Below, piece after piece: positions 1 through 64,000 of a DNA stretch of 64,000 bases. The notes beneath the pieces were generated by a model. The model saw only the letters and a list, made by a program, of their open reading frames with translations, searched no databases and was not told where the DNA came from. The position numbers were made by a program, and so were the translations under genes. Within the stretch, counting starts at the first letter, position 1, and each line of letters opens with the position of its first letter. Source of the DNA: Squalus acanthias (taxonomy: Eukaryota); NCBI GenBank assembly GCA_030390025.1, contig CM059431.1, positions 121,894,001 through 121,958,000 on the forward strand, given 5' to 3'.

Positions 1-21
1 AATGTGCACAAACAGGAACAG
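1..21 (+). other. Possible 3' end of a host-gene exon (CAG|GTAAAT donor at 21/22)
   Basis: Donor-like CAG|GTAAAT followed by AT-rich unique sequence; too short to identify a product. Confidence 0.25.
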
Positions 22-3019
22 GTAAATTTTGATACTTACTTCTAAAGCTGGAAAAAATGACTTGTTGTGTGTCTTATAAAATGTTTAAAAATCTAGCATA
101 AATACAAAGCAATCTAAATGAGGCATATCTTGAACATTCGAGAAGAAATAAGAAAATGTCCAATTCATAGCACTTTAGATTTCAGCACTGTTTGTCGTCT
201 CAGCACTGTTATTAGGGTGAGTGGGATTAATGAAAAACCTTTCTGTATGTTTTTACCTGAATTATTTAAAGTATCAATATTGTAACTGTAAAGTTGTGAG
301 GAAATGTTTTTTCTTTCTGTTGATAAGCTTATGACATGATGGTACATCCCAAAATTCTGCTTTCTAAAACTCATCAACTGGCTCGATGGTGACACTGCTA
401 TGACATGCAATTCAGCTCAGTGCTTTTCCTCCCCTTGTCAGTGATTCCCTTCCTTAAATAGATACATTGCAGTATAATCACTGATGAAAAATAATGATTT
501 GATTAATATTTCAGTATTATACAGCCCTTTGCTTAGTGATGCTCAGAATAGCAGGTTGGTAGTGGCAGGCGAACTTCTATTTTAAGTGAGAACTTTACAT
601 TATTTGGATGTGCCAGTTGCTGGTGATGTTTACTCGGCAAATAAGACATACAACAGATATTTTTATAGCACGAATTATGAGGAATAACATATATTAGGCA
701 TAACTTGTCTTTTGTTCATTTTAGTGGAAACATCCCACTATAGTCCTGCAAAGATTAGCTTGTAGTAAAAAAAAATCATACACAGTCCACTAAGAGCAGT
801 ATTGCACAACAATTGTCTGTGATGCTGTTATTCAAAGAACAATTCAAGGAAAAAAATGAAAGAAAATCTCAACGGCAGAAGGCCTTGGGATATTTTAATT
901 AATCTTCTCTGCTGCTATACAGTTACTGGTTGTGATACAGCACAGAAAAAGATGCAAATTTAATTTGAACTGATAGGAATTCTAAATTAATTTCTGATTT
1001 AAGTTTTACTTTTTATTAAATGGATAAATAAGGTCAGTTCATTTGTTATGATGCAAGATATTTTGGTTATGTGTTGAAGGGAAATGAGCCAGCTGCACTT
1101 GCACAAGTAGTAGAGACAGCGAGGGGAGCTATAATCCTAGGAATGGCTGCTTTTGTGCATCCAGCTATGTTACATTCAGTTATAAAACTCCACGTTAACA
1201 TGAAATTATAAATGACATGCCAAATGATACAGAATAAAAATAGGGTAGATGCACAAAACAATTTACCAAAAACTGTTTACTTGCGAGTCAAAATAGTTCT
1301 AGCAATCACATTTGCTTAAAATGCCTTTTTCTTAATCTACTAGTGTGAAAATTAATGTTTTAGTGCTAGTATTGTGCTTACCATTTGTACCTGTTGGCAG
1401 AAGCATTTGAGATATTTATTTCTGAAATAAACTAAAATTTGTCAGTAAAACCATTTGGTATTAAAAAGTAGCTGTAGCTCACTAGACCATAAACTATACA
1501 TTATTACAAATGAAATTAATATTTTGAAGTCATTTTTCTCTTATAACAAAAGAGGTTTACAAGATTATCAGATAAAGATTATTATTTGTATCTTGATGTA
1601 CACCAATGAACAAATTGCTTTCATCTTAAATCTCCCAGGTAGTGTTTAACTGGCTACCTCAGGGATAATTGGTTGTCATTGATTGCCACAGGATATGACT
1701 GCCTGCTTTTCTGCTGCACTGAATTAAAATTTCACAGGCGTATTTAATCACTGTTAATATCTTTAAGCAGTAATGAATATTTGGGTGAACAACCATGCCA
1801 CATTAGAAAATCTGATTATTGAATGATGAGACTAAAGGTTGTGTCTGTCAATCTTTAGCCCATTCTTAATGTCGTAAGACAGTTTTACACATGAATTCTA
1901 CTATTGATGTTTAATCACACTTTAAAGATTTTAGGCCTTCGTTTCCCCTTTGGCAATCACTGGCGGTGCATATGCAGAAGGAATTTGTAATGTGGGCAAG
2001 TGCTGATGTGCGGTTCCACACAGATGTTTAGTGCTGCAGCCATTTCTGCTCATGTACAATTGTCCGTTGCTGTTAGTGCCTAATAAATGTATTAATACCG
2101 ACGTTATGCAGCAACACTGCGGGCCACATGTAAGTGCAATCTCATATAAAAGTATAGAGGATAATAAAGCCTTATAGATCCATATTAAGTCGAGACAACA
2201 CATAAAGGTGAAGTAACACTGACCTTCAGAGTAAATTGCAGAATGTTTTTATTTTCTTTTGATGTGATGCAGAGGCAGGACAAAGAAAGAGGAGAAGATA
2301 TTTTCTATGTGGGTGTATTGGGCTCTATTATGTGCTCATAGCCTGGCAAACAGCCACCATTTCCAGAAAATTAATTGGTAAATACACTTGAGTTATGATT
2401 TAGAAACAAATTTGGCAGTGAGTATCACATGTCCCAATTAGTCATTTCCAAGCACCTTGACACAAGTGTCCAGAGATGGCAATTAGGTGAATAAGTTTGC
2501 CTTCAAGTGTATTATGTTTCAACATGACCTGGTAAAACTATGACAAATGAATGACAAATCTGAAGTGACCATCGCAGAAGGAGAGTAGTCCTCTACCGGC
2601 ACTGATAGTTAGCTGGCTGAAACTTCAGCCTTTCAGCTAACTGATTAGACGCTGTGAGAGATCATCTACCTTGTTGCTTATTTATTCCATATCATCCTAT
2701 TGGATTCTGTGCCATTTTATTAAATTTGTTGTCTATTTTTCAAACAAATTACTGAAGTCAGTTGGAAACCTACCAGGTTCAGGACTCATGTTTCCTCTCA
2801 TCGTGCTCTTACATACTTGGACTACCTCCATCAACCTTGGGAAAGCACTTGACACAAGTCATTTTATTCTGAGCAGAATAAGAAGTAAGGATGTAAGGGT
2901 CAACTGACGTGCAGACCGAACATTCACCAAGAATGGTGGAAACAGCCTTGGAAAGAAAAACAAAACGGTCATTTGGGTTATCCAGAAACCTTGAGAAAAC
3001 ACTTGATAGAGAAATTACA

Positions 3020-3620
3020 GCACAGAAGCCGACCATTCAGCCTGTTGTGCTTTTGCCAATGTTGGCTCTTCAACTGGAGCTATCTGCTCTAATCCCATTT
3101 CCATGACCTGTCCCTGCAAGCTTTTATATTTGTCCTTATCAAATACTTATTCCATTCCTTTTTAAATGATGTTATACTCTGTGCCCCAATACCCACTTGT
3201 GGCAAACCAATCCATGTTCTAATAATTATCCATGTAACACATGCTTTCTAACTTCTGCCTTCATTTTTCTAGTGATACTTTTTAGTCAATACTCCCTTGT
3301 TACAAATTTACCAACCAGTGGAAACAATCTTTCACTATTTACCCTCTTAAAACCTTTCATTATTTGGAAAAGCTCTATTAAATCCCCCTTAACCCGCTCT
3401 GTTCCAGGGAAAAAGCCCCATTTTTTAAATTCTTTCTTCACAATTATTACCTCTAATTTCTGGTATCCCCTTAGTGAATCTTTGCTGTACCCTTCCAAGA
3501 CTTTAATATTTTTCCTATAATGGGATGCTCAGAATGGCACAAAAAAACTCCAACTGCTGCCTAACCAATGTCTTGTACAAATTAACCATAACATCCTTAC
3601 TTTGTATTCAATGCCTCTGT
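3020..3620 (-). mobile_element. Decayed CR1 LINE 3' fragment
   Basis: ORF 3286-3498 has RVKGDLIELFQIMKGF..VNSERLFPLVG, the CR1 ORF2 C-terminal motif; boundaries approximate. Confidence 0.8.
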
Positions 3621-4289
3621 CCTGTTTGCCTTCATTTTAGTTCTTACCACACCTCAGCTGTTTATCAATTTCAAGCAAAACCAAAAAAGAAAGTTTGTTC
3701 AGAACAGAACAATCGGAATTACATGGCAAATTAACGCACTAAACAATAACACAAAACTAAGAACCAGTCATAAAAACAAATTACTGCCCAAGCTCACAAA
3801 GAAAAGAGGAATAGGCAGTACTGTTACTAGTTTTGGGTCTGCATTAGATATTCTGTCAAGTGCAGTGATATTGGTCACTTCACGCACTGCCCAATATATA
3901 ATGATGCGATAGTGTAACTTTGGGTGTAACAATAGTACACTCATGTCCTGAACTGGATATTGTGTCATTTGCTTGTGTTCTCACATGCACTTCCCAAATC
4001 TTTCCTAAAGGCGGACTGAAATATTTTAGTGAGACAAGACCAAATATGAGTTGTTACGCTGCTTTCTTTTACAGACAGCTAGAAATTCGGTATAGCCAAG
4101 GAATGGGTGGTGTTTAGACTAAAAATGGTGAACTAGCGCCAGGTGAAAATCATCTCGACTGCATGCAAAATTTGTCCTCACTCCTCATTAAAATGATTGG
4201 AGCCATAAATCTAGTCTAAGAACCCAAGTTCATTGGCGTTACTCTGAAAAGTTGGACCAATATCGGGTGTAGTCTAAACGCAAGTAATG

Positions 4290-5664
4290 ATTGCCACAGG
4301 CTTTTTTCACTGCTTAAAGGGGAGGACCATTGATGCTGCAGCACCTCATTCTCAGCATTGTTGGGTGTACAGCCTCCTCAACAACCATAAGAAGAAGGAC
4401 AAAGAGAAGGAGCACTTGTTTACAAATGCTGATGGCAGACCGCCACCCCAGGGAGAGAGCCCGGGGGTTTTCCGAGGAAGCTTTGGAGCCATTGGTTTTA
4501 GCAGTGGAGAGAAGGCAGGCGGAGGGATGTGGTACACCACGTCATGGGCAGCACTGTGGTCCTCAGGTTCCACACCCAATGAAGGAAGCAGTTTAATGAG
4601 CTCACATGGGTGGTCAGGGTGAGTGAAGGCTTCAACAAATGCTACATACCACCATCTGTATACTTCAAACACTGCTCAATATACCACACCCCCAGCACTC
4701 ACCCACCAACAATCTCTACCTAGCAACACTCACACCCACATCTCACACCTTGCACACAATGACAGCTATTCAACTATGGCTGGCACAAGGGTCATTAGTT
4801 ATTAGAATTCATGTGATATGTGTGATATGTTTATAGATAAATTTATTAATGGTGTTTTGAATATTTTGTGGTCACTCTCATTTCACCTTTGCGCCCAGGA
4901 GGACGCTGTGATACGCCATGAGACAGGGATTGTATGATGGGAATGTGGTCAGCTATGGGGATCTGGGGTTTCATTCATGTGAATCGGAGTCTGATGAGCC
5001 AGTCACGGACAGCTCATCCAGAAGGCTGATTGTCTCACTGCCTCCGCCCTCCCTCCTGTTCCTCCTCCTCCTCGTCCTCCTCCTCCTTGTCCTCCTCCTC
5101 CTCCTCCTCCTCCTCATCCTTTTCCTCATTGTCCTCCTGAGGTAATGCCACAATCCCGCAGCCCCCATAACTGTGAGAAAGTGTCGTGAGCACAGCCTTT
5201 AACAAATAATGAGTGATTTCTGCACTTGAATGAACACTCCGCCACCAATAAAATCTTGAAATAACTAAAGAGAGCTATTTCAGTTGCAGGAAGTAGCAAA
5301 CAGGCATTGAAACATGCAAAACCCTGTCAGGTACAGCTGATTGGGGATGGTGCCTTTAAATATCACTGCTGCAGCCTGCTTTCTGCTTGTAGATGCCAGC
5401 TCTCCCTGTAGTTGTATTGCGCTGCTAAGTGGCTAAATCCAATGTTGGACATCGGGCGTCCCGTGAGTGTTGCACACTCACTGACGTCATGATCTCCATG
5501 ATGGCGAGCTCCCTGCTGCTAGGGTTTACCGGCAGCACTACCGACACCACCAATATGGCGTGCGGCGCTGGAACCGGCATCAACTGTCGTTACAGCTGGC
5601 AGCAGCATTTCAGCGCCATCTCCTGCCGCTAACGTGTGGTACAAGCCACACAAATTTTTCCCCC
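4290..5664. mobile_element. Internally deleted Harbinger/PIF relic (Myb/SANT fragment on +, transposase N-terminus on -)
   Basis: RERARGFSEEALEPLVLAVERR on + resembles the Myb/SANT exon of other Harbingers here; the - strand MGAAG..RRRRR resembles the transposase start at 60870-61064; end aaatttttccccc matches the TIR type at 15391-15403. Confidence 0.6.
5050..5140 (+). repeat. (CCT)n-rich microsatellite inside the Harbinger relic
   Basis: Seen directly. Confidence 0.9.
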
Positions 5665-5936
5665 ATCGTGTATGAGATGTAAACAAATCTCACCTTGATT
5701 CAACTAACTACAGAATCCTCCTTGAGAACAAAAATAAAATGCCACACTGTCCCTATTAACGGACTCCCTTAATTTTTCCTGGTCAGCCTCTCTGAACTTG
5801 AGCTGGATAGGTTTCACTTCACAAGTCTAGTCTTCTTTCTCAGACTCCCCATTTGTCCCTTTGCTCTGTGTACCCAGCCAATGGGAGGGTTGACCCTCAT
5901 AAACCTTACCCGATCAATAATTCTCCAAAAGGCTTG

Positions 5937-7554
5937 TGTAAGGGGTTACGGTTCAGGGTGCTTGTGCGGGGTTAGGCCTTGTTGCCTGTTCTGGTCTCCA
6001 GCCAGCCTGGTAGCACTAGACACCTGTGAGTGGTTCGACCCACTCGCCCTTACGGTTCTGACACTGGACTTAGGTGCGAGAGCAATATGCAGAGAAAACT
6101 CAGGTAGACCCGGTTGAATAGTACGAAATGGAAAATCTTTATTGCATACTGTTCAAGATTACGAAATACATGTCATAAGCACAGATTAATGACAGTACAA
6201 GCTTACATACATTTAGGAAACTAGGTTTAGGGAAACGAGGAGAGCACGACACATCGTAAAAGGGGACACACATTATAATTATCCTTAAAACATAAACCCT
6301 CCCCTATCAATACCTGTCCTAATCTAGATCTGTAGAATCGAGACTCATGCTCACCACTCGTGATAACTCGGAGAATTCCGAAACGCTGCTCGGATGTTTT
6401 CACCACAGCATCTGACTATTCACGTGTTGATCAGGGGTCCCTGTACCCCACTTGTTTACTCGCTTTGCTCCGGCTAGCAGGCTGGACCGTCTGCTGTCAT
6501 GAAGATCTGTGTTGACCTCGGAACTCTGATAAAACTCAAAGAAGAGTCTTTCTGTGCTCGACACCAGTTAGCGGTAAAATTCAAAGAAGAGTCTTTCTGG
6601 ACCGACACCAGTTGTCGGTAGAACTCGAAGAAAAATCTTCCAGGGCCAGTTGTGGAGCAGCAGATAGAATTCGAAGAAGTGGTTAATCGATTTTCGGGCG
6701 CGGTCGGGGTTTACTGACCACAGCGGCACGTGTAGTCGTCTTCTTCTCTTCTCATCTCATCTCATCTCATCTCCTCTCGGGCCTTCGGTTCCAACACCGT
6801 TTACCGACTTCTCGGGATGGTGCACCCGCTTACAGGCCTTCGCAGACCAGCTCTCCACAGATCTTCACGGCAATCAACGGATCAGAGAAGCGAGTCAAAG
6901 GAATAAGAGAAAGATGGATGTTTGGACACTACAGTTATAGTACTGTAATTCCTTATCTCCCGCCCAATCTTAATGTCCATCTTTTGTCATGTTTTGGCGC
7001 TCAAACTTCTTGTATGGGGTGGTACTTGTCGTTAATGGGTTTCGGTGATACTTGTAACTGTCTGAGTACCCGTTAATATTTCTCCCCTTGTGGAACCGGC
7101 TGGGAGTCTCCCTGGAGGGGTTTTGGGGGCCTCCGAATTCTTGCTGTGAGTATTCGCGAACGGCTCTCTCATCGTAGAGCCGTGGGGAATTTGCGTATCA
7201 ATGTCTTTTGGATGGGCCCTTAATTGCCCAGTACAATAGCTCTCATTTGCGCATGGAAAACCCAATTCCAGCACTTATATTCCTTGCTTGAGTGTTAAAA
7301 TGCAAAACAATCTCGTCTTGTCTTATCTCAATATGCTGGGTCCTGTCCGATCTTGCTGAAATGTTTATTGAAACGCCATCTTGTCTGCCTGCTGAAAATC
7401 TAGAACCTTCTGCCACGAGGCGTGGCGGCCATTTTACAGGCTGCTTGTGTCCGTTTTGAAACCTGACAGCATTTTGCTGAAATAAAGCTGTGTTTACGAA
7501 ACTGTATGTCTCTTTCTCATTATTTTTAAATCGCGATAATTTGCGAATTCTACA
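5937..7554 (-). mobile_element. Solo LTR copy 1 (1618 bp), ERV/Gypsy-type
   Basis: TG...CA termini (tgtaag...ttctaca), 4-bp TSD CTTG (5933-5936 and 7555-7558), AATAAA on - at 6138-6143, colinear with 32903-34594 and 35294-36948. Confidence 0.9.
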
Positions 7555-9029
7555 CTTGTCAATAAAATTGGGTTGCAGTTTTAACAAAAACATCTCCTAC
7601 AATACTAAAAAATGAATAAGGGCCACCCTGGATTAATAAGACTGGGATTAAATCATTCACCCCAATTGTATCAGTTAGAAATAGACTGCGTGCTGTAACA
7701 TTCCAGAAACTGACTCAAGCAGCTTTAATACACATCATCAGTGTCTGCAGCCTGTAATGTATTAAAAAACTGTTCAATTTTGTTTTGCTTTAAAAACACA
7801 ACACTTAAACATAGCCCATTCCCAAATCCTTTCTGTGATGAAAAATAATGGTCAATAACCGTGAAACAAGACAAACACCCACAGTAAAATAAACATTACT
7901 CAAGATGACAACAGGCAGATCCTCACAACCAGAAGGGAAAAAAACACAACCCTGCAACCCAAGGAAGGTGGAGAAGTACACAGTCAATATCCAATGACCA
8001 CTGCTGGAAAGTGTGCATGCATGAATGTTGGGTGAGTATGAGATCAGATTCGGCTAAAACACACTACACAATCGGATGGCTTGCTGTCACTCATCGTGAA
8101 GGCTCACACTTGAAGGATATCCACTTAGCGAGAAATGGTAGGGCTGTTTGGAATTGTACCTTAGCACTCTTAGGAGAGGATTGAAAAGGGGGAAAATGGG
8201 GTGGGGGGGGGTGGTGGAGAGCAAGAAAATAGGTAAATTTCTGGCTTCATGCTCTCGATAAGGAGCCATATCAGCCATAAATGTATGAAGGAATTTTGGG
8301 CACTTGTGGTGCTTTTTTTTCCATCATTAATTTAAACTGTAAGAAGATTTCCAGTACATACTTCTGGCTGACAAGGCCAGAAGCACAAAGTCAGAAAATC
8401 ACCCCTTATATAACTACTGAGAAAACTGCAGCCATTAACATCCTCTGGAAGAAGATGAGTGACTAATGTTTGTGGGTGGAGAGAAAGGAAGGCAAGACTA
8501 GGAGAAGAAAAGAAAATATAGAGGAGCCTATTTCTTTTCATATGTGCTTCTTTGGTGTATTTTATTTGGTAGGAAAAATCATCCTTTTTCATTTAACATT
8601 TTCTACAACTGTAAGTTTGACTTCCTTATCATTGGAACAATTTTATTCTGGGCCCCTTCTTGCATATCCTACTTTTGAAAGCTCTTTTCCCTACGCACAT
8701 ATGTGCATATAACTGTTTGCATTGATATTGCATAAGCCCATTAATTACCATATCATTAATATCATTATACTACAATTTACATCAAGATTCAGACTGCTGT
8801 TTAGAAAATTGCACAGCACAATCTGTCCATGGGTGCACTGAAATATAGAATCTTTGATTATTTGCAAAACATCTGCAGTCATACGTGACTTTCCCCTCAG
8901 ATACTGTTTCTGCAATATGTGGGAAATTAAGTCTTTAGTTCCATCTATACTATGCTATGCATGTGGCAAGACACAGAGTCACAGATAGTTTAGGTATTTA
9001 TGCAAATAATATATTTTTGGTAGGTTGTG

Positions 9030-10290
9030 ATAGAATAGAAGCTCTGACCACAATCTTTCAATCCTTCTTGGATATGGGAGTGGTGCCAGAGGACTGGAGG
9101 ATTGTAAAAGTTACACCCCTGTTCAAAAAAGGGGAGAGGGATAAACCTGGTAACTACAGGCCAATCTGTCTAACGTCAGTGGTGGGAAAACTACTAGAGA
9201 CCATTGTCAAAGACAAAATTAATTTGTACTTGGAGAAGCATGGGTTAATAAGGGACAGCCAGCATGGATTTTGTTAAAGGCAAATCGTGTCTGACGAACC
9301 TGATTAAGTTTTTTGATGAAGTAACAGAGAGGGTCGATGAAGGTAGTGCAGTATATATAAGGACTTTCAAAAGACATTTGATAATGTACTACATAACAGA
9401 TTTATTTAGAAAATAGAAGCTTGTGGTATTAAAGGGATGCTGGTAATTTGGGTACATAATTGGCTAAGGGATAGGAGGCAGAGAGTAGTGGTGAATGAAT
9501 CGCTTACTGACTGAAGAGAAGTATGCAGTAGGGTTCACCAGGGGTCGGTATTAGGACTATTACTTCTCTTGTTATATATAAATGACCTGGACTTAGATAT
9601 AGGAAGTACAATTTCAAAGTTTGCGGATGATACAAAACTGGGCAATGTCGTAAATAGTGAGCAGGATAGTAGCAGACTTCAGGAGGACATAGACAGACTG
9701 GTGAAATGGGCAGACACATGGCAGATGCAATTTAATGTGGATAAGTGTGAAGTGATGCACTTTGGGAGAAACAATATGAAAAGGCAGTATAATCTAAATG
9801 GTACTATTTTGAGTGAGGGTGGATTGCAAGAGCAGAGGGGCCTGGCGGTGCATATTCACAAATCTGTGAAGGTGGCAGGGCAAGTTGATAAGGCGGTTAA
9901 GAAAGTGTATGGAATATGTGAGTTTGTAAATAAAGACATTGAATGCAAAAACAAAGAAGTCGTGCTAAACTTTGACAAATCTCTGGTTAGGCCCGATTAG
10001 AATTGTTTTACAATTCTGGCCACCACACTTTAGGAAGGATGGCAAGACATTGGGGAAGGTACAGCAAAGGTTTATCAGGATGATACCAGGACTGAGGGAG
10101 TTCAGTTCTGTGGAGAGATTGGAGAAGTTGGGATTGTTCTCCTTGGAGCAGTGAAGGTTAAGGAGAGATTTAATAGAGGTATTCAAAATTATGAGGGGAT
10201 TTTGATAGAGCAAATAGGGAGAAACTGTTTCCTCTGGCAAGTGAGGCGGCAACCAGAGGTCATAGATTTAAAATAATTGGCGAAAGAACT
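9030..10290 (+). mobile_element. CR1 LINE RT fragment (pseudogenised)
   Basis: VPEDWRIVKVTPLFKKG..NYRPICLTS, QHGF, SKFADDTKLG motifs in ORFs 8957, 9569 and 9972. Confidence 0.92.
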
Positions 10291-10294
10291 CGAC

Positions 10295-10548
10295 GGTGCA
10301 GGAATTATCCTCTCACACCTCCCACATTGGGTGTTAGAGTAGGGTTCGTTGACCTGAATCCACCTTAACAGAACCACATGGGTACACTATCTCTCATAGA
10401 GATTATCTTTATTTAACCACTGATACACGGATTAAATAAGAAACACAACTAGACCTGTCCTCGAGTCATCAAGTGCCCCAGTTGGCCAGAGCGATGATCA
10501 CCCAAAGTCTGTTGAATCTTTAAACTTCTTTTTCCGTTAAAACAGGAC
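10295..10548 (-). mobile_element. Possible LTR fragment between two CR1 pieces
   Basis: Non-CR1 segment with AATAAA on - (ctttattt ~10408) and U5-like composition; no TSD found. Confidence 0.3.
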
Positions 10549-12122
10549 CAAAAACTGATAAAAAGGGAAAAAATAGAATATGAGAGAAAACTAGCAAGAA
10601 ATATAAAAGCAGATTGTAAGAGCTTCTACAAGTATATAAAAAGGAAGAGAGTAGCAAAAGTAAACGTTGGTCCCTTAGAGGCTGAGATAGGAAAAATTAT
10701 TATGGGGAATAAGGAAATGGCAGAAATGTTAAACACATATTTTGTATGTGTCTTCACAGTAGAAGACACAAAAAGCATACCAAAAATGGTGGGGAACCAA
10801 GGGTCTAATGAGGGTGAGGAACTTAACATAATAAAATAAGTAGAGAAAAAGTACTGGAGAAACTAATGGGACTAAAAGCCAACAAATCCCCTGGACCTGA
10901 CAGCCTACATCCTGGGGTTCTAAAAGAGGTGGCTGAAGAGATAGTGGATGCGTTAGTTTTGATCTTCCAAAATTCCCTAGATTCTAGAACGGTTCCAGCG
11001 GATTGGAAGGTCGCAAATGTAACACCGCTATTCAAGGAAGGAGGGAGAGAGAAAACAGGGAACTACAGGCCAGTTAGCCTGACATCAGTCGTCGGGAAAA
11101 TGCTGGAATCCATTGTTAAGGAAGTGGTATCATGGCACTTAGAAAATCATAGCATGATTAGGCAGAGTCAACATGGTTTTATGATAGGGAAATCATGTTT
11201 GACAAATTTATTAGAGTTTTTTGAGGATGTAAATAGTAGGGTAGATAAAGGGTAACCAGTGGATGTAGTATATTTGGATTTCCAAAAGGCATTCAATAAG
11301 GTGCCACATAAAAGGTTATTACACAAGATTAGGGCTCATGGGGTTAGGATTAATATGGGATTAGTATGGATAGAGGATTGGTTAATGGACAGAAAACAGA
11401 GAGTAGGGATAAATGGATCTTTTTCAGGTTGGCAGGCTGTAACTAGTGGGGTGCTGCAAGGATCAGTGTTGGGGCCTCAGCTATTTACAATCTATATTAA
11501 TGACTTAGAGGAAGGGACTGAGTGTAATGTATCCAAGTTTGCTGACGATACAAAGCCATGTGGGACAGTAAGCTGTGAGGAGAACACTAAGGATGTGAAT
11601 TTAATAGAGCTCAGAGGGTGGGTTTGGAGGCGGGTTGATAGCAAAAATCTAAAAGATTGACGATGGGTTGCGAACCCGCCGCCATCCTGCCTCCACGCTC
11701 CTTTGGCAAGTGCTGGGTCAGCGATTCCTGATCTGGCCTGACACCAAACGGCGGGAGAGGCACTAAGGCAGGTAACAGCTTGTTAACTGCCTTGATAATC
11801 TTATTTTAACTGGCTGTTGCGATTTTGCAGATTTTTCTGCGTGTTGCCCATCGTCCAACAAACATGCCAGCTGCATTGTGCCGGGTTTAGCAAGGACCTG
11901 AATTGTTGGCAGCTGCCCAAACAGCTTAAAAGCGGTCCTGCAACATCTCTGAGTTTCAGATGCCACAACTTTGAGGTTTTGGGACACATTTTGCAGCTCT
12001 ACTGATCTTGTGAGTGTTCAAGCTGAGATCCATCTGCAGTGTGACCTCCTTGGAATACCCTCTGGCCACTTTGTCTGAGTGCAAACAACCTCCATTCCTC
12101 GACTGAGATATATACCAGTGGT

Positions 12123-13347
12123 ATGGGAACCATTTATATCCTCTCATCCTGGTCATCAGGTTCGGAGGAAGAGCAGCCGCGGCAGCAGCACAACCGGGCA
12201 CAACAGCAGCACCAACACCAGGAGCGCCAACCTTCTCCTCAGCCACCTGATGATGCACAGGGCAGAGGGTGTCAACGCAGGGCTGCACCTCACCGCAGGA
12301 GATACCCCCAACACAGGGTTTACAGGCAGAGGATGAGCTTCCTCAACATGAGTGAGCAGCAGTGCCAAAGGAAGCTGAGACTTACGCGAGAGGTCGTCGC
12401 TGACATCTGCACAATGCTGCACCAATACCTGGAGCCCAGAGGAGCGGGTGGACACGCCTTACCAGTGGCTGTCAAAGTCACCACCGCATTAAACTTGTTT
12501 GCTTCGGGGTCCTTCCAGGGATCATCTGCAGACATCAGCGGCATCTCCCAGTCGGCCACACACACCTGCATCACGCAGGTTACCAATGCCCTCTTTGCAA
12601 AGTCGCACAATTACATCCACTTCTCCACGGATGAAGCAAGTGTGACCGCGCGTGCGGTTGGCTTTGTAAATATGGCAGGCTTCCCAAGGGTGCAGGGCAT
12701 CGTAGACTGCACACATGTGACCATCAGGGCACCCCATCACAACCCAGCTGTATTTGTCAACCACAACGGCTTCCACTCCATTAACGTCCACTGGTGTGTA
12801 ACCACAGGAAGAACATTATGCATGTTTGCGCAAAGTAAACTGGCAGTTGCCATGACTCCTTCATCCTGCGGCAGTCTACTGTGCCTCAGCTCTTCAATCC
12901 GCCAACCCAACTTTCCGGATGGCTACTTGGTGACAAGGGCTATCCCCTGAAAAAGTGGCTCATGACACCGATGAGAAGACTATCAAATGAAGCTGAGGAG
13001 CGGTACAATGTGAGCCACATTTCGACCAGAAGCATCATAGAGCAAACCATCAGCTTGCTCAAAATGCGATTCCGATGCCTCGACAGATCTGGTGGAACCC
13101 TGCAGTATGCACAAGCCAGGGCGTCCAGAATCATCGTAGTCTACTGTGCCCTGCACAACATTACACAACAGCGTGGCTCAGCGCACAGCCTCCTCGGAAG
13201 AAGAGGAGGAGGAGGAGGAGGAGGAGGAGGAGGAGGAGGAGGACGAGGAGCCACGCCTTGCGGGGCCGGATATGGCCATTGCCAGCTGCACGCGACCACA
13301 TTGCTGGCCGTCAGGCAAGGGATGCACTCATCCATGCCAGATTCTGA
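12123..13347 (+). pseudogene. Harbinger (HARBI1-like, DDE_Tnp_4) transposase, frameshifted
   Basis: [59 protein letters not shown], acidic (GAG)n tail; frameshifts near 12790 and 13180 and an in-frame stop. Confidence 0.9.
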
Positions 13348-13492
13348 GCCCTCACTGTGCAACTTCCATTTCTCAGCACACATAGGCCAAAACTTCAAAT
13401 CTTTGCCATCACTTTTGTTTAATGCAATCACAATCCGGATGACAAACGGTACTTTTTCACACAATAAAACACCCAAGCAGCTACCCTTGTGA

Positions 13493-16280
13493 CTATCTGT
13501 GTGTTAACTTCCTCTTGCGTGTACTTCCACGTGGTGCTTCCCCTGTGGCTTCAGCAGATGTAGAGACATCTTGCTCACTTTGATGCTGCGCCTGCTTAGG
13601 TACTTTTGGTGGGCATCCTCTGGGTTTGGGAGCCTGGGAGGGCTCCTCCACAGTCTGCTCTTCCTGTGGCTGTGCAGGGGCTGAGACGGCTATCTCATTT
13701 GGGTGCGGAATCTGGGGCTCTGACCGCGGGCTCCTCAGTGGCATTGTCGTGTGTGCGCTTGGAGAGGAGCCCACACTTCCTGGTTGTCGAACACTAACAT
13801 CCCTCTCATGTGGCACCCACACTTCACTGCTAGCAAGTGGCTGGAGAGCACCTTGTTGCACATCAGTGGGGCCATGAGGACCCATCTCTGTACTGACAGT
13901 CCTCATAACGGGGACGTCTATGTACCTCTGGTGTCTCTCCTCAATAGATGTCCATCTATCCTCCATAGCAGACCATCTATTTAGTAGAGTCACCATGCTC
14001 TGTTGAGTCTGGCGAGTTATGTCCTCCAAAGAGGTTGCCACCCTCTCCATGGCGGCACATTCATGCGCCATTGCCTCCACCATGGTAGTGCTCATGTTTG
14101 AGATGGACTCCTCCATTCTCTGCACACTCGCAGTTACTGTGGATGCAAAACCTGTCAGAGACTCCTGCAGTTGTTGCTGAAGTACCAGCACCGCTCTCTT
14201 TCTGGATGGCCACAGAGGCACAGTGTCTGCATGCAGCTGAGCAGAGCTAGGAGAGTCCTGCGACCTCCAACGAGGACTCTCCACTGCTGTCACTGTCTCC
14301 ACCATCTGCTGGTGCTCACTTGTAAGCTGTGATACACCAGGTGACAACACTACTCTATCTCGCGAATGTCCCACCGAGGTGCGCATCTCTGCTCTGGTGC
14401 TGGGTGCGCTGAGTCCTGGTGACGCTACTCCCTCAGAGGCTGCAGGTTCCTCTGAGAATTCGTCCGACTCTTCCTCCTGGACATTGGGGAGGGGGGCTCT
14501 TGATGGTCCTGTGGGAGAGTAAAGGCATGAATTAGACATCTGCGGGCGCAATTATCGGCCGGGCGCAATGTTTAGTGCCTGGCGCTAATTATCGCCTCCG
14601 ACTGCAAAATTGGCTTCTAGCACCCCTGGAGGTGATTGGAGCACTAAATCAGGCGCTACACACCTCTCTTAAGGCACTAACGCCGAGGAGCGAGGCGCTA
14701 TCATAGAGCACTGGCGAAACTCATGTGATGTCAGTCAGCAATGGAACACAGACACACTGGCGCCAGCCAGTTCTTAAAGGGGAGGGTCAATCTTGCTCTC
14801 CATCCACACCTTGCTCATTGCAGCCTGGAATCTCGGCCTGGAGAGACCTGTGCATCAAATCTGCTGGAAAGAACAATGGAGAGGCCCAGGGAAAGATCTC
14901 AGAGTGCAGCCCCCAAAGTCTCTTCTAAATCGATGCAAGGAAGATCAAATCAAAATGAACCTGCAAAGTGCTGCTCAGTACTCAAAACTTCTCAACACAG
15001 CATTGAATATCTCCAGAAGTCTCTCTCACTCACTCAGACTGCGTGGTGCAAAAATGTCGCTGACAAAAAAAGGCAGGAAGCGGTCGCCTTTAAATAGCGC
15101 TCCCCAGTCCCTTCCCGACTGAAAAACACTCCCCTCAACCTGTCGTTGCTAGCGGCAGACAGTAAGGCAGGGGGCGCCACTCAATATCTGGTCCGGGGCG
15201 CTACCGGGGTGTTGCACGCTTGACTGACGTCACGATTTGCGGGTGCAGGAGTTTGTGGCGGTAGTGTTTAGTGCCGCCGCAAAATGTGGTCAATTTCGCG
15301 AGTGGCGCAAACATCACAGCGCCCGGGCGCTAGTTGCTTTGTGCCCCATTAGCGCCCTCTTAAGGCACTAATGGGAGGCACAAACCAACTGAATTTTCCC
15401 CCCCTGATATTTAGGTAGCAGACACAACCTATTGTGCAGATGATCAAAAGTCAATCTCTATGAACATCATTTGCCATTTCAGTCAATCATGAAATATAAA
15501 AGAGAGGGTTTAAAATGTATTCTGTCACCAGCTTCATCTAATGCGCCCGTCTCTCCGTCCCCCACATCCAGCTCCTCGCCGCCTCCAACTATCTTGTGAG
15601 CAGCCTCCTCAGCGCTTGTCAGCGTCGCAAGGGATGGTGGCCTTCCTCCTGCCTTCGCTCTCTCCCTCTTATTGTGGGCTATCTTTTCCTGCAAAGAGGG
15701 ACACAAATTGAGTTTCATCGAGATTGATGGAGTGAGTGTGAAGAATCCATAACATAAAAGCTTAGAGGGAGGCCAAGATGGAGTGAGGTGCCAAGAGGAA
15801 GCTGCCTCCCTGAGCGTTTTTAGTTGTTGTCATTGCATAACAGTGAGAGCGAATGTGAGGGGTGCATAGTAGGATGGTGAAGTGATTCTGTACATAGAGA
15901 GAGAGGGATAGGTAAGGGTGCAAGGGAAGTAAAGGTAAGGTGGGATGTGGAGGAGCAGGCTGACAATGCAGAGTGCTGGTGATGAGAAGAGAAGGGAAGC
16001 AGATTGAATTAAAGTGTGATGTGATACTCACTTTGGATGAGCACAGAAGATCATTGAAGCATTTTCGGCACTGGACCCATGTGCGTGAGCAAACTGACCT
16101 AGCGCTGACCCCCTCAGCAATTCGCAGCCAGGCTGCCTTTGTTTGCTGAGGAGGCTTACTCCGGCCATCGCAAGGGAACAGGATGTCCCTGCGCCCTCTT
16201 ACTCCCTCCACAAGAGCTTGGAGGGATCTTCAGCAAATCTCGGCGAAGCCTTTGCCCTTGCAGTAATCATCATGTGCTGG
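13493..16280 (-). pseudogene. Harbinger Myb/SANT-like (MADF-type) DNA-binding gene, 3 exons (~16280-16032, 15688-15529, 14508-13493)
   Basis: Exon 1 AAWLRIAEGVSARSVCSRTWVQCRKCFNDL with GTGAGT donor; exon 2 EKIAHNKRERAKAGG bounded by AG/GT; exon 3 open for >330 codons with basic C-terminal RKRK; frameshift early in exon 1. Confidence 0.85.
14543..15403. mobile_element. Non-autonomous Harbinger-type element nested in intron 2 of the Myb/SANT gene
   Basis: CTG/CTG 3-bp TSD; right end gaattttcccccc; shares blocks with 5340-5664 and 17716-17850. Confidence 0.65.
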
Positions 16281-17715
16281 ACGATTCCCAAAGCAGCAGA
16301 AACCAAATGAGAAGCTAGGGCTGAATGGAGCCCTATAAAAACAACTGAATGAGTGACGTCAGCAGAGGCAAGCAGCAGACCCGCTCCCACTCATTGGGCC
16401 GGGTAGCGCGCATGGCAGCCTTAATGAGGCCACTTAACTCAAAATCTAGATTGGGGAGCGGCTGAAACCGACAGCGGGACTGGGACCCGCCCACCAGGCA
16501 ACCCAACTCCAACCCAACTCCTCCATTAAATTTTCGGCCAAAGTGTCTGCAAAGGGACATAGATAGACTAAGTGAGTGGGCAGCAAGGTGTCAGATGGAG
16601 TATAATGTAGGGAAATGTGAGGTTATTCACTTTGATAGGAAGAATAGAAAAAAAGAATATTTTTTAAATGGTGAGAAACTTTCAAATGTTGGTGTTCAGA
16701 GAGATTTGGGTGTCCTAGTGCAAGAAACACAGAAAGCTAGCATGCAGGTACAGCAAGCAATAAGGAAGGCAAATGGCATGTTGGCCTTTATTGCAAGGGG
16801 GCTGGAGTATAAGAGTAAGGAAGCCTTGCTGCAATTGCACAGGGCCTTGGTGAGACCACGCCTGGAGTACTGAGCACAGTTTTGGTCTCCTTATTTAAGG
16901 AAGGATATACTTGCCTTGGAGTCGGTGCAATGAAGGTTCACTAGATTGATTCCTGGGATGAGAGGGCTGTCTATGATGAGAGATTGTGTAGAATGGGCCT
17001 ATACTCTCTGGAGTTTAGAAGAATGAGAGGTGATCTCATTGAAACATACAAGATTCTGGAGGGGATTGTCAGGGTAGATGCTGAGAGGTTGTTTTCCCTG
17101 GCTGGAGTGTCTAGAACTAGGGGGCATAGTCTCAGGATAAGGGGTAGGCCATTTAAAACTGAGATGAGGAGGAATTTCTTCACTCAGAGGTTGTGAATCT
17201 TTGGAATTCTCTGCCCCAGAGGGCTGTGAATGCTGAGTCTTTGAGTATATTCAAGGCTGAGATAGATAGATTTTTGGACTCTAGGGGAATCAAGGGATAT
17301 GGGGATCGGGCGGGAAAGTGGAGTTGAAGTCGATGATCAGCCATGATCTTATTCAATGGCAGAGCAGGCTCAAGGGGCCATATAGCCTACTCCTGCTCTT
17401 ATTTCTTATGTTCTTATGTTCATTTGTCCCAGCTAGCAGCAGTACCGGAATTTGATATTGCTAAATTCTTATATTCTTTGTGTTCACACTTCCTTCATGA
17501 TCTTCACATGCACATGTCATGATTGGTTCCTTCAGGCATGCCTATACCCCTTGTTCATGGTTGGTTCAAACTTCAGTGGGGTTACCTCATAGTGCATGTT
17601 ACTTGCTGCTGATCAGTGGTTTCTTATCTCAAGAATGTACCAGTCAGCCCTTCTGATTCCATAGAAAGCCAAGATTTATCCTTGGTTACCAGCTACCTTT
17701 GTCTAACAAATAATT

Positions 17716-17852
17716 GGGGGAGAAATTCTTTTGAAAGCTGGAAAAATTAGTGCCAGGCGCTAATGATTCTCAGCTTTCTCTAAATTTGGTGTTAGCACTC
17801 CAGGAAGGAAGTGGAGCGCTAAATCATGTGCTCCACTTCCTTCCTGGAGAGC
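17716..17852 (+). mobile_element. Left-end fragment of the same MITE family
   Basis: gggggagaaattc...ttagtgccaggcgctaat...ggagcgctaaatc matches 14570-14655. Confidence 0.55.
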
Positions 17853-18045
17853 TAAAGGACGCAGGCGGATTCCGTAGGAACTTTCAAAAGGCAATTGGGC
17901 ATGTACTTGAAGAGGACAAATTTGCAATGTTATGAAGAAAAAGCTGAGGTGTGGGACTAAATTGGACACCTCTTTCAAAGAGCCAGCACATCCATGACAG
18001 GCCAAATGGCCTCCTTCTGTGCTGTAACATTCTATGATTCTATGC
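17853..18045 (+). mobile_element. CR1 3' end fragment
   Basis: ggccaaatggcctccttctgtgctgtaac followed by (attctatg)n tail. Confidence 0.75.
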
Positions 18046-18407
18046 TTTTAATACATTGAAGACGGCATCATTCTCTTGATAATAAGGTTAAGCTGATGAT
18101 ATTAGAATGATATTACAATTGCAAAAAGTGTGCATGTAATATATTTGGGCATAGTGAACAAGAAGTAAAGCATACATCAGTGTTTATATTATGCCACTAA
18201 TCGTTTTTTGGCAAGAGAATAAGGCAGCTAGGTAAAACTCCTTATATATACCTGCATAGACACTGAGATCCTTAGGTAATGACTCAACTAAAATCCACCA
18301 ATCAATTTTCCCTCTCTAAACACCTGCAAAGTCCACAAGATAAAATAGAGTACTGCCTGGGAGACAGATACATATACAGTATTCATGAAGCAAATGTCTA
18401 TTTATAG

Positions 18408-18940
18408 TAAATAAAAACAGAAAATGTGAGAAATACTCAGCAGGTCAGGCAGCATCTGTGGAGAGAGAAACAAAGTTAACGTTTCAGGTCGATGACCTTT
18501 CATCAGAACTGGAAAAAGTTAGAGATGTAACAGGATTTAAGCAAGTACAGAGGCAGGGAAAGGGGGAGGGGAGGAAAGAACAAAAGAGAAGGTCTGTGAC
18601 AGCGTGGCTGGCAGGAGAAATTAAATGACAAAACAAATGATGATGCAAGGCAAAAGAGGATTGCAATGAGACAAATAAAGTAACGATGGGTCTAGAGGAG
18701 GTGTAAATAGGAATAGCAGAATCATTACCAACAGACAACAAATGCTGTCCAAAAAAATGCAGGCAGTGGTTATGATCTAAAATTGTTGAACTCAATGTTG
18801 AGTCCGGAAGGCTGTAAAGTGCCGAATCGAAAGATGAGGTGCTGTTTCTCGAGCTTACGTTGAGCTTCATTAGAACAGTGTAGGAGTCTGAGGACAGAGA
18901 GGTCAGAGTGTGAGTGGGGCAGTGAATTAAAATGACAGGC
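18408..18940 (-). mobile_element. Penelope-like element 3' end (GIY-YIG C-terminus and pLTR)
   Basis: ORF 18770-18988 LLHCSNEAQRKLEKQHLIFRFGTLQPSGLNIEF; homologous to 26450-26912 and 27070-27765. Confidence 0.85.
18474..18510 (-). ncRNA. Minimal type-I hammerhead ribozyme motif (Penelope-associated)
   Basis: Minus strand agtt-CTGATGA-a-aggtc-atc-gacct-GAAA-cgtt-aact: stem I agtt/aact, stem II aggtc/gacct, palindromic AACGTT instead of stem III. Confidence 0.75.
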
Positions 18941-19020
18941 CAATTTATAGAATATGTTAAAATAAAATGGCACTTGTTTCTTGATCATTAGATGAGTCTA
19001 TGATTACAAATGTGGCTATG

Positions 19021-19458
19021 TGTTAGCTGTATGGCTCAGTGATAGCACCCTTGCTTATGAGTCAAAAGTTTGTGGGTTCAAATTTGACTCCAGAGGTTTG
19101 AGGATAAAATCCAGGTTAACACTCCAGTACAGTACTGAGGGAGAGCTTCACTGTTGGAGGTGTTGTCTTTCCAATGAGACATTAAGTCAAGGCTCTCTCA
19201 GGAGGACGTAAAAGATTTCATGGCACTATTTGAGGAAGAGCAAGGGAGTTATCCTTCAATCAACATCATTAGAAAGACATTATCTTGTCATTTTCATATT
19301 GCTTTTTGAGTGACCTTGCTGTGTGCAGATTGGCTTCCGCGTTTCCTACATTACAACTGTGATGTACACTACAGTTCAAAAGTACGTAATTGGATGTAAG
19401 GCTTTTTGGGATATCCTGAGGTCATGAAAAGCACTGTATAAATTCAAATCTTTCTTTA
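19021..19458 (+). mobile_element. tRNA-derived DeuSINE (SacSINE1/AmnSINE-like)
   Basis: A box tggctcagtga, B box gggttcaaat, Deu-domain-like ggaggtg..gtcttt..gagacattaa..gacgtaaaagat..catggcactatt, L2-type tail ending (cttt)n. Confidence 0.8.
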
Positions 19459-19726
19459 TTACTTTAAATAGCATTGGGGACGATGATGTAGTCTGGACAT
19501 AGTGTTGGTGGGACAGCTATATATAGTAGGTACGTCTTTTCATGAGGTCAGCCCATTTTACTAATTACCATACACACTGTGCACAGATTAGCTGATGTAA
19601 AGGTAGTGTGCTGGGGTCATCGGGTGGGAAATCTGGTGAGTGAGTAGTTATTAATAGACTTTTCCTTGCAGTTAATGCTGAACTGAACATTTTTCAAGTT
19701 CTTTTTTACCAAATTGCATTTGAATA

Positions 19727-19970
19727 TGGAAGCGAGGACGAAGAGCAGCAGGACTGCTCCTTTTGAGAATGGAGCCCTGGAGGTGTTCCTTCAGAAGTTG
19801 CTGCATGGGAATGTTGCACTCTCTGAAACCAAGGGACACGCTCCAATCTGGATCATGGTCCGAAATGCATGGGTGGTGCTGGCAGAATGAGTCAACGCAG
19901 TGTATCACCTTTACAGTTAATGGGAACAGATGAGAAATAAATATTTGTGACTCATTTAGACTTCCAAGGT
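19727..19970 (+). pseudogene. Decayed Harbinger Myb/SANT exon 1
   Basis: MEARTKSSRTAPFENGALEVFLQ..NAWVVLAE*VNAV..WEQMRNK..TSK|GTAAG; same layout and donor as 16280-16032, with stops. Confidence 0.6.
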
Positions 19971-20084
19971 AAGAGTACACACACTTTGCCTGATTTTATT
20001 ATATGGTGTCATGATGACCACCAAGAGTTCACTCTTACCTTGGTACTGCTTCACCAAGGCAACATGCACAGCAGTCTATTTGGT

Positions 20085-20550
20085 TAGAGTTAAGAAATAA
20101 GAGAGGTGCCATTACACTACTAGGTGTATTCTATAGGCCACCAACTAGTGGGAAGGATATAGAGGAGCAAATTTGCAGGGAAATTACAGAGAGGTGCAAG
20201 AACTATAGAGTAGTGATAATGGGGGACTTCAACTTTCCTAATATAGACCGGGATAGTAATAGTGTAAAGGGCAGAGAGGGGGAAGAATTTCTGAAGTGTG
20301 TTCAGGAGAACTTTCTTGATCAGTATGTTTCCGGCCCAACGAGGAAAGAGGCATTGCTGGATCGGGTTCTGGGGAATGAGATGGGTCAAGTTGAGCAAGT
20401 GTCAGTCGGTGAACATTTAGGGAACAGTGATCATAGTATCATAAATTTTAGATTAGCTATGGAAAGGACAGGGAGCAATCTAGAGTAAAAATAATTAATT
20501 GGAGGAAGGCCCAATTTCAATGGGTTGAGAACAGATCTGGCCCGGGTAAA
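20085..20550 (+). mobile_element. CR1 endonuclease-domain fragment
   Basis: GVFYRPP, IMGDFNFPNID, LDRVLGNE, LGNSDHSII. Confidence 0.88.
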
Positions 20551-20551
20551 T

Positions 20552-22090
20552 TTCCTGTCTTTCATCATCTAACTCTATCAGCATAACCCTCTATTACCTT
20601 CTCCTCATATGCTTATCTAACCACCCCTTAAATGTATCTATACTATTCACTTCAACCACTCCCTGTGGTAGCAAGTTCCACATTCTCACCACTCTCTGGG
20701 TAGAGAAGTTTCTTCTGCATTCCCTATTTGATTTCTTGGTGACTATCTTATATTGATGGGCTGTAGTTTTTCTCTTCCCCACAAGTGGAAACAGTCTCTC
20801 TGTATCTACTCTATCAAAACCTTTCATCATTTTAAAAGACCTCTATTAGGTCACCCCTCAGTCTTCTCTTTTCAAGAGAAAAGAGACCCAGCCTGTTCAT
20901 CCTTTCCTGATTGGTATAACCTCGTATTTCTGGTATCATCCTTGTAAATCTTCTCTGCACCCTCTCCAGTACCTCTATATCTTTTTTATAATATGGCGAC
21001 CAGAATTGTACGCAGTACTCCAAGTGTGGTCTAACCAAGATTCGATACAAGTTTAGCATAACTTCACAACTTTTCTATTCAACCCCTCTAGAAATAAACA
21101 CTAGTTTATTTAGTTTACTGTTTTTTTTATGGTCTTGTTAACTTGTTTTGCTACTTTTAGTGATTTGTATATTTGTACTCCGAGATCCCTCTGCTCTTCT
21201 ACCCCATTTAGATTTGTACTTTCCAAGTAATATGTGACCTCCCTATTTTTCTTACCAAAATGTAATACCTCACATTTATCTCTGTTGAAATTCATTTGCC
21301 AATTATATGCCCATTCTGCAAGTTTATTAATGTCTTCCTGTAATTTGTTGTAGTCCTCCTCAGTATTGACTACCCCCCCAAATTTGGTGTCATCCGCAAA
21401 TTTAGATATTGTGTTTTTGATTCCAAAGCCTAAATCGTTAATATAAATTGTGAACAACAGTGGTCTCAGCACTGATCCTAGTGGAACACCACTTCCCACC
21501 TCCTGCCTCTCTGAATAGTTACCCTTTACCCCATACTCTCTGCTTTCTGTCTTGAAGCCAGCTAGCTATCCATTCTGCTACTCGTCCCCTGACTCCGCAT
21601 TGTTTGACCTTATTCATTAGTCTATTATGTGGTACTTTATCGAAGGCCTTTTGAAAATCTAGATACATTACATCTACTGCATTACCCTTGTTGACTCTCT
21701 CTGTTACCTCTTCAAAAAATTCAATGAGGTTGGTCAAGCAAGACTTTCCCTTTTGAAATCCATGCTGACTATTCATTATTATATTTTTGGTTTCTAGATG
21801 TTTTTCTATTTTCTCCCTTAGTAGTTTTTTCCATTATTTTTCCTACCACTGATATTAAGCTGACTGGTCTATAGTTCGCTGGACATGTTCGAGCTCTCTG
21901 CGTTAATACAGGTATTACGTTAGCTATCCACCAGTCCTCTGGCACTACACCATTTTCTAATGAATGATTAAAAATGCCTCTGCTATCTCTTCCCTTAAAA
22001 TGCACGGGTGTAATCTGTCTGGGCCAGTGATTTTATCCTCTTTGCGTTTGATTAGTTTATTTAATATATCTCCTCTTTTTATTTTAAATG
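20552..22090 (-). mobile_element. CR1 RT fragment
   Basis: [58 protein letters not shown] in ORFs 20594-22005. Confidence 0.92.
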
Positions 22091-22489
22091 CAATAGTTTT
22101 GGAGCCAGCAGTTGCAGAACTATCTCATGGTCCTGCACAAGGTGGTTCTGATTCAGAAAAGCCAACACACTGATGCCCAGTAGCCAGGCAGCACATTTCC
22201 TTCGCTCAGTGGGGAATCACTGAGATAGAGCCCTAGTGTTAGAATAGAATCTCTTTTAATCCTTTCAGTATTGAGCTTTGCTAGAGTGAAATTTAGTATT
22301 GAGTTTTGTTAATGTATAGTTTTATTTTACTCTTCAGAATGTATGAAAAGATGATGTTGAAACAGAAGTTTCTTACAGTTAGAGCTGTTGTTATCCTCAA
22401 GGTCCTTACAGCGAATCATCATCTGCATGAACAGAAAAAACATTGTGTTGAAGCTAAAAGAGAGATAAGGGATTACTGGGGAAATACCT

Positions 22490-22805
22490 GATTGGATGTA
22501 TTTTGTCACAGTTCCATTTTTTAGGATATAATAGGGAAATTGGGCTTTTTTTAGCATAGAGGCATTCACCAGACGAAGAAGACAGCTGTAGACAGGAAGA
22601 GGCAACAGGCATCGATAGTTACAACCCCCTACCTAAATCGGACCGGGTAATATCATTTCTTGCTCCATTTTGTTAATTACTGTTTAGATACTTGCATGTA
22701 TCGACTTTATTTTACTTCTGAAAATAAACTGTTACTGTAACCCAGTGGTGTCGGCTCTAACCTATTGGACTTAAAAAAAGAGGCCTAAAACTAAGTTTTC
22801 TTACA
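22490..22805 (+). mobile_element. Possible LTR 3' portion
   Basis: AATAAA at ~22723 and U5-like end ...gttttcttaca; 5' boundary and TSD not resolved. Confidence 0.3.
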
Positions 22806-23289
22806 CTAGATTAGGTGGTTAAAGACACACACCATACACTTTCACAACGGGGAAACACCTGGGCAAGTCACAGTGCTCATGTAATTCACACTATTTGGGA
22901 AAATAAAGTGAGTGTAAGTTATTTCAACTGTGTCCTGAGGCTTCACTTGTGATGAATCAGATAGCAGCAGAGAAGGGGATTATTAACCGTACTAGTTGAT
23001 GTAGGACCGAGTATAATGGCGAAGATCGTGCTTTGGTGAACTTTAATAATGTTTGTGCATTGGATGGAACAGGTACTGATGTGAAGGTCCTGTTGATTCG
23101 AGTCTGCTTGACATTTTGGGGTAGAGCTTCGACTTTGTGAGATTGTGTAAAATGGGTGATAGCAAGTCGACAGTCCGTTTTACTTCTCTCTAGAATTTTA
23201 TTTCCATTGAGTCACTGGCTCCCACCCAATGACTGGTACCTTTCCCTTGGAAAATCATCCAGTGCACAGCAGGCAGCCAGCAGCCTTTC

Positions 23290-23430
23290 ACTGGATAGAG
23301 CTGGCATCATGCCTGTGCCTGCTCTATCTAAAGAGCTAACCAATTTGTCCCACTCCCCTGCTCTTTCCCCATAGCCCTGCATTTTTCTCCCCTTGAACTA
23401 TTTATCCAATTCCTTTTGAAAGTTATCATT
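23290..23430 (-). mobile_element. CR1 3' end fragment
   Basis: Reverse complement resembles 17890-18000 (tcccactcccctgctctttccccatagccctgc). Confidence 0.6.
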
Positions 23431-24664
23431 TGTGCACAGAGGAACTGTTGTGCTGAAGCAGCTAGTTAGTTCAGATGTCATTCGTTCAGGGATCAACCAT
23501 TGTAGCCCTTTTTCTGACCTAGGTTCCTGTCTAGTAAGACTTCATGCTAGGAGCACAGGGGCACTTCATTAGTCCTGCAGATTCCCACAGCAACAGCATC
23601 TGGTGTACAAGCTAAGCAATTACCTGTGCATGTATATAGCTCTTGTCACTGTGAGAGCTGGGAGCAGTGCCGGAAAAAGCAAGCATTCTTGTAAATAATG
23701 TGTCCTTGTCTGGAAGTGCAGTCTCTGACTCCTCGTTGATGACATAAGAACCAGAGAGGTTAAAACTTGGTTTAAACCAAGAGACTACATCTTGGCTTCA
23801 CTAATGCTGCTTATTGATGTTGAGAAACTGATCTGGAAAGGTGCCTTCTTGAGGGAAAGAGCCTTGCTTTGAGAAATTACCCTAGGCATTGTTTACTGAC
23901 TGATGCCCATAATTGCTCTTTTGAGTGTTCATGAACGTTAAGGTTAGCAGCCAATTTTACTATCAAGCCATAATTGGTGTGAGCCTGGTACTCCAAATCC
24001 TTTTAATTCATTAAGCACATCATGCAGCATTTGTTTATATTAAATCAAAATCTCCAAAAATGGAGTCTGTCAGGCCAATCAATAAAGTTAACCTGACGTT
24101 TGTCAATCCTGAGGTATAACTCTCTTTCTCCAGTTCTTTTAGGCTTGTACCTCTGACTGTAATCAAACCAGCAGCCATCTTGTGTTCTGTGCCTTCTTGT
24201 ACTTGAATGCTGAGGGGATGAAGATCAGGACATGAGTTGAAGATAACCATTTTCTTTCATGAATAAAATCATCATCTATGGTATAATTCCTAAGTTATAG
24301 AAACATAAAATGCACCGGCAGACACAAAATAAATGAACACAGCATGGGCTGCAGAATATGCACACACCAGAAGATGGACTAAAATATGAATTCTGATTTT
24401 GCAATGACAGCAAAATTGGGGTTGCTCCCACCTATAGACAGGCGTGTACTGCTGGTGAGGAATGCTACCCTCAACTCAGTTAACGAGGCTAACGGCTTCT
24501 CCAAAATATAATCGATTTCCTATTGGAAAATGGGCACAGGGAGCTTGGCTACCAATACAGTTGACTGTGTGGGGGAGCGGGATCCAGCTCTTAAAGGGCT
24601 GCTATTGGTAATTAATGCCAAAAAAGGGGAAGGCTCTTTTGCTGCTTGAAAAATCACTTACAAA

Positions 24665-25030
24665 TGACTATGGAAGTAAGAAGAAATGTGAGGAAAATAT
24701 CTCTTTTTGAAAATGATGCCTTGGAATTTGTGCTGCAGGGATGTAGCAGAAAAGGGTAGTCCTGATTGGGAGAGAAGACCACCTTCCAGTCAAAGTGGAG
24801 ATAAGAGCTGCCTGAATGGAGGTTGTGGATATCATGAATGTGGAAAAGGTTTTGTGCTATCAGGAGGACTGCCAAAGTAAGTGTACCCACTATTATATAC
24901 ATTATTTTATCATTGGGGCATGTTTCACATGGCACAAACAAACATATAAGTTGCAGAACCCTCATGAAAGTAGCATGCAAAGCATACAAACAACCTTTTC
25001 CCTTTTCTATTGCAGGAATGCTGACGGGTA
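24665..25030 (+). pseudogene. Decayed Harbinger Myb/SANT exon relic
   Basis: NVRKISLFENDALEFVLQ..RAA*MEVV..WKRFCAIRRTAK|GTAAGT, then a TTGCAG acceptor at ~25015. Confidence 0.5.
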
Positions 25031-25236
25031 CACGTTTTGTGGGGTATACGTAACAGCTTACATTATGACAGATCTCCATTGAAAGGGATGTCCTGAACCA
25101 GCTGTACTACCAGACAATGCACATACACTCTGTTGGAATATACTCACACAAAGGGGGTCGTGAACTGGGCCTGTTAATTTCTAACATGCGGATGTTGTAG
25201 GTATGCGCTCCCAGGTGAAGTCTGCTTAAAAAACAT

Positions 25237-25844
25237 GGGGGAGATTTTAACTCACAGTAGGTTTCCGGCGGGAAACCAGAGTTAGTTTCCCGCCCGCCCT
25301 CAGCAGTATGAGGCCATGGCGACTTTAACTGCTGGGGCTTGTCAACATGCCGTGCGTTGCCTTCACGCCCATTCCAGGCAGGAGGTGGGCAGGAAGCAAT
25401 TGCCAGCCTGTGAATAATCAGACAGCCTAAGGTAAATGTGTGGACAGGGGTTGCGGGGAAGGAGTTAGGGATTCCAGGGCAGGAGAGGCTGAAGCTTTCC
25501 TTGTGTGGCCTGAAGGAACATTCCTGCTCCCCCTAGTCCCACAAAGAAATGTAACAAACTTACCTTGAATGGTTTCTTCTACTTACAATCATCTTTTGAC
25601 AGACCTTCTCCTGTTGGGAAAGCCGCAAGGGCTTCCACCCTTGGGCTGGAGTTAAAATTGCACCCGGGGACCGATGATGTCATCGACCTCAATCTGTATA
25701 TTTAAATAAGGACCCTGCTGGTTTTGGGCGGGTGACTTAGCCACCTGTCCAGAGGTGCCTGTAGAAGTCAAAAATGGCAGGATCAGGGCGGGACATTGGC
25801 GGGTAAGGATTTTAACTGCTTACTCACCTTGGTATTTTTGGCCC
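25237..25844. mobile_element. Harbinger-type MITE
   Basis: Starts gggggagattttaact like 30825; similar internal blocks (cctgctcc, ttacct, tttaaat). Confidence 0.55.
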
Positions 25845-26449
25845 TAGGTCTGTGGGATGGGTAGGGAAGGGAGAGTTTAGATGTGTGCCATCAGTGCCCA
25901 GTAAATATCTTCCTTTTTTTTCCCCTCTTATTATTATCTTTGAACACTCTCTCACTCAGTAACACATTGCACAGCAGTAGCGTGGCACACTGAATATTGA
26001 CCTCTTATCTATGTTGTGAAACCTTTGCAATATATTTTCCTTCTATCTTCCTAGAAAGGCTTTTGAAGGTACCTCCATCCCTTGAGATGCATAATACATA
26101 CCAGTAGCCTGCCACCACTCTTGGTCCTCCTACCTAGGGAGCACTTAGATGGAATAATAGGTTATGCAGTAGAAGGGGCAGACCATACAATGTCACCAAG
26201 GGGAAGCACAGTAGAAGGCAGTCTTTGTTACATAAATATCACTGAATAAATCTTGAGTATTTTGCTTCTCCTTAGTGCAAATAGTTTTTTTTTGAGAACC
26301 CCCAAGTTAAGGTAAAAGCTGACGTTAGGATGGCGTAAGGTGGTATTTAAGGTACAGTAGATAGAAATCAATTTTTGAAAAACTGTGGTGTTTCATTCGT
26401 CCATAATATATCTGCAGGGGCTGAATCAAGAAGATACTGGAAGCAATAT

Positions 26450-26912
26450 CTGCCTCATTCGATTAGGCCTTTTGGACTCAACAATTTCAGACCATAACCT
26501 CTGTCCCTACCTTTTTTTCCCATTTTTTTCTCTCTCTCACATGGCAGCTGTCTTTCATTCTGCCATCACCATTTACACTTCATCTAGAGCCATCTTTTGT
26601 TTCTTAACTTGTCCCATTACCATCTCCTTTTGCCTTGCACCATCATCCCTTTTGTCTCTTAATCTCTCCTGCCTTCCATCCTATCACAGACCTTCCCTTT
26701 TGTTCTTTCCTCCCCTCCCCACTTTCCCTGCCCCTGCACTTGCTTAAAAACCTGTTCCATCTCCAGCTTTTTCCAATTCTGACGAAGGGTCATCAACCTG
26801 AAACGTTAACTCTGTTTCTCTCTCCACAGATGCTGCCTGACCTGCTGAGTATTTCCAGCATTTTCTGTTTTTATTTCAGATTTCCAGCATCCGCAGTATT
26901 TTGCTTTTGTAT
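26450..26912 (+). mobile_element. Penelope pLTR copy with hammerhead motif at ~26775-26811
   Basis: aatt-CTGACGA-agggtcatcaacct-GAAA-cgttaact; reverse-complement homology to 18408-18800. Confidence 0.85.
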
Positions 26913-27069
26913 ACTGGAAGCAGTTATCAGTGAGAGCCTCACAAATCACCCTGACTACAACTCTGCTTCCTTAGTTTCCTGCTACTCTTCCTCACTCTTC
27001 TCCTCTGTTACTGCTGCACTAGAGGCCTCCTCTTCATCTTGCAGGAAGTTGTTCCAATTTCCATTACAA

Positions 27070-27765
27070 AATTATGTTGCATGCAACATCATTCGATTAG
27101 GCACTTCCCAGCTTTCTGGACTCAACACTGAGTTCAACAATGTCAGATCATCTGCGCCTCCATTTTTTCAGACGCCAGCTGTTGCTGATCACAGAATCAC
27201 AGAATCCCCACAGTGCAGATAGAGGCCATTTCGACCCATCGAGCCTGCACCGACTCATAGCCAAATCAACCTAACCCGCACATCTTTGGACTGTGGGAGG
27301 AAACCGGAGCACCCGGAAGAAACCCACGCAGACATGGGGAGAATGTACAAACTCCACACAGACAGTCACCCATGGCCGGATTCGAACCCGGGTCCCTGGC
27401 GCTGTGAGGCAACAGTGCTAACCACTATGCCACCGTGTTGCCCACCGTGTTGATGATTCGGCGCTCCCATTTACACCTCCTCTAGACCCACCTTTTGTTT
27501 CTTTACTTGTCCCATTACTATCCCCTTTTGCCTTGCACCATCATCCCTTTTGTCATTTAATCTCTCCTGCCTTCCACCCTATCACAGACCTTCCCTTTTG
27601 TTCTTTCCTCCTCTCCCTGCTTTCCCAGCCTCTGTACTTGTTTAAAACCTGTTACATCTCCAACTTTTTCCAATTCTGACGAAAGGTCATCCACCAGAAC
27701 CGTTTCTCTCTCTCCACAGATGCTGCCTGGCCTGCTGAGCATTTCCAGCATTTTCTGTTTTTATT
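27070..27765 (+). mobile_element. Penelope 3' end and pLTR, interrupted by a SINE
   Basis: IRLGTSQLSGLNTEFNN (GIY-YIG C-terminus); degenerate hammerhead CTGACGA at 27676. Confidence 0.82.
27190..27447 (-). mobile_element. HE1-like V-SINE (tRNA head, CR1/HER1-type tail)
   Basis: Minus strand A box tggcatagtgg, B box gggttcgaatcc, V-domain gtggagtttg..gggtttc..ccggtttcctcccaca, (attctgtg)n tail; TSD tgttgctgat/tgttgatgat. Confidence 0.88.
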
Positions 27766-28256
27766 ATTTTGACCTTGGCTGAAGCACCCAATTTAAGTGG
27801 TCTGAACAGTGGAATCTTTGTTTTAGCATTCCGGTGGCGTGCTGTCCAGTAATTTTGGTTTAAATATGTGCTTCATAGCATTTACATTTCATTGTTGTTT
27901 ATGGGTTTCTCAGTGGGGTCATCGGTCTTGTTTGCAGAGGATAGCCCTGGTATCCCAGCAGTCATCGTTCAGCTTGGATAAGTATTCAAATAATGTGGAC
28001 AATATGGAATGCTATAAAATGAGCACGCCATGGATGCTTCTTGGATAATGGCATTACTTGCATTGTGCTGTTTCTATGGTTGAACATTAAGTGAACGGAA
28101 GCCCCGCCTGTTCATTTAGGCTTTCGGGTTTATGTGAGGAGCCCTGATGCCAACCTGAGTGCCATTTAATGCATGCTATATGACTGACAATTCTGCCACT
28201 CAGTAAAAGTTACTTTCCCAATCAAACCAATGCTTCTTTTCTACAGGGAAAGTGAT

Positions 28257-29707
28257 GGCCCATAGTTTGCAGCCCCTATGGGTGCATACGAGGTGTGTAC
28301 GCGCCCATAAGGGCTGCTCAAGTTCCAGGTTTCTGGGCGCGAAATGCATGCGCAAAAACCCAGAACTTGCGATCAGTCAAGAATCTTCTTGACAGATCAT
28401 CCGCATCTCCGGGAAAAGGGCAGCCACGGGCGGAGAGTTGGGCTATTTCCCCAACTTCTGCCCAGCGAATGCTCGTGAAATTCTTACGCCTGGTAAAAGC
28501 AGGCATAAGGCCTGCTTTTACCAGTGTAAGAGCTTAAATAAACATAAAAATAATTTTTTTTCAATCATTTAAACATTAAAACACCTGTAAAGTAAGGTTA
28601 GGTTATTTTTAGCCCCTTTAAAACATTTAAATTTATTTTTCAAAAAATTAAATGTTTTAAAGGTTTAATTATATTTGGCCTAGAAATTCCGTTCCCTATG
28701 GGTGTGTACGCGTTGTGTACTCACCAGTAGGGCCAACGGAAGTGACGGATTTACGCATGCACTGCGCATGCGCTGGAAACCGGCACTTCCGTTCTCTACA
28801 GAAAGGGCTTGACTGGACAAACGCCTGCGCTGGATAGGCAGCGTGTACGTTAGAAACTTCCGTTTTTTTCCACACTGGCTTGAGTCCAGGTAAGTCGGGA
28901 ACAGCTGCGCAAGGCCTGCTTTTAGCAGGCTAATAGTTTAAGAAAGTAAAAAAAAATGTTTCCACTGCTTTATCATTTTAAAACACTTTAAAGAAAGGTA
29001 AGTTTATTTTTAGCCCCATTAAAAACTTTAATTATTTTTTTCAAAAATTAAAATATTTGTTTGAAATAGTTAATTTATGTAATTTATAGTCATTTTAAAA
29101 ATGTGATGTTTTTAAAAAATTTATTTGAAGTTTTACTTATGTTTTGGGGCTGATCTCTATTCATAGATTTGACAGGTCTTCCTGTCAAATCTATGAATGG
29201 AGATTCCCTGCTCTGATTGGCTCCCCATGGCCCACGTGATCCCAGGGACACTGCGATCCGCCTGCATCCCTGGGATACACGTGCCCTGCACACCGGCAGT
29301 TTGAAGAGGCACAGCAAACTCCGGTCCAGGCGCAGATCTTTCCGGAATTTCTGGGCCATTGTATTTTAATTAATTTTAAATAAGTAATTTTTAAAATGTA
29401 TTTGTTATGTTAAAATGTTTTTTATGTGATATCCCCATTCATGCTTAGGGGGATTCCTTACGTACGGAATCCCCATAAGCATGAATGGGGATCCCCCTTC
29501 TTTCATTGGTTGGGCTGGCCCACGTGATCGCAGGGGCGCTTGCGAACCGCATACGCCCCTGGGATATGTGGGCCTCTATGCATCTCTACACATAGAGGCC
29601 TAGGGGCACGAGTCTCTGTGGATCCAGGACTATCAGGTAGGTTCATAGATTTTTTGCCAGTCGGAGGCATTCGCCCGTGGGAAACCTCCGACTGCAAATT
29701 CAGGCCC
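28257..29707. mobile_element. Harbinger-type MITE (outer), TSD GAT
   Basis: TIR ggcccatagtttgcag and (rc) gggcctgaatttgcag, flanked by GAT on both sides. Confidence 0.8.
28677..29357. mobile_element. Related MITE nested in the outer MITE
   Basis: TIR ggcctagaaattccg and (rc) ggcccagaaattccg; internal layout colinear with the outer element. Confidence 0.85.
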
Positions 29708-29795
29708 GATGTAAATACAGCATCAGTCACTTGTTTGGTGCAAACATGGTCTACACACTGCCTGAGCTGGCTGTAGTGCCTTGGAAGGATCCAAT

Positions 29796-30268
29796 AGAAC
29801 ATAAGAACATGAAATAGGAGCAGGTGTAGACCATACGGACCCTCGAGCCTGTACCGCCATTCAATAAGATCATGGCTGATCTTCCACCTCAACTTCATTT
29901 TCCCGCCCTATCCCCATATTCCTTGATTCCCTTAGAGTCCAAAAATCTATCACTCTCCATCTTGAATATACTCAACAACTGAGCATCCACTGCCCTGTAG
30001 AGTAGAGAATTCCAAAGATTCACAATCCTCTGATTGAAGAAATTTTTACTCATCTCAGTCCTAAATGGCCGGCCCCTTATCCTGAGACTATAGCCCACTA
30101 GTTCTAGACTCTCCAGCCAGGGTAAACAGCCTCTCAGCATCTATCCTGTCAAGCCCACTAAGAATTTTATACGTTTCAATGAGATCACCTCTCATTCTTC
30201 TAAACTCCAGAAAATATAGGCCATTCTACTCAACCTCTCCTCATAGTTCTATCCTCTCATCCCAGCAA
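29796..30268 (-). mobile_element. CR1 3' fragment
   Basis: SLRIRGRPFRTEMSKNFFNQRIVNLWNSL; (gaacataa)n tail on +. Confidence 0.9.
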
Positions 30269-30759
30269 GCACAATAGGTTAATGCTGTGAAAGCCTTCAA
30301 TCTATTGGAAGAACCCTTCCTATGGTAGAAGTTGTCAGTATTTCAACCAGTTAAAAATGGGATAACTCAATGATCGTCTCTCTAGTAAAACAAAGACAGA
30401 AAAAACAGGTCTCCCCTGAGATGGCCAAGGAGGAGCATCTATAAATGCAGGTCCTAGGGTCTGTCAAGTGTTGATATAGTATCTCAGCTGTTGTAGCACT
30501 TGATTTCATGTCTCTTCATGACGTCATGAACTTGATCTTCCTCATCTAAATTGTGGAGGGCCTCCAAAGGAAATCTCAGCCTCAGCACTTTGTTTGCTGT
30601 ACCTTCAACTGCAGCAGTGAACTCCAATTCTGGGAGCAGGGAGCAAAAACAACAAAATGCCAATGCTTCTTCAAAGAAAAACACAAGTTTAGTGTTAAAT
30701 TTTCCAACGGAGACCTGGTTTAAAAATTCAACTTCGGTATGCCAGAATAGTGGATTAGT

Positions 30760-31690
30760 CATAAAAACAAAATATGCTGGATACACTTAGCGGGTCAGGC
30801 AGCATCTGTAGAGAAAACGTTAATGGGGGGAATTTTAACTCCCTCTCCCGCCTATCGCTAAGTATGTGAAATCTGGCCCTAACCTGCCTCAAAAACAATA
30901 CTTCCGGGTTAACTGCGGCGGGTTTGGGGCATTTGAGTAACCTGCTCTGGAGAGGCAGGTCAGTAATTATAATATTTAAATGAGGCTTCGTTCCTCAGAT
31001 TTTGGGAGCCATTTGAATTTAACAGCTGCGGGCTGGGTTTCCCAGGGCTCGGAAAACCCGGCAGCTAAAGGGAGGTGGGAGCTGCCAGATCCAGCAAGTA
31101 ATTGCTTTTCCAGCATTGCTTGTGGGCCAGGAGGAGCAAGAGTGCTTCAACCCTCAATCAAACCTTCTGCCACGATCAGCTTCTTCCCCCCACGATTGGC
31201 CGACCCTCCCCCAGCGAGCCCTCCCTCTCTCCTTTCCTCCCTCCCTCCTCGCTGCCACGCTCCGAACCCCACCAGACTCTCAATCTGGGTGGCTGCCGGA
31301 TAGGAAATGGAGTAAAATAATACTAATGAGATCGAGCCATTGAATTCAACAGAATCTCTGCTTTCCCGGGATTCCCGGCCGCAAACATGTGCCCCCGTTC
31401 CCTCCCTGCCTCCCTGTAAATATCGGGGCTGATGTTTCAGGTCGATAAACTTTCATCCAAACTGGATGGAAGATGTTGGAGATGAATAGCTTTTAAGCAA
31501 ATACAGAGCCAGAGAAAGGGTGGGGTGGGGGCGGAGGAAAGAACAAAAGGGGAGCTCTATGATCGGGTAGAGGGCAGGAGTGATTAAATGACCAAAGGGA
31601 TGATGGTGCAATGCTAAAGGAGGTGATAGTGGGACAAATACAGAAACAAGAGATGGGTCCAGAGGAGGTGTAAATGGTTACACATGTCCA
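30760..31690 (-). mobile_element. Penelope pLTR interrupted by a MITE
   Basis: Matches 18408-18710 on both sides of 30825-31430. Confidence 0.8.
30825..31430. mobile_element. Harbinger-type MITE, TSD AAT/GAT
   Basis: ggggggaattttaac...gtaaatatcggggct; the Penelope sequence rejoins across it. Confidence 0.75.
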
Positions 31691-32902
31691 AGAGAAAATG
31701 GGAAGTGTGGTTAATTTCTAAAGTAGTGGTTTGTGATATGCCCATTTTATTTGGCAAGGTGAATGCCACGAGTAGAGCTCATTCGAAGATAGTAAGAGTC
31801 AGAGTGAGTCCTAATTACCACAATTACCATATTACAATGTGACTGGGCCACAAATGCAGTCTCTGTATGTTGGACATTTTTCTTAGGCTTAAAATGCGAC
31901 GCACTACCAAAAGAGCCCGCAGACCTGCACTCCTGATTCCTGATACATGCATCACCAGCAGGGCCTTGCAAAGTTGAGACAATAGTGCACAGTGCTTTAA
32001 AGCATATTAGCGCACAGTTTAGCCTTGGGCTGTTTATACAGTGATGTCTACAAGACATTCTAAATGAATATCAACTGTACACATTGCAGAACTGATAACA
32101 GCCATCAAGCAATTAGTGTTCATCTATTCCCTCATCGACACCTTCCCATTTGTGGTGCTGGATATCTCCATTCATTGTGAACACAGTAAACTGCACAAAT
32201 ATAAGCTGTGGGGAATGATTTACTCTGATCTGTATTCAGTGCAAAAACCTCCCCCCTTTTCCCCTTGGAAATGTGTTGGGTTGGAAAGCAAGAGGTGTGT
32301 ATCCACTTGGCATCAATCGCCAATGCGAAGTTTCCCGTCAATCTCCACTAAAAATGTTAAAAAGTCAGCAGATGGATATAGGGAATTGAAACCTACTGGT
32401 GCAGGAAATAAATTGGGCCAGCTTTCAGTATCAGTAACTGGTCATCCTGAGCTGACCTGTAAACAATCCCTATGGGTTTGAACGCAGAGCTGCTGGGGAA
32501 ATACATGAATGCAAAGCAAGTTGCTGTGCACATCTTCCGCTCATTACTTTGTGGAAGGTGGCTTCAACTAGTTTAAACAGGTTGGCTCCTATTATGATGT
32601 TGTAAAATTAACAAGACCTCAGTGACAACCCATGTAATGTATTTTAGATCATTTTAATTTGCATGAATATTTCCAACGATAAACTGGGTTACGACCAAAT
32701 AGCTGGCTCACAAAGGATTCTACTTTATGAATATAAAATGGTACCAGTTCCTTCTTAGAAACCTCTTATCTTTTATTCACTCTAATAAAAATTGCAAAAT
32801 TCTCAGAGGGAAACCATTGGACACCAGTTTCTTAAATGGGACCTAAATCAAAGATGATGTCAGCATTTGAATGCTAAATAGTATTATTACAGCTGAAAAC
32901 AC

Positions 32903-34594
32903 TGTAAGGGTTTTTGACATGTGTGTGGCTCTGTGCTTAGCCTGGGTGCTAGTGCGAGGTTAGGCCTTGTTGCCTGTTCTGGTCTCCAGCCAGCCTGGTA
33001 ACACTAGACCCCTGTGAGTGGTTCGACCCACTCGCCCTTACGGTTCTGACACTGGACTTAGGTGCGAGAGCAATAATGCAGAGAAAACTCAGGTAGACCC
33101 AGTTGAATAGTGCGAAATGGAAAATCTTTATTGCATATTATTCAGGATTACGAAATACATGTCATAAGCACAGATTAATGACAGTACAATCTTACACACA
33201 GTTATGTAACTAATTTTTGGGAAACGAGGAGCGCACGACACATCGTAAATGGGGGCACACATTACAGTTATCCTTAAAACTTAAACCCTCCCCTATCAAT
33301 ACCTGCTCTAAACTAGATTTGTAGGATCGAGACTCATGCTCACCACTCGTGATAACTCAGAGAATTCCGAAAACTCTGCTCGGATGATTTTACCGCAGCA
33401 CCTGATCACCCACGTGTTGATCAGGGGTCCCTGTACCCCACTTGTTTACTCGTTTCTGCTCCGGCTAGCAGGCTGGACCGTCTGCTGTCATGAAGATCTG
33501 TGTTGTCCTCGGAGTTCCGACACGACTCAAAAAAATAGTCTTCCTGTGCCCTCGCCCCGATGCGATAAAACTCGAAGAATGGTCTTCCGATGCCAGTTGG
33601 GAAGCAGTTACTGATTTATCGAGCGCGGTCGGGGCTTACTGACCGTGGCGATATGTATTGTCGTCTTCTTCTCTTCTCATCTCATCTCATCTCATCTCAT
33701 CTCATCTCATCTCGGGCCTTTGGTTCCAACACCGTTTACCAACTTCTCGGGATGGTGTGCCCGTTTCAAGGCTTCACAGCCCAGTTCCACACAGATCTTC
33801 GCGGCAAGCCACGAGGTTGATCCTGGCGGATCAGAAAGTTCAATAGTCTTTCAGCAAGTCAAACAGCAAGAGCTGCAAGAGGCAGAGACACGAGGCAAGC
33901 GGCAAGGAGTCAAGAGGATAAGAGTCAAGAGGCAGGAACAAGACGGCGAGCGAAATAAGAGAGAGATGGACGGTTGTAGCTTACAGTTATAGTGCTGAAA
34001 CTCCTCTTTTCCCGCCCAATCTTAATGTCTTTTCTTTTGTCAGAGTTTTGGCGCTCAAACTTCTTGTATAGGGTGATCTCCGTTTAATGGGTTTCGGGGA
34101 TACTCGTAACTGCCTGAGTACCTGTTAATACTTTTCCCAATGTGTAACCGGTCAGTATTCTCCCTGGAGGGGTTTTGGGGCTTCCAAATGTTTTCTGTAA
34201 CTACCCGCAAACGGCTCTCTCATCGTAGAGTCGTGGGGATTTTGCATATTAATGTCTTTGGATGGGTTCTTGATCGCTTGGTACAATAGCCCTTATTCGC
34301 ACCTGGGAGACCGATTCCAGTATTTATGTGTATACTGCAAACCCATAATGTCTTGTGTATTATCTCAAATGTGCTGAGTCTTGATCGATCTCGCACAAAT
34401 GTTTATTGGAGCGCCATCTTGTCTGCTTATTGAAAAAGTCTAGAATGTTCTGCCACGAGGCGTGGCGGCCATTTTACAGGCTGCTTGTGTCCACTTTGAA
34501 AACCTGACAGCATTCTGCTGAAATAAAGCTGTTTGTACGAAACTATGTGTTTCCTCCTTATTTATAAAATCGCGATTATATTGCGAATTCTACA
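32903..34594 (-). mobile_element. Solo LTR copy 2 (1692 bp)
   Basis: TG...CA termini, TSD ACAC (32899-32902 and 34595-34598), (TCATC)n tract, colinear with copy 1. Confidence 0.92.
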
Positions 34595-35293
34595 ACACAA
34601 CAGTTTTGGTAAATGTTGAATAGGGCATTTATCCAACATACAGAAAGCAGAAAAGATGAATCTTTAGCTTGTTTAAAAATTGCTTCCAGTTAAGCTTGCA
34701 TTTCTGTTTTTGAATATTTGAAGCTTCTTAAAGGCTGCGTGGTATGCTGTTCAAATAGAATGATAATGTAGTGGCAGCAGACCAGTCAAGTGTATGTCCT
34801 TGATAGAAAGGCTTTAAGCTGTTGTAAGGAAGCTTTGTAGATAGAATTCAATGGAATGAAATCTGAAAAAGCTGAAAATGTAGCCTCCATTTCTGAACAA
34901 GGCAATTAAACTGCACTGTAAAATACAGCAACATAAGATGGTCTGTCATAATGTAATGGGAAAAACACCAGAAACAGAGATTTCATGGGATTTCTTGATA
35001 AAGTAATTAGGATACTGTTTTGTTTCAGTAGTTTCAGATTGATTACATTGGGACTGAGCACCAAGCGGCAATATTGAGCTTGATCTCAAAAGTCTGATTT
35101 TGGCAACAATCAAATATTAATTTCTTCACATGGACAACTTTCCTCCAGTACTGGGTATCCTAACATTATTTTATTTTTATTCATTTATACTGTCACTTCT
35201 TGTTTAATTAATCAACCTGTCTTTTGCATAACTTCAGAGCTGGATAAATTAAACTTTGAGTAATTACATTTCCTTTTTAACTTTTATATTCAT

Positions 35294-36948
35294 TGTAAGG
35301 GATTCTGACCTTGCGTGTCTCGCAGCCTGTGAGATTCACGCGGCTCTGTGCAGCCTGTATGTCAGTGCGGGTTTAGGCCTTGTTGCCTGTTCTGGTCTCC
35401 AGCCAGTCTGGGAGCACTAGACACACCTGTGAGTGGTTCGAATCACTCGCCCTTACGGTTCTAGACACTGGACTTAGATGCGAGAGCAGTGATGGAGATG
35501 AAACTCATGTAGACTCGGTTGAATGGTACGAAATGGAAAATCTTTATTGCATGATATTTAAGATTATGAAATACATGTCATAAGCACAGATTAATGACAG
35601 TACAATCTTACAAGCAGTTATATAGCTGATCCTAGGGAAACGAGGAACGAACGACACACCGTAAATAGGGGCACACATTACAAGTATCCTTAATACTTAA
35701 ACCCTCCCCTATCAATATCTGTCCTAACTAGATTCGTAGGATTTCGAGACTCATGCTCACCACTCGTGATAACTCGGAGAAATTCCGAATAGCTGATCGG
35801 ATGTTTTTCACCGCAGCACCCACGTGTCGGTCAGGAGATCTCCTGGTCCCACTTGTTTACTTGCTTCTACTCCGGCTAGCAGGCTGGACCGTCTGCTGTG
35901 ATGAAGATCTGTGTTGGTTGGTTTAACAGGTACTCTTCCGAGCAGGTTTCACAGCTCAGTCAATATCATCGATGATGAACCGTTCTTGCAAGTTCAAAGA
36001 AGTCTTCCTGGCAAGGAAAACTTGGCTATTCGACCTAGAGGCGCGGTCGGGATTTACTGACCGTGGCGATGAGTATGGTCTTCCTCTCTTCTCATCTCAT
36101 CTCATCTCATCTCATCTCGGGCCTTTGGTTCCGCTGCCAGTTACCAACATAGGTCTTCGTTACGCGACACGAGGTAGATCCGAACGGATCAGAAAGTTCA
36201 ACAGTTTTTTTTTTTCAAAGAGGCACCAGGCAAGCAGGAACCAGACTACGAGTCAAAACACAGGAGCAGCCACGAGGTTACGAGTCGATCGGATAAGAGA
36301 ATAAGAGAAAGAGAGATAGATGGACGGTTGGAGCTTGTAATTATAGTACAAAATCTTCCGTTTCCCGCCCAACCTTAATGTCCTTTCTTTTGTTAGGGTC
36401 TGGCGCTCAAATGTCTTGTATGGGTGATCTCCGTTCTTAATGGGTTTCGGGGCTACTCGTAACTGTCTGAGTACCTGTTAATATTTCTCCCATTGTTAAA
36501 TCGGTCGGTGTTCTCCCTGGAGGGGTTTTGGGGCTTCCAAGTGTTTTGTATAACTACCTGCTAACGGCTCTCTCATCGTAGAGTCGTTGGGATTTTACAT
36601 ATTAATGTCTTTTGGATGGGCCCTTGATTACTCGGTACAATAGCTTTCATTCGTACCTGGGAGACCGATTTCAGTATTTATGTGTATACTGCAAACCCAT
36701 GATGTCTCGTGTATTATCTTCACTGTGCTGAATCTTAATCGATCTTGTACAAATGTTTATTGGAACGCCATCTTGTCTGCCTGTCGAAAAGTCTAGAATG
36801 TTCTGTCACGAGGTGCGGCGGCCATTTTACAGGCTGCTTGTGTCTACTTTGAGAAACCTGGCAGCATTCTGCTGGAATAAAAGCTGTTTGAACGAAACTC
36901 TGTGTTTTCTCCTTATTAATAAAATCGCGATATATTGCGAATTCTACA
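35294..36948 (-). mobile_element. Solo LTR copy 3 (1655 bp), more diverged subfamily
   Basis: tgtaagg...ttctaca; flanks (t)cat and catt; colinear with copies 1 and 2. Confidence 0.9.
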
Positions 36949-38034
36949 CATTGCTCATTGGTGCAAGTAGTAATGATTTTGGTCTTTACATATTTTTTTC
37001 ATTTGTTCACTGGATGTGGGCGTTATTGCCCATCCCTAATTGCCCTTGAGAAGGTGGTGGTGAGCCGCCTTCTTGAACCGCTGCAGTCCGTGTGGTGATG
37101 GTACTCCCACAGTGCTGTTAGGTAGGGAGTTCCAGGATTTTAACCCAGCGACAATGAAGGAGCAGCAATATATTTCCAAGCCAGGATGGTGTGTAACTTG
37201 GAGGGGAACTTGGAGGTGGTGGTGTTCCCATACGCCTGCTGCCTGTTGCCTGCTGTCGAAGAAGCCTTAGCGAGTTGCTGCAGTGCATCTTGTAGATGGT
37301 ACACACTGCAGCCACGGTGCACCGGCGGTGGAGGGAGTGAATGATTAAGGTGGTGAAAGGGGTGCCAATCAAGTGGGCTGCTTTGTCCTGGATGGTGTCG
37401 AGCTTCATGAGTGTTGTTGGAGCTGCACTCATCCAGGCAAGTGGAGAGTATTCCATCACACTCCTGACTTGTGCCTTGTAGATGGTGGAAAGGCTTTGCG
37501 GAGTCAGGAGGTGAGACACTCGCCACAGAATACCTAGACTCTGACCTGCTCTTGTAGCCACAGTATTTATGTGACTGGTCCAGTTAAGTTTCTGGTCAAT
37601 GGTGACACCCAGGGTGTTGATGGTGGGGGATTTGGCGATGGTAATGCCATGAATGTCAAGGGGCGGTGGATAGACTCTCTCTTGTTGGAGATGATCATGT
37701 CTTGCATTTGTGTGGCGTGAATGTTACTTGCCACTTATCAGCCCAAGCCTGAATGTCATCCAGGTCTTGTGGCATGCGGGCATGGACGGCTTCATTATAA
37801 GAACATAAGAACATAAGAAATAGGAGCAGGAGTAGGCCAATCGGCCCCTCGAGCCTGCTCCGCCATTCAATAAGATCATGGCTGATCTGATCCTAACCGC
37901 CAATCTACTATCAATCACAGAACCATCTCCTGCATCTAACAGAATTGCACACACGAAATAGGAGCAGAATCAGGCTACACGGTCCCTGGGCCCGCTCCAC
38001 TACCCACAGGGCCATGACCGATCCGAACCTAGAC

Positions 38035-40960
38035 TCATGTCCAAATTCCTGCCCGCTCCCCGTAACCCTTAATGCCCTTTACTTCTAGGAAACTGTCTAT
38101 TTCTGTTTTAAATTTAATTAATGTTGTAGCTTCTACAGCTTTTTGTGGCAGCATATTCCATGGACCTACCACCCTCTGAGTGAAGTAGTTCCTCCTCATC
38201 TCAGTTTTGAAAGAGCAGCCCCTTATTCTAAGACTATGTCCCCTAGTTCTAGTCTCACCCGTCATCGGGAACATCCTCCCCGCATCCACCCGATCCAACC
38301 CCTTCACAATCTTATATGTTTCAATAAGATCGCCTCTCATTCTTCTGAACTCCAATGAGTAGAGTCCCAATCTACCCAACCTCTCCTCATATGACCACCC
38401 CCTCATCCCCGGGATTAACCGAGTGAACCTTTTTTGCACTGCCTCGAGAGCAAGGATGTCTTTCCTTAAGTAAGGACACCAAAACTGTATGCAGTATTCC
38501 AGGTGCGGTCTCACCAATACCTTGTACAACTGAAGCAATACCTCCCTATTTTTATATTCTATCCCCCTAGCAATGAAAGCCAACATTCCATTTGCCTTCT
38601 TAATCACTTGCTGCACCTGCATACTAACCTTTTGAGTTTCGTGCACCAGGACCCCCAGATCCCTTTGCACTTCAGTACTCTCCAGTTTCTTGCCATTAAG
38701 ATAATAAATTGCTCTAGGATTTTTCCTGCCAAAGTGCATCACCTCACACTTTCCAGTGTTGTATTCCATCTGCCAAATCTCTGCCCACTTACTTAGCCTG
38801 TCTATGTCCCCTTGCAGGTTTTTTATGTCCTCCTCACTCACTACTATCCCTCCCATCTTTGTATCATCTGCAAATTTTGATATGTTACACTTGGTCCCTT
38901 CCTCCAAATCGTTAATATAGATTGTGAAGAGTTGGGGACCCAGCACTGACCCCTGTGGAACACCACTAGTTACTGATTGCCAGTCTGAGAATGAACCATT
39001 TATCCCAACTCTTTGCTTTCTGTTAGATAGCCAATCCTCTATCCATGCCAGAATATTACCCCCAATCCCGTGATTTTTTACCTTAAGCAATAATCTTTTG
39101 TGTGGCACCTTGTCAAATGCCTTTTGGAAGTCTAAATACACTCCGTCCACTGGTTCCCCTTTATCCACTCTATATGTTACTTCCTTAAAGAACTCCAGCA
39201 AATTTGTCAAACATGACTTCCCCTTCGTAAAACCATGCTGACTTTGTCCTATTAAATTATGATTATCCAAATGTCCTGTTACTGTTTCCTTAATAATGGA
39301 CTCCAAAATTTTACCTACCACAGATGTTAGGCTAACCGGTCTATAGTTACCAGCCTTCTGTCTACTGCCCTTTTTAAATAAGGGTGTTACATTAGCAGTT
39401 TTCCAGTCTGCCGGGACCTTAGCGGAATCCAGGGAGTTTTGAAAAATTATTACCAATGCATCTACAATCCCTACCGCCACTTCCTTCAAGACTCTAGGAT
39501 GTAAGCCATCAGGTCCAGGTGATTTATCCGCCTTGAGTCCCATTATTTTACCGAGTACCACTTCCTTAGTGATTTTGATCGTGTTTAGCTCCTCTCCCCC
39601 TATAGCCCCCTGTTTGTCCAGTGTTGGGATATTCTTAGTGTCCTCTACTGTAAAGACTGATACAAAATATTCATTCAGTGTTTTTGCCATCTCCATATTT
39701 CCCACCATTAATTTCCCGGTCTCATCCTCTAAGGGACCAACATTTACTTTAGCCACCCTTTTTCTTTTTATATAACTATAAAAACTCTTACTATCTGTTT
39801 TTATATTTTTTGCTAATTTACTTTCATAGTCTATCTTCCCTTTCTTAATCAATCTTTTTGTTATTTTTTGCTGCCTTTTAAAGTTTTCCCAATCCTCTGT
39901 CCTCCCACTAGATTTCGCTACCTTATATGCCCTTGTTTTTAGTCGAATACTATCCTTAATTTCTTTACTTAGCCACGGATGACTGTCCTTTCTTTTACAC
40001 CCTTTTCTTTTCAGTGGAATATATATTTTTTGGAAGTTGTAAAATAACTCCTTGAATGTACACCACTGATCATGTGTCGTCTTACCCTTTAATCTATTTT
40101 CCCAATCCACTCTACTCAATTCCGCTCGCATACCTTCATAGTCTCCTTTATTCAAGCTTAGCACCCTCTAATTGAATATGGAATTCAACCATGTTATGGT
40201 CACTCATTCCAAGGGGATCCTTTACTAGGACATTTTTAATTAATCCTGTCTTGTTACACAGGACCAGATCTAAGGTTGCTTGCCCCCTGGTCGGTTCAGT
40301 TACATACTGCTCAAGAAACCCATCCCATATACACTCAATGAACTCATCCTCAAGGCAGCCCTGCCCAATTTGATTTGTCCAATTAATATGATAGTTAAAA
40401 TCCCCCATAATTATAGATGTTCCCTTATTACATGCCTCAACTATTTCCTGATTGATACTCCGTCCAACAGAGTTGCAACTGTTCGGAGGCCTATAGACTA
40501 CGCCCACTAGTGTTTTTTTCCCCTTATTATTCCTTATCTCCACCCAAACTGTTTCATTATCATGATTTTTTGACCCAATATCATTACTCTGTATTACAGT
40601 GATTCCTTCCTTTATTAACATAGCCACCCCACCTCCCTTTCCTTCCTGCCTGTCCTTCCTGATCGTTAAATAACCTGGTATGTTTAATTCCCAGGCATTG
40701 TCACCCTGCAGCCATGTTTCTGTAATGGCCACAATATCAAAACCATATGTAGTTATTTGTGCCATTAACTCGTCTATTTTGTTACGAATGCTACGTGCAT
40801 TCAGATAGAGAACTTTCAAATATGCTTTGTGGCACTTAGTTCCTGCTTTTTCACTTTTTACCACTTTACCTTTTGCTCCACACACTCTGTCCCTTCCTGC
40901 CACGCTCTGATTTGTGATTCCCCTACTGCTACCTATGTCTATGACCCTCTCTGTTGTCAT
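38035..40960 (-). CDS. CR1 ORF2 (APE endonuclease + reverse transcriptase), one frameshift at ~40150-40165
   Basis: 270-aa ORF (YLNARS, ITETW, GDFN, SDH) overlapping a 709-aa ORF (QHGF, LDFQKAFD, PQGSVLGP, FADD). Confidence 0.93.
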
Positions 40961-40998
40961 TTTTATTTTTTGCTCTCTTGAAACCTCCCCCCCACTAA

Positions 40999-41955
40999 TT
41001 AGTTTAAAGCCCTCTCCACAGCCCTAGTTATTCGATTCGCCAGGACACTAGTCCCAGCACTGGCCAAGTGAAGTCCGTCCCAACGGAACAGCTCTCTCCT
41101 GCCCCAGTACTGGTGCCAGTGTCCCAAGAAGCAAAACCCATTTTTCCCACACCAGTCTTTGAGCCACGCATTCAACTCCCTGATTTTATTTACCCTAGCC
41201 AAATTTGCTCGTGGCTCAGGTAGTAATCCAGAGATTATTACCCTCGAGGTTCTGCTTTTTAATTTGGCCCCTAGCTGCTCAAACTCCCTCAGCAGAACCT
41301 CTTTCCTTGTCCTATCTATGTCATTGGTACCAACATGGACCACGACAACTGGATCCTCCCCCTCCCACTCCAAGTTTCTCTCCAGCCCAGAGGCGATGTC
41401 CTTAACCCTGGCACCGGGCAGGCAACACAGCCTTCGGGACTCTCGCTCTTGGCTGCAAAGAACCCTATCTATCCCCCTAATGATACTATCCCCTACCACT
41501 ACAACATTTCTTTTTACTCCCCCCACTTGAATGGCCCCCCTTACCACGGTGCTGTGGCCAGGTTGCTCATCCTCCCTGCAGTCCCCGCTCCTATCCACAC
41601 AGGGAGTAAGAGCCTCGAACCTGTTGGACAAGAGCAAGGGCTGCGGCTCCTCCAACACTACCTCCTGGATCCCTGTACCTGCCTCACTCGTAGTCACACC
41701 TTCCTGTCCCTGACCACGGGCTACTTCTGAATTAGTTACTCTAATTGGTGTGACTACCTCCTGAAACACGGAGTCCAGGTAACTCTCCCCCTCCCTGATG
41801 TGTCGCAGTGTTTGAAGCTCGGTCTCCAGCTCATCAACCCGGAGCCGGAGTTCCTTGAGCAGCCAACACTTACTGCAAATGTGTTCACCGTGAACATCAA
41901 TGGTGTCCACCAGCTCCCACATATTGCAGCAGTAACACATCACCTGCTCTCCCAT
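40999..41955 (-). CDS. CR1 ORF1p: zinc finger/leucine zipper plus SGNH esterase domain (318 aa)
   Basis: CYCC..CSKC, coiled coil LKELRLRVDELETELQTL, GDS, HVGTND and DGLH motifs. Confidence 0.93.
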   Translation of the reverse strand: MGEQVMCYCCNMWELVDTIDVHGEHICSKCWLLKELRLRVDELETELQTLRHIREGESYLDSVFQEVVTPIRVTNSEVARGQGQEGVTTSEAGTGIQEVVLEEPQPLLLSNRFEALTPCVDRSGDCREDEQPGHSTVVRGAIQVGGVKRNVVVVGDSIIRGIDRVLCSQERESRRLCCLPGARVKDIASGLERNLEWEGEDPVVVVHVGTNDIDRTRKEVLLREFEQLGAKLKSRTSRVIISGLLPEPRANLARVNKIRELNAWLKDWCGKNGFCFLGHWHQYWGRRELFRWDGLHLASAGTSVLANRITRAVERALN

Positions 41956-42169
41956 TCTATGTAATTAATTAAAAATTTATTATTTACCCTTCAGTTAATT
42001 TATGCCAGCAGTCTCTGCTACACCACAGATACCCGAGAAACTATAAACTATGGAATTGAAGTTTTGTATAAAAAAAGAGAAATACTCACCAACCAATCAC
42101 TTACCTGCTTTCTGGTGACGTCACACTTCGATTATTTTTTACCTCTCTCCTGCTCTCGGCTTGGTGAAA

Positions 42170-42547
42170 GCCTACCTGGTCGCTGCTGCCTTTTACCGCC
42201 GCCGCCTCGCCGCTGTTGCTCCACCCAGGTCCGCCGCCTCTGTGGGCCTACCTGGTCGCTGCCGCCTTTTACCGCCGCCGCCTCGCCGCTGTTGCTCCAC
42301 CCAGGTCCGCCGCCTCTGTGGGCCTACCTGGTCGCTGCCGCCTTTTACCACCGCCGCCTCGCTGCTGTTGCTCCACCCAGGTCCGCCGCCTCTGTGGGCC
42401 TACCTGGTCGCTGCCGCCTTTTACCGCCGCCGCCTCGCCGCTGTTGCTCCACCCAGGTCCGCCGCCTCTGTGGGCCTACCTGGTCGCTGCCGCCTTTTAC
42501 CGCCGCCGCCTCGCCGCTGTTGCTCCACCCAGGTCCGCCGCCTCTGT
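42170..42547 (-). repeat. Five tandem 76-bp GC-rich monomers in the CR1 5' UTR
   Basis: Near-identical units start at 42170, 42246, 42322, 42398 and 42474. Confidence 0.97.
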
Positions 42548-43195
42548 CAACTCTGAAGAGTTGTGGATTGAACGGAACACTGTGCAATCATCAACAAACA
42601 TCCCCACTTCTGACACTATAATGGAGGGAATGTCATTGATGAAGCAGCTGAAGATGGTTGTGCCTAGGATACTGCCCTGAGGAACTCCTGTATTGATGTC
42701 CTGGAGCTGCAACCTGCAACCACCACAACCATCTTCCCTTGTGCTCGGTATGACTAGAGCCAGTGGAGAGTTTTCCCCCTGATTTCAATTGACTTCAATT
42801 TCACTAGGACTCCTTGATGCCACTCTCATCAAATGCTGCCTTAATGTCAAGGGCAGTCACTCTCACCTCACTTCTGGAATTCAGCTCTTTTGTCCATGTA
42901 TGGACCAAGCCTGTAATGAGGTCTGGAGCTGAGTGGCCTTGGCAGAACCCAAACTGAGCATTGGTGAGCAGGTTATTGTTGAGTAAGTGCTGCTTGATAA
43001 CACTGTCGACGATATGTTCCATCACTTTGCTGATGATTGAGAGTAGACTGATGGGGCGGTAATTGGCCAGATTGGATTTGTCCTGCTTTTTATGGACAGG
43101 ACATACATGGGCAGTTTGCCACATTGTCAGGTAGATACCAGTGTTGTAGCTGTACTGGAACAGCTTGGCTAGAGGCGCAGCTAGTTCTGGAGCAC

Positions 43196-43709
43196 ATAGG
43201 AACATAGGAACAAGAGTAGGCAATTTAGCCCCTCGAGCCTGTTCCGCCATTCAATGAGATCATGGCTGATCGGCGACCTACCTCCATATACCAGCCTTTG
43301 TCCCCATATCCCTTAATACCTTTGGTTAAAAAAAAATTATCAATCTGAGATTTAAAATTAACAATTGATGTAGTATCAATTGCCGTTTGCGGAAGAGAGT
43401 TCCAAACTTCTACCACCCTTTGTGTGTAGAAGTGTTTCCTAATTTCACTGCTGAAAGGTCTGGTTCTAATTTTTAGACTATGCCTCATCGTCCTAAACTC
43501 CCCAACCACTGGAAATAGTTTCTCTCTACCTACACTATCAGATCTCCTTAATATCTTGAAAACTTTGATCAACTCACCTCTTAACCTTCTAAATTCCAGG
43601 GAGTACAACCCTGGTTTGTGTAATCTCTCCTCATAGTTTAAAACCTGTAGTCTACGTATAATTCTGGTAAACCTACGCTTCACTCCCACCAAGGCCAATA
43701 TATCCTTCA
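43196..43709 (-). mobile_element. 5'-truncated CR1 inserted in the tRNA-headed LINE
   Basis: KDILAL..RRLRGELIKVFKIL..HFYTQRVVEVWNSLP; cataggaa tail on +. Confidence 0.9.
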
Positions 43710-45299
43710 AGACTTCAGATTGATAACCGGGACGTTGTGGGACCCATAGCCTTTGCTGTATCCAATGCATTCAGCCGTTTCTTGAGCGGAGTGAATCAAA
43801 TTGGCTTTAGACTGGCTTCTGTGATGGTGGGGACATCAGGACGAGGCTGAGATGGATCATCTACTCGGCACTTCTGGCTGAAGAGGGTTGAGAATGCTTC
43901 AGCCTTGTCTTTTGCATTCACGTTCCAGTCTCCGCCATCATTGAGGATGGGAATGTTCATGGAGCCTCCTCCTCCTGTTAGTTGTTTAATTGTCCACCAT
44001 CTTTCATGACTGAATGTGGCAGGACTGCAGAGTTTTGATCTGATCCGTTGGTTGTGGGATCACTTAGCCCTGTCTTTGCATCACTTAGCATTTTGTTTCC
44101 GCTGTTTAGCATGTATGTAGTCCTGTGTTGTTGCTTCACCAGGTTGGCACTTGATTTTTAGGTATGCCTGGTGCTGCTCCTGGTATGCTCTTCTGCACTC
44201 CTCATTGAACCAGGCTTGGTTCCCTGGCTTGATTGTAATGAAGATAAGAGTGAGGGATATTCCAGGCCATGAAGTGGCAGATTGTGGTGAAATACAATTC
44301 TGCTGCTGATGGCCCACAGCGCCTCATGGATGCCCAGTTTTGAGCTGCTAGATCTGTTCTGAATCTATCCCATTTAGCACGGTGGTAGTCCCACAAAACA
44401 CGATGGAGTGTGTCCTCAATGTGAAGATGGGACTTTTTCTCCATAAAGACTGTGCGGTGGTCACTCCTACCAATACCATCATGGACTGATGCATCTGCGA
44501 CAGGTAGATTGGTGAGAACGAGGTCAAGTAGGTTTTCCCCTCGTTTTGATTCTCTCACCACCTGCCGCAAGCCCAGTCTGGCAGCTGTGTCCTTCAGGAC
44601 TCGGCCAGCTCGGTCAGTAGTGGTGCTAGCAAGCCACTCTTGGTGATGGACATTGAAGTCCCCCACCCAGTCTAAATTCTACCCTCAGTGCTTCTTCCAA
44701 GTGGTGTTCAACATGGAGGAGTACTGATTCATCAGTTGAGCGATGGCAGTAGATGGTAATCAGCAGGAGGTTTCCTTGCGCATGTTTGACCTGATGCCAT
44801 GAAACTTCATGGGGTCTGGCGTCAATGTTCATGACTCCCAGAGGCACTCCCTCCCGACTGTATACCACTGTGCCACTACTTCTGGTGGGCCTGTCCAGCC
44901 GGTGGGACAGGACATACCCAGGGATGGTGATTGAGGAGACTGGAAAGTTGGCTGATAGTTATGATTCTGTGAGTATGATTATGTCAGCCTATTGCTTGAC
45001 TAGTCTGTGGGCCAGCTCTCTGAATTTTGGTACAAGTCCCCAGATGTTTGTGAGGAGGACTTTGCAGGGTCGACTGGGCTGGGTGTGCCTTTGTTGTGTC
45101 CGGTGCCTAGGTCAATGCCAGGTGGTTCATCTGATTTTATTCTTAGCAGTTTGGTACAACTGAGTGGCTTGCTAGGCCATTTCAGAGGACAGTTAAGAGT
45201 CAACCACTTTGCTGTGGGTCTGGAATCGGGTAAGGGCGGCAGATTTCCTTCCCTAAAGGACATTGTTGAACGGCAATCCTGTAGTTTCATGAAGTTATT

Positions 45300-45420
45300 T
45301 AATTAACTGAATTTAAATTTCCCAGCTGCCGTGGTGGGATTTGAACTCACGTCTCCAGATCATTAGCCCAGGCCTCTAGGTTACTAGTCCAGTAACATAA
45401 CCACTATGCTACTGTACCCC
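45300..45420 (-). promoter_or_regulatory. tRNA-derived RNA Pol III internal promoter (A box 45401-45411, B box 45337-45348)
   Basis: Minus strand TAGCATAGTGG and GAGTTCAAATCC match the tRNA A/B box consensus. Confidence 0.8.
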
Positions 45421-45989
45421 CATGACAGATGATATCTGTTATCATTACTGCAAACTGGCTTACGAGTTGGTTTTTGATCATTCATATCAATCTGCTCAGC
45501 ACCAGAATTATTTCTTGTTGCAGCATTGCATAACATTACTTTCTTTTTCTCTGTGTCTGTTGTACCATTCTGCTGTAATTCATCCTCACTTTCATTTTGA
45601 GCAAACAGATATAGTTTCCCTTCAGAGTATCTCTTCAACCTATCCCCCAAGACTTTGCTTACTTTCTTCATTATCATTGTCTTGTTTTTTTGGTGTTCGT
45701 GTTAGTCAACAGTTCAAGATGTCCCCAGATGTGCTATTTGGTGGCACTGATTTAGCAACAGACAGACTATGTTGTCTCTGTCATTGAAATATAATATGTG
45801 TATTGATGGGTTAAAGAATTGGATAAGAAGTTCATTATTTGCTTTGGTATATCTATGATAACCAAATTTTTCCTTCTATCCTTTCATTAAAACAAATAGA
45901 TATGGGGCAGAAGAGGCAATTATTGCTATGCCTACCACTCTATTTATGCTTGAAAACAGGGTGGTAGACGAACAATTATTAAAAAAAAA

Positions 45990-46522
45990 GTCCTGCCCAA
46001 TGGCCACCCAAGGCCCACCCGACTCAATTTTTGAACAGGCCTCAAAATGCACGGCCATTTCTGCATCTAAAACAAGTGGGAGTCTTATTTAAATATTTAA
46101 ATCGGGGTCCTGCACCCATTGTAGCACCCTGATGTGAGTTTCACGTACCAATGCACGTGGCGTGCATGGCGCACATCCCGGCCATTGGTCGCTGGTCTGG
46201 AGAGGCCTAACCAATGGCCCTTAAAGGGACCAATACAGGTTGCTACAAAAAACAGCTGTAGTTTTTTTTCTTCCGTTGGTCCCTCCTATAAGATTGAATC
46301 CTCCCCCCAAGCCCATACTGTGGATAGGATCCGGCCGATTTCCCACCCCCCACAATGATGTACTGCCTCGGAGCGCCCATCCAGTAGTCGGTGCCTGCCA
46401 TCCGCATGCTAATGAGGCCCATGCTAAGATGGTACAAGCCTCGAACTACTGCGATCAAGTGGGTGGTGTAATCCGCTTACTTCCGCATGTCCGATTACCT
46501 CCGCAAACCTAAATCGACCCCG
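45990..46522. mobile_element. Probable Harbinger-type MITE remnant
   Basis: GC-rich island ending cctaaatcgaccc; blocks resemble 25237 and 30825. Confidence 0.4.
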
Positions 46523-47006
46523 GGAAATTGTTTCAGACCTTCGAATACTATGCTGATGGAGCAGAAAAGAAGACATGTGAGACAGAAATGTCCAAAAATA
46601 AGCAATTTATTTCATCAACCAAAAAAAATGTATGTAATTGAAATCTCAGCTTTTAAAACTAATATTTGTAATGTTAAAGCTTGAGGTAATAAATATAAAG
46701 AATTAATGTCTGTTTTCAAATAAAATATACATGTGTGCAATATCTGCAATTCCACATTATTGTTTCTCAATACTAAGATGTAAGTCACATTAAAAGATTG
46801 AAGGGTTTTTTAAGTCTATTATGGAAAACAAAGGATTAGTGTACAAATCTGAATAAAATATTATGGACAAATTGGAACATTAGAAAACATTACAAGTACC
46901 GACACCAGCAAACAGTTTCTGTTATTAATCTTAGTCTGTCTATAACATTTTAACTCTTTCTAAATGTGCTTCTGTTTAGCTTGCTATAGCAAAGCATTGG
47001 GATACT

Positions 47007-48171
47007 TCTTCTTCTTAGGCAGTCCCTCGGAACCAAGGATGTCTTGCTTGCACATTAAAAATTAGTTCTCAGGCGACTGATGAGTCCAATGCGGGACTTA
47101 CAGTCTCTGTCACAGGTGGGGCAGATGGTGGTTGAAGGGGCGGGTGGGTGGGGTGCTTGGGTTGACGTGCGCTCCTTACGCTGCTTGCACTTGGCTTCTG
47201 CTGGCTCCCGGCGAAGAGACTTGAGGTGTTTGGCGCCTTCCCGGATGCTTCTCCTTCACTTTGTGCGGTCTTGGGCCAGGGATTCCCAGGTGTCGGTGGG
47301 GATGTTGCATTTTTTCAAGGAGGCTTTGAGGGTGTCCTTGAAGTGTTTCCTCTGCCCACCTGGGCCTCTCTTGCTGTGTCGGAGCTCCGAGTAGAGCGCT
47401 TGTTTTGGGAGTCTCGTATCAGGCATGCAGACGATGTGACCCATCCATCGGAGCAGATCAAGCGTGGTCAAAGCTTCGATGCTGGGGATGTTGGCCTGAG
47501 CGAGAACACTGACGTTGGTGCGCCTATCCTGCCAATGGATTTGCAGGATCTTGCAGAGGCAGCATTGGTGGTACGTCTCCAGTGCTTTGAGGTGCCTGCT
47601 GTACATGGTCCATGTCTCTGAGGCGTACAGCAGGACGGGTATCACTGCTGCTCTGTAGACCATGAGCTTAGTGCCAGGTTTGAGGTCCTGGTCTTCAAAC
47701 ACTCTCTTCCTCAGGCGACAGAAGGCTGTGTTGGACTTCGTCATCGACGTCTTCTCTTGTTGACAGTAGGCTCCCGAGGTATGGAAAGTGGTCCACGTTG
47801 TCCAAGTCCTTGTCGTACGGACTGGGGTCAAGCAAGGCTGTGTCATCGCACCAACGCTCTTCTCGATCTTCCTTGCTGCAATGCTCCATCTCACCCTCAG
47901 TAAGCTCCCCGCTGGAGTGGAGCTAATTTACAGAACAAACGGGAAACTGTTCAACCTCCGTCGCCTCCAGTCCAGATCCAAGGTCATCCCATCCTCTGTC
48001 GTCGAATTACAGTATGCAGACGACGCTTGCGTCTGCGCTCACTCGGAGGTCAAACTCCAAACCATCGTCAACACCCTCACCGAAGCGTACGAGAGCATGG
48101 GCCTTACACTAAACATCCGTAAGACAAAGGTCCTCTACCAACCTGCCCCCGCCACACAGTACTGCCCCCCG
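47007..48171 (-). mobile_element. RTE (BovB-like) LINE, 5'-truncated with a 5' inversion (~47812-48171 on +)
   Basis: (AGA)n tail; GVKQGCVIAPTLF, LQYADD, NVDHFPYLGS, TKLMVYRAAVIPVLLYASETW; 11-bp TSD ATTGGGATACT (46996-47006 and 48172-48182). Confidence 0.92.
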
Positions 48172-48983
48172 ATTGGGATACTACCGTATGAACAATTATT
48201 GCATTAGTGTGAAATTCAGCTGGCTGCTGTTTTAAATGAAAAGGGTTAATTTCTCTGCTAAAATGGGACAAGACAAATTTAAGATGAACGTGTTAAGTGT
48301 TAATGTGTTAATATCCCATAGAGTAATTTCAGGGCCTCAGTGTTTAGGTAAAGCAGTGCCATATTTGGACTCTTTTGGAATATAGTCCAGGTGTGGGATA
48401 TTTATGGGTAATTATTGGTAATCTGGACAATAAGTTGCCTTCACATATATATCAGATCACTGAAAACTGGTTGAAAGAAGAAGCAATATGACAGTGTCCT
48501 ACAATGGACTGCACAGAAGCAATAATAATGATTTTTAAAAATTGTGTCATAATCAAGAGTAAAATGCAATAATATTTTAAATAAGAAACTCATCTTATAC
48601 TTATTTTGCCAAATAATGAAAAATGCTATACTGCGAGTATACCAGTTTAATTGTTATTCCTATCTATTCAGCAGCAAAAATGATGAATTTCGGTGTAAGT
48701 ATAAAACATCATTCCAGTTCACATAAATGTCCACACAATGTAGGAAACACACCCATATAAATACTGATTATAGAGATATAGATAGGCATTGCCTAACTCA
48801 GCAACCTACAGGGTTGTTTTTCCACCTCTTGCTTGGGATGCACGCTGGGAGTGTGTATCACAAAATTGCGCACTCCCCAGTCCATGATTTTGCCTCCATA
48901 AATTTTAATTGACAGAAAGTCAATTGTCTTGCACACAGAGGCAGAGAAGTTACCCCAATGTGCCACCACAGTTAGGAATACTG

Positions 48984-49130
48984 GGGGTCATTTTTGGAAA
49001 GTGTGCAGGCAGTGGGGAATGTCACCCAGCACCATGTTAGAAAATCATGGGCACAGTGCCTGCAATTTTATCCAAGTATTGGTGACAGGTGAGATTCCTC
49101 GCTGCCAGTAGGTACTCGAAAAATGACCCC
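48984..49130. mobile_element. Small MITE
   Basis: TIR ggggtcattttt and aaaaatgacccc. Confidence 0.55.
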
Positions 49131-49363
49131 CAGCATACTGACACCAAACTTTCCAAAAAGCTTTCATTTTTTTGTAAAATTCATTAGCTTTTTCACAGTT
49201 ATTGATGGGTATGATTGATGCGAATCTCCATTGTAATCACTATTCATCATTTTTTTCCAAACACATCCATATTATTGAGAGAAAAATCAAGAAACAGAAT
49301 GAGGATAGTCACTCTAAGTCAAGGCTCGCCGATCTCAATGTCTTCGGTCACTTCCAATTGGAA

Positions 49364-49765
49364 TTTCACTCCCTCCACCACTGGCGCACCGTGGCTGCAG
49401 TGTGTACCATCTACAAGATGCACTGCAGCGACTCGCCAAGGCTTCTTCGGCAGCACCTCCCAAACCCGTGACCTCTACCACCTAGAAGGAAAAGGGCAGC
49501 AGGCGCATGGGAACACCACCACCTCCAAGTTCCCCACCAAGTCACACACCATGCTGACTTGGAAGCATATCGCTGTTCCTTCATCGTCGCTGGGTCAAAA
49601 TCCTGGAACACCCTCCCTAACAGCACTGTGGAAGTACCTTCACCACACAGACTGCAGCGGTTCAAGAAAGTGGCTCACAACCACCTTCTCAAGGGCAACT
49701 GGGGATGGGCAATAAATGCTGGCCTTGCCAGTGACACCCACATCCCATGAACAAATTAAAAAAAA
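49364..49765 (+). mobile_element. 3' fragment of the tRNA-headed LINE family
   Basis: HSLHHWRTVAAVCTIYKMHCS; gggcaataaatgctggcc followed by an A tail; matches rc of 36993-37340. Confidence 0.9.
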
Positions 49766-49942
49766 GAATTGCCAGCATGAGAACACATTGCAATCAATCA
49801 GCACTGAATAATACATAACCAGAGGCAAAACACATTTGATTCCTCCGTGGAGGATCCTTTCAGTTTAATAATGCAAAGCTACTAATAGACATGTCCTCAA
49901 CAATGAAATTCTGATTCCCGCCAGAGGCCTTTTGGACAACAT

Positions 49943-50227
49943 AAACAACTTGCATTTATATAGCGCCTTCAATGTAATAAAACATCCGAAGGAGCTTCAC
50001 AGGAGCGTTAGCAAACAAAATTTGACACTGAGCCATACAAGCAGATATTAGGACAGATGTCCCAAAAGCTTGGTCAAAGAGATAGGTTTTAAGGAGTGTC
50101 TTAAAGGAGGAGAAAGGTAAAGAGGCAGAGAGGTTTAGGGAGGGAATTCTAGAATTTAGGCCCTAGGCAGCTGAAAGCACAGCCGCCAATGGTAGACCGA
50201 TTAAAATAGGGGATGCTCAAGAGGCCA
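49943..50227 (-). mobile_element. L2 LINE 3' end
   Basis: Reverse-complement match to 51905-52197. Confidence 0.85.
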
Positions 50228-51439
50228 ACACACAAAAATGATAGTTCAAATAGAGCAAGGGATCCAACCTCAAGTGGAGGCTTTTCAAACAAAGAATCTG
50301 GTTGCATCCAAAAATGTGACACTGAGAACTGCCCCCCCCCATACTAAACATAAACTGCCATCTTTTGAACTACACAATCATAGGAATAGACCAAATATAG
50401 CATACTACCAAATATTAATATCTTCTGAAGAGAGGACTAAGCAGGTCACCCAAATACTGAGGAAAGTACCTTTAATAATTCAGCTTGCCCCACCCGCACA
50501 AGGGATAGGCAAGTGAAGACAAACTGCACCAAAATGGTTCCCATTTCAAACAATTTATTGGGAGCACTTCATTCTATAGATTCCCTCTTAAAAGTCAGAT
50601 TTCAGGAAGATGATGCTAAACTAGTTACCTTTTCAGATTTCTGTTTGTTGAGTTGTGCTCCCTGCCTCGATCCCCCTAACAGCTTCATACAGCTCTCGGA
50701 AAAGTTTAGGTATCGTAGGTGGCTTCCTTTGTGGAGGGTAGTTCGATTCCTGATCCAGAGTGCGATGCTTGAAAGATTTGCTTTTGTTAACATAATAGTA
50801 CTCTGGCTGCTTAAATAAAATCTACATTACCTCCCAAGCCAATGAATGCACAGAGAGTTAAATCCGGATTCTCTGATGAGCTTGCAGACAATTGGGAACA
50901 GGAATCCCCCGTATGTAAGAAAGTGAAGGAGGAGAAGTAAGAAAGGAGAAGACCGAGGGATTAAAGAGACGTCAATGTATGGCTTGCTCCAACCCGTAAA
51001 GCACTTGCTCCATGTAGCCTCACCCCTGGAATAGAAATCTCACATAAACCACAACTAGTGACTTTCATTGAGATTTTCATGTCTGTTTCTCCGTGGACTA
51101 CAGTCGTAAGTAGTTGGGCTGACATATGTAAGTCGTTGATACCAATTTCCAAAATAGACCCAAGAGTAAGTCATGTCTGTAATTTTCTGATATACGCTGA
51201 TTTCCCTCTCATGTACAGGAACCCTTGTATGATATTGCAGATTCAGATTCAGCAGGTTGCCCTGCAAGTTCTTCAGTAACATGGAAAATCCATCACAGAG
51301 GATGTTAATCTTATTGTTTTCCCCTGACCTTGAACACAAACATATTTATGCAACTGGTGAATCTACATACAAGGGGAAAGAAGGCATGCCACTAAACACA
51401 CTGGGCAGGGTTTGTTCACCAGAGTGCCACATAACATAT

Positions 51440-52197
51440 GTCTGAAGCTGAACCACACTGTCCGCAACCTTGGTGTCATATTTGACCCTGAAATGAGCTT
51501 CCGACCACATATCTGCAGCATAACTAAGACCGCCTATTTCCACCTCTGTAACATCGCTCGTCTTTGCCCTTGCCTCAGCTCATCTGCTGCTGAAACCCTC
51601 ATCCATGCCTTTGTTACCTCTAGACTTGACTATTCCAATGCACGCCTGGCTGGCATCCGACATTCTACCCTACGTAAACTTGAGGTCATCCAAAACTCGG
51701 CTGCCCGTGTCCTAACTCGCACCAAGTCCCATTCACCCATCACCCCTGTGCTCGCTGACGTACATTGGCTCCCGGTTAAGCAATGCCTCGATTTCAAAAT
51801 TCTCATCCTTGTTTTCAAATCCCTCCATGGCCTCGCCCCTCCCTATCTCTGTAATCTCCTCCAGCCCCATAACCCCCCGAGATATCTGCGCTCCTCTAAT
51901 TTCTCTCTTGAGCATCCCTGATTATAATTGCTCAAGCATTGGTGGCCGTACCTTCTGTTGCCTAGGCCCTAAGCTCTGGAATTCCCTGCCTAAACCTCTC
52001 TGCCTCTCTACCTCTCTTTCCTCCTTTAAGACGCTCCTTAAAACTTACCTCTTTGACCAAGTTTTTGGTCACCTGCCCTAATTTCTCCTTATGTGGCTCG
52101 GTGTCAAATTGTTTGCCTGATAATACTCCTGTGCAGTACCTTGGGACGTTTTACTATGCTGAAGACACTATATAATTACATGTGTTGTTGTTGTTGT
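51440..52197 (+). mobile_element. L2 LINE 3' fragment
   Basis: VRNLGVIFD..ETLIHAFVTSRLDYSN..QNSAARVL..ITPVLADVHWLP; (ttg)n tail. Confidence 0.93.
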
Positions 52198-52779
52198 AAT
52201 TACAGATAGGCATTGAAACAGACTGCAGTCCACTTCATATTCCAACACTATCCTTTATCAAAGCTTAAATTCAGGCTGCTGCTCTTCAGCAGCTGCCTAT
52301 GTCTTGAACTAAAGGGCAAGATTAATAGCTTACTGCACAGAATGGCAAGGCTAGATATACTCTCATTAAACAGCATTACTGGAACTCAGCACCTAGTTAT
52401 ACCAGATGTTGCATGGTTAGCCCATTCAGCCTGTTCCTTAGAGGAGACTCTGCATGGTAGTTGCATTAAGTAGACGTATGTTGAGCCAGCTATATCAATA
52501 CTTATTTCATGGTGTCCCAGGGTTTCACTCCTACACCTATTCACATCTTCTTAAAACTGCAGCCCATCTGCCTTTTGTGGATACTAGGTAAGGGAACAGT
52601 AACTGACCTCTGCCTAAATGGGATTCATGAAAATCCCTCTGGTCCTCTATCTACCCCGGCTTCTGGAGGAGAAAGAGCAGGATCAGAGGAAGTATGCTTA
52701 CAGGCCAGCCCAGATATCCTTGATGACTGTAACCTGATGCACTTTACACCATTTTGCCAGTGAACAGGTGCAGAAGAAG

Positions 52780-53290
52780 ACAACCTGTCATCAGCAGTGG
52801 CAAAAGAAAACCCCATAGGTCAGCCAACTAGTGCAACTCTGTGATCATGCAGCATACATGTGTTGACTGCCAAATGCATTGATATGGCAATGCTAAAACA
52901 TGACACACTGGTTCACAACGGTGAACCGTTGCCAGAGTATTGTGCATTCTCCCTTTGTGATGCTCCATCAAGCTTACAGTAACATGCTATTAAGGTGTAT
53001 TGCAAGACAACATTGCAAAATTAAGCAAAGTATGAGCAACTTGGCATCCTACTTAAGATTAGCGAATGTCTTTCACATCTGCTTCCAGTATCTGCTCACA
53101 GGTGAGACAGAATTCAGTCTTTCTGCTACCTTCATCCAGGCTCTTTCTTCAGAGAGGAATGTCCCTCTGCTTCAAAAAGGACCACCCTTCTCTCCAATAC
53201 CTCCTGCAAAAGGGCCTCCAAAGCTGCATCCTGGAAGGGTGCCATTCATTGCCCTGATCTTGCTGATATTTCTACTCCTCGACAGTCATA
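52780..53290 (-). pseudogene. Decayed Harbinger Myb/SANT relic
   Basis: Minus strand MAPFQDAALEALLQEVLERRVVLF..RAWMKVAERLNSVSPVSRYWKQM*KTFANL. Confidence 0.65.
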
Positions 53291-53386
53291 CAGCTTTAAG
53301 GCAACCAGATGCTCTTTAAAAGCTGGTGGCACCAGATAACATGGCCTTTTTCTTCAAGTGATGTGCACAAGGAGTGCTAATGTAAT

Positions 53387-54113
53387 GGCCCGGAATTTGC
53401 GGTCGCCTTCGCTTCGCTGCTGACCTTGAAGTACGCTTTGCACAAGGATCTCGCAATCCTTGTGTCGAGAACTTCGGGTTTTCCGACCTTCAATTCAAAT
53501 CAACGAACTGTAGTGGGGATCCCCTCGTTCGAACTGCTGTGACGACAACAGGCTGTCTAAGCAGCCAATCAAAAGGCAGAATTCTCACAGACAGCGAACA
53601 AGGAAGTGAGTAAACTCTTAAAATTCTAAAATAGTTAGAGAGAGCAAAAGATAGATTGGGCTCTCACATGGGGAAAAGGCAAATCTGAAAATATTTTCTG
53701 AAAAGTTTCTTAAAAATTTTAATTTTTATTAAAATGGACAAATTTCACACTGCACAAAATTAGAATTAGTTTTCCAGGTCCTTAAACATTTGTTTAGCAG
53801 GAATAACACTGTTAAAGCCCCAGTTACACCTAATCCCTTTGGGTCTAACTTTTAGTGGGGAATTTGACAGCGTAATTACTGCGGAAGAGCTGAAGTTTAT
53901 GTCAGTTTCAATGATTTGGCCGATTACACAGATTGCCGGCTCTGTGGAGGAGGCGGGCATAGTGCAGCCTGTTTCGGAGCTGTCAATGACTGACCGCGAC
54001 CTCGGGATTTCCGCATGCGCCTGCGCCAAGTCCCGAAGTTTCGGTCAGTTTCAAAGGCGGAATGAGGGCGAACGCTGCCAGTTCACCGTCATCCCGACCA
54101 CAAATTCCAGGCC
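53387..54113. mobile_element. Harbinger-type MITE
   Basis: TIR ggcccggaatttgcggtcg and (rc) ggcctggaatttgtggtcg; flanks AAT/AAC. Confidence 0.82.
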
Positions 54114-54136
54114 AACATATCAAGGATAATTATAAT

Positions 54137-54269
54137 AACAGAAGGGTCACAGACCTGAAACGTTAACTCTGTTTCTCTCTCCATGGATGCTGCCTGGCCT
54201 GCTGAGTGCTTCCAGCATTTTCTGTTGTTATTTCAGATTTCCAGCATCCGCAGTATTTTGCTATTGTAT
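54137..54269 (+). mobile_element. Short Penelope pLTR fragment with a 15-bp flanking direct repeat
   Basis: gggtcacagacctgaaacgttaact...; AAGGATAATTATAAT at 54122-54136 and 54270-54284. Confidence 0.85.
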
Positions 54270-55613
54270 AAGGATAATTATAATGCAAGTTCAGCTCATA
54301 GTGCTACAGGTGCACACAGTGTCCAAAGAGCAGTGTTACTGCTGTGACAGCATTGGGAGCACTTTCTTTCCCCCATCGTCTTTTTTGTAATTAACACATT
54401 ATTTGTCTATAATAAAAATGTGAAACATTTACTGTTATATGCACCTTACTCTGGCAAGTAGAAAGAAAGAACTTGCATTTATATAGCACCTTTCATGACC
54501 TCAATTTATTTATCATTTGATTTAGGTAGTTGAATCTGAATGCAATACTCCAACTGCTGAAATGTGTTCTCTTATTAAATAACACTATCGGTTCTAGAGT
54601 GGTCTCCACAACACCAGAAATAAATTTGAAACCTTACCTTTGTGCACTATAACTGTGTCATATGGCATTCCATTTTATGAAAGAAAATGTTTAGTCCACT
54701 ACATTCCCACTTTGACTGCAAAAAAATATTTAGTGATTCATAAGTGATGTTATAACCTGTGTTTTGTTGATTGCTATGAAGTGAGCTTGATCTAATACTA
54801 CACACGTAATCTGTGTACATTTTCAATAGTAAAAATCAATCATTTTGATTTAGAGAATAATGACTGCCTCGGTTGCCACAGCCCTCTGTGAGATTCGTCT
54901 GAGCAGATCAATGCAATTCTCAGCAAGTGCGTGTCTATAGCACAAAACTTCCCACAACACAGCACTAATTGGAAATTGGACTCCGAAAGGGCATGAAGAT
55001 GGCTGGTATGAGAAATGGAACAATTGACACTGGAGTAATTGGAGGTCTTCTCCCTGCGAGAGGATAGGGAATTTTACTCTGCAGCCAGACTGCGCTGCAC
55101 CTGACCTGGTAGTGTGTGATGCTTATATTGAGAAAACAAAGTGGAAAGGTTTGCCATTCCTCAGCACTACCATCCTTCACCATAATAAGCAGAAAATAAA
55201 TCACCAACAAAAACTTGGTAGAGCAATAATATTACATTTGTTCTGTCAGCATCTGTGTCAATAATTCAGTTACATTACTACATATATAGATAATAGTCAA
55301 ATGGGTCTTTCCGACTTTGAAGTAAGAATAGTTAACATTTTAATTGTGAATATTTCAGAAATGGTTTCATCTTTAAAACTGGTACTTATATTATTGGTAA
55401 TTATTTTAATTGTGCATTGAAAATCTCAATTTCATTTTTGATCAGTTATAATGACCACATACATGTAAAACTAGAAAAAGGGGAAAAACTGACTGGCACC
55501 TCCAAAATAGCCCCCAAAAAGCTGACAATTTAAAACAGTCCTGAATATAGGTGTATGAAATGTTGTTACATAGAAAGTGCAGTGGAGCACTGGCTTCTGG
55601 TAACTTAAGCTGA

Positions 55614-56432
55614 GGGGGCGATTTTTCCAGCCCTGGGGAGGTGGGTATGGAGGCTGGACTGCCGGGAAAATTGCAGAATTTAGGGGCGGGTGTCCAACCA
55701 GGCCCCAACCCACCTCCATGCCATCTTCCCAGGAGGCGGGTAGCCATCCTGCGCCGGGTCCCGTCTCCTTGGAGGCGGGAAGGGATTAAAGCCTATTTAC
55801 ATAATAGGATTATCCTCTTTTTGCCCTCACAAGTGCGGGCTTCCCGAAGGCTCCAAAACACACCAGCTCAGCGAGGCGCGTACTGGGTCTGCGGGGGTTG
55901 GGGGGGGTGCAAAATTGTGCTGTGAAGGTAAGCGATGGGTGCAAGAGTGTAGAGGTGAGTATCTGAGGTAAGAGCAAAATGTTCGTAAAAGTGTACTTAA
56001 CCTTTGTTTCTTCCTGCAAGCTTCAGTCGGTTTGAATGCGGAGAGTCTCGCACCTCCGTGTTGCAGATGAGAGATGGCCGTTGCATTCTCATATGCAACA
56101 ACCATCTCATTTCTGTAAAAGAAAGAAGGCTGATGAGGTCTTGTATGCAAGACCTCATCAAACTGCAGAGAATGTCAGTGTTTGACAGCTTCACAGAGCT
56201 GTCAAACGATGACAATTCATCTGTCAAAAATTTTTGAAAGATGAAACGTCATACATTGACGTGCTCTGCAACCGGCTTTCCATTGATTGGCCTGCTAAGC
56301 CCGCTGGGTGGGCTTAACAAGGTCAATGAGGGGAAAATAGCGTGGGTTGGCCTCAAATCGATGGATGCGGGACATCGACCCGACAAGCAGCAGTCCCGCC
56401 TCCAACGCACCACCATTCACAAACTCGCTCCC
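55614..56432. mobile_element. Harbinger-type MITE with internal hairpins, TSD TGA
   Basis: TIR gggggcgatttt and (rc) gggagcgagttt, flanked by TGA on both sides. Confidence 0.8.
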
Positions 56433-57866
56433 TGAATGTTTACCAAATGTTCCATTTCTTGTATAGTGGTGGCGGGGTTGGCGGGCGGTGAGGGGGAACA
56501 AGGTAACAGAAAGCTTAAAAGGTGTTATGAGTGCTCATATGTGAGATTGATTTTTTAGGATTCATATGGCGGTATGGTCTCCAGAATCTTTTAGTTTTTG
56601 ACAGTTTCATTGGTGCATTTTCTGCTGTTAACTACTGTAATTCTGTCATGGAGTCACCTGGTTTAAAAATCCAAACACAGGCACAAACTTGAGCCTTACG
56701 AAGTTCCCCGTGCCCCTGTTAACAGCTGGAGCATTAAACATAGAACCAGATTCACTGATGTGTGCAGAGTTCCTCTGCACTTAGGAAAATTACTGGACCG
56801 AAGCTTTGAAACTGATCTATGGGCTCATTAGAGTGCTGGGAGTTTGGATTCCACTGATTTGTAGCCGCTAGCACTGACAGGGGGACACTGGGCCTGAAAA
56901 CACTGGGAGCAGACTTTCCTATTTCGTACTTGAGCATAAAGCATTGTCTGGGGGGGAGTGCAAAGAGGAAAATTGGGCAGCAAGGATCACACATGTGTAA
57001 TACGGGCTGCCTGATTTTCTGATCATTTAAATTAATGGACGGAAAATTGTCTGAGCTGTGTTATGTGCATGCATTCCTCCTCGTAGATTTTACCCCTGGA
57101 ATTCCACCTAGATAACACTTAATGGCCAAGTGCCAAAGGGGGAAAACTGAATAAAAGGCAACCAGTTGGCTTGTCCGTGACTATATTCTGCACTGTTATT
57201 AAAACCCAACTCAATTGCAGTGGGAATAGGCCACACAATGGTTGCAACCATTTATTGTTACCTTGGAGTAAAAGAAAAACCTGTCTAAACATGTTGGCGA
57301 CTTAGTGGAGAGAGATCGCCAAATATTGAATGTGAATTTCCATGAACTTCTCCCACTTGTCCGCATTTACACTATTTTTCCTGGGGTTTCTGCGGCTCTT
57401 CTGCCAATGTTATGGTATAGGACCTTGGAGAATCCCCACGGAAATTACTTCCCCCCCTCCACAACCCCTAATTTCCTACCTTTTTTCCTCTCTTTAACAC
57501 AGTTTATCAAGAAAAAAATCTTAATGTGTCAACAGTAATACAGAAGGCTAGCACACTGTGATCTTATGCCAGTGGCTGTTTCCAAGTATGAGTTGGAAAG
57601 GTTAGGGGACTAAGTCAAGCATCAGGGTGACGGTTTCTGCTACTGACTCAGTGACTAGATCTCTTTTTCATCACATACTACATCACTATGCAAAGATGAA
57701 ACAAAAAAAAATTGCTAAAACAGGATTTCAGGCATGTTAGGACTAATAGACTGCATATGTACATCACCGTATGCTTCACAGACTGCTGAATATAAATCAA
57801 CAGAATACATTAAATTAAATAAATCTACAGATTGAGATGATGTAGTTGATTGGCCTAAGAGCCCAT

Positions 57867-58048
57867 GGCCTAGAAGTTTGTCTCGGGTGGTGGTGCAAAA
57901 CGAATGGTATCGGATTGGCCACCTGTTATAGGCAGCGTCTGATGTTCAGTTCCATTGCAGTCAAAATATAAAAAAGGCGCTGAGTATAACGGGCGGCCGA
58001 TCTGATACCACCCGTTTTGCAGCACTACCCAAGATGAATTTCTAGGCC
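57867..58048. mobile_element. 182-bp fold-back MITE, TSD CAT
   Basis: Long imperfect TIRs ggcctagaa...gttata and tataac...ttctaggcc; CAT on both sides. Confidence 0.85.
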
Positions 58049-58499
58049 CATGTGATTTGCTCAGTTACCAAAACAACCACAGTTTTTATTTTACTTTATT
58101 TTTATTTCTGGAGGTCCCCCATTACAGTGTTGAGTGTCTAAAAAAAAATATTGTTTTATATTTTGACAATAATTAATTTTAAGTTCAATTAATTACAGTT
58201 GTCATCTTATTCGTGGGCTATGTTATTGTACCTACCTGCCCTGAGAGAAAGAAAGAACATCTAAATTTATGATAGGGATTGATTTGTTTGTAAGTGTTCA
58301 AAGATCACCTTTCAACAAATAAATGCTTCCTTCTTATCCCCATAGTTAAGCACCGGGCATAATAAGAAATTTAAAAAACATGCAAGAAATCAGAAATAAA
58401 AATAGAATTGCTGGAAATGCAGAGCAGATCAGTCTCCGTTTCTGATAAAGGATCCCATCCAAAATGGCTACCTTGCTTTCATGAACATCCAGGGATACT

Positions 58500-59624
58500 G
58501 ATGATCCCTGCATGTTCAGTATGAAGTTTGGCCAGAATTCTAACTCTCAAAGAAGTAGGTACCACCACTCTGTTTCCCCACTTGATACAACCTTGCTCAC
58601 AAAACAATTCAGTACGACGGTTATAGAATGGTTTCAACTCTGTGTCCAGACACAGATCAGTCCATCAACTCAAGATGTTTTCATAGACTCTTTTCAATAC
58701 TGAGTCCTTTTTAGTCTCATCTGCAATCTCAATTGCATTCACGGGAAAGTCTTTGTCAACTGCACCTAGCGTGAAAATCTCACCTTCCCTCCCAACACAT
58801 GAGTCTTCATGTGGCAACCTGGACAAGGCATCTGCAATTGTGTTTTGCTTTGAATGCAATATTCAATCGTGTAGTCATATTGTGACAACAACACTGCCCA
58901 TCATTGCATTCTTGATGCGGCCATTGCAGCGATAACAATTCACTGAACTGCTCTCACCGACATGCCTTTGACTTGGTCTCGCAACTTTAGGTTTGGCGGT
59001 GGCTTTGTGACTGTAGACCTCAGCTGCACTAGTCACTTGAGTTGGATGGAGCTCCATAGCATTCTTAGATGCCATCTCCATAGATAGGGCAATTTTGCAT
59101 GCTATGTCAAACGTGATGTTCGGAGTATTCAGTAACTTGGACTGTGTGCGCTCATCCACCAGTCCACAAACAAACTTATCTCGCAACGCACAATCCAAAA
59201 ATGTGCCGAAATTACAAGGCAAAGACAGGTTCTTAAGAGCTACAATATACTCACTGATGGTTTCACTTTGTTTTTGGTTTCTGGTACCAAACTTATGGCT
59301 CTCGGCTATTTCTAATTGCTTTGGTGTGAAATGGTCCTCGAGTTTCTCGACAATGTCTTCAAATGACGCATCCTTCGCTTTTCCTGGGACGAGTAGGTTT
59401 GTCAACGTTCTGTAGACATCTGGCCCGATCTCCGTTAGAAAAATTACTTATTTACGTTCTCGAATTACTTTATTTTGAGCTTGAACATTCTCATCTGCAC
59501 CTGCGGTCTCAATAATGATATTGGCCTTAAAAAACATCTCCATTCGCTCAATGTAAGAACTGAATGGTTTGCGAACTCGGTCATATATGTCAAGGCTTCC
59601 GATGAATCCCGTAGGCGCGGCCAT
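58500..59624 (-). mobile_element. Gypsy/Ty3 LTR-retrotransposon internal relic (gag joined by deletion to RNaseH-end/integrase linker)
   Basis: ESHKFGTRNQKQSETISEYIVALK..CNFG..LRDKFVCGL, partial Zn knuckle CYRC, then IADALSRLP..WGNRVVVP..LH. Confidence 0.85.
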
Positions 59625-59639
59625 GATTGTCCCGATTCC

Positions 59640-61535
59640 GTTGAACAGTGACTCAGCACGCTACTTGTGGATCCAACCATGATACAGGGTCTGATGGCTG
59701 ATGTCTCAGTTTCCATTGCAGCACAAGCAGAAGCCAACCAACGTCTGAGTGCTGCAGTGGCAGCTTAGACTTCTGTCATGCAAGCTCAGACTGCTGCCGT
59801 CATGGCTACATTTTACCAGTGTGGAAAGGGGCTTGCAAGGTGTCACAGCAGTCCAGCAATCTGTCCCCCAACAGATTACTAGGAATGCTGAGGCACCGCC
59901 CCAGGGGAGTGGCAGTGGCTCCGTGGAGCACGAAGCTGCTGTCCTCTCTCAGGATGACAACATTCGTCCTCCTACCACTCCACTCCACCATTGCCCTTGC
60001 TGTTGGCTGTCAGCCAGCCAGCCCAGACTGCTGCTGTCCATGCGGAGGTGGAGAAGTCTGCAGCCGGGCCTTCTAGGTCCAGAGATGCTCGAGGTCATCC
60101 TGCAAGGCTATCTGCAGTCTCCCCCACTGAAAGTCAACAGCCTTCCACCAGTCATGCTGCAGCCACTGGGGTAGCAATTCATAGGAGCATCAGGACAAGA
60201 AAGGGCACACAGAAGACAGGCACTAAGGGAATGCACAAGGGTGATTAGTTGACTTTGTTATGTGATATTGGATGGATTGATGTATAAAGTTGGATTGGAA
60301 TGTTTCTTTTGTGGTGCCTTTTATTTCAGCATTGTGGCCAAGAGGATGCTGTGATGGCGCCCTGAACCATGGGGAAGCCCGTTATCCTGGCAAAGCCATG
60401 TGCACGCTCTGCCTACTTCTCTCTGATCACAGAGAAGACAATGAACTCCCCACTCCTGGCATAACGAGCATCTGTCACCTCTCTTATGCAGCAGTGTATG
60501 GCGAATGGGAGATGGTACAGATGTCGCCTGCTCCAGTTTGGAAGGATCCCGACATGAGGAAATTCAGGTTCACAGTCAATGTTCCCGTTAATTTTTCTTT
60601 TTGGTGCACGGCCCCTATAAGTGGCTGCGCAGCCCATTCAAAATAGCGCACATGCGCGGTTTTTCCTATTGAAAAGCCGGCAAGCCTGCTGCATGGGAGG
60701 TCCAGAGCGTGGCGCAGCTTAAAGGGAACATTGGCGACGGTCATCTTCACAGCCACTGGCAGCGTTCTCCTTGCCCTGGTGTGAGGCTGCAGGTCTGGTT
60801 GCAAGTGCTAGCAGAGTTCTGTGAGCACCTCCTTCGTAAATTGCAGGCACCTCACACATTGCTCCTGGCTCAGGTTGAAGCCAAAGAATTGCTCTCGGAA
60901 GGCCCTAGGTGGGTAAGGCCTCCTGCTGACAGCCTTTCTCCCCCACTCCTCCTCCTCCTCCCTCTGCGAACAGCTTGTCCTCTTCTTTGCTGCCTCTGCT
61001 CCATCTCACTGTCATGCTGCAGGCCAAGGGGGATGACAACTAGAGCACCCATGACTGGGGGCAAGTGGTCTGACCAGAACCCTTGAAGTCAGAAACAAGG
61101 CCTTCTCCACTTGTAGCACCACTCCCTGTCACCTCACCAACTTTAAACAACTCTGGAGAGCTCCAAACACTTCCACAAACTTACACAGAGCCAATAGAAA
61201 TTAATCAGCGACTAACCTTAGAGTGGTTGTTGATCCGTTTAAATATCGCTGGTGGGGGTTCCTTGCTGCTGCTGAATGCATGTTCAGCTGTGCAAGGTTA
61301 AGACAGGGCGTTAGCTCCAGCGTTGAGAATGAAAATGGCAGCGCTGGCATCACGATCTGCCCACTCGGCATACTTCCGGTGCACGCTCCTAACGCCCACC
61401 CGACCATCTTCACCAAAATGGCGTCCGGGGCAGCGTGCCCCAGACGTGTGCGTGTGTGGCGCAGACACCATTTTGAGCACAAAACAACACCCGCAGCGTC
61501 AAAAAATCGGGCGCAACGGAGCGGAATTCTAGCCC
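59640..61535. mobile_element. Partial Harbinger element (Myb C-terminus on +, transposase 5' half on -)
   Basis: LPVAVKMTVA..LNFLMSGSFQ on -; low-complexity Myb tail ending RKGTQKTGTKGMHKGD* on +; TIR end ggaattctagccc. Confidence 0.75.
60577..60733. mobile_element. 157-bp hAT-type MITE inserted in the Harbinger transposase
   Basis: Perfect 10-bp TIR caatgttccc/gggaacattg; degenerate 8-bp duplication of the Thr-Val codons. Confidence 0.75.
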
Positions 61536-61599
61536 GCAATATTTTAATAATTTATTGATTTTGCACTATTATCTAAATATTCATGATTCACAGAGACAG

Positions 61600-64000
61600 T
61601 GTGGGCAATTTTAACCTAATTCGCCAGGTGGAAACCCATGGGATCAGGTGTAACTGTCCATTGACTTCAAGCCCCGGGCTTCCTGGAACTCACCAGTGAA
61701 AGCAAGGAGAGAGCACAGCGGCAATTGAGGGGGCTGAATTAATCTCAGGGAAATATGCCAATAAATGCTCCTACGGCCCCGATCCTCCTCCAGCCCCCCA
61801 ACCAACTGCCATGCGATCCCACCCTCCCTCCTCTCTGCAGCCTATTGCTGCACGATTCCCAGGCAGCTGCCATGATGCTTCCATCCTGCGGCAGTCCAAC
61901 CTCCCTGACCTCTTTGCACCTGGAAGCAGAGTTACCGGCTGGCTGCTAGGAGACAAGGGTTGCCCACTTAAAGTGTGGGTGATGACACCCTTCAGAAACT
62001 TGAGGAATGAGTCCCAGGAGTGATAAAACAAATGCCATATCGCCACCAGATGAGTCATTAATCAAGCCATTGGCATGCTGAAGATGCACTTCACGTGCCT
62101 GGACAGATCTAGAGGCGCACTTCAGTACGTGCCAGCTAGGGTCTCCAGAATGGTCGTGGTGTGCTGTGCAGCGCGGTTTGGACCTGCAGGAGGAGCAAGG
62201 CACAGAGCCTTTTTGGAGGATTCCGAGGAGGAGGAGGAGGAAGACATGGAGGAGGAAGGTGATGCGAGCAATGCACCAGCAGCTGCACACATTGCTGCCT
62301 GTGATGCCCAGTATGCCCTGATTATTGCAGGACACTAGGCAGCATGTTGGGTACTGATTGAGGGTGGCGGGGTGGGGCGGGGGGCGGGGGGGGGGGTGGT
62401 GGTCAATGGGTGAGGTGGAAGTGTTTTGAATGGAGTCCCCACTTCCATGTCCCCTTTCACCATCATCCCTCACATGGCCCAACCGCACTTCACTGCTACC
62501 ACTGTGCTGGAGAGCACTTTGCTGCAGATGAGTGGGGTGCTGTATGTCAAGATAGGGTATTGGTCATCCTATATAAAGTGGCATCCAAATCTCCAAGCTC
62601 TTGTTCAAGGCCTGCATACACTCGTTTGATTGCCGCATTTGATGCTCCGTGCAGTTGCCCACTCTATTGATGGACGAAGGCATCATTGCACTGGCCTGTT
62701 ACAGGAACCCACTCATGCTTGAAGCGGACTCCTCCAATCTCCCTGCAATAGTAGACAATATGCTTGGAACGCCTGTCAGTACATCGTACATTCCCTGCTG
62801 CTGTTCAATGATTACTTGCTTCATCGATGGCTCCGGGAAACAGCATCTGTGTCCAGCTGAGCAGAGTGTGGAGAAGCCTGTGCCCTCTGACACGGACTCT
62901 CCACTGCTGTTGCTGACTGCACCATCTGTTCTTGCTCACTTGAGAAGTGTGAGTCACCAAGTGAAAACACAAGTATCTCTCTAACTAGTCCCACCGAAGT
63001 ACGAGTATCTGAGTTGGTGCATGGTGTGCATGAGTCCTGTGACAGCGCACCCTCAGAGGGATTGAGCTCCTCTGTGGAATCATTGGTGACCTCCACCAAC
63101 TCCTGTTGCACGTGTAAGGGCCCTGTGGGAGAAAAAAAGACATGAATGAGTACTGTCATGCTGAGAATATTGGAAGTTATCATTATGAAAAGGAGTGTGA
63201 TGGAATACTCTCCACTTGCCTGGATGAGTCCAGCTCCAATAACATTCAAGAAGCTCAACACCATCCAGGACAAAGTAGCCCGCTTGATTGGCACCCCATC
63301 CACCACCTTAAACATTCACTCCCTCCACCATCGGCGTATCATGGCTACAGAGTGTACCATCTACAAGATGCACTGCAGCAACTCGCCAAGGCTTCTTCGA
63401 CAGCATCTCCCAAACCCACGACCTCTACCACCTAGAAGGACAAGGGCAGCAGGCACATGGGTACACTACCACCACCAAGTTCCCCTCCAAGTCACACACC
63501 ATCCTGTCTTGGAAATATATCGCCGTTCCTTCATTGTCGCTGGGTCAAAATCCTGAACTCCCTCCCTAACAGCACTATGGGAGTACCTTCACCATACGGA
63601 CTACAGTGGTTCAAGAAGGCGGCTCACCACCACCTTCTCAAGGGCAATTAAGGATTGGGAAATAAATGCTGGCCTTGCCAGTGATGCCCACATTCCATTA
63701 ATGAATTAAAAAAACATGATCATACTTCACTCGCTGTTGACATCAAGTCAATATGACTGAGTGATGTATGACATGTGGCTGCCTGATATTTAATTCTGTT
63801 AGCTGATAGCTGGGAAAGCCCCATTTAAAATGGCCAGGCACGGCGAGACTCTGCTGATCTAAAGCGTCTCCTCCTCTGCACTTATGAGTTGTGAGATCTG
63901 TGGAGGGAAAGAAGAGATCTTTGAGTGAGAGTAATGACATGTGTTCAACCGATGGATGGGGTGCATTTGGTGAGGATGACTTTGAGGGAGAGGCATGCAA
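61600..64000. mobile_element. Another Harbinger relic (transposase C-terminus on +, Myb exon 3 on -), probably running off the window
   Basis: FPGSCHDASILRQS..WLLGDKGCPL, LKMHFTCLDRSRGALQY, acidic tail; 62620-63125 on - is homologous to 13493-14508. Confidence 0.8.
63190..63714 (+). mobile_element. 3' fragment of the tRNA-headed LINE family inserted in a Harbinger intron
   Basis: RSVMEYSPLAWMS..IQDKVARLIG..IYKMHCSNSPRLLRQHLP; aataaatgctggcc followed by an A tail. Confidence 0.9.

What the first reader, a model, noticed from the sequence alone, without database searches (positions are those of the whole stretch)
36993..45420. Candidate Pol III-transcribed autonomous LINE: tRNA head, no ORF1, sense strand nearly free of T4 terminators
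Seen: removing the two nested CR1s (37798-~42551 and 43196-43709) leaves a contiguous ~3.2 kb minus-strand element. It begins with a tRNA-like head (A box TAGCATAGTGG, B box GAGTTCAAATCC) and reaches an APE N-terminus (KVLLTNIWGL..DIIILTES) within ~250 bp of the head, leaving no room for ORF1. It continues through RT to an A-rich tail. By eye I count only one TTTT on its sense strand (44395-44398) and none in the two other copies (49364-49765, 63190-63714), against roughly nine or more in the similar-length neighbouring CR1 ORF2. The two sister copies also have AATAAA near their 3' ends. Known: Pol III terminates at T4 or longer runs, and tRNA heads are a SINE hallmark while LINEs normally use Pol II 5' UTR promoters. 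Inference: a coding retrotransposon transcribed by Pol III and selected against terminators, possibly the parent of a shark SINE family by internal deletion. This copy is decayed (stops and frameshifts).
Basis: partly seen in the sequence, partly recalled or inferred. Interest (0 to 1): 0.85.

Follow-up and report, generated by a model that had tools for sequence, protein, structure and literature searches.

The report
LINE retrotransposon with a tRNA-type head
This is a decayed copy of a very abundant 3.3-kb protein-coding jumping gene whose true front end, in copy after copy across the genome, is the tRNA-like promoter module normally found only on tiny non-coding SINEs, which raises the testable possibility that a coding retrotransposon is started by RNA polymerase III.

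Summary
With two nested CR1-like inserts removed, window 45420-36993 (minus strand) is one 3.16-kb copy of a single-ORF (endonuclease plus reverse transcriptase) LINE. Its first ~100 bases are a tRNA-derived head with A and B boxes.

- **The junction is not local.** Of 39 copies picked only by the LINE-specific leader, 20 run colinearly to element base 1-12. The other 19 are truncated at scattered points, and none has another shared 5' end or an ORF1.
- **Head and ORF were inherited together.** Diagnostic sites agree with the ORF tree, divergence is similar in all regions, and target-site duplications bracket head-to-tail units.
- **A tRNA-SINE family equals the LINE's first ~340 plus last ~110 bases.** Several deletion junctions occur.
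- **The T4 scarcity is real but mostly compositional.** T is 20%; observed 0 against expected about 2, P about 0.08-0.1.
- **Polymerase III use is inferred, not shown.** The precise start 8 nt upstream of the A box favours it. The 3.3-kb length and the need for translation argue against it.
- **The main ORF has no AUG family-wide.**

My paper searches found no description of such a LINE. Earlier scan notes on other genomes raised similar ideas, and their follow-ups rejected or left them open. This one survives testing.

The parts
45321..45420 (-). tRNA-derived head. A box at 45411-45401, B box at 45348-45337, with a duplicated anticodon arm between them. It is the 5' terminus of the element.
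   Evidence: Upstream flanks are unrelated between copies. 20 of 39 leader-selected copies reach element base 1-12.
45144..45320 (-). Body shared with the SINE family (element about 101-338). This copy has internal deletions relative to the family.
45064..45143 (-). LINE-specific leader (element about 339-440). It is absent from the main SINE form. In younger copies it holds the ATG of a 49-codon short frame that overlaps the main ORF.
43708..45063 (-). Main ORF, part 1: endonuclease and the start of the reverse-transcriptase region. Decayed, with stops and frameshifts. The only sense-strand T4 lies at 44398-44395.
43197..43707 (-). Nested insert 1: 3' fragment of a CR1-like element. Not part of the LINE.
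   Evidence: colinear break at element 1792/1793.
42552..43196 (-). Main ORF, part 2: reverse transcriptase.
37799..42551 (-). Nested insert 2: 4.75-kb CR1-like LINE with its own ORFs and 12 sense-strand T4. Not part of the LINE.
   Evidence: It is 28% identical to the headed LINE's protein over 601 aligned residues.
36993..37798 (-). Main ORF, part 3: the C-terminal region, the stop codon and a roughly 65-nt 3' tail with an A-rich end. The last ~110 nt equal the SINE tail.
49364..49765 (+). 5'-truncated copy of the same LINE family (element 2903-3302).
63190..63714 (+). 5'-truncated copy of the same LINE family (element 2778-3302).

Best explanation
The locus is an old, twice-interrupted copy of an abundant 3.3-kb single-ORF (endonuclease plus reverse transcriptase) LINE family. 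Its authentic, inherited 5' end is a SINE-type module: a tRNA-derived head with A and B boxes, followed by a roughly 240-nt body.

**Shown**
- Head, body, leader, ORF and tail are copied together as one retrotransposition unit.
- The unit starts precisely at head base 1.
- The family has no ORF1.
- Internal-deletion forms of it (first ~340 nt plus last ~110 nt) make up a tRNA-SINE family.

**Inferred**
- The RNA that becomes new full-length copies is started by RNA polymerase III from the head's internal promoter.
- It reads through the T4-free element and ends in the downstream flank.
- It is recognised through the shared 3' tail by the protein it encodes.
- How that RNA, or a second RNA, is translated is open. 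The main ORF has no AUG.
For: **The junction is family-wide.**
- 23 of 40 scored places (the window's own included) align from the head into the endonuclease. Their upstream flanks are unrelated to each other.
- 10 of 20 fetched 5-kb loci are colinear from head to tail in one piece.
- 7 of 40 best matches to a young full copy start at base 20 or earlier.
- In the sample chosen without regard to the head, 39 copies were picked only by the LINE-specific leader. 20 reach base 1-12, 19 are truncated at scattered points, and 0 have another shared upstream sequence.

**The unit is inherited whole.**
- Pairwise distances among 16 copies: head 0.12, body 0.09, leader 0.14, ORF 0.08, tail 0.09.
- Two 5'-region sites (element 4 and 327) carry a state found in 4 of 4 copies that are basal in the ORF tree and in 0 of the other 12.
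- The LINE 5' regions form one tight clade apart from most SINE copies.
- Flank pairs of the same copy share longer exact matches than mismatched pairs: 5.69 against 4.18, permutation P = 0.0002. A 12-bp duplication brackets L050.

**Points favouring polymerase III (consistent, none a test).**
- The unit starts 8 nt before the A box, where a type-2 internal promoter places initiation (established knowledge).
- The same head type sits on non-coding SINE copies.
- 6 of 16 full copies have no T4, and the other 10 have 1 or 2.
- The 5' region holds many upstream ATGs and the main ORF has none, which is unlike a cap-scanned mRNA.
- In L1 assays, polymerase III transcripts retrotranspose without ORF1p (PMC2666806, abstract read).
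Against: - No transcript data were obtained, so the polymerase is inferred from anatomy alone.
- T4 scarcity is mostly compositional. Expectation is about 2 per element, and the synonymous-shuffle P is 0.084. One relative with 19% T has only 2 T4.
- Natural polymerase III transcripts are short. Kojima 2024 (PMC10886601, passages read) argues that weak processivity limits such elements to under about 1.3 kb and that autonomous elements must use polymerase II.
- Polymerase III RNA is uncapped, and no internal ribosome entry element was shown.
- An AATAAA and an A-rich end resemble polymerase II 3' processing.
- The absence of ORF1 is ancestral to the protein's relatives.
- Every copy inspected has a broken ORF, so no active source element was seen.
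Confidence: 0.5

Rival explanations
1. The structure is the same (a headed LINE inherited as one unit), but functional transcripts are made by RNA polymerase II. The SINE-derived 5' module would be a captured 5' UTR or promoter, a case of LINE 5'-end switching. The A and B boxes would at most help keep chromatin open.
For: - LINE 5' ends are known to be replaced while the body stays (bioRxiv 10.1101/2022.11.04.512097, passages read).
- A 3.3-kb coding RNA needs translation.
- AATAAA and an A-rich tail are present.
- T4 scarcity is not significant beyond composition.
- Field consensus is that LINEs use polymerase II (PMC5786205, PMC10886601, passages read).
Against: - A polymerase II promoter would have to start exactly at the first base of a tRNA-derived head. 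19 of 39 leader-selected copies start at base 1-2.
- The 355-nt leader has many upstream ATGs and the main ORF has no AUG, which is poor for cap-dependent scanning.
Confidence: 0.3
2. The LINE RNA itself starts inside or after the body. The head is added anew at many insertions, when the reverse transcriptase switches by homology onto abundant SINE RNA.
For: - SINE forms with a body at least 88% like the LINE's are far more abundant than LINE 5' ends in contigs of four runs.
- One SINE copy (L158) has a LINE-type head.
- Small clusters of 5' ends lie near element 70-77 and 110-117.
Against: - LINE 5' regions form one tight clade and are about as diverged as the ORF.
- Diagnostic 5' sites follow the ORF tree.
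- All LINE heads seen are of the double-arm type, whereas SINE heads are of both types.
Confidence: 0.1
3. The junction is a chance neighbour: a SINE next to a 5'-truncated LINE, or a LINE that lands site-specifically inside a SINE.
For: An earlier scan note on another genome raised a SINE-targeting LINE.
Against: - The same junction occurs in dozens of copies at unrelated loci.
- Behind the A-rich tail there is no SINE remainder, only unrelated flank.
- Target-site duplications bracket head-to-tail units.
Confidence: 0.01

Closest known systems
tRNA-derived SINEs whose middle and tail come from the 5' and 3' ends of a partner LINE (RTE and Vingi cases; Kojima 2018, PMC5786205, abstract and passages read)
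   Same: The SINE here is a tRNA head plus the LINE's 5' part plus its 3' tail, with internal-deletion junctions.
   Different: In the published cases the head sits only on the deleted, non-coding derivative, and the LINE is taken to be a polymerase II element. Here the full-length coding LINE carries the head itself.
LINE 5'-end switching or promoter replacement (SolRTE in Nicotiana, bioRxiv 10.1101/2022.11.04.512097, passages read; mammalian L1 as cited there)
   Same: A conserved ORF and 3' end joined to an exchangeable 5' module.
   Different: The module here is a SINE-type tRNA head with polymerase III boxes, not a polymerase II 5' UTR.
Vingi-clade LINEs (single ORF, about 3.1 kb, many internal-deletion derivatives; PMC3894237 and PMC5786205, passages and table read)
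   Same: Single APE-RT ORF, about 3.3 kb, no RNase H hit, and it spawns deletion derivatives and SINEs.
   Different: Clade membership was not tested, because no named reference sequences were at hand. No tRNA head is reported for Vingi in the passages read.
TRIMp3 elements (Cassandra, Helenus, Ajax): retrotransposons carrying small-RNA-derived polymerase III promoters (PMC10886601, abstract and passages read)
   Same: A retroelement outside the classical SINEs with a tRNA- or 5S-derived promoter module.
   Different: Those are LTR elements, non-coding and under about 1.3 kb. This is a coding 3.3-kb non-LTR element.
HE1 SINE / HER1 LINE pair of sharks and rays (listed in a table of PMC3747384; the primary paper was not held)
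   Same: An elasmobranch tRNA-SINE sharing its 3' tail with a LINE.
   Different: Identity with HE1/HER1 could not be tested, as no reference sequence was available. Any likeness is from recall only.
U6-L1 and other template-switch chimeras (recalled knowledge; PMC11838501 seen only in a search listing)
   Same: A small polymerase III RNA sequence joined to the 5' side of LINE sequence.
   Different: Those junctions differ from insertion to insertion and are dead ends. Here one junction is inherited by a whole family.

Membership tests
APE-type non-LTR retrotransposon (LINE) | ORF with an apurinic-type endonuclease followed by a reverse transcriptase | tested here: met
   Pfam Exo_endo_phos_2 (8e-14), Exo_endo_phos and RVT_1 (5e-35) on family members. 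One frame of about 970 codons with 2 stops in L052.
APE-type non-LTR retrotransposon (LINE) | Many 5'-truncated copies sharing one 3' end, with variable target-site duplications | tested here: met
   (truncations). (duplications: 4 of 13 copies with 6 bp or more, P = 0.0002).
APE-type non-LTR retrotransposon (LINE) | Transcription by RNA polymerase II from an internal 5' UTR promoter | not testable with these tools
   No usable RNA data (searches gave contigs only).
SINE2 (tRNA-derived SINE) | 5' head derived from tRNA with A and B boxes | tested here: met
   The head is not called a tRNA by ARAGORN or Rfam because of a duplicated anticodon arm and a missing 3' acceptor strand.
SINE2 (tRNA-derived SINE) | Short (about 100-700 bp) and non-coding | tested here: not met
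   3.2-3.3 kb with an APE-RT ORF.
Vingi clade | Single ORF, no ORF1, no RNase H, about 3.1 kb | tested here: met
   No Pfam hit in the C-terminal 222 aa.
Vingi clade | Reverse-transcriptase phylogeny places it within Vingi | not tested
   No named LINE references were available. The nearest database proteins are unnamed or labelled 'jockey'.
CR1 clade (as the nested neighbour) | Close protein similarity to the CR1-like element of the same genome | tested here: not met
   28% identity over 601 aa to the nested CR1-like ORF. Database relatives reach 42%.
Target-specific LINE inserting into a SINE | Remainder of the target SINE follows the LINE's 3' end | tested here: not met
   3' flanks are unrelated.

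The most novel reading that the evidence does not exclude
An autonomous, protein-coding retrotransposon whose replication template, and perhaps its messenger, is made by RNA polymerase III from a tRNA-type internal promoter. In effect it would be an 'autonomous SINE' of 3.3 kb. It would be translated from a non-AUG start and would shed SINE families directly by internal deletion.
Probability: 0.4. Interest if true: 0.92.

Novelty: new variant of a known kind. Interest (0 to 1): 0.8.

Why it matters
Textbook and specialist accounts separate LINEs from SINEs. LINEs are coding and use polymerase II; SINEs are short, non-coding and use polymerase III. Those accounts argue that polymerase III promoters cannot serve autonomous elements (PMC5786205, PMC10886601).

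A family with thousands of leader-bearing candidates (3,586 first-look candidates) carries a SINE head as its inherited 5' end. This blurs that line and has three consequences:
- It gives a direct route from LINE to SINE by simple internal deletion.
- It offers a natural test of whether polymerase III can make a 3.3-kb RNA that is both translated and retrotransposed.
- It may explain part of the repeat load of a 3.7-Gb genome.

Tried and rejected
- **RNA evidence.** No RNA holder was listed. Contigs of four runs, whose kind is only guessed, were laid and cannot show starts, strands or levels.
- **tRNA callers.** ARAGORN and Rfam found no tRNA in the head, in the window or in five younger copies.
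- **Ribozyme.** One weak CPEB3/HDV-like ribozyme match at the 5' end of L062 (22 bits against a gathering score of 35, E = 0.067, reaching into the flank) is taken as chance.
- **'Second 5' end' at element 454.** Seven hits began there. This was an artefact: four of them were fetched, and their real starts were 339, 348, 395 and 427.
- **'Starts at 86'.** Three such starts came from an aberrant stretch in the query copy.
- **tRNA heads in distant relatives.** ARAGORN found 0 of 38 metagenome loci with a tRNA on the coding strand. The A+B-box pattern found 0 of 26. That pattern recognised only 1 of 7 shark copies, so it is a weak test. DNA of the closer relatives (39-42% identity) could not be fetched.
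- **Programmed -1 frameshift from the short frame.** By eye there is no X XXY YYZ site in the overlap. This was not computed.
- **Clade naming.** The Atlas search gave no clade name.
- **Papers.** Ogiwara 1999 and Kojima 2011 are not held.
- **Typed flank pieces.** The statistic was then computed from stored files.
Full report
**1. What is at the locus**

Read on the minus strand, window 45420-36993 begins with a tRNA-like stretch.
- It reaches the endonuclease N-terminus KVLLTNIWGL at 45063, which is 357 nt from the start.
- A full-length relative from elsewhere in the genome aligns to the window in three colinear pieces: element 8-1793, 1792-2444 and 2444-3253.
- The sense strand has one T4 (44398-44395). 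The two 3' fragments at 49364-49765 and 63190-63714 have none, and each has one AATAAA. The nested CR1-like element has 12 T4 in 4754 nt.

**2. The junction is a property of the family**

The window lies in a 3.7-Gb assembly that could be searched.
- A 521-nt query across head, body and endonuclease start gave 11,039 first-look candidates. Of 40 scored places, 23 (the window's own included) align from query position 35 or earlier to 514 or later. The others begin further in.
- In an alignment of 30 loci, the sequence upstream of the head differs in every copy.
- Of 20 loci extended to 5 kb, 10 are colinear from head to 3' tail in one piece of 3.15-3.3 kb. Five more are colinear in two pieces, and five are truncated or disrupted.
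- A younger full copy (L052, 3302 nt) found 31,465 candidates. Of 40 scored, 7 start at base 20 or earlier and the rest are 5'-truncated.
- An apparent common start at base 454 was an artefact. Four such copies, once fetched, begin at 339, 348, 395 and 427.

The least biased test used only the 102-nt LINE-specific leader as query (3,586 candidates; 40 of 40 scored at 94-100% identity, the 100% being the query's own place).
- I fetched the upstream 380 nt of all 39 other places.
- 20 run colinearly to element base 1-12, with 19 of them at base 1-2.
- 19 stop at scattered points between 16 and 340.
- None shows another shared upstream sequence.
- In about 100 copies looked at, there is no ORF1 and no alternative 5' region.

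**3. Head and ORF travel together**
- Pairwise distances among 16 full copies are similar along the element: head 0.12, body 0.09, leader 0.14, ORF 0.08, tail 0.09.
- Two informative sites in the 5' region (element 4 and 327) have one state in the four copies that are basal in an ORF-only tree, and the other state in all 12 others.
- In a tree of 5' regions, the LINE copies form one tight clade. 13 of 14 SINE copies lie outside it on long branches.
- The flanks of one copy share longer exact matches than flanks of different copies (mean 5.69 against 4.18; permutation P = 0.0002). 4 of 13 copies reach 6 bp or more, against 10% of 156 mismatched pairs. L050 has a 12-bp duplication directly abutting head and tail.
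- Behind the A-rich tail there is only unrelated DNA.

This excludes a chance neighbour and a LINE that targets a SINE. It also argues against a head added afresh at each insertion.

**4. Coding capacity and an odd start**
- Pfam finds the endonuclease and reverse-transcriptase families and nothing else.
- All copies examined are broken. The best are L052 (one frame of about 970 codons with two stops) and two 5'-truncated copies with open frames of 864 and 874 codons.
- The main frame is open from element 328 but has no ATG before the endonuclease. This holds in the majority sequence and in the copies checked.
- An ATG at element 356 is present in 39 of 40 young copies. It opens a 49-codon frame that overlaps the main ORF out of frame.
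- Relatives in the protein collection start with Met directly before the endonuclease. Some have a basic N-terminal extension that resembles the shark element's main frame.
- The codon at element 337 is ACG in 27 of 40 copies. Initiation there is a guess.

**5. The T4 question**
- Sixteen full copies have 0-2 T4 on the sense strand (sum 13; six have none). Dinucleotide-preserving shuffles give a sum of 36.
- A4 runs are as expected: 236 observed against 227.
- The scattered T4s look like post-insertion mutations, so the source probably had none.
- One ancestral sequence with 0 where about 2 are expected is weak evidence. A synonymous-codon shuffle of the L052 ORF gives a mean of 2.1 and P = 0.084.
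- The strand has only 20% T. Among 31 distant relatives (25-36% identity, unknown hosts), none has zero T4. Their median is 21 and T is 19-37%. The one with 19% T has 2.
- So the element could be read through by polymerase III, but selection for that is not shown.

**6. Relation to SINEs**

I aligned 14 SINE copies to the LINE. Twelve of them I picked from the 40 scored places, and two were found in flanks.
- 11 consist of element 1 to about 338 joined to about 3190-3302.
- Three have other junctions: 341|3187, about 355|3193, and 296|3219.
- Contigs of four runs from four coded organisms hold many further joined forms that skip about 2,880-2,950 nt. The kind of these runs, DNA or RNA, is only guessed.
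- SINE copies are 72-82% alike, which makes them older than the LINE copies (87-95% alike after gaps are ignored).
- At least four SINE copies have a single anticodon arm and at least five have the duplicated arm. All LINE heads have the duplicated arm.
- Recurrent internal deletion of the headed LINE is therefore supported. L148 and L158 carry extra leader sequence, and L158 also has a LINE-type head.
- The main SINE form with the simpler head may predate the present LINE head. The order of events stays open.

**7. Relatives and clade**
- The nearest proteins in the large collection are only about 42% identical. They are 934-976 aa long and sit on contigs of 3.2-4.0 kb, so they are compact single-ORF elements. 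Their DNA could not be fetched.
- More distant metagenome relatives show no tRNA-like head, but that test was weak.
- The nested CR1-like protein is 28% identical.
- Size, the single ORF and the habit of shedding deletion derivatives recall the Vingi clade (PMC3894237, PMC5786205, passages read). No phylogeny with named references was possible.

**8. Literature**
- Eight full-text searches were answered. None returned a LINE with a tRNA-derived 5' end.
- Kojima 2018 derives SINE bodies from LINE 5' parts but puts the head on the deleted form only.
- Kojima 2024 states that non-LTR elements use polymerase II and that polymerase III's weak processivity limits element length (passages read).
- Kroutter 2009 shows that polymerase III transcripts retrotranspose without ORF1p (abstract read).
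- Repbase and Dfam entries and subscription papers could not be checked.

**9. Mechanism and odds**

Shown: a single retrotransposed unit from head base 1 to the A-rich tail.

Inferred: the start point, 8 nt before the A box and the same as in the SINE copies, is what a type-2 polymerase III promoter would give. A polymerase II promoter would have to hit the same base by coincidence.

My odds:
- About 0.5 that polymerase III makes the template RNA.
- About 0.3 that polymerase II does so from a captured SINE module.
- About 0.1 for repeated template switching onto SINE RNA.
- The remainder for other explanations.

Two earlier scan notes on other genomes carried related ideas. Their follow-ups rejected one and left the other open. 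I tested those alternatives here, and they do not hold for this family.

Noticed in passing
Family-wide; window 45143-45064 (leader): The main APE-RT frame has no ATG before the endonuclease. A 49-codon short frame with an ATG (39 of 40 young copies) overlaps it out of frame. The window copy and many older copies have ATA instead of that ATG.
   Followed up: partly
window 45400-45350 and all LINE heads: The head contains two tandem anticodon-arm-like hairpins. Some SINE copies have only one. This is why tRNA finders miss it.
   Followed up: partly
window 42551-42300 (minus strand): The nested 4.75-kb CR1-like element starts with tandem repeats of about 80 bp rich in GGC/GCG. It keeps three long ORF pieces (321, 291 and 710 codons), so it is much younger than its host copy.
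   Followed up: no
L062:3256-3329 (minus strand): Weak match to the CPEB3/HDV-like ribozyme model across the flank-head boundary of one copy (22 bits, below the gathering score). Probably chance, but HDV-like ribozymes are known at LINE 5' ends.
   Followed up: no
L066 (G000:C16:75185875-75189294), 5' end: An inverted copy of the first ~18 nt of the head abuts the element. This looks like a 5' inversion made during insertion.
   Followed up: no
L029 and L030 (G000:C10, about 70 kb apart): Two copies truncated at the same base with near-identical flanks: a segmental duplication, not two insertions.
   Followed up: no
L160, L179, L185, L165: Four of 39 leader-selected copies end their 5' side within or just after the B box (element about 70-77). 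This is a small cluster that might mark a minor alternative start or a pause site.
   Followed up: partly
L076:1369-1443 (minus strand), metagenome contig: A tRNA-Ile gene lies on the opposite strand just upstream of a distant LINE relative's match. Probably a neighbour.
   Followed up: no
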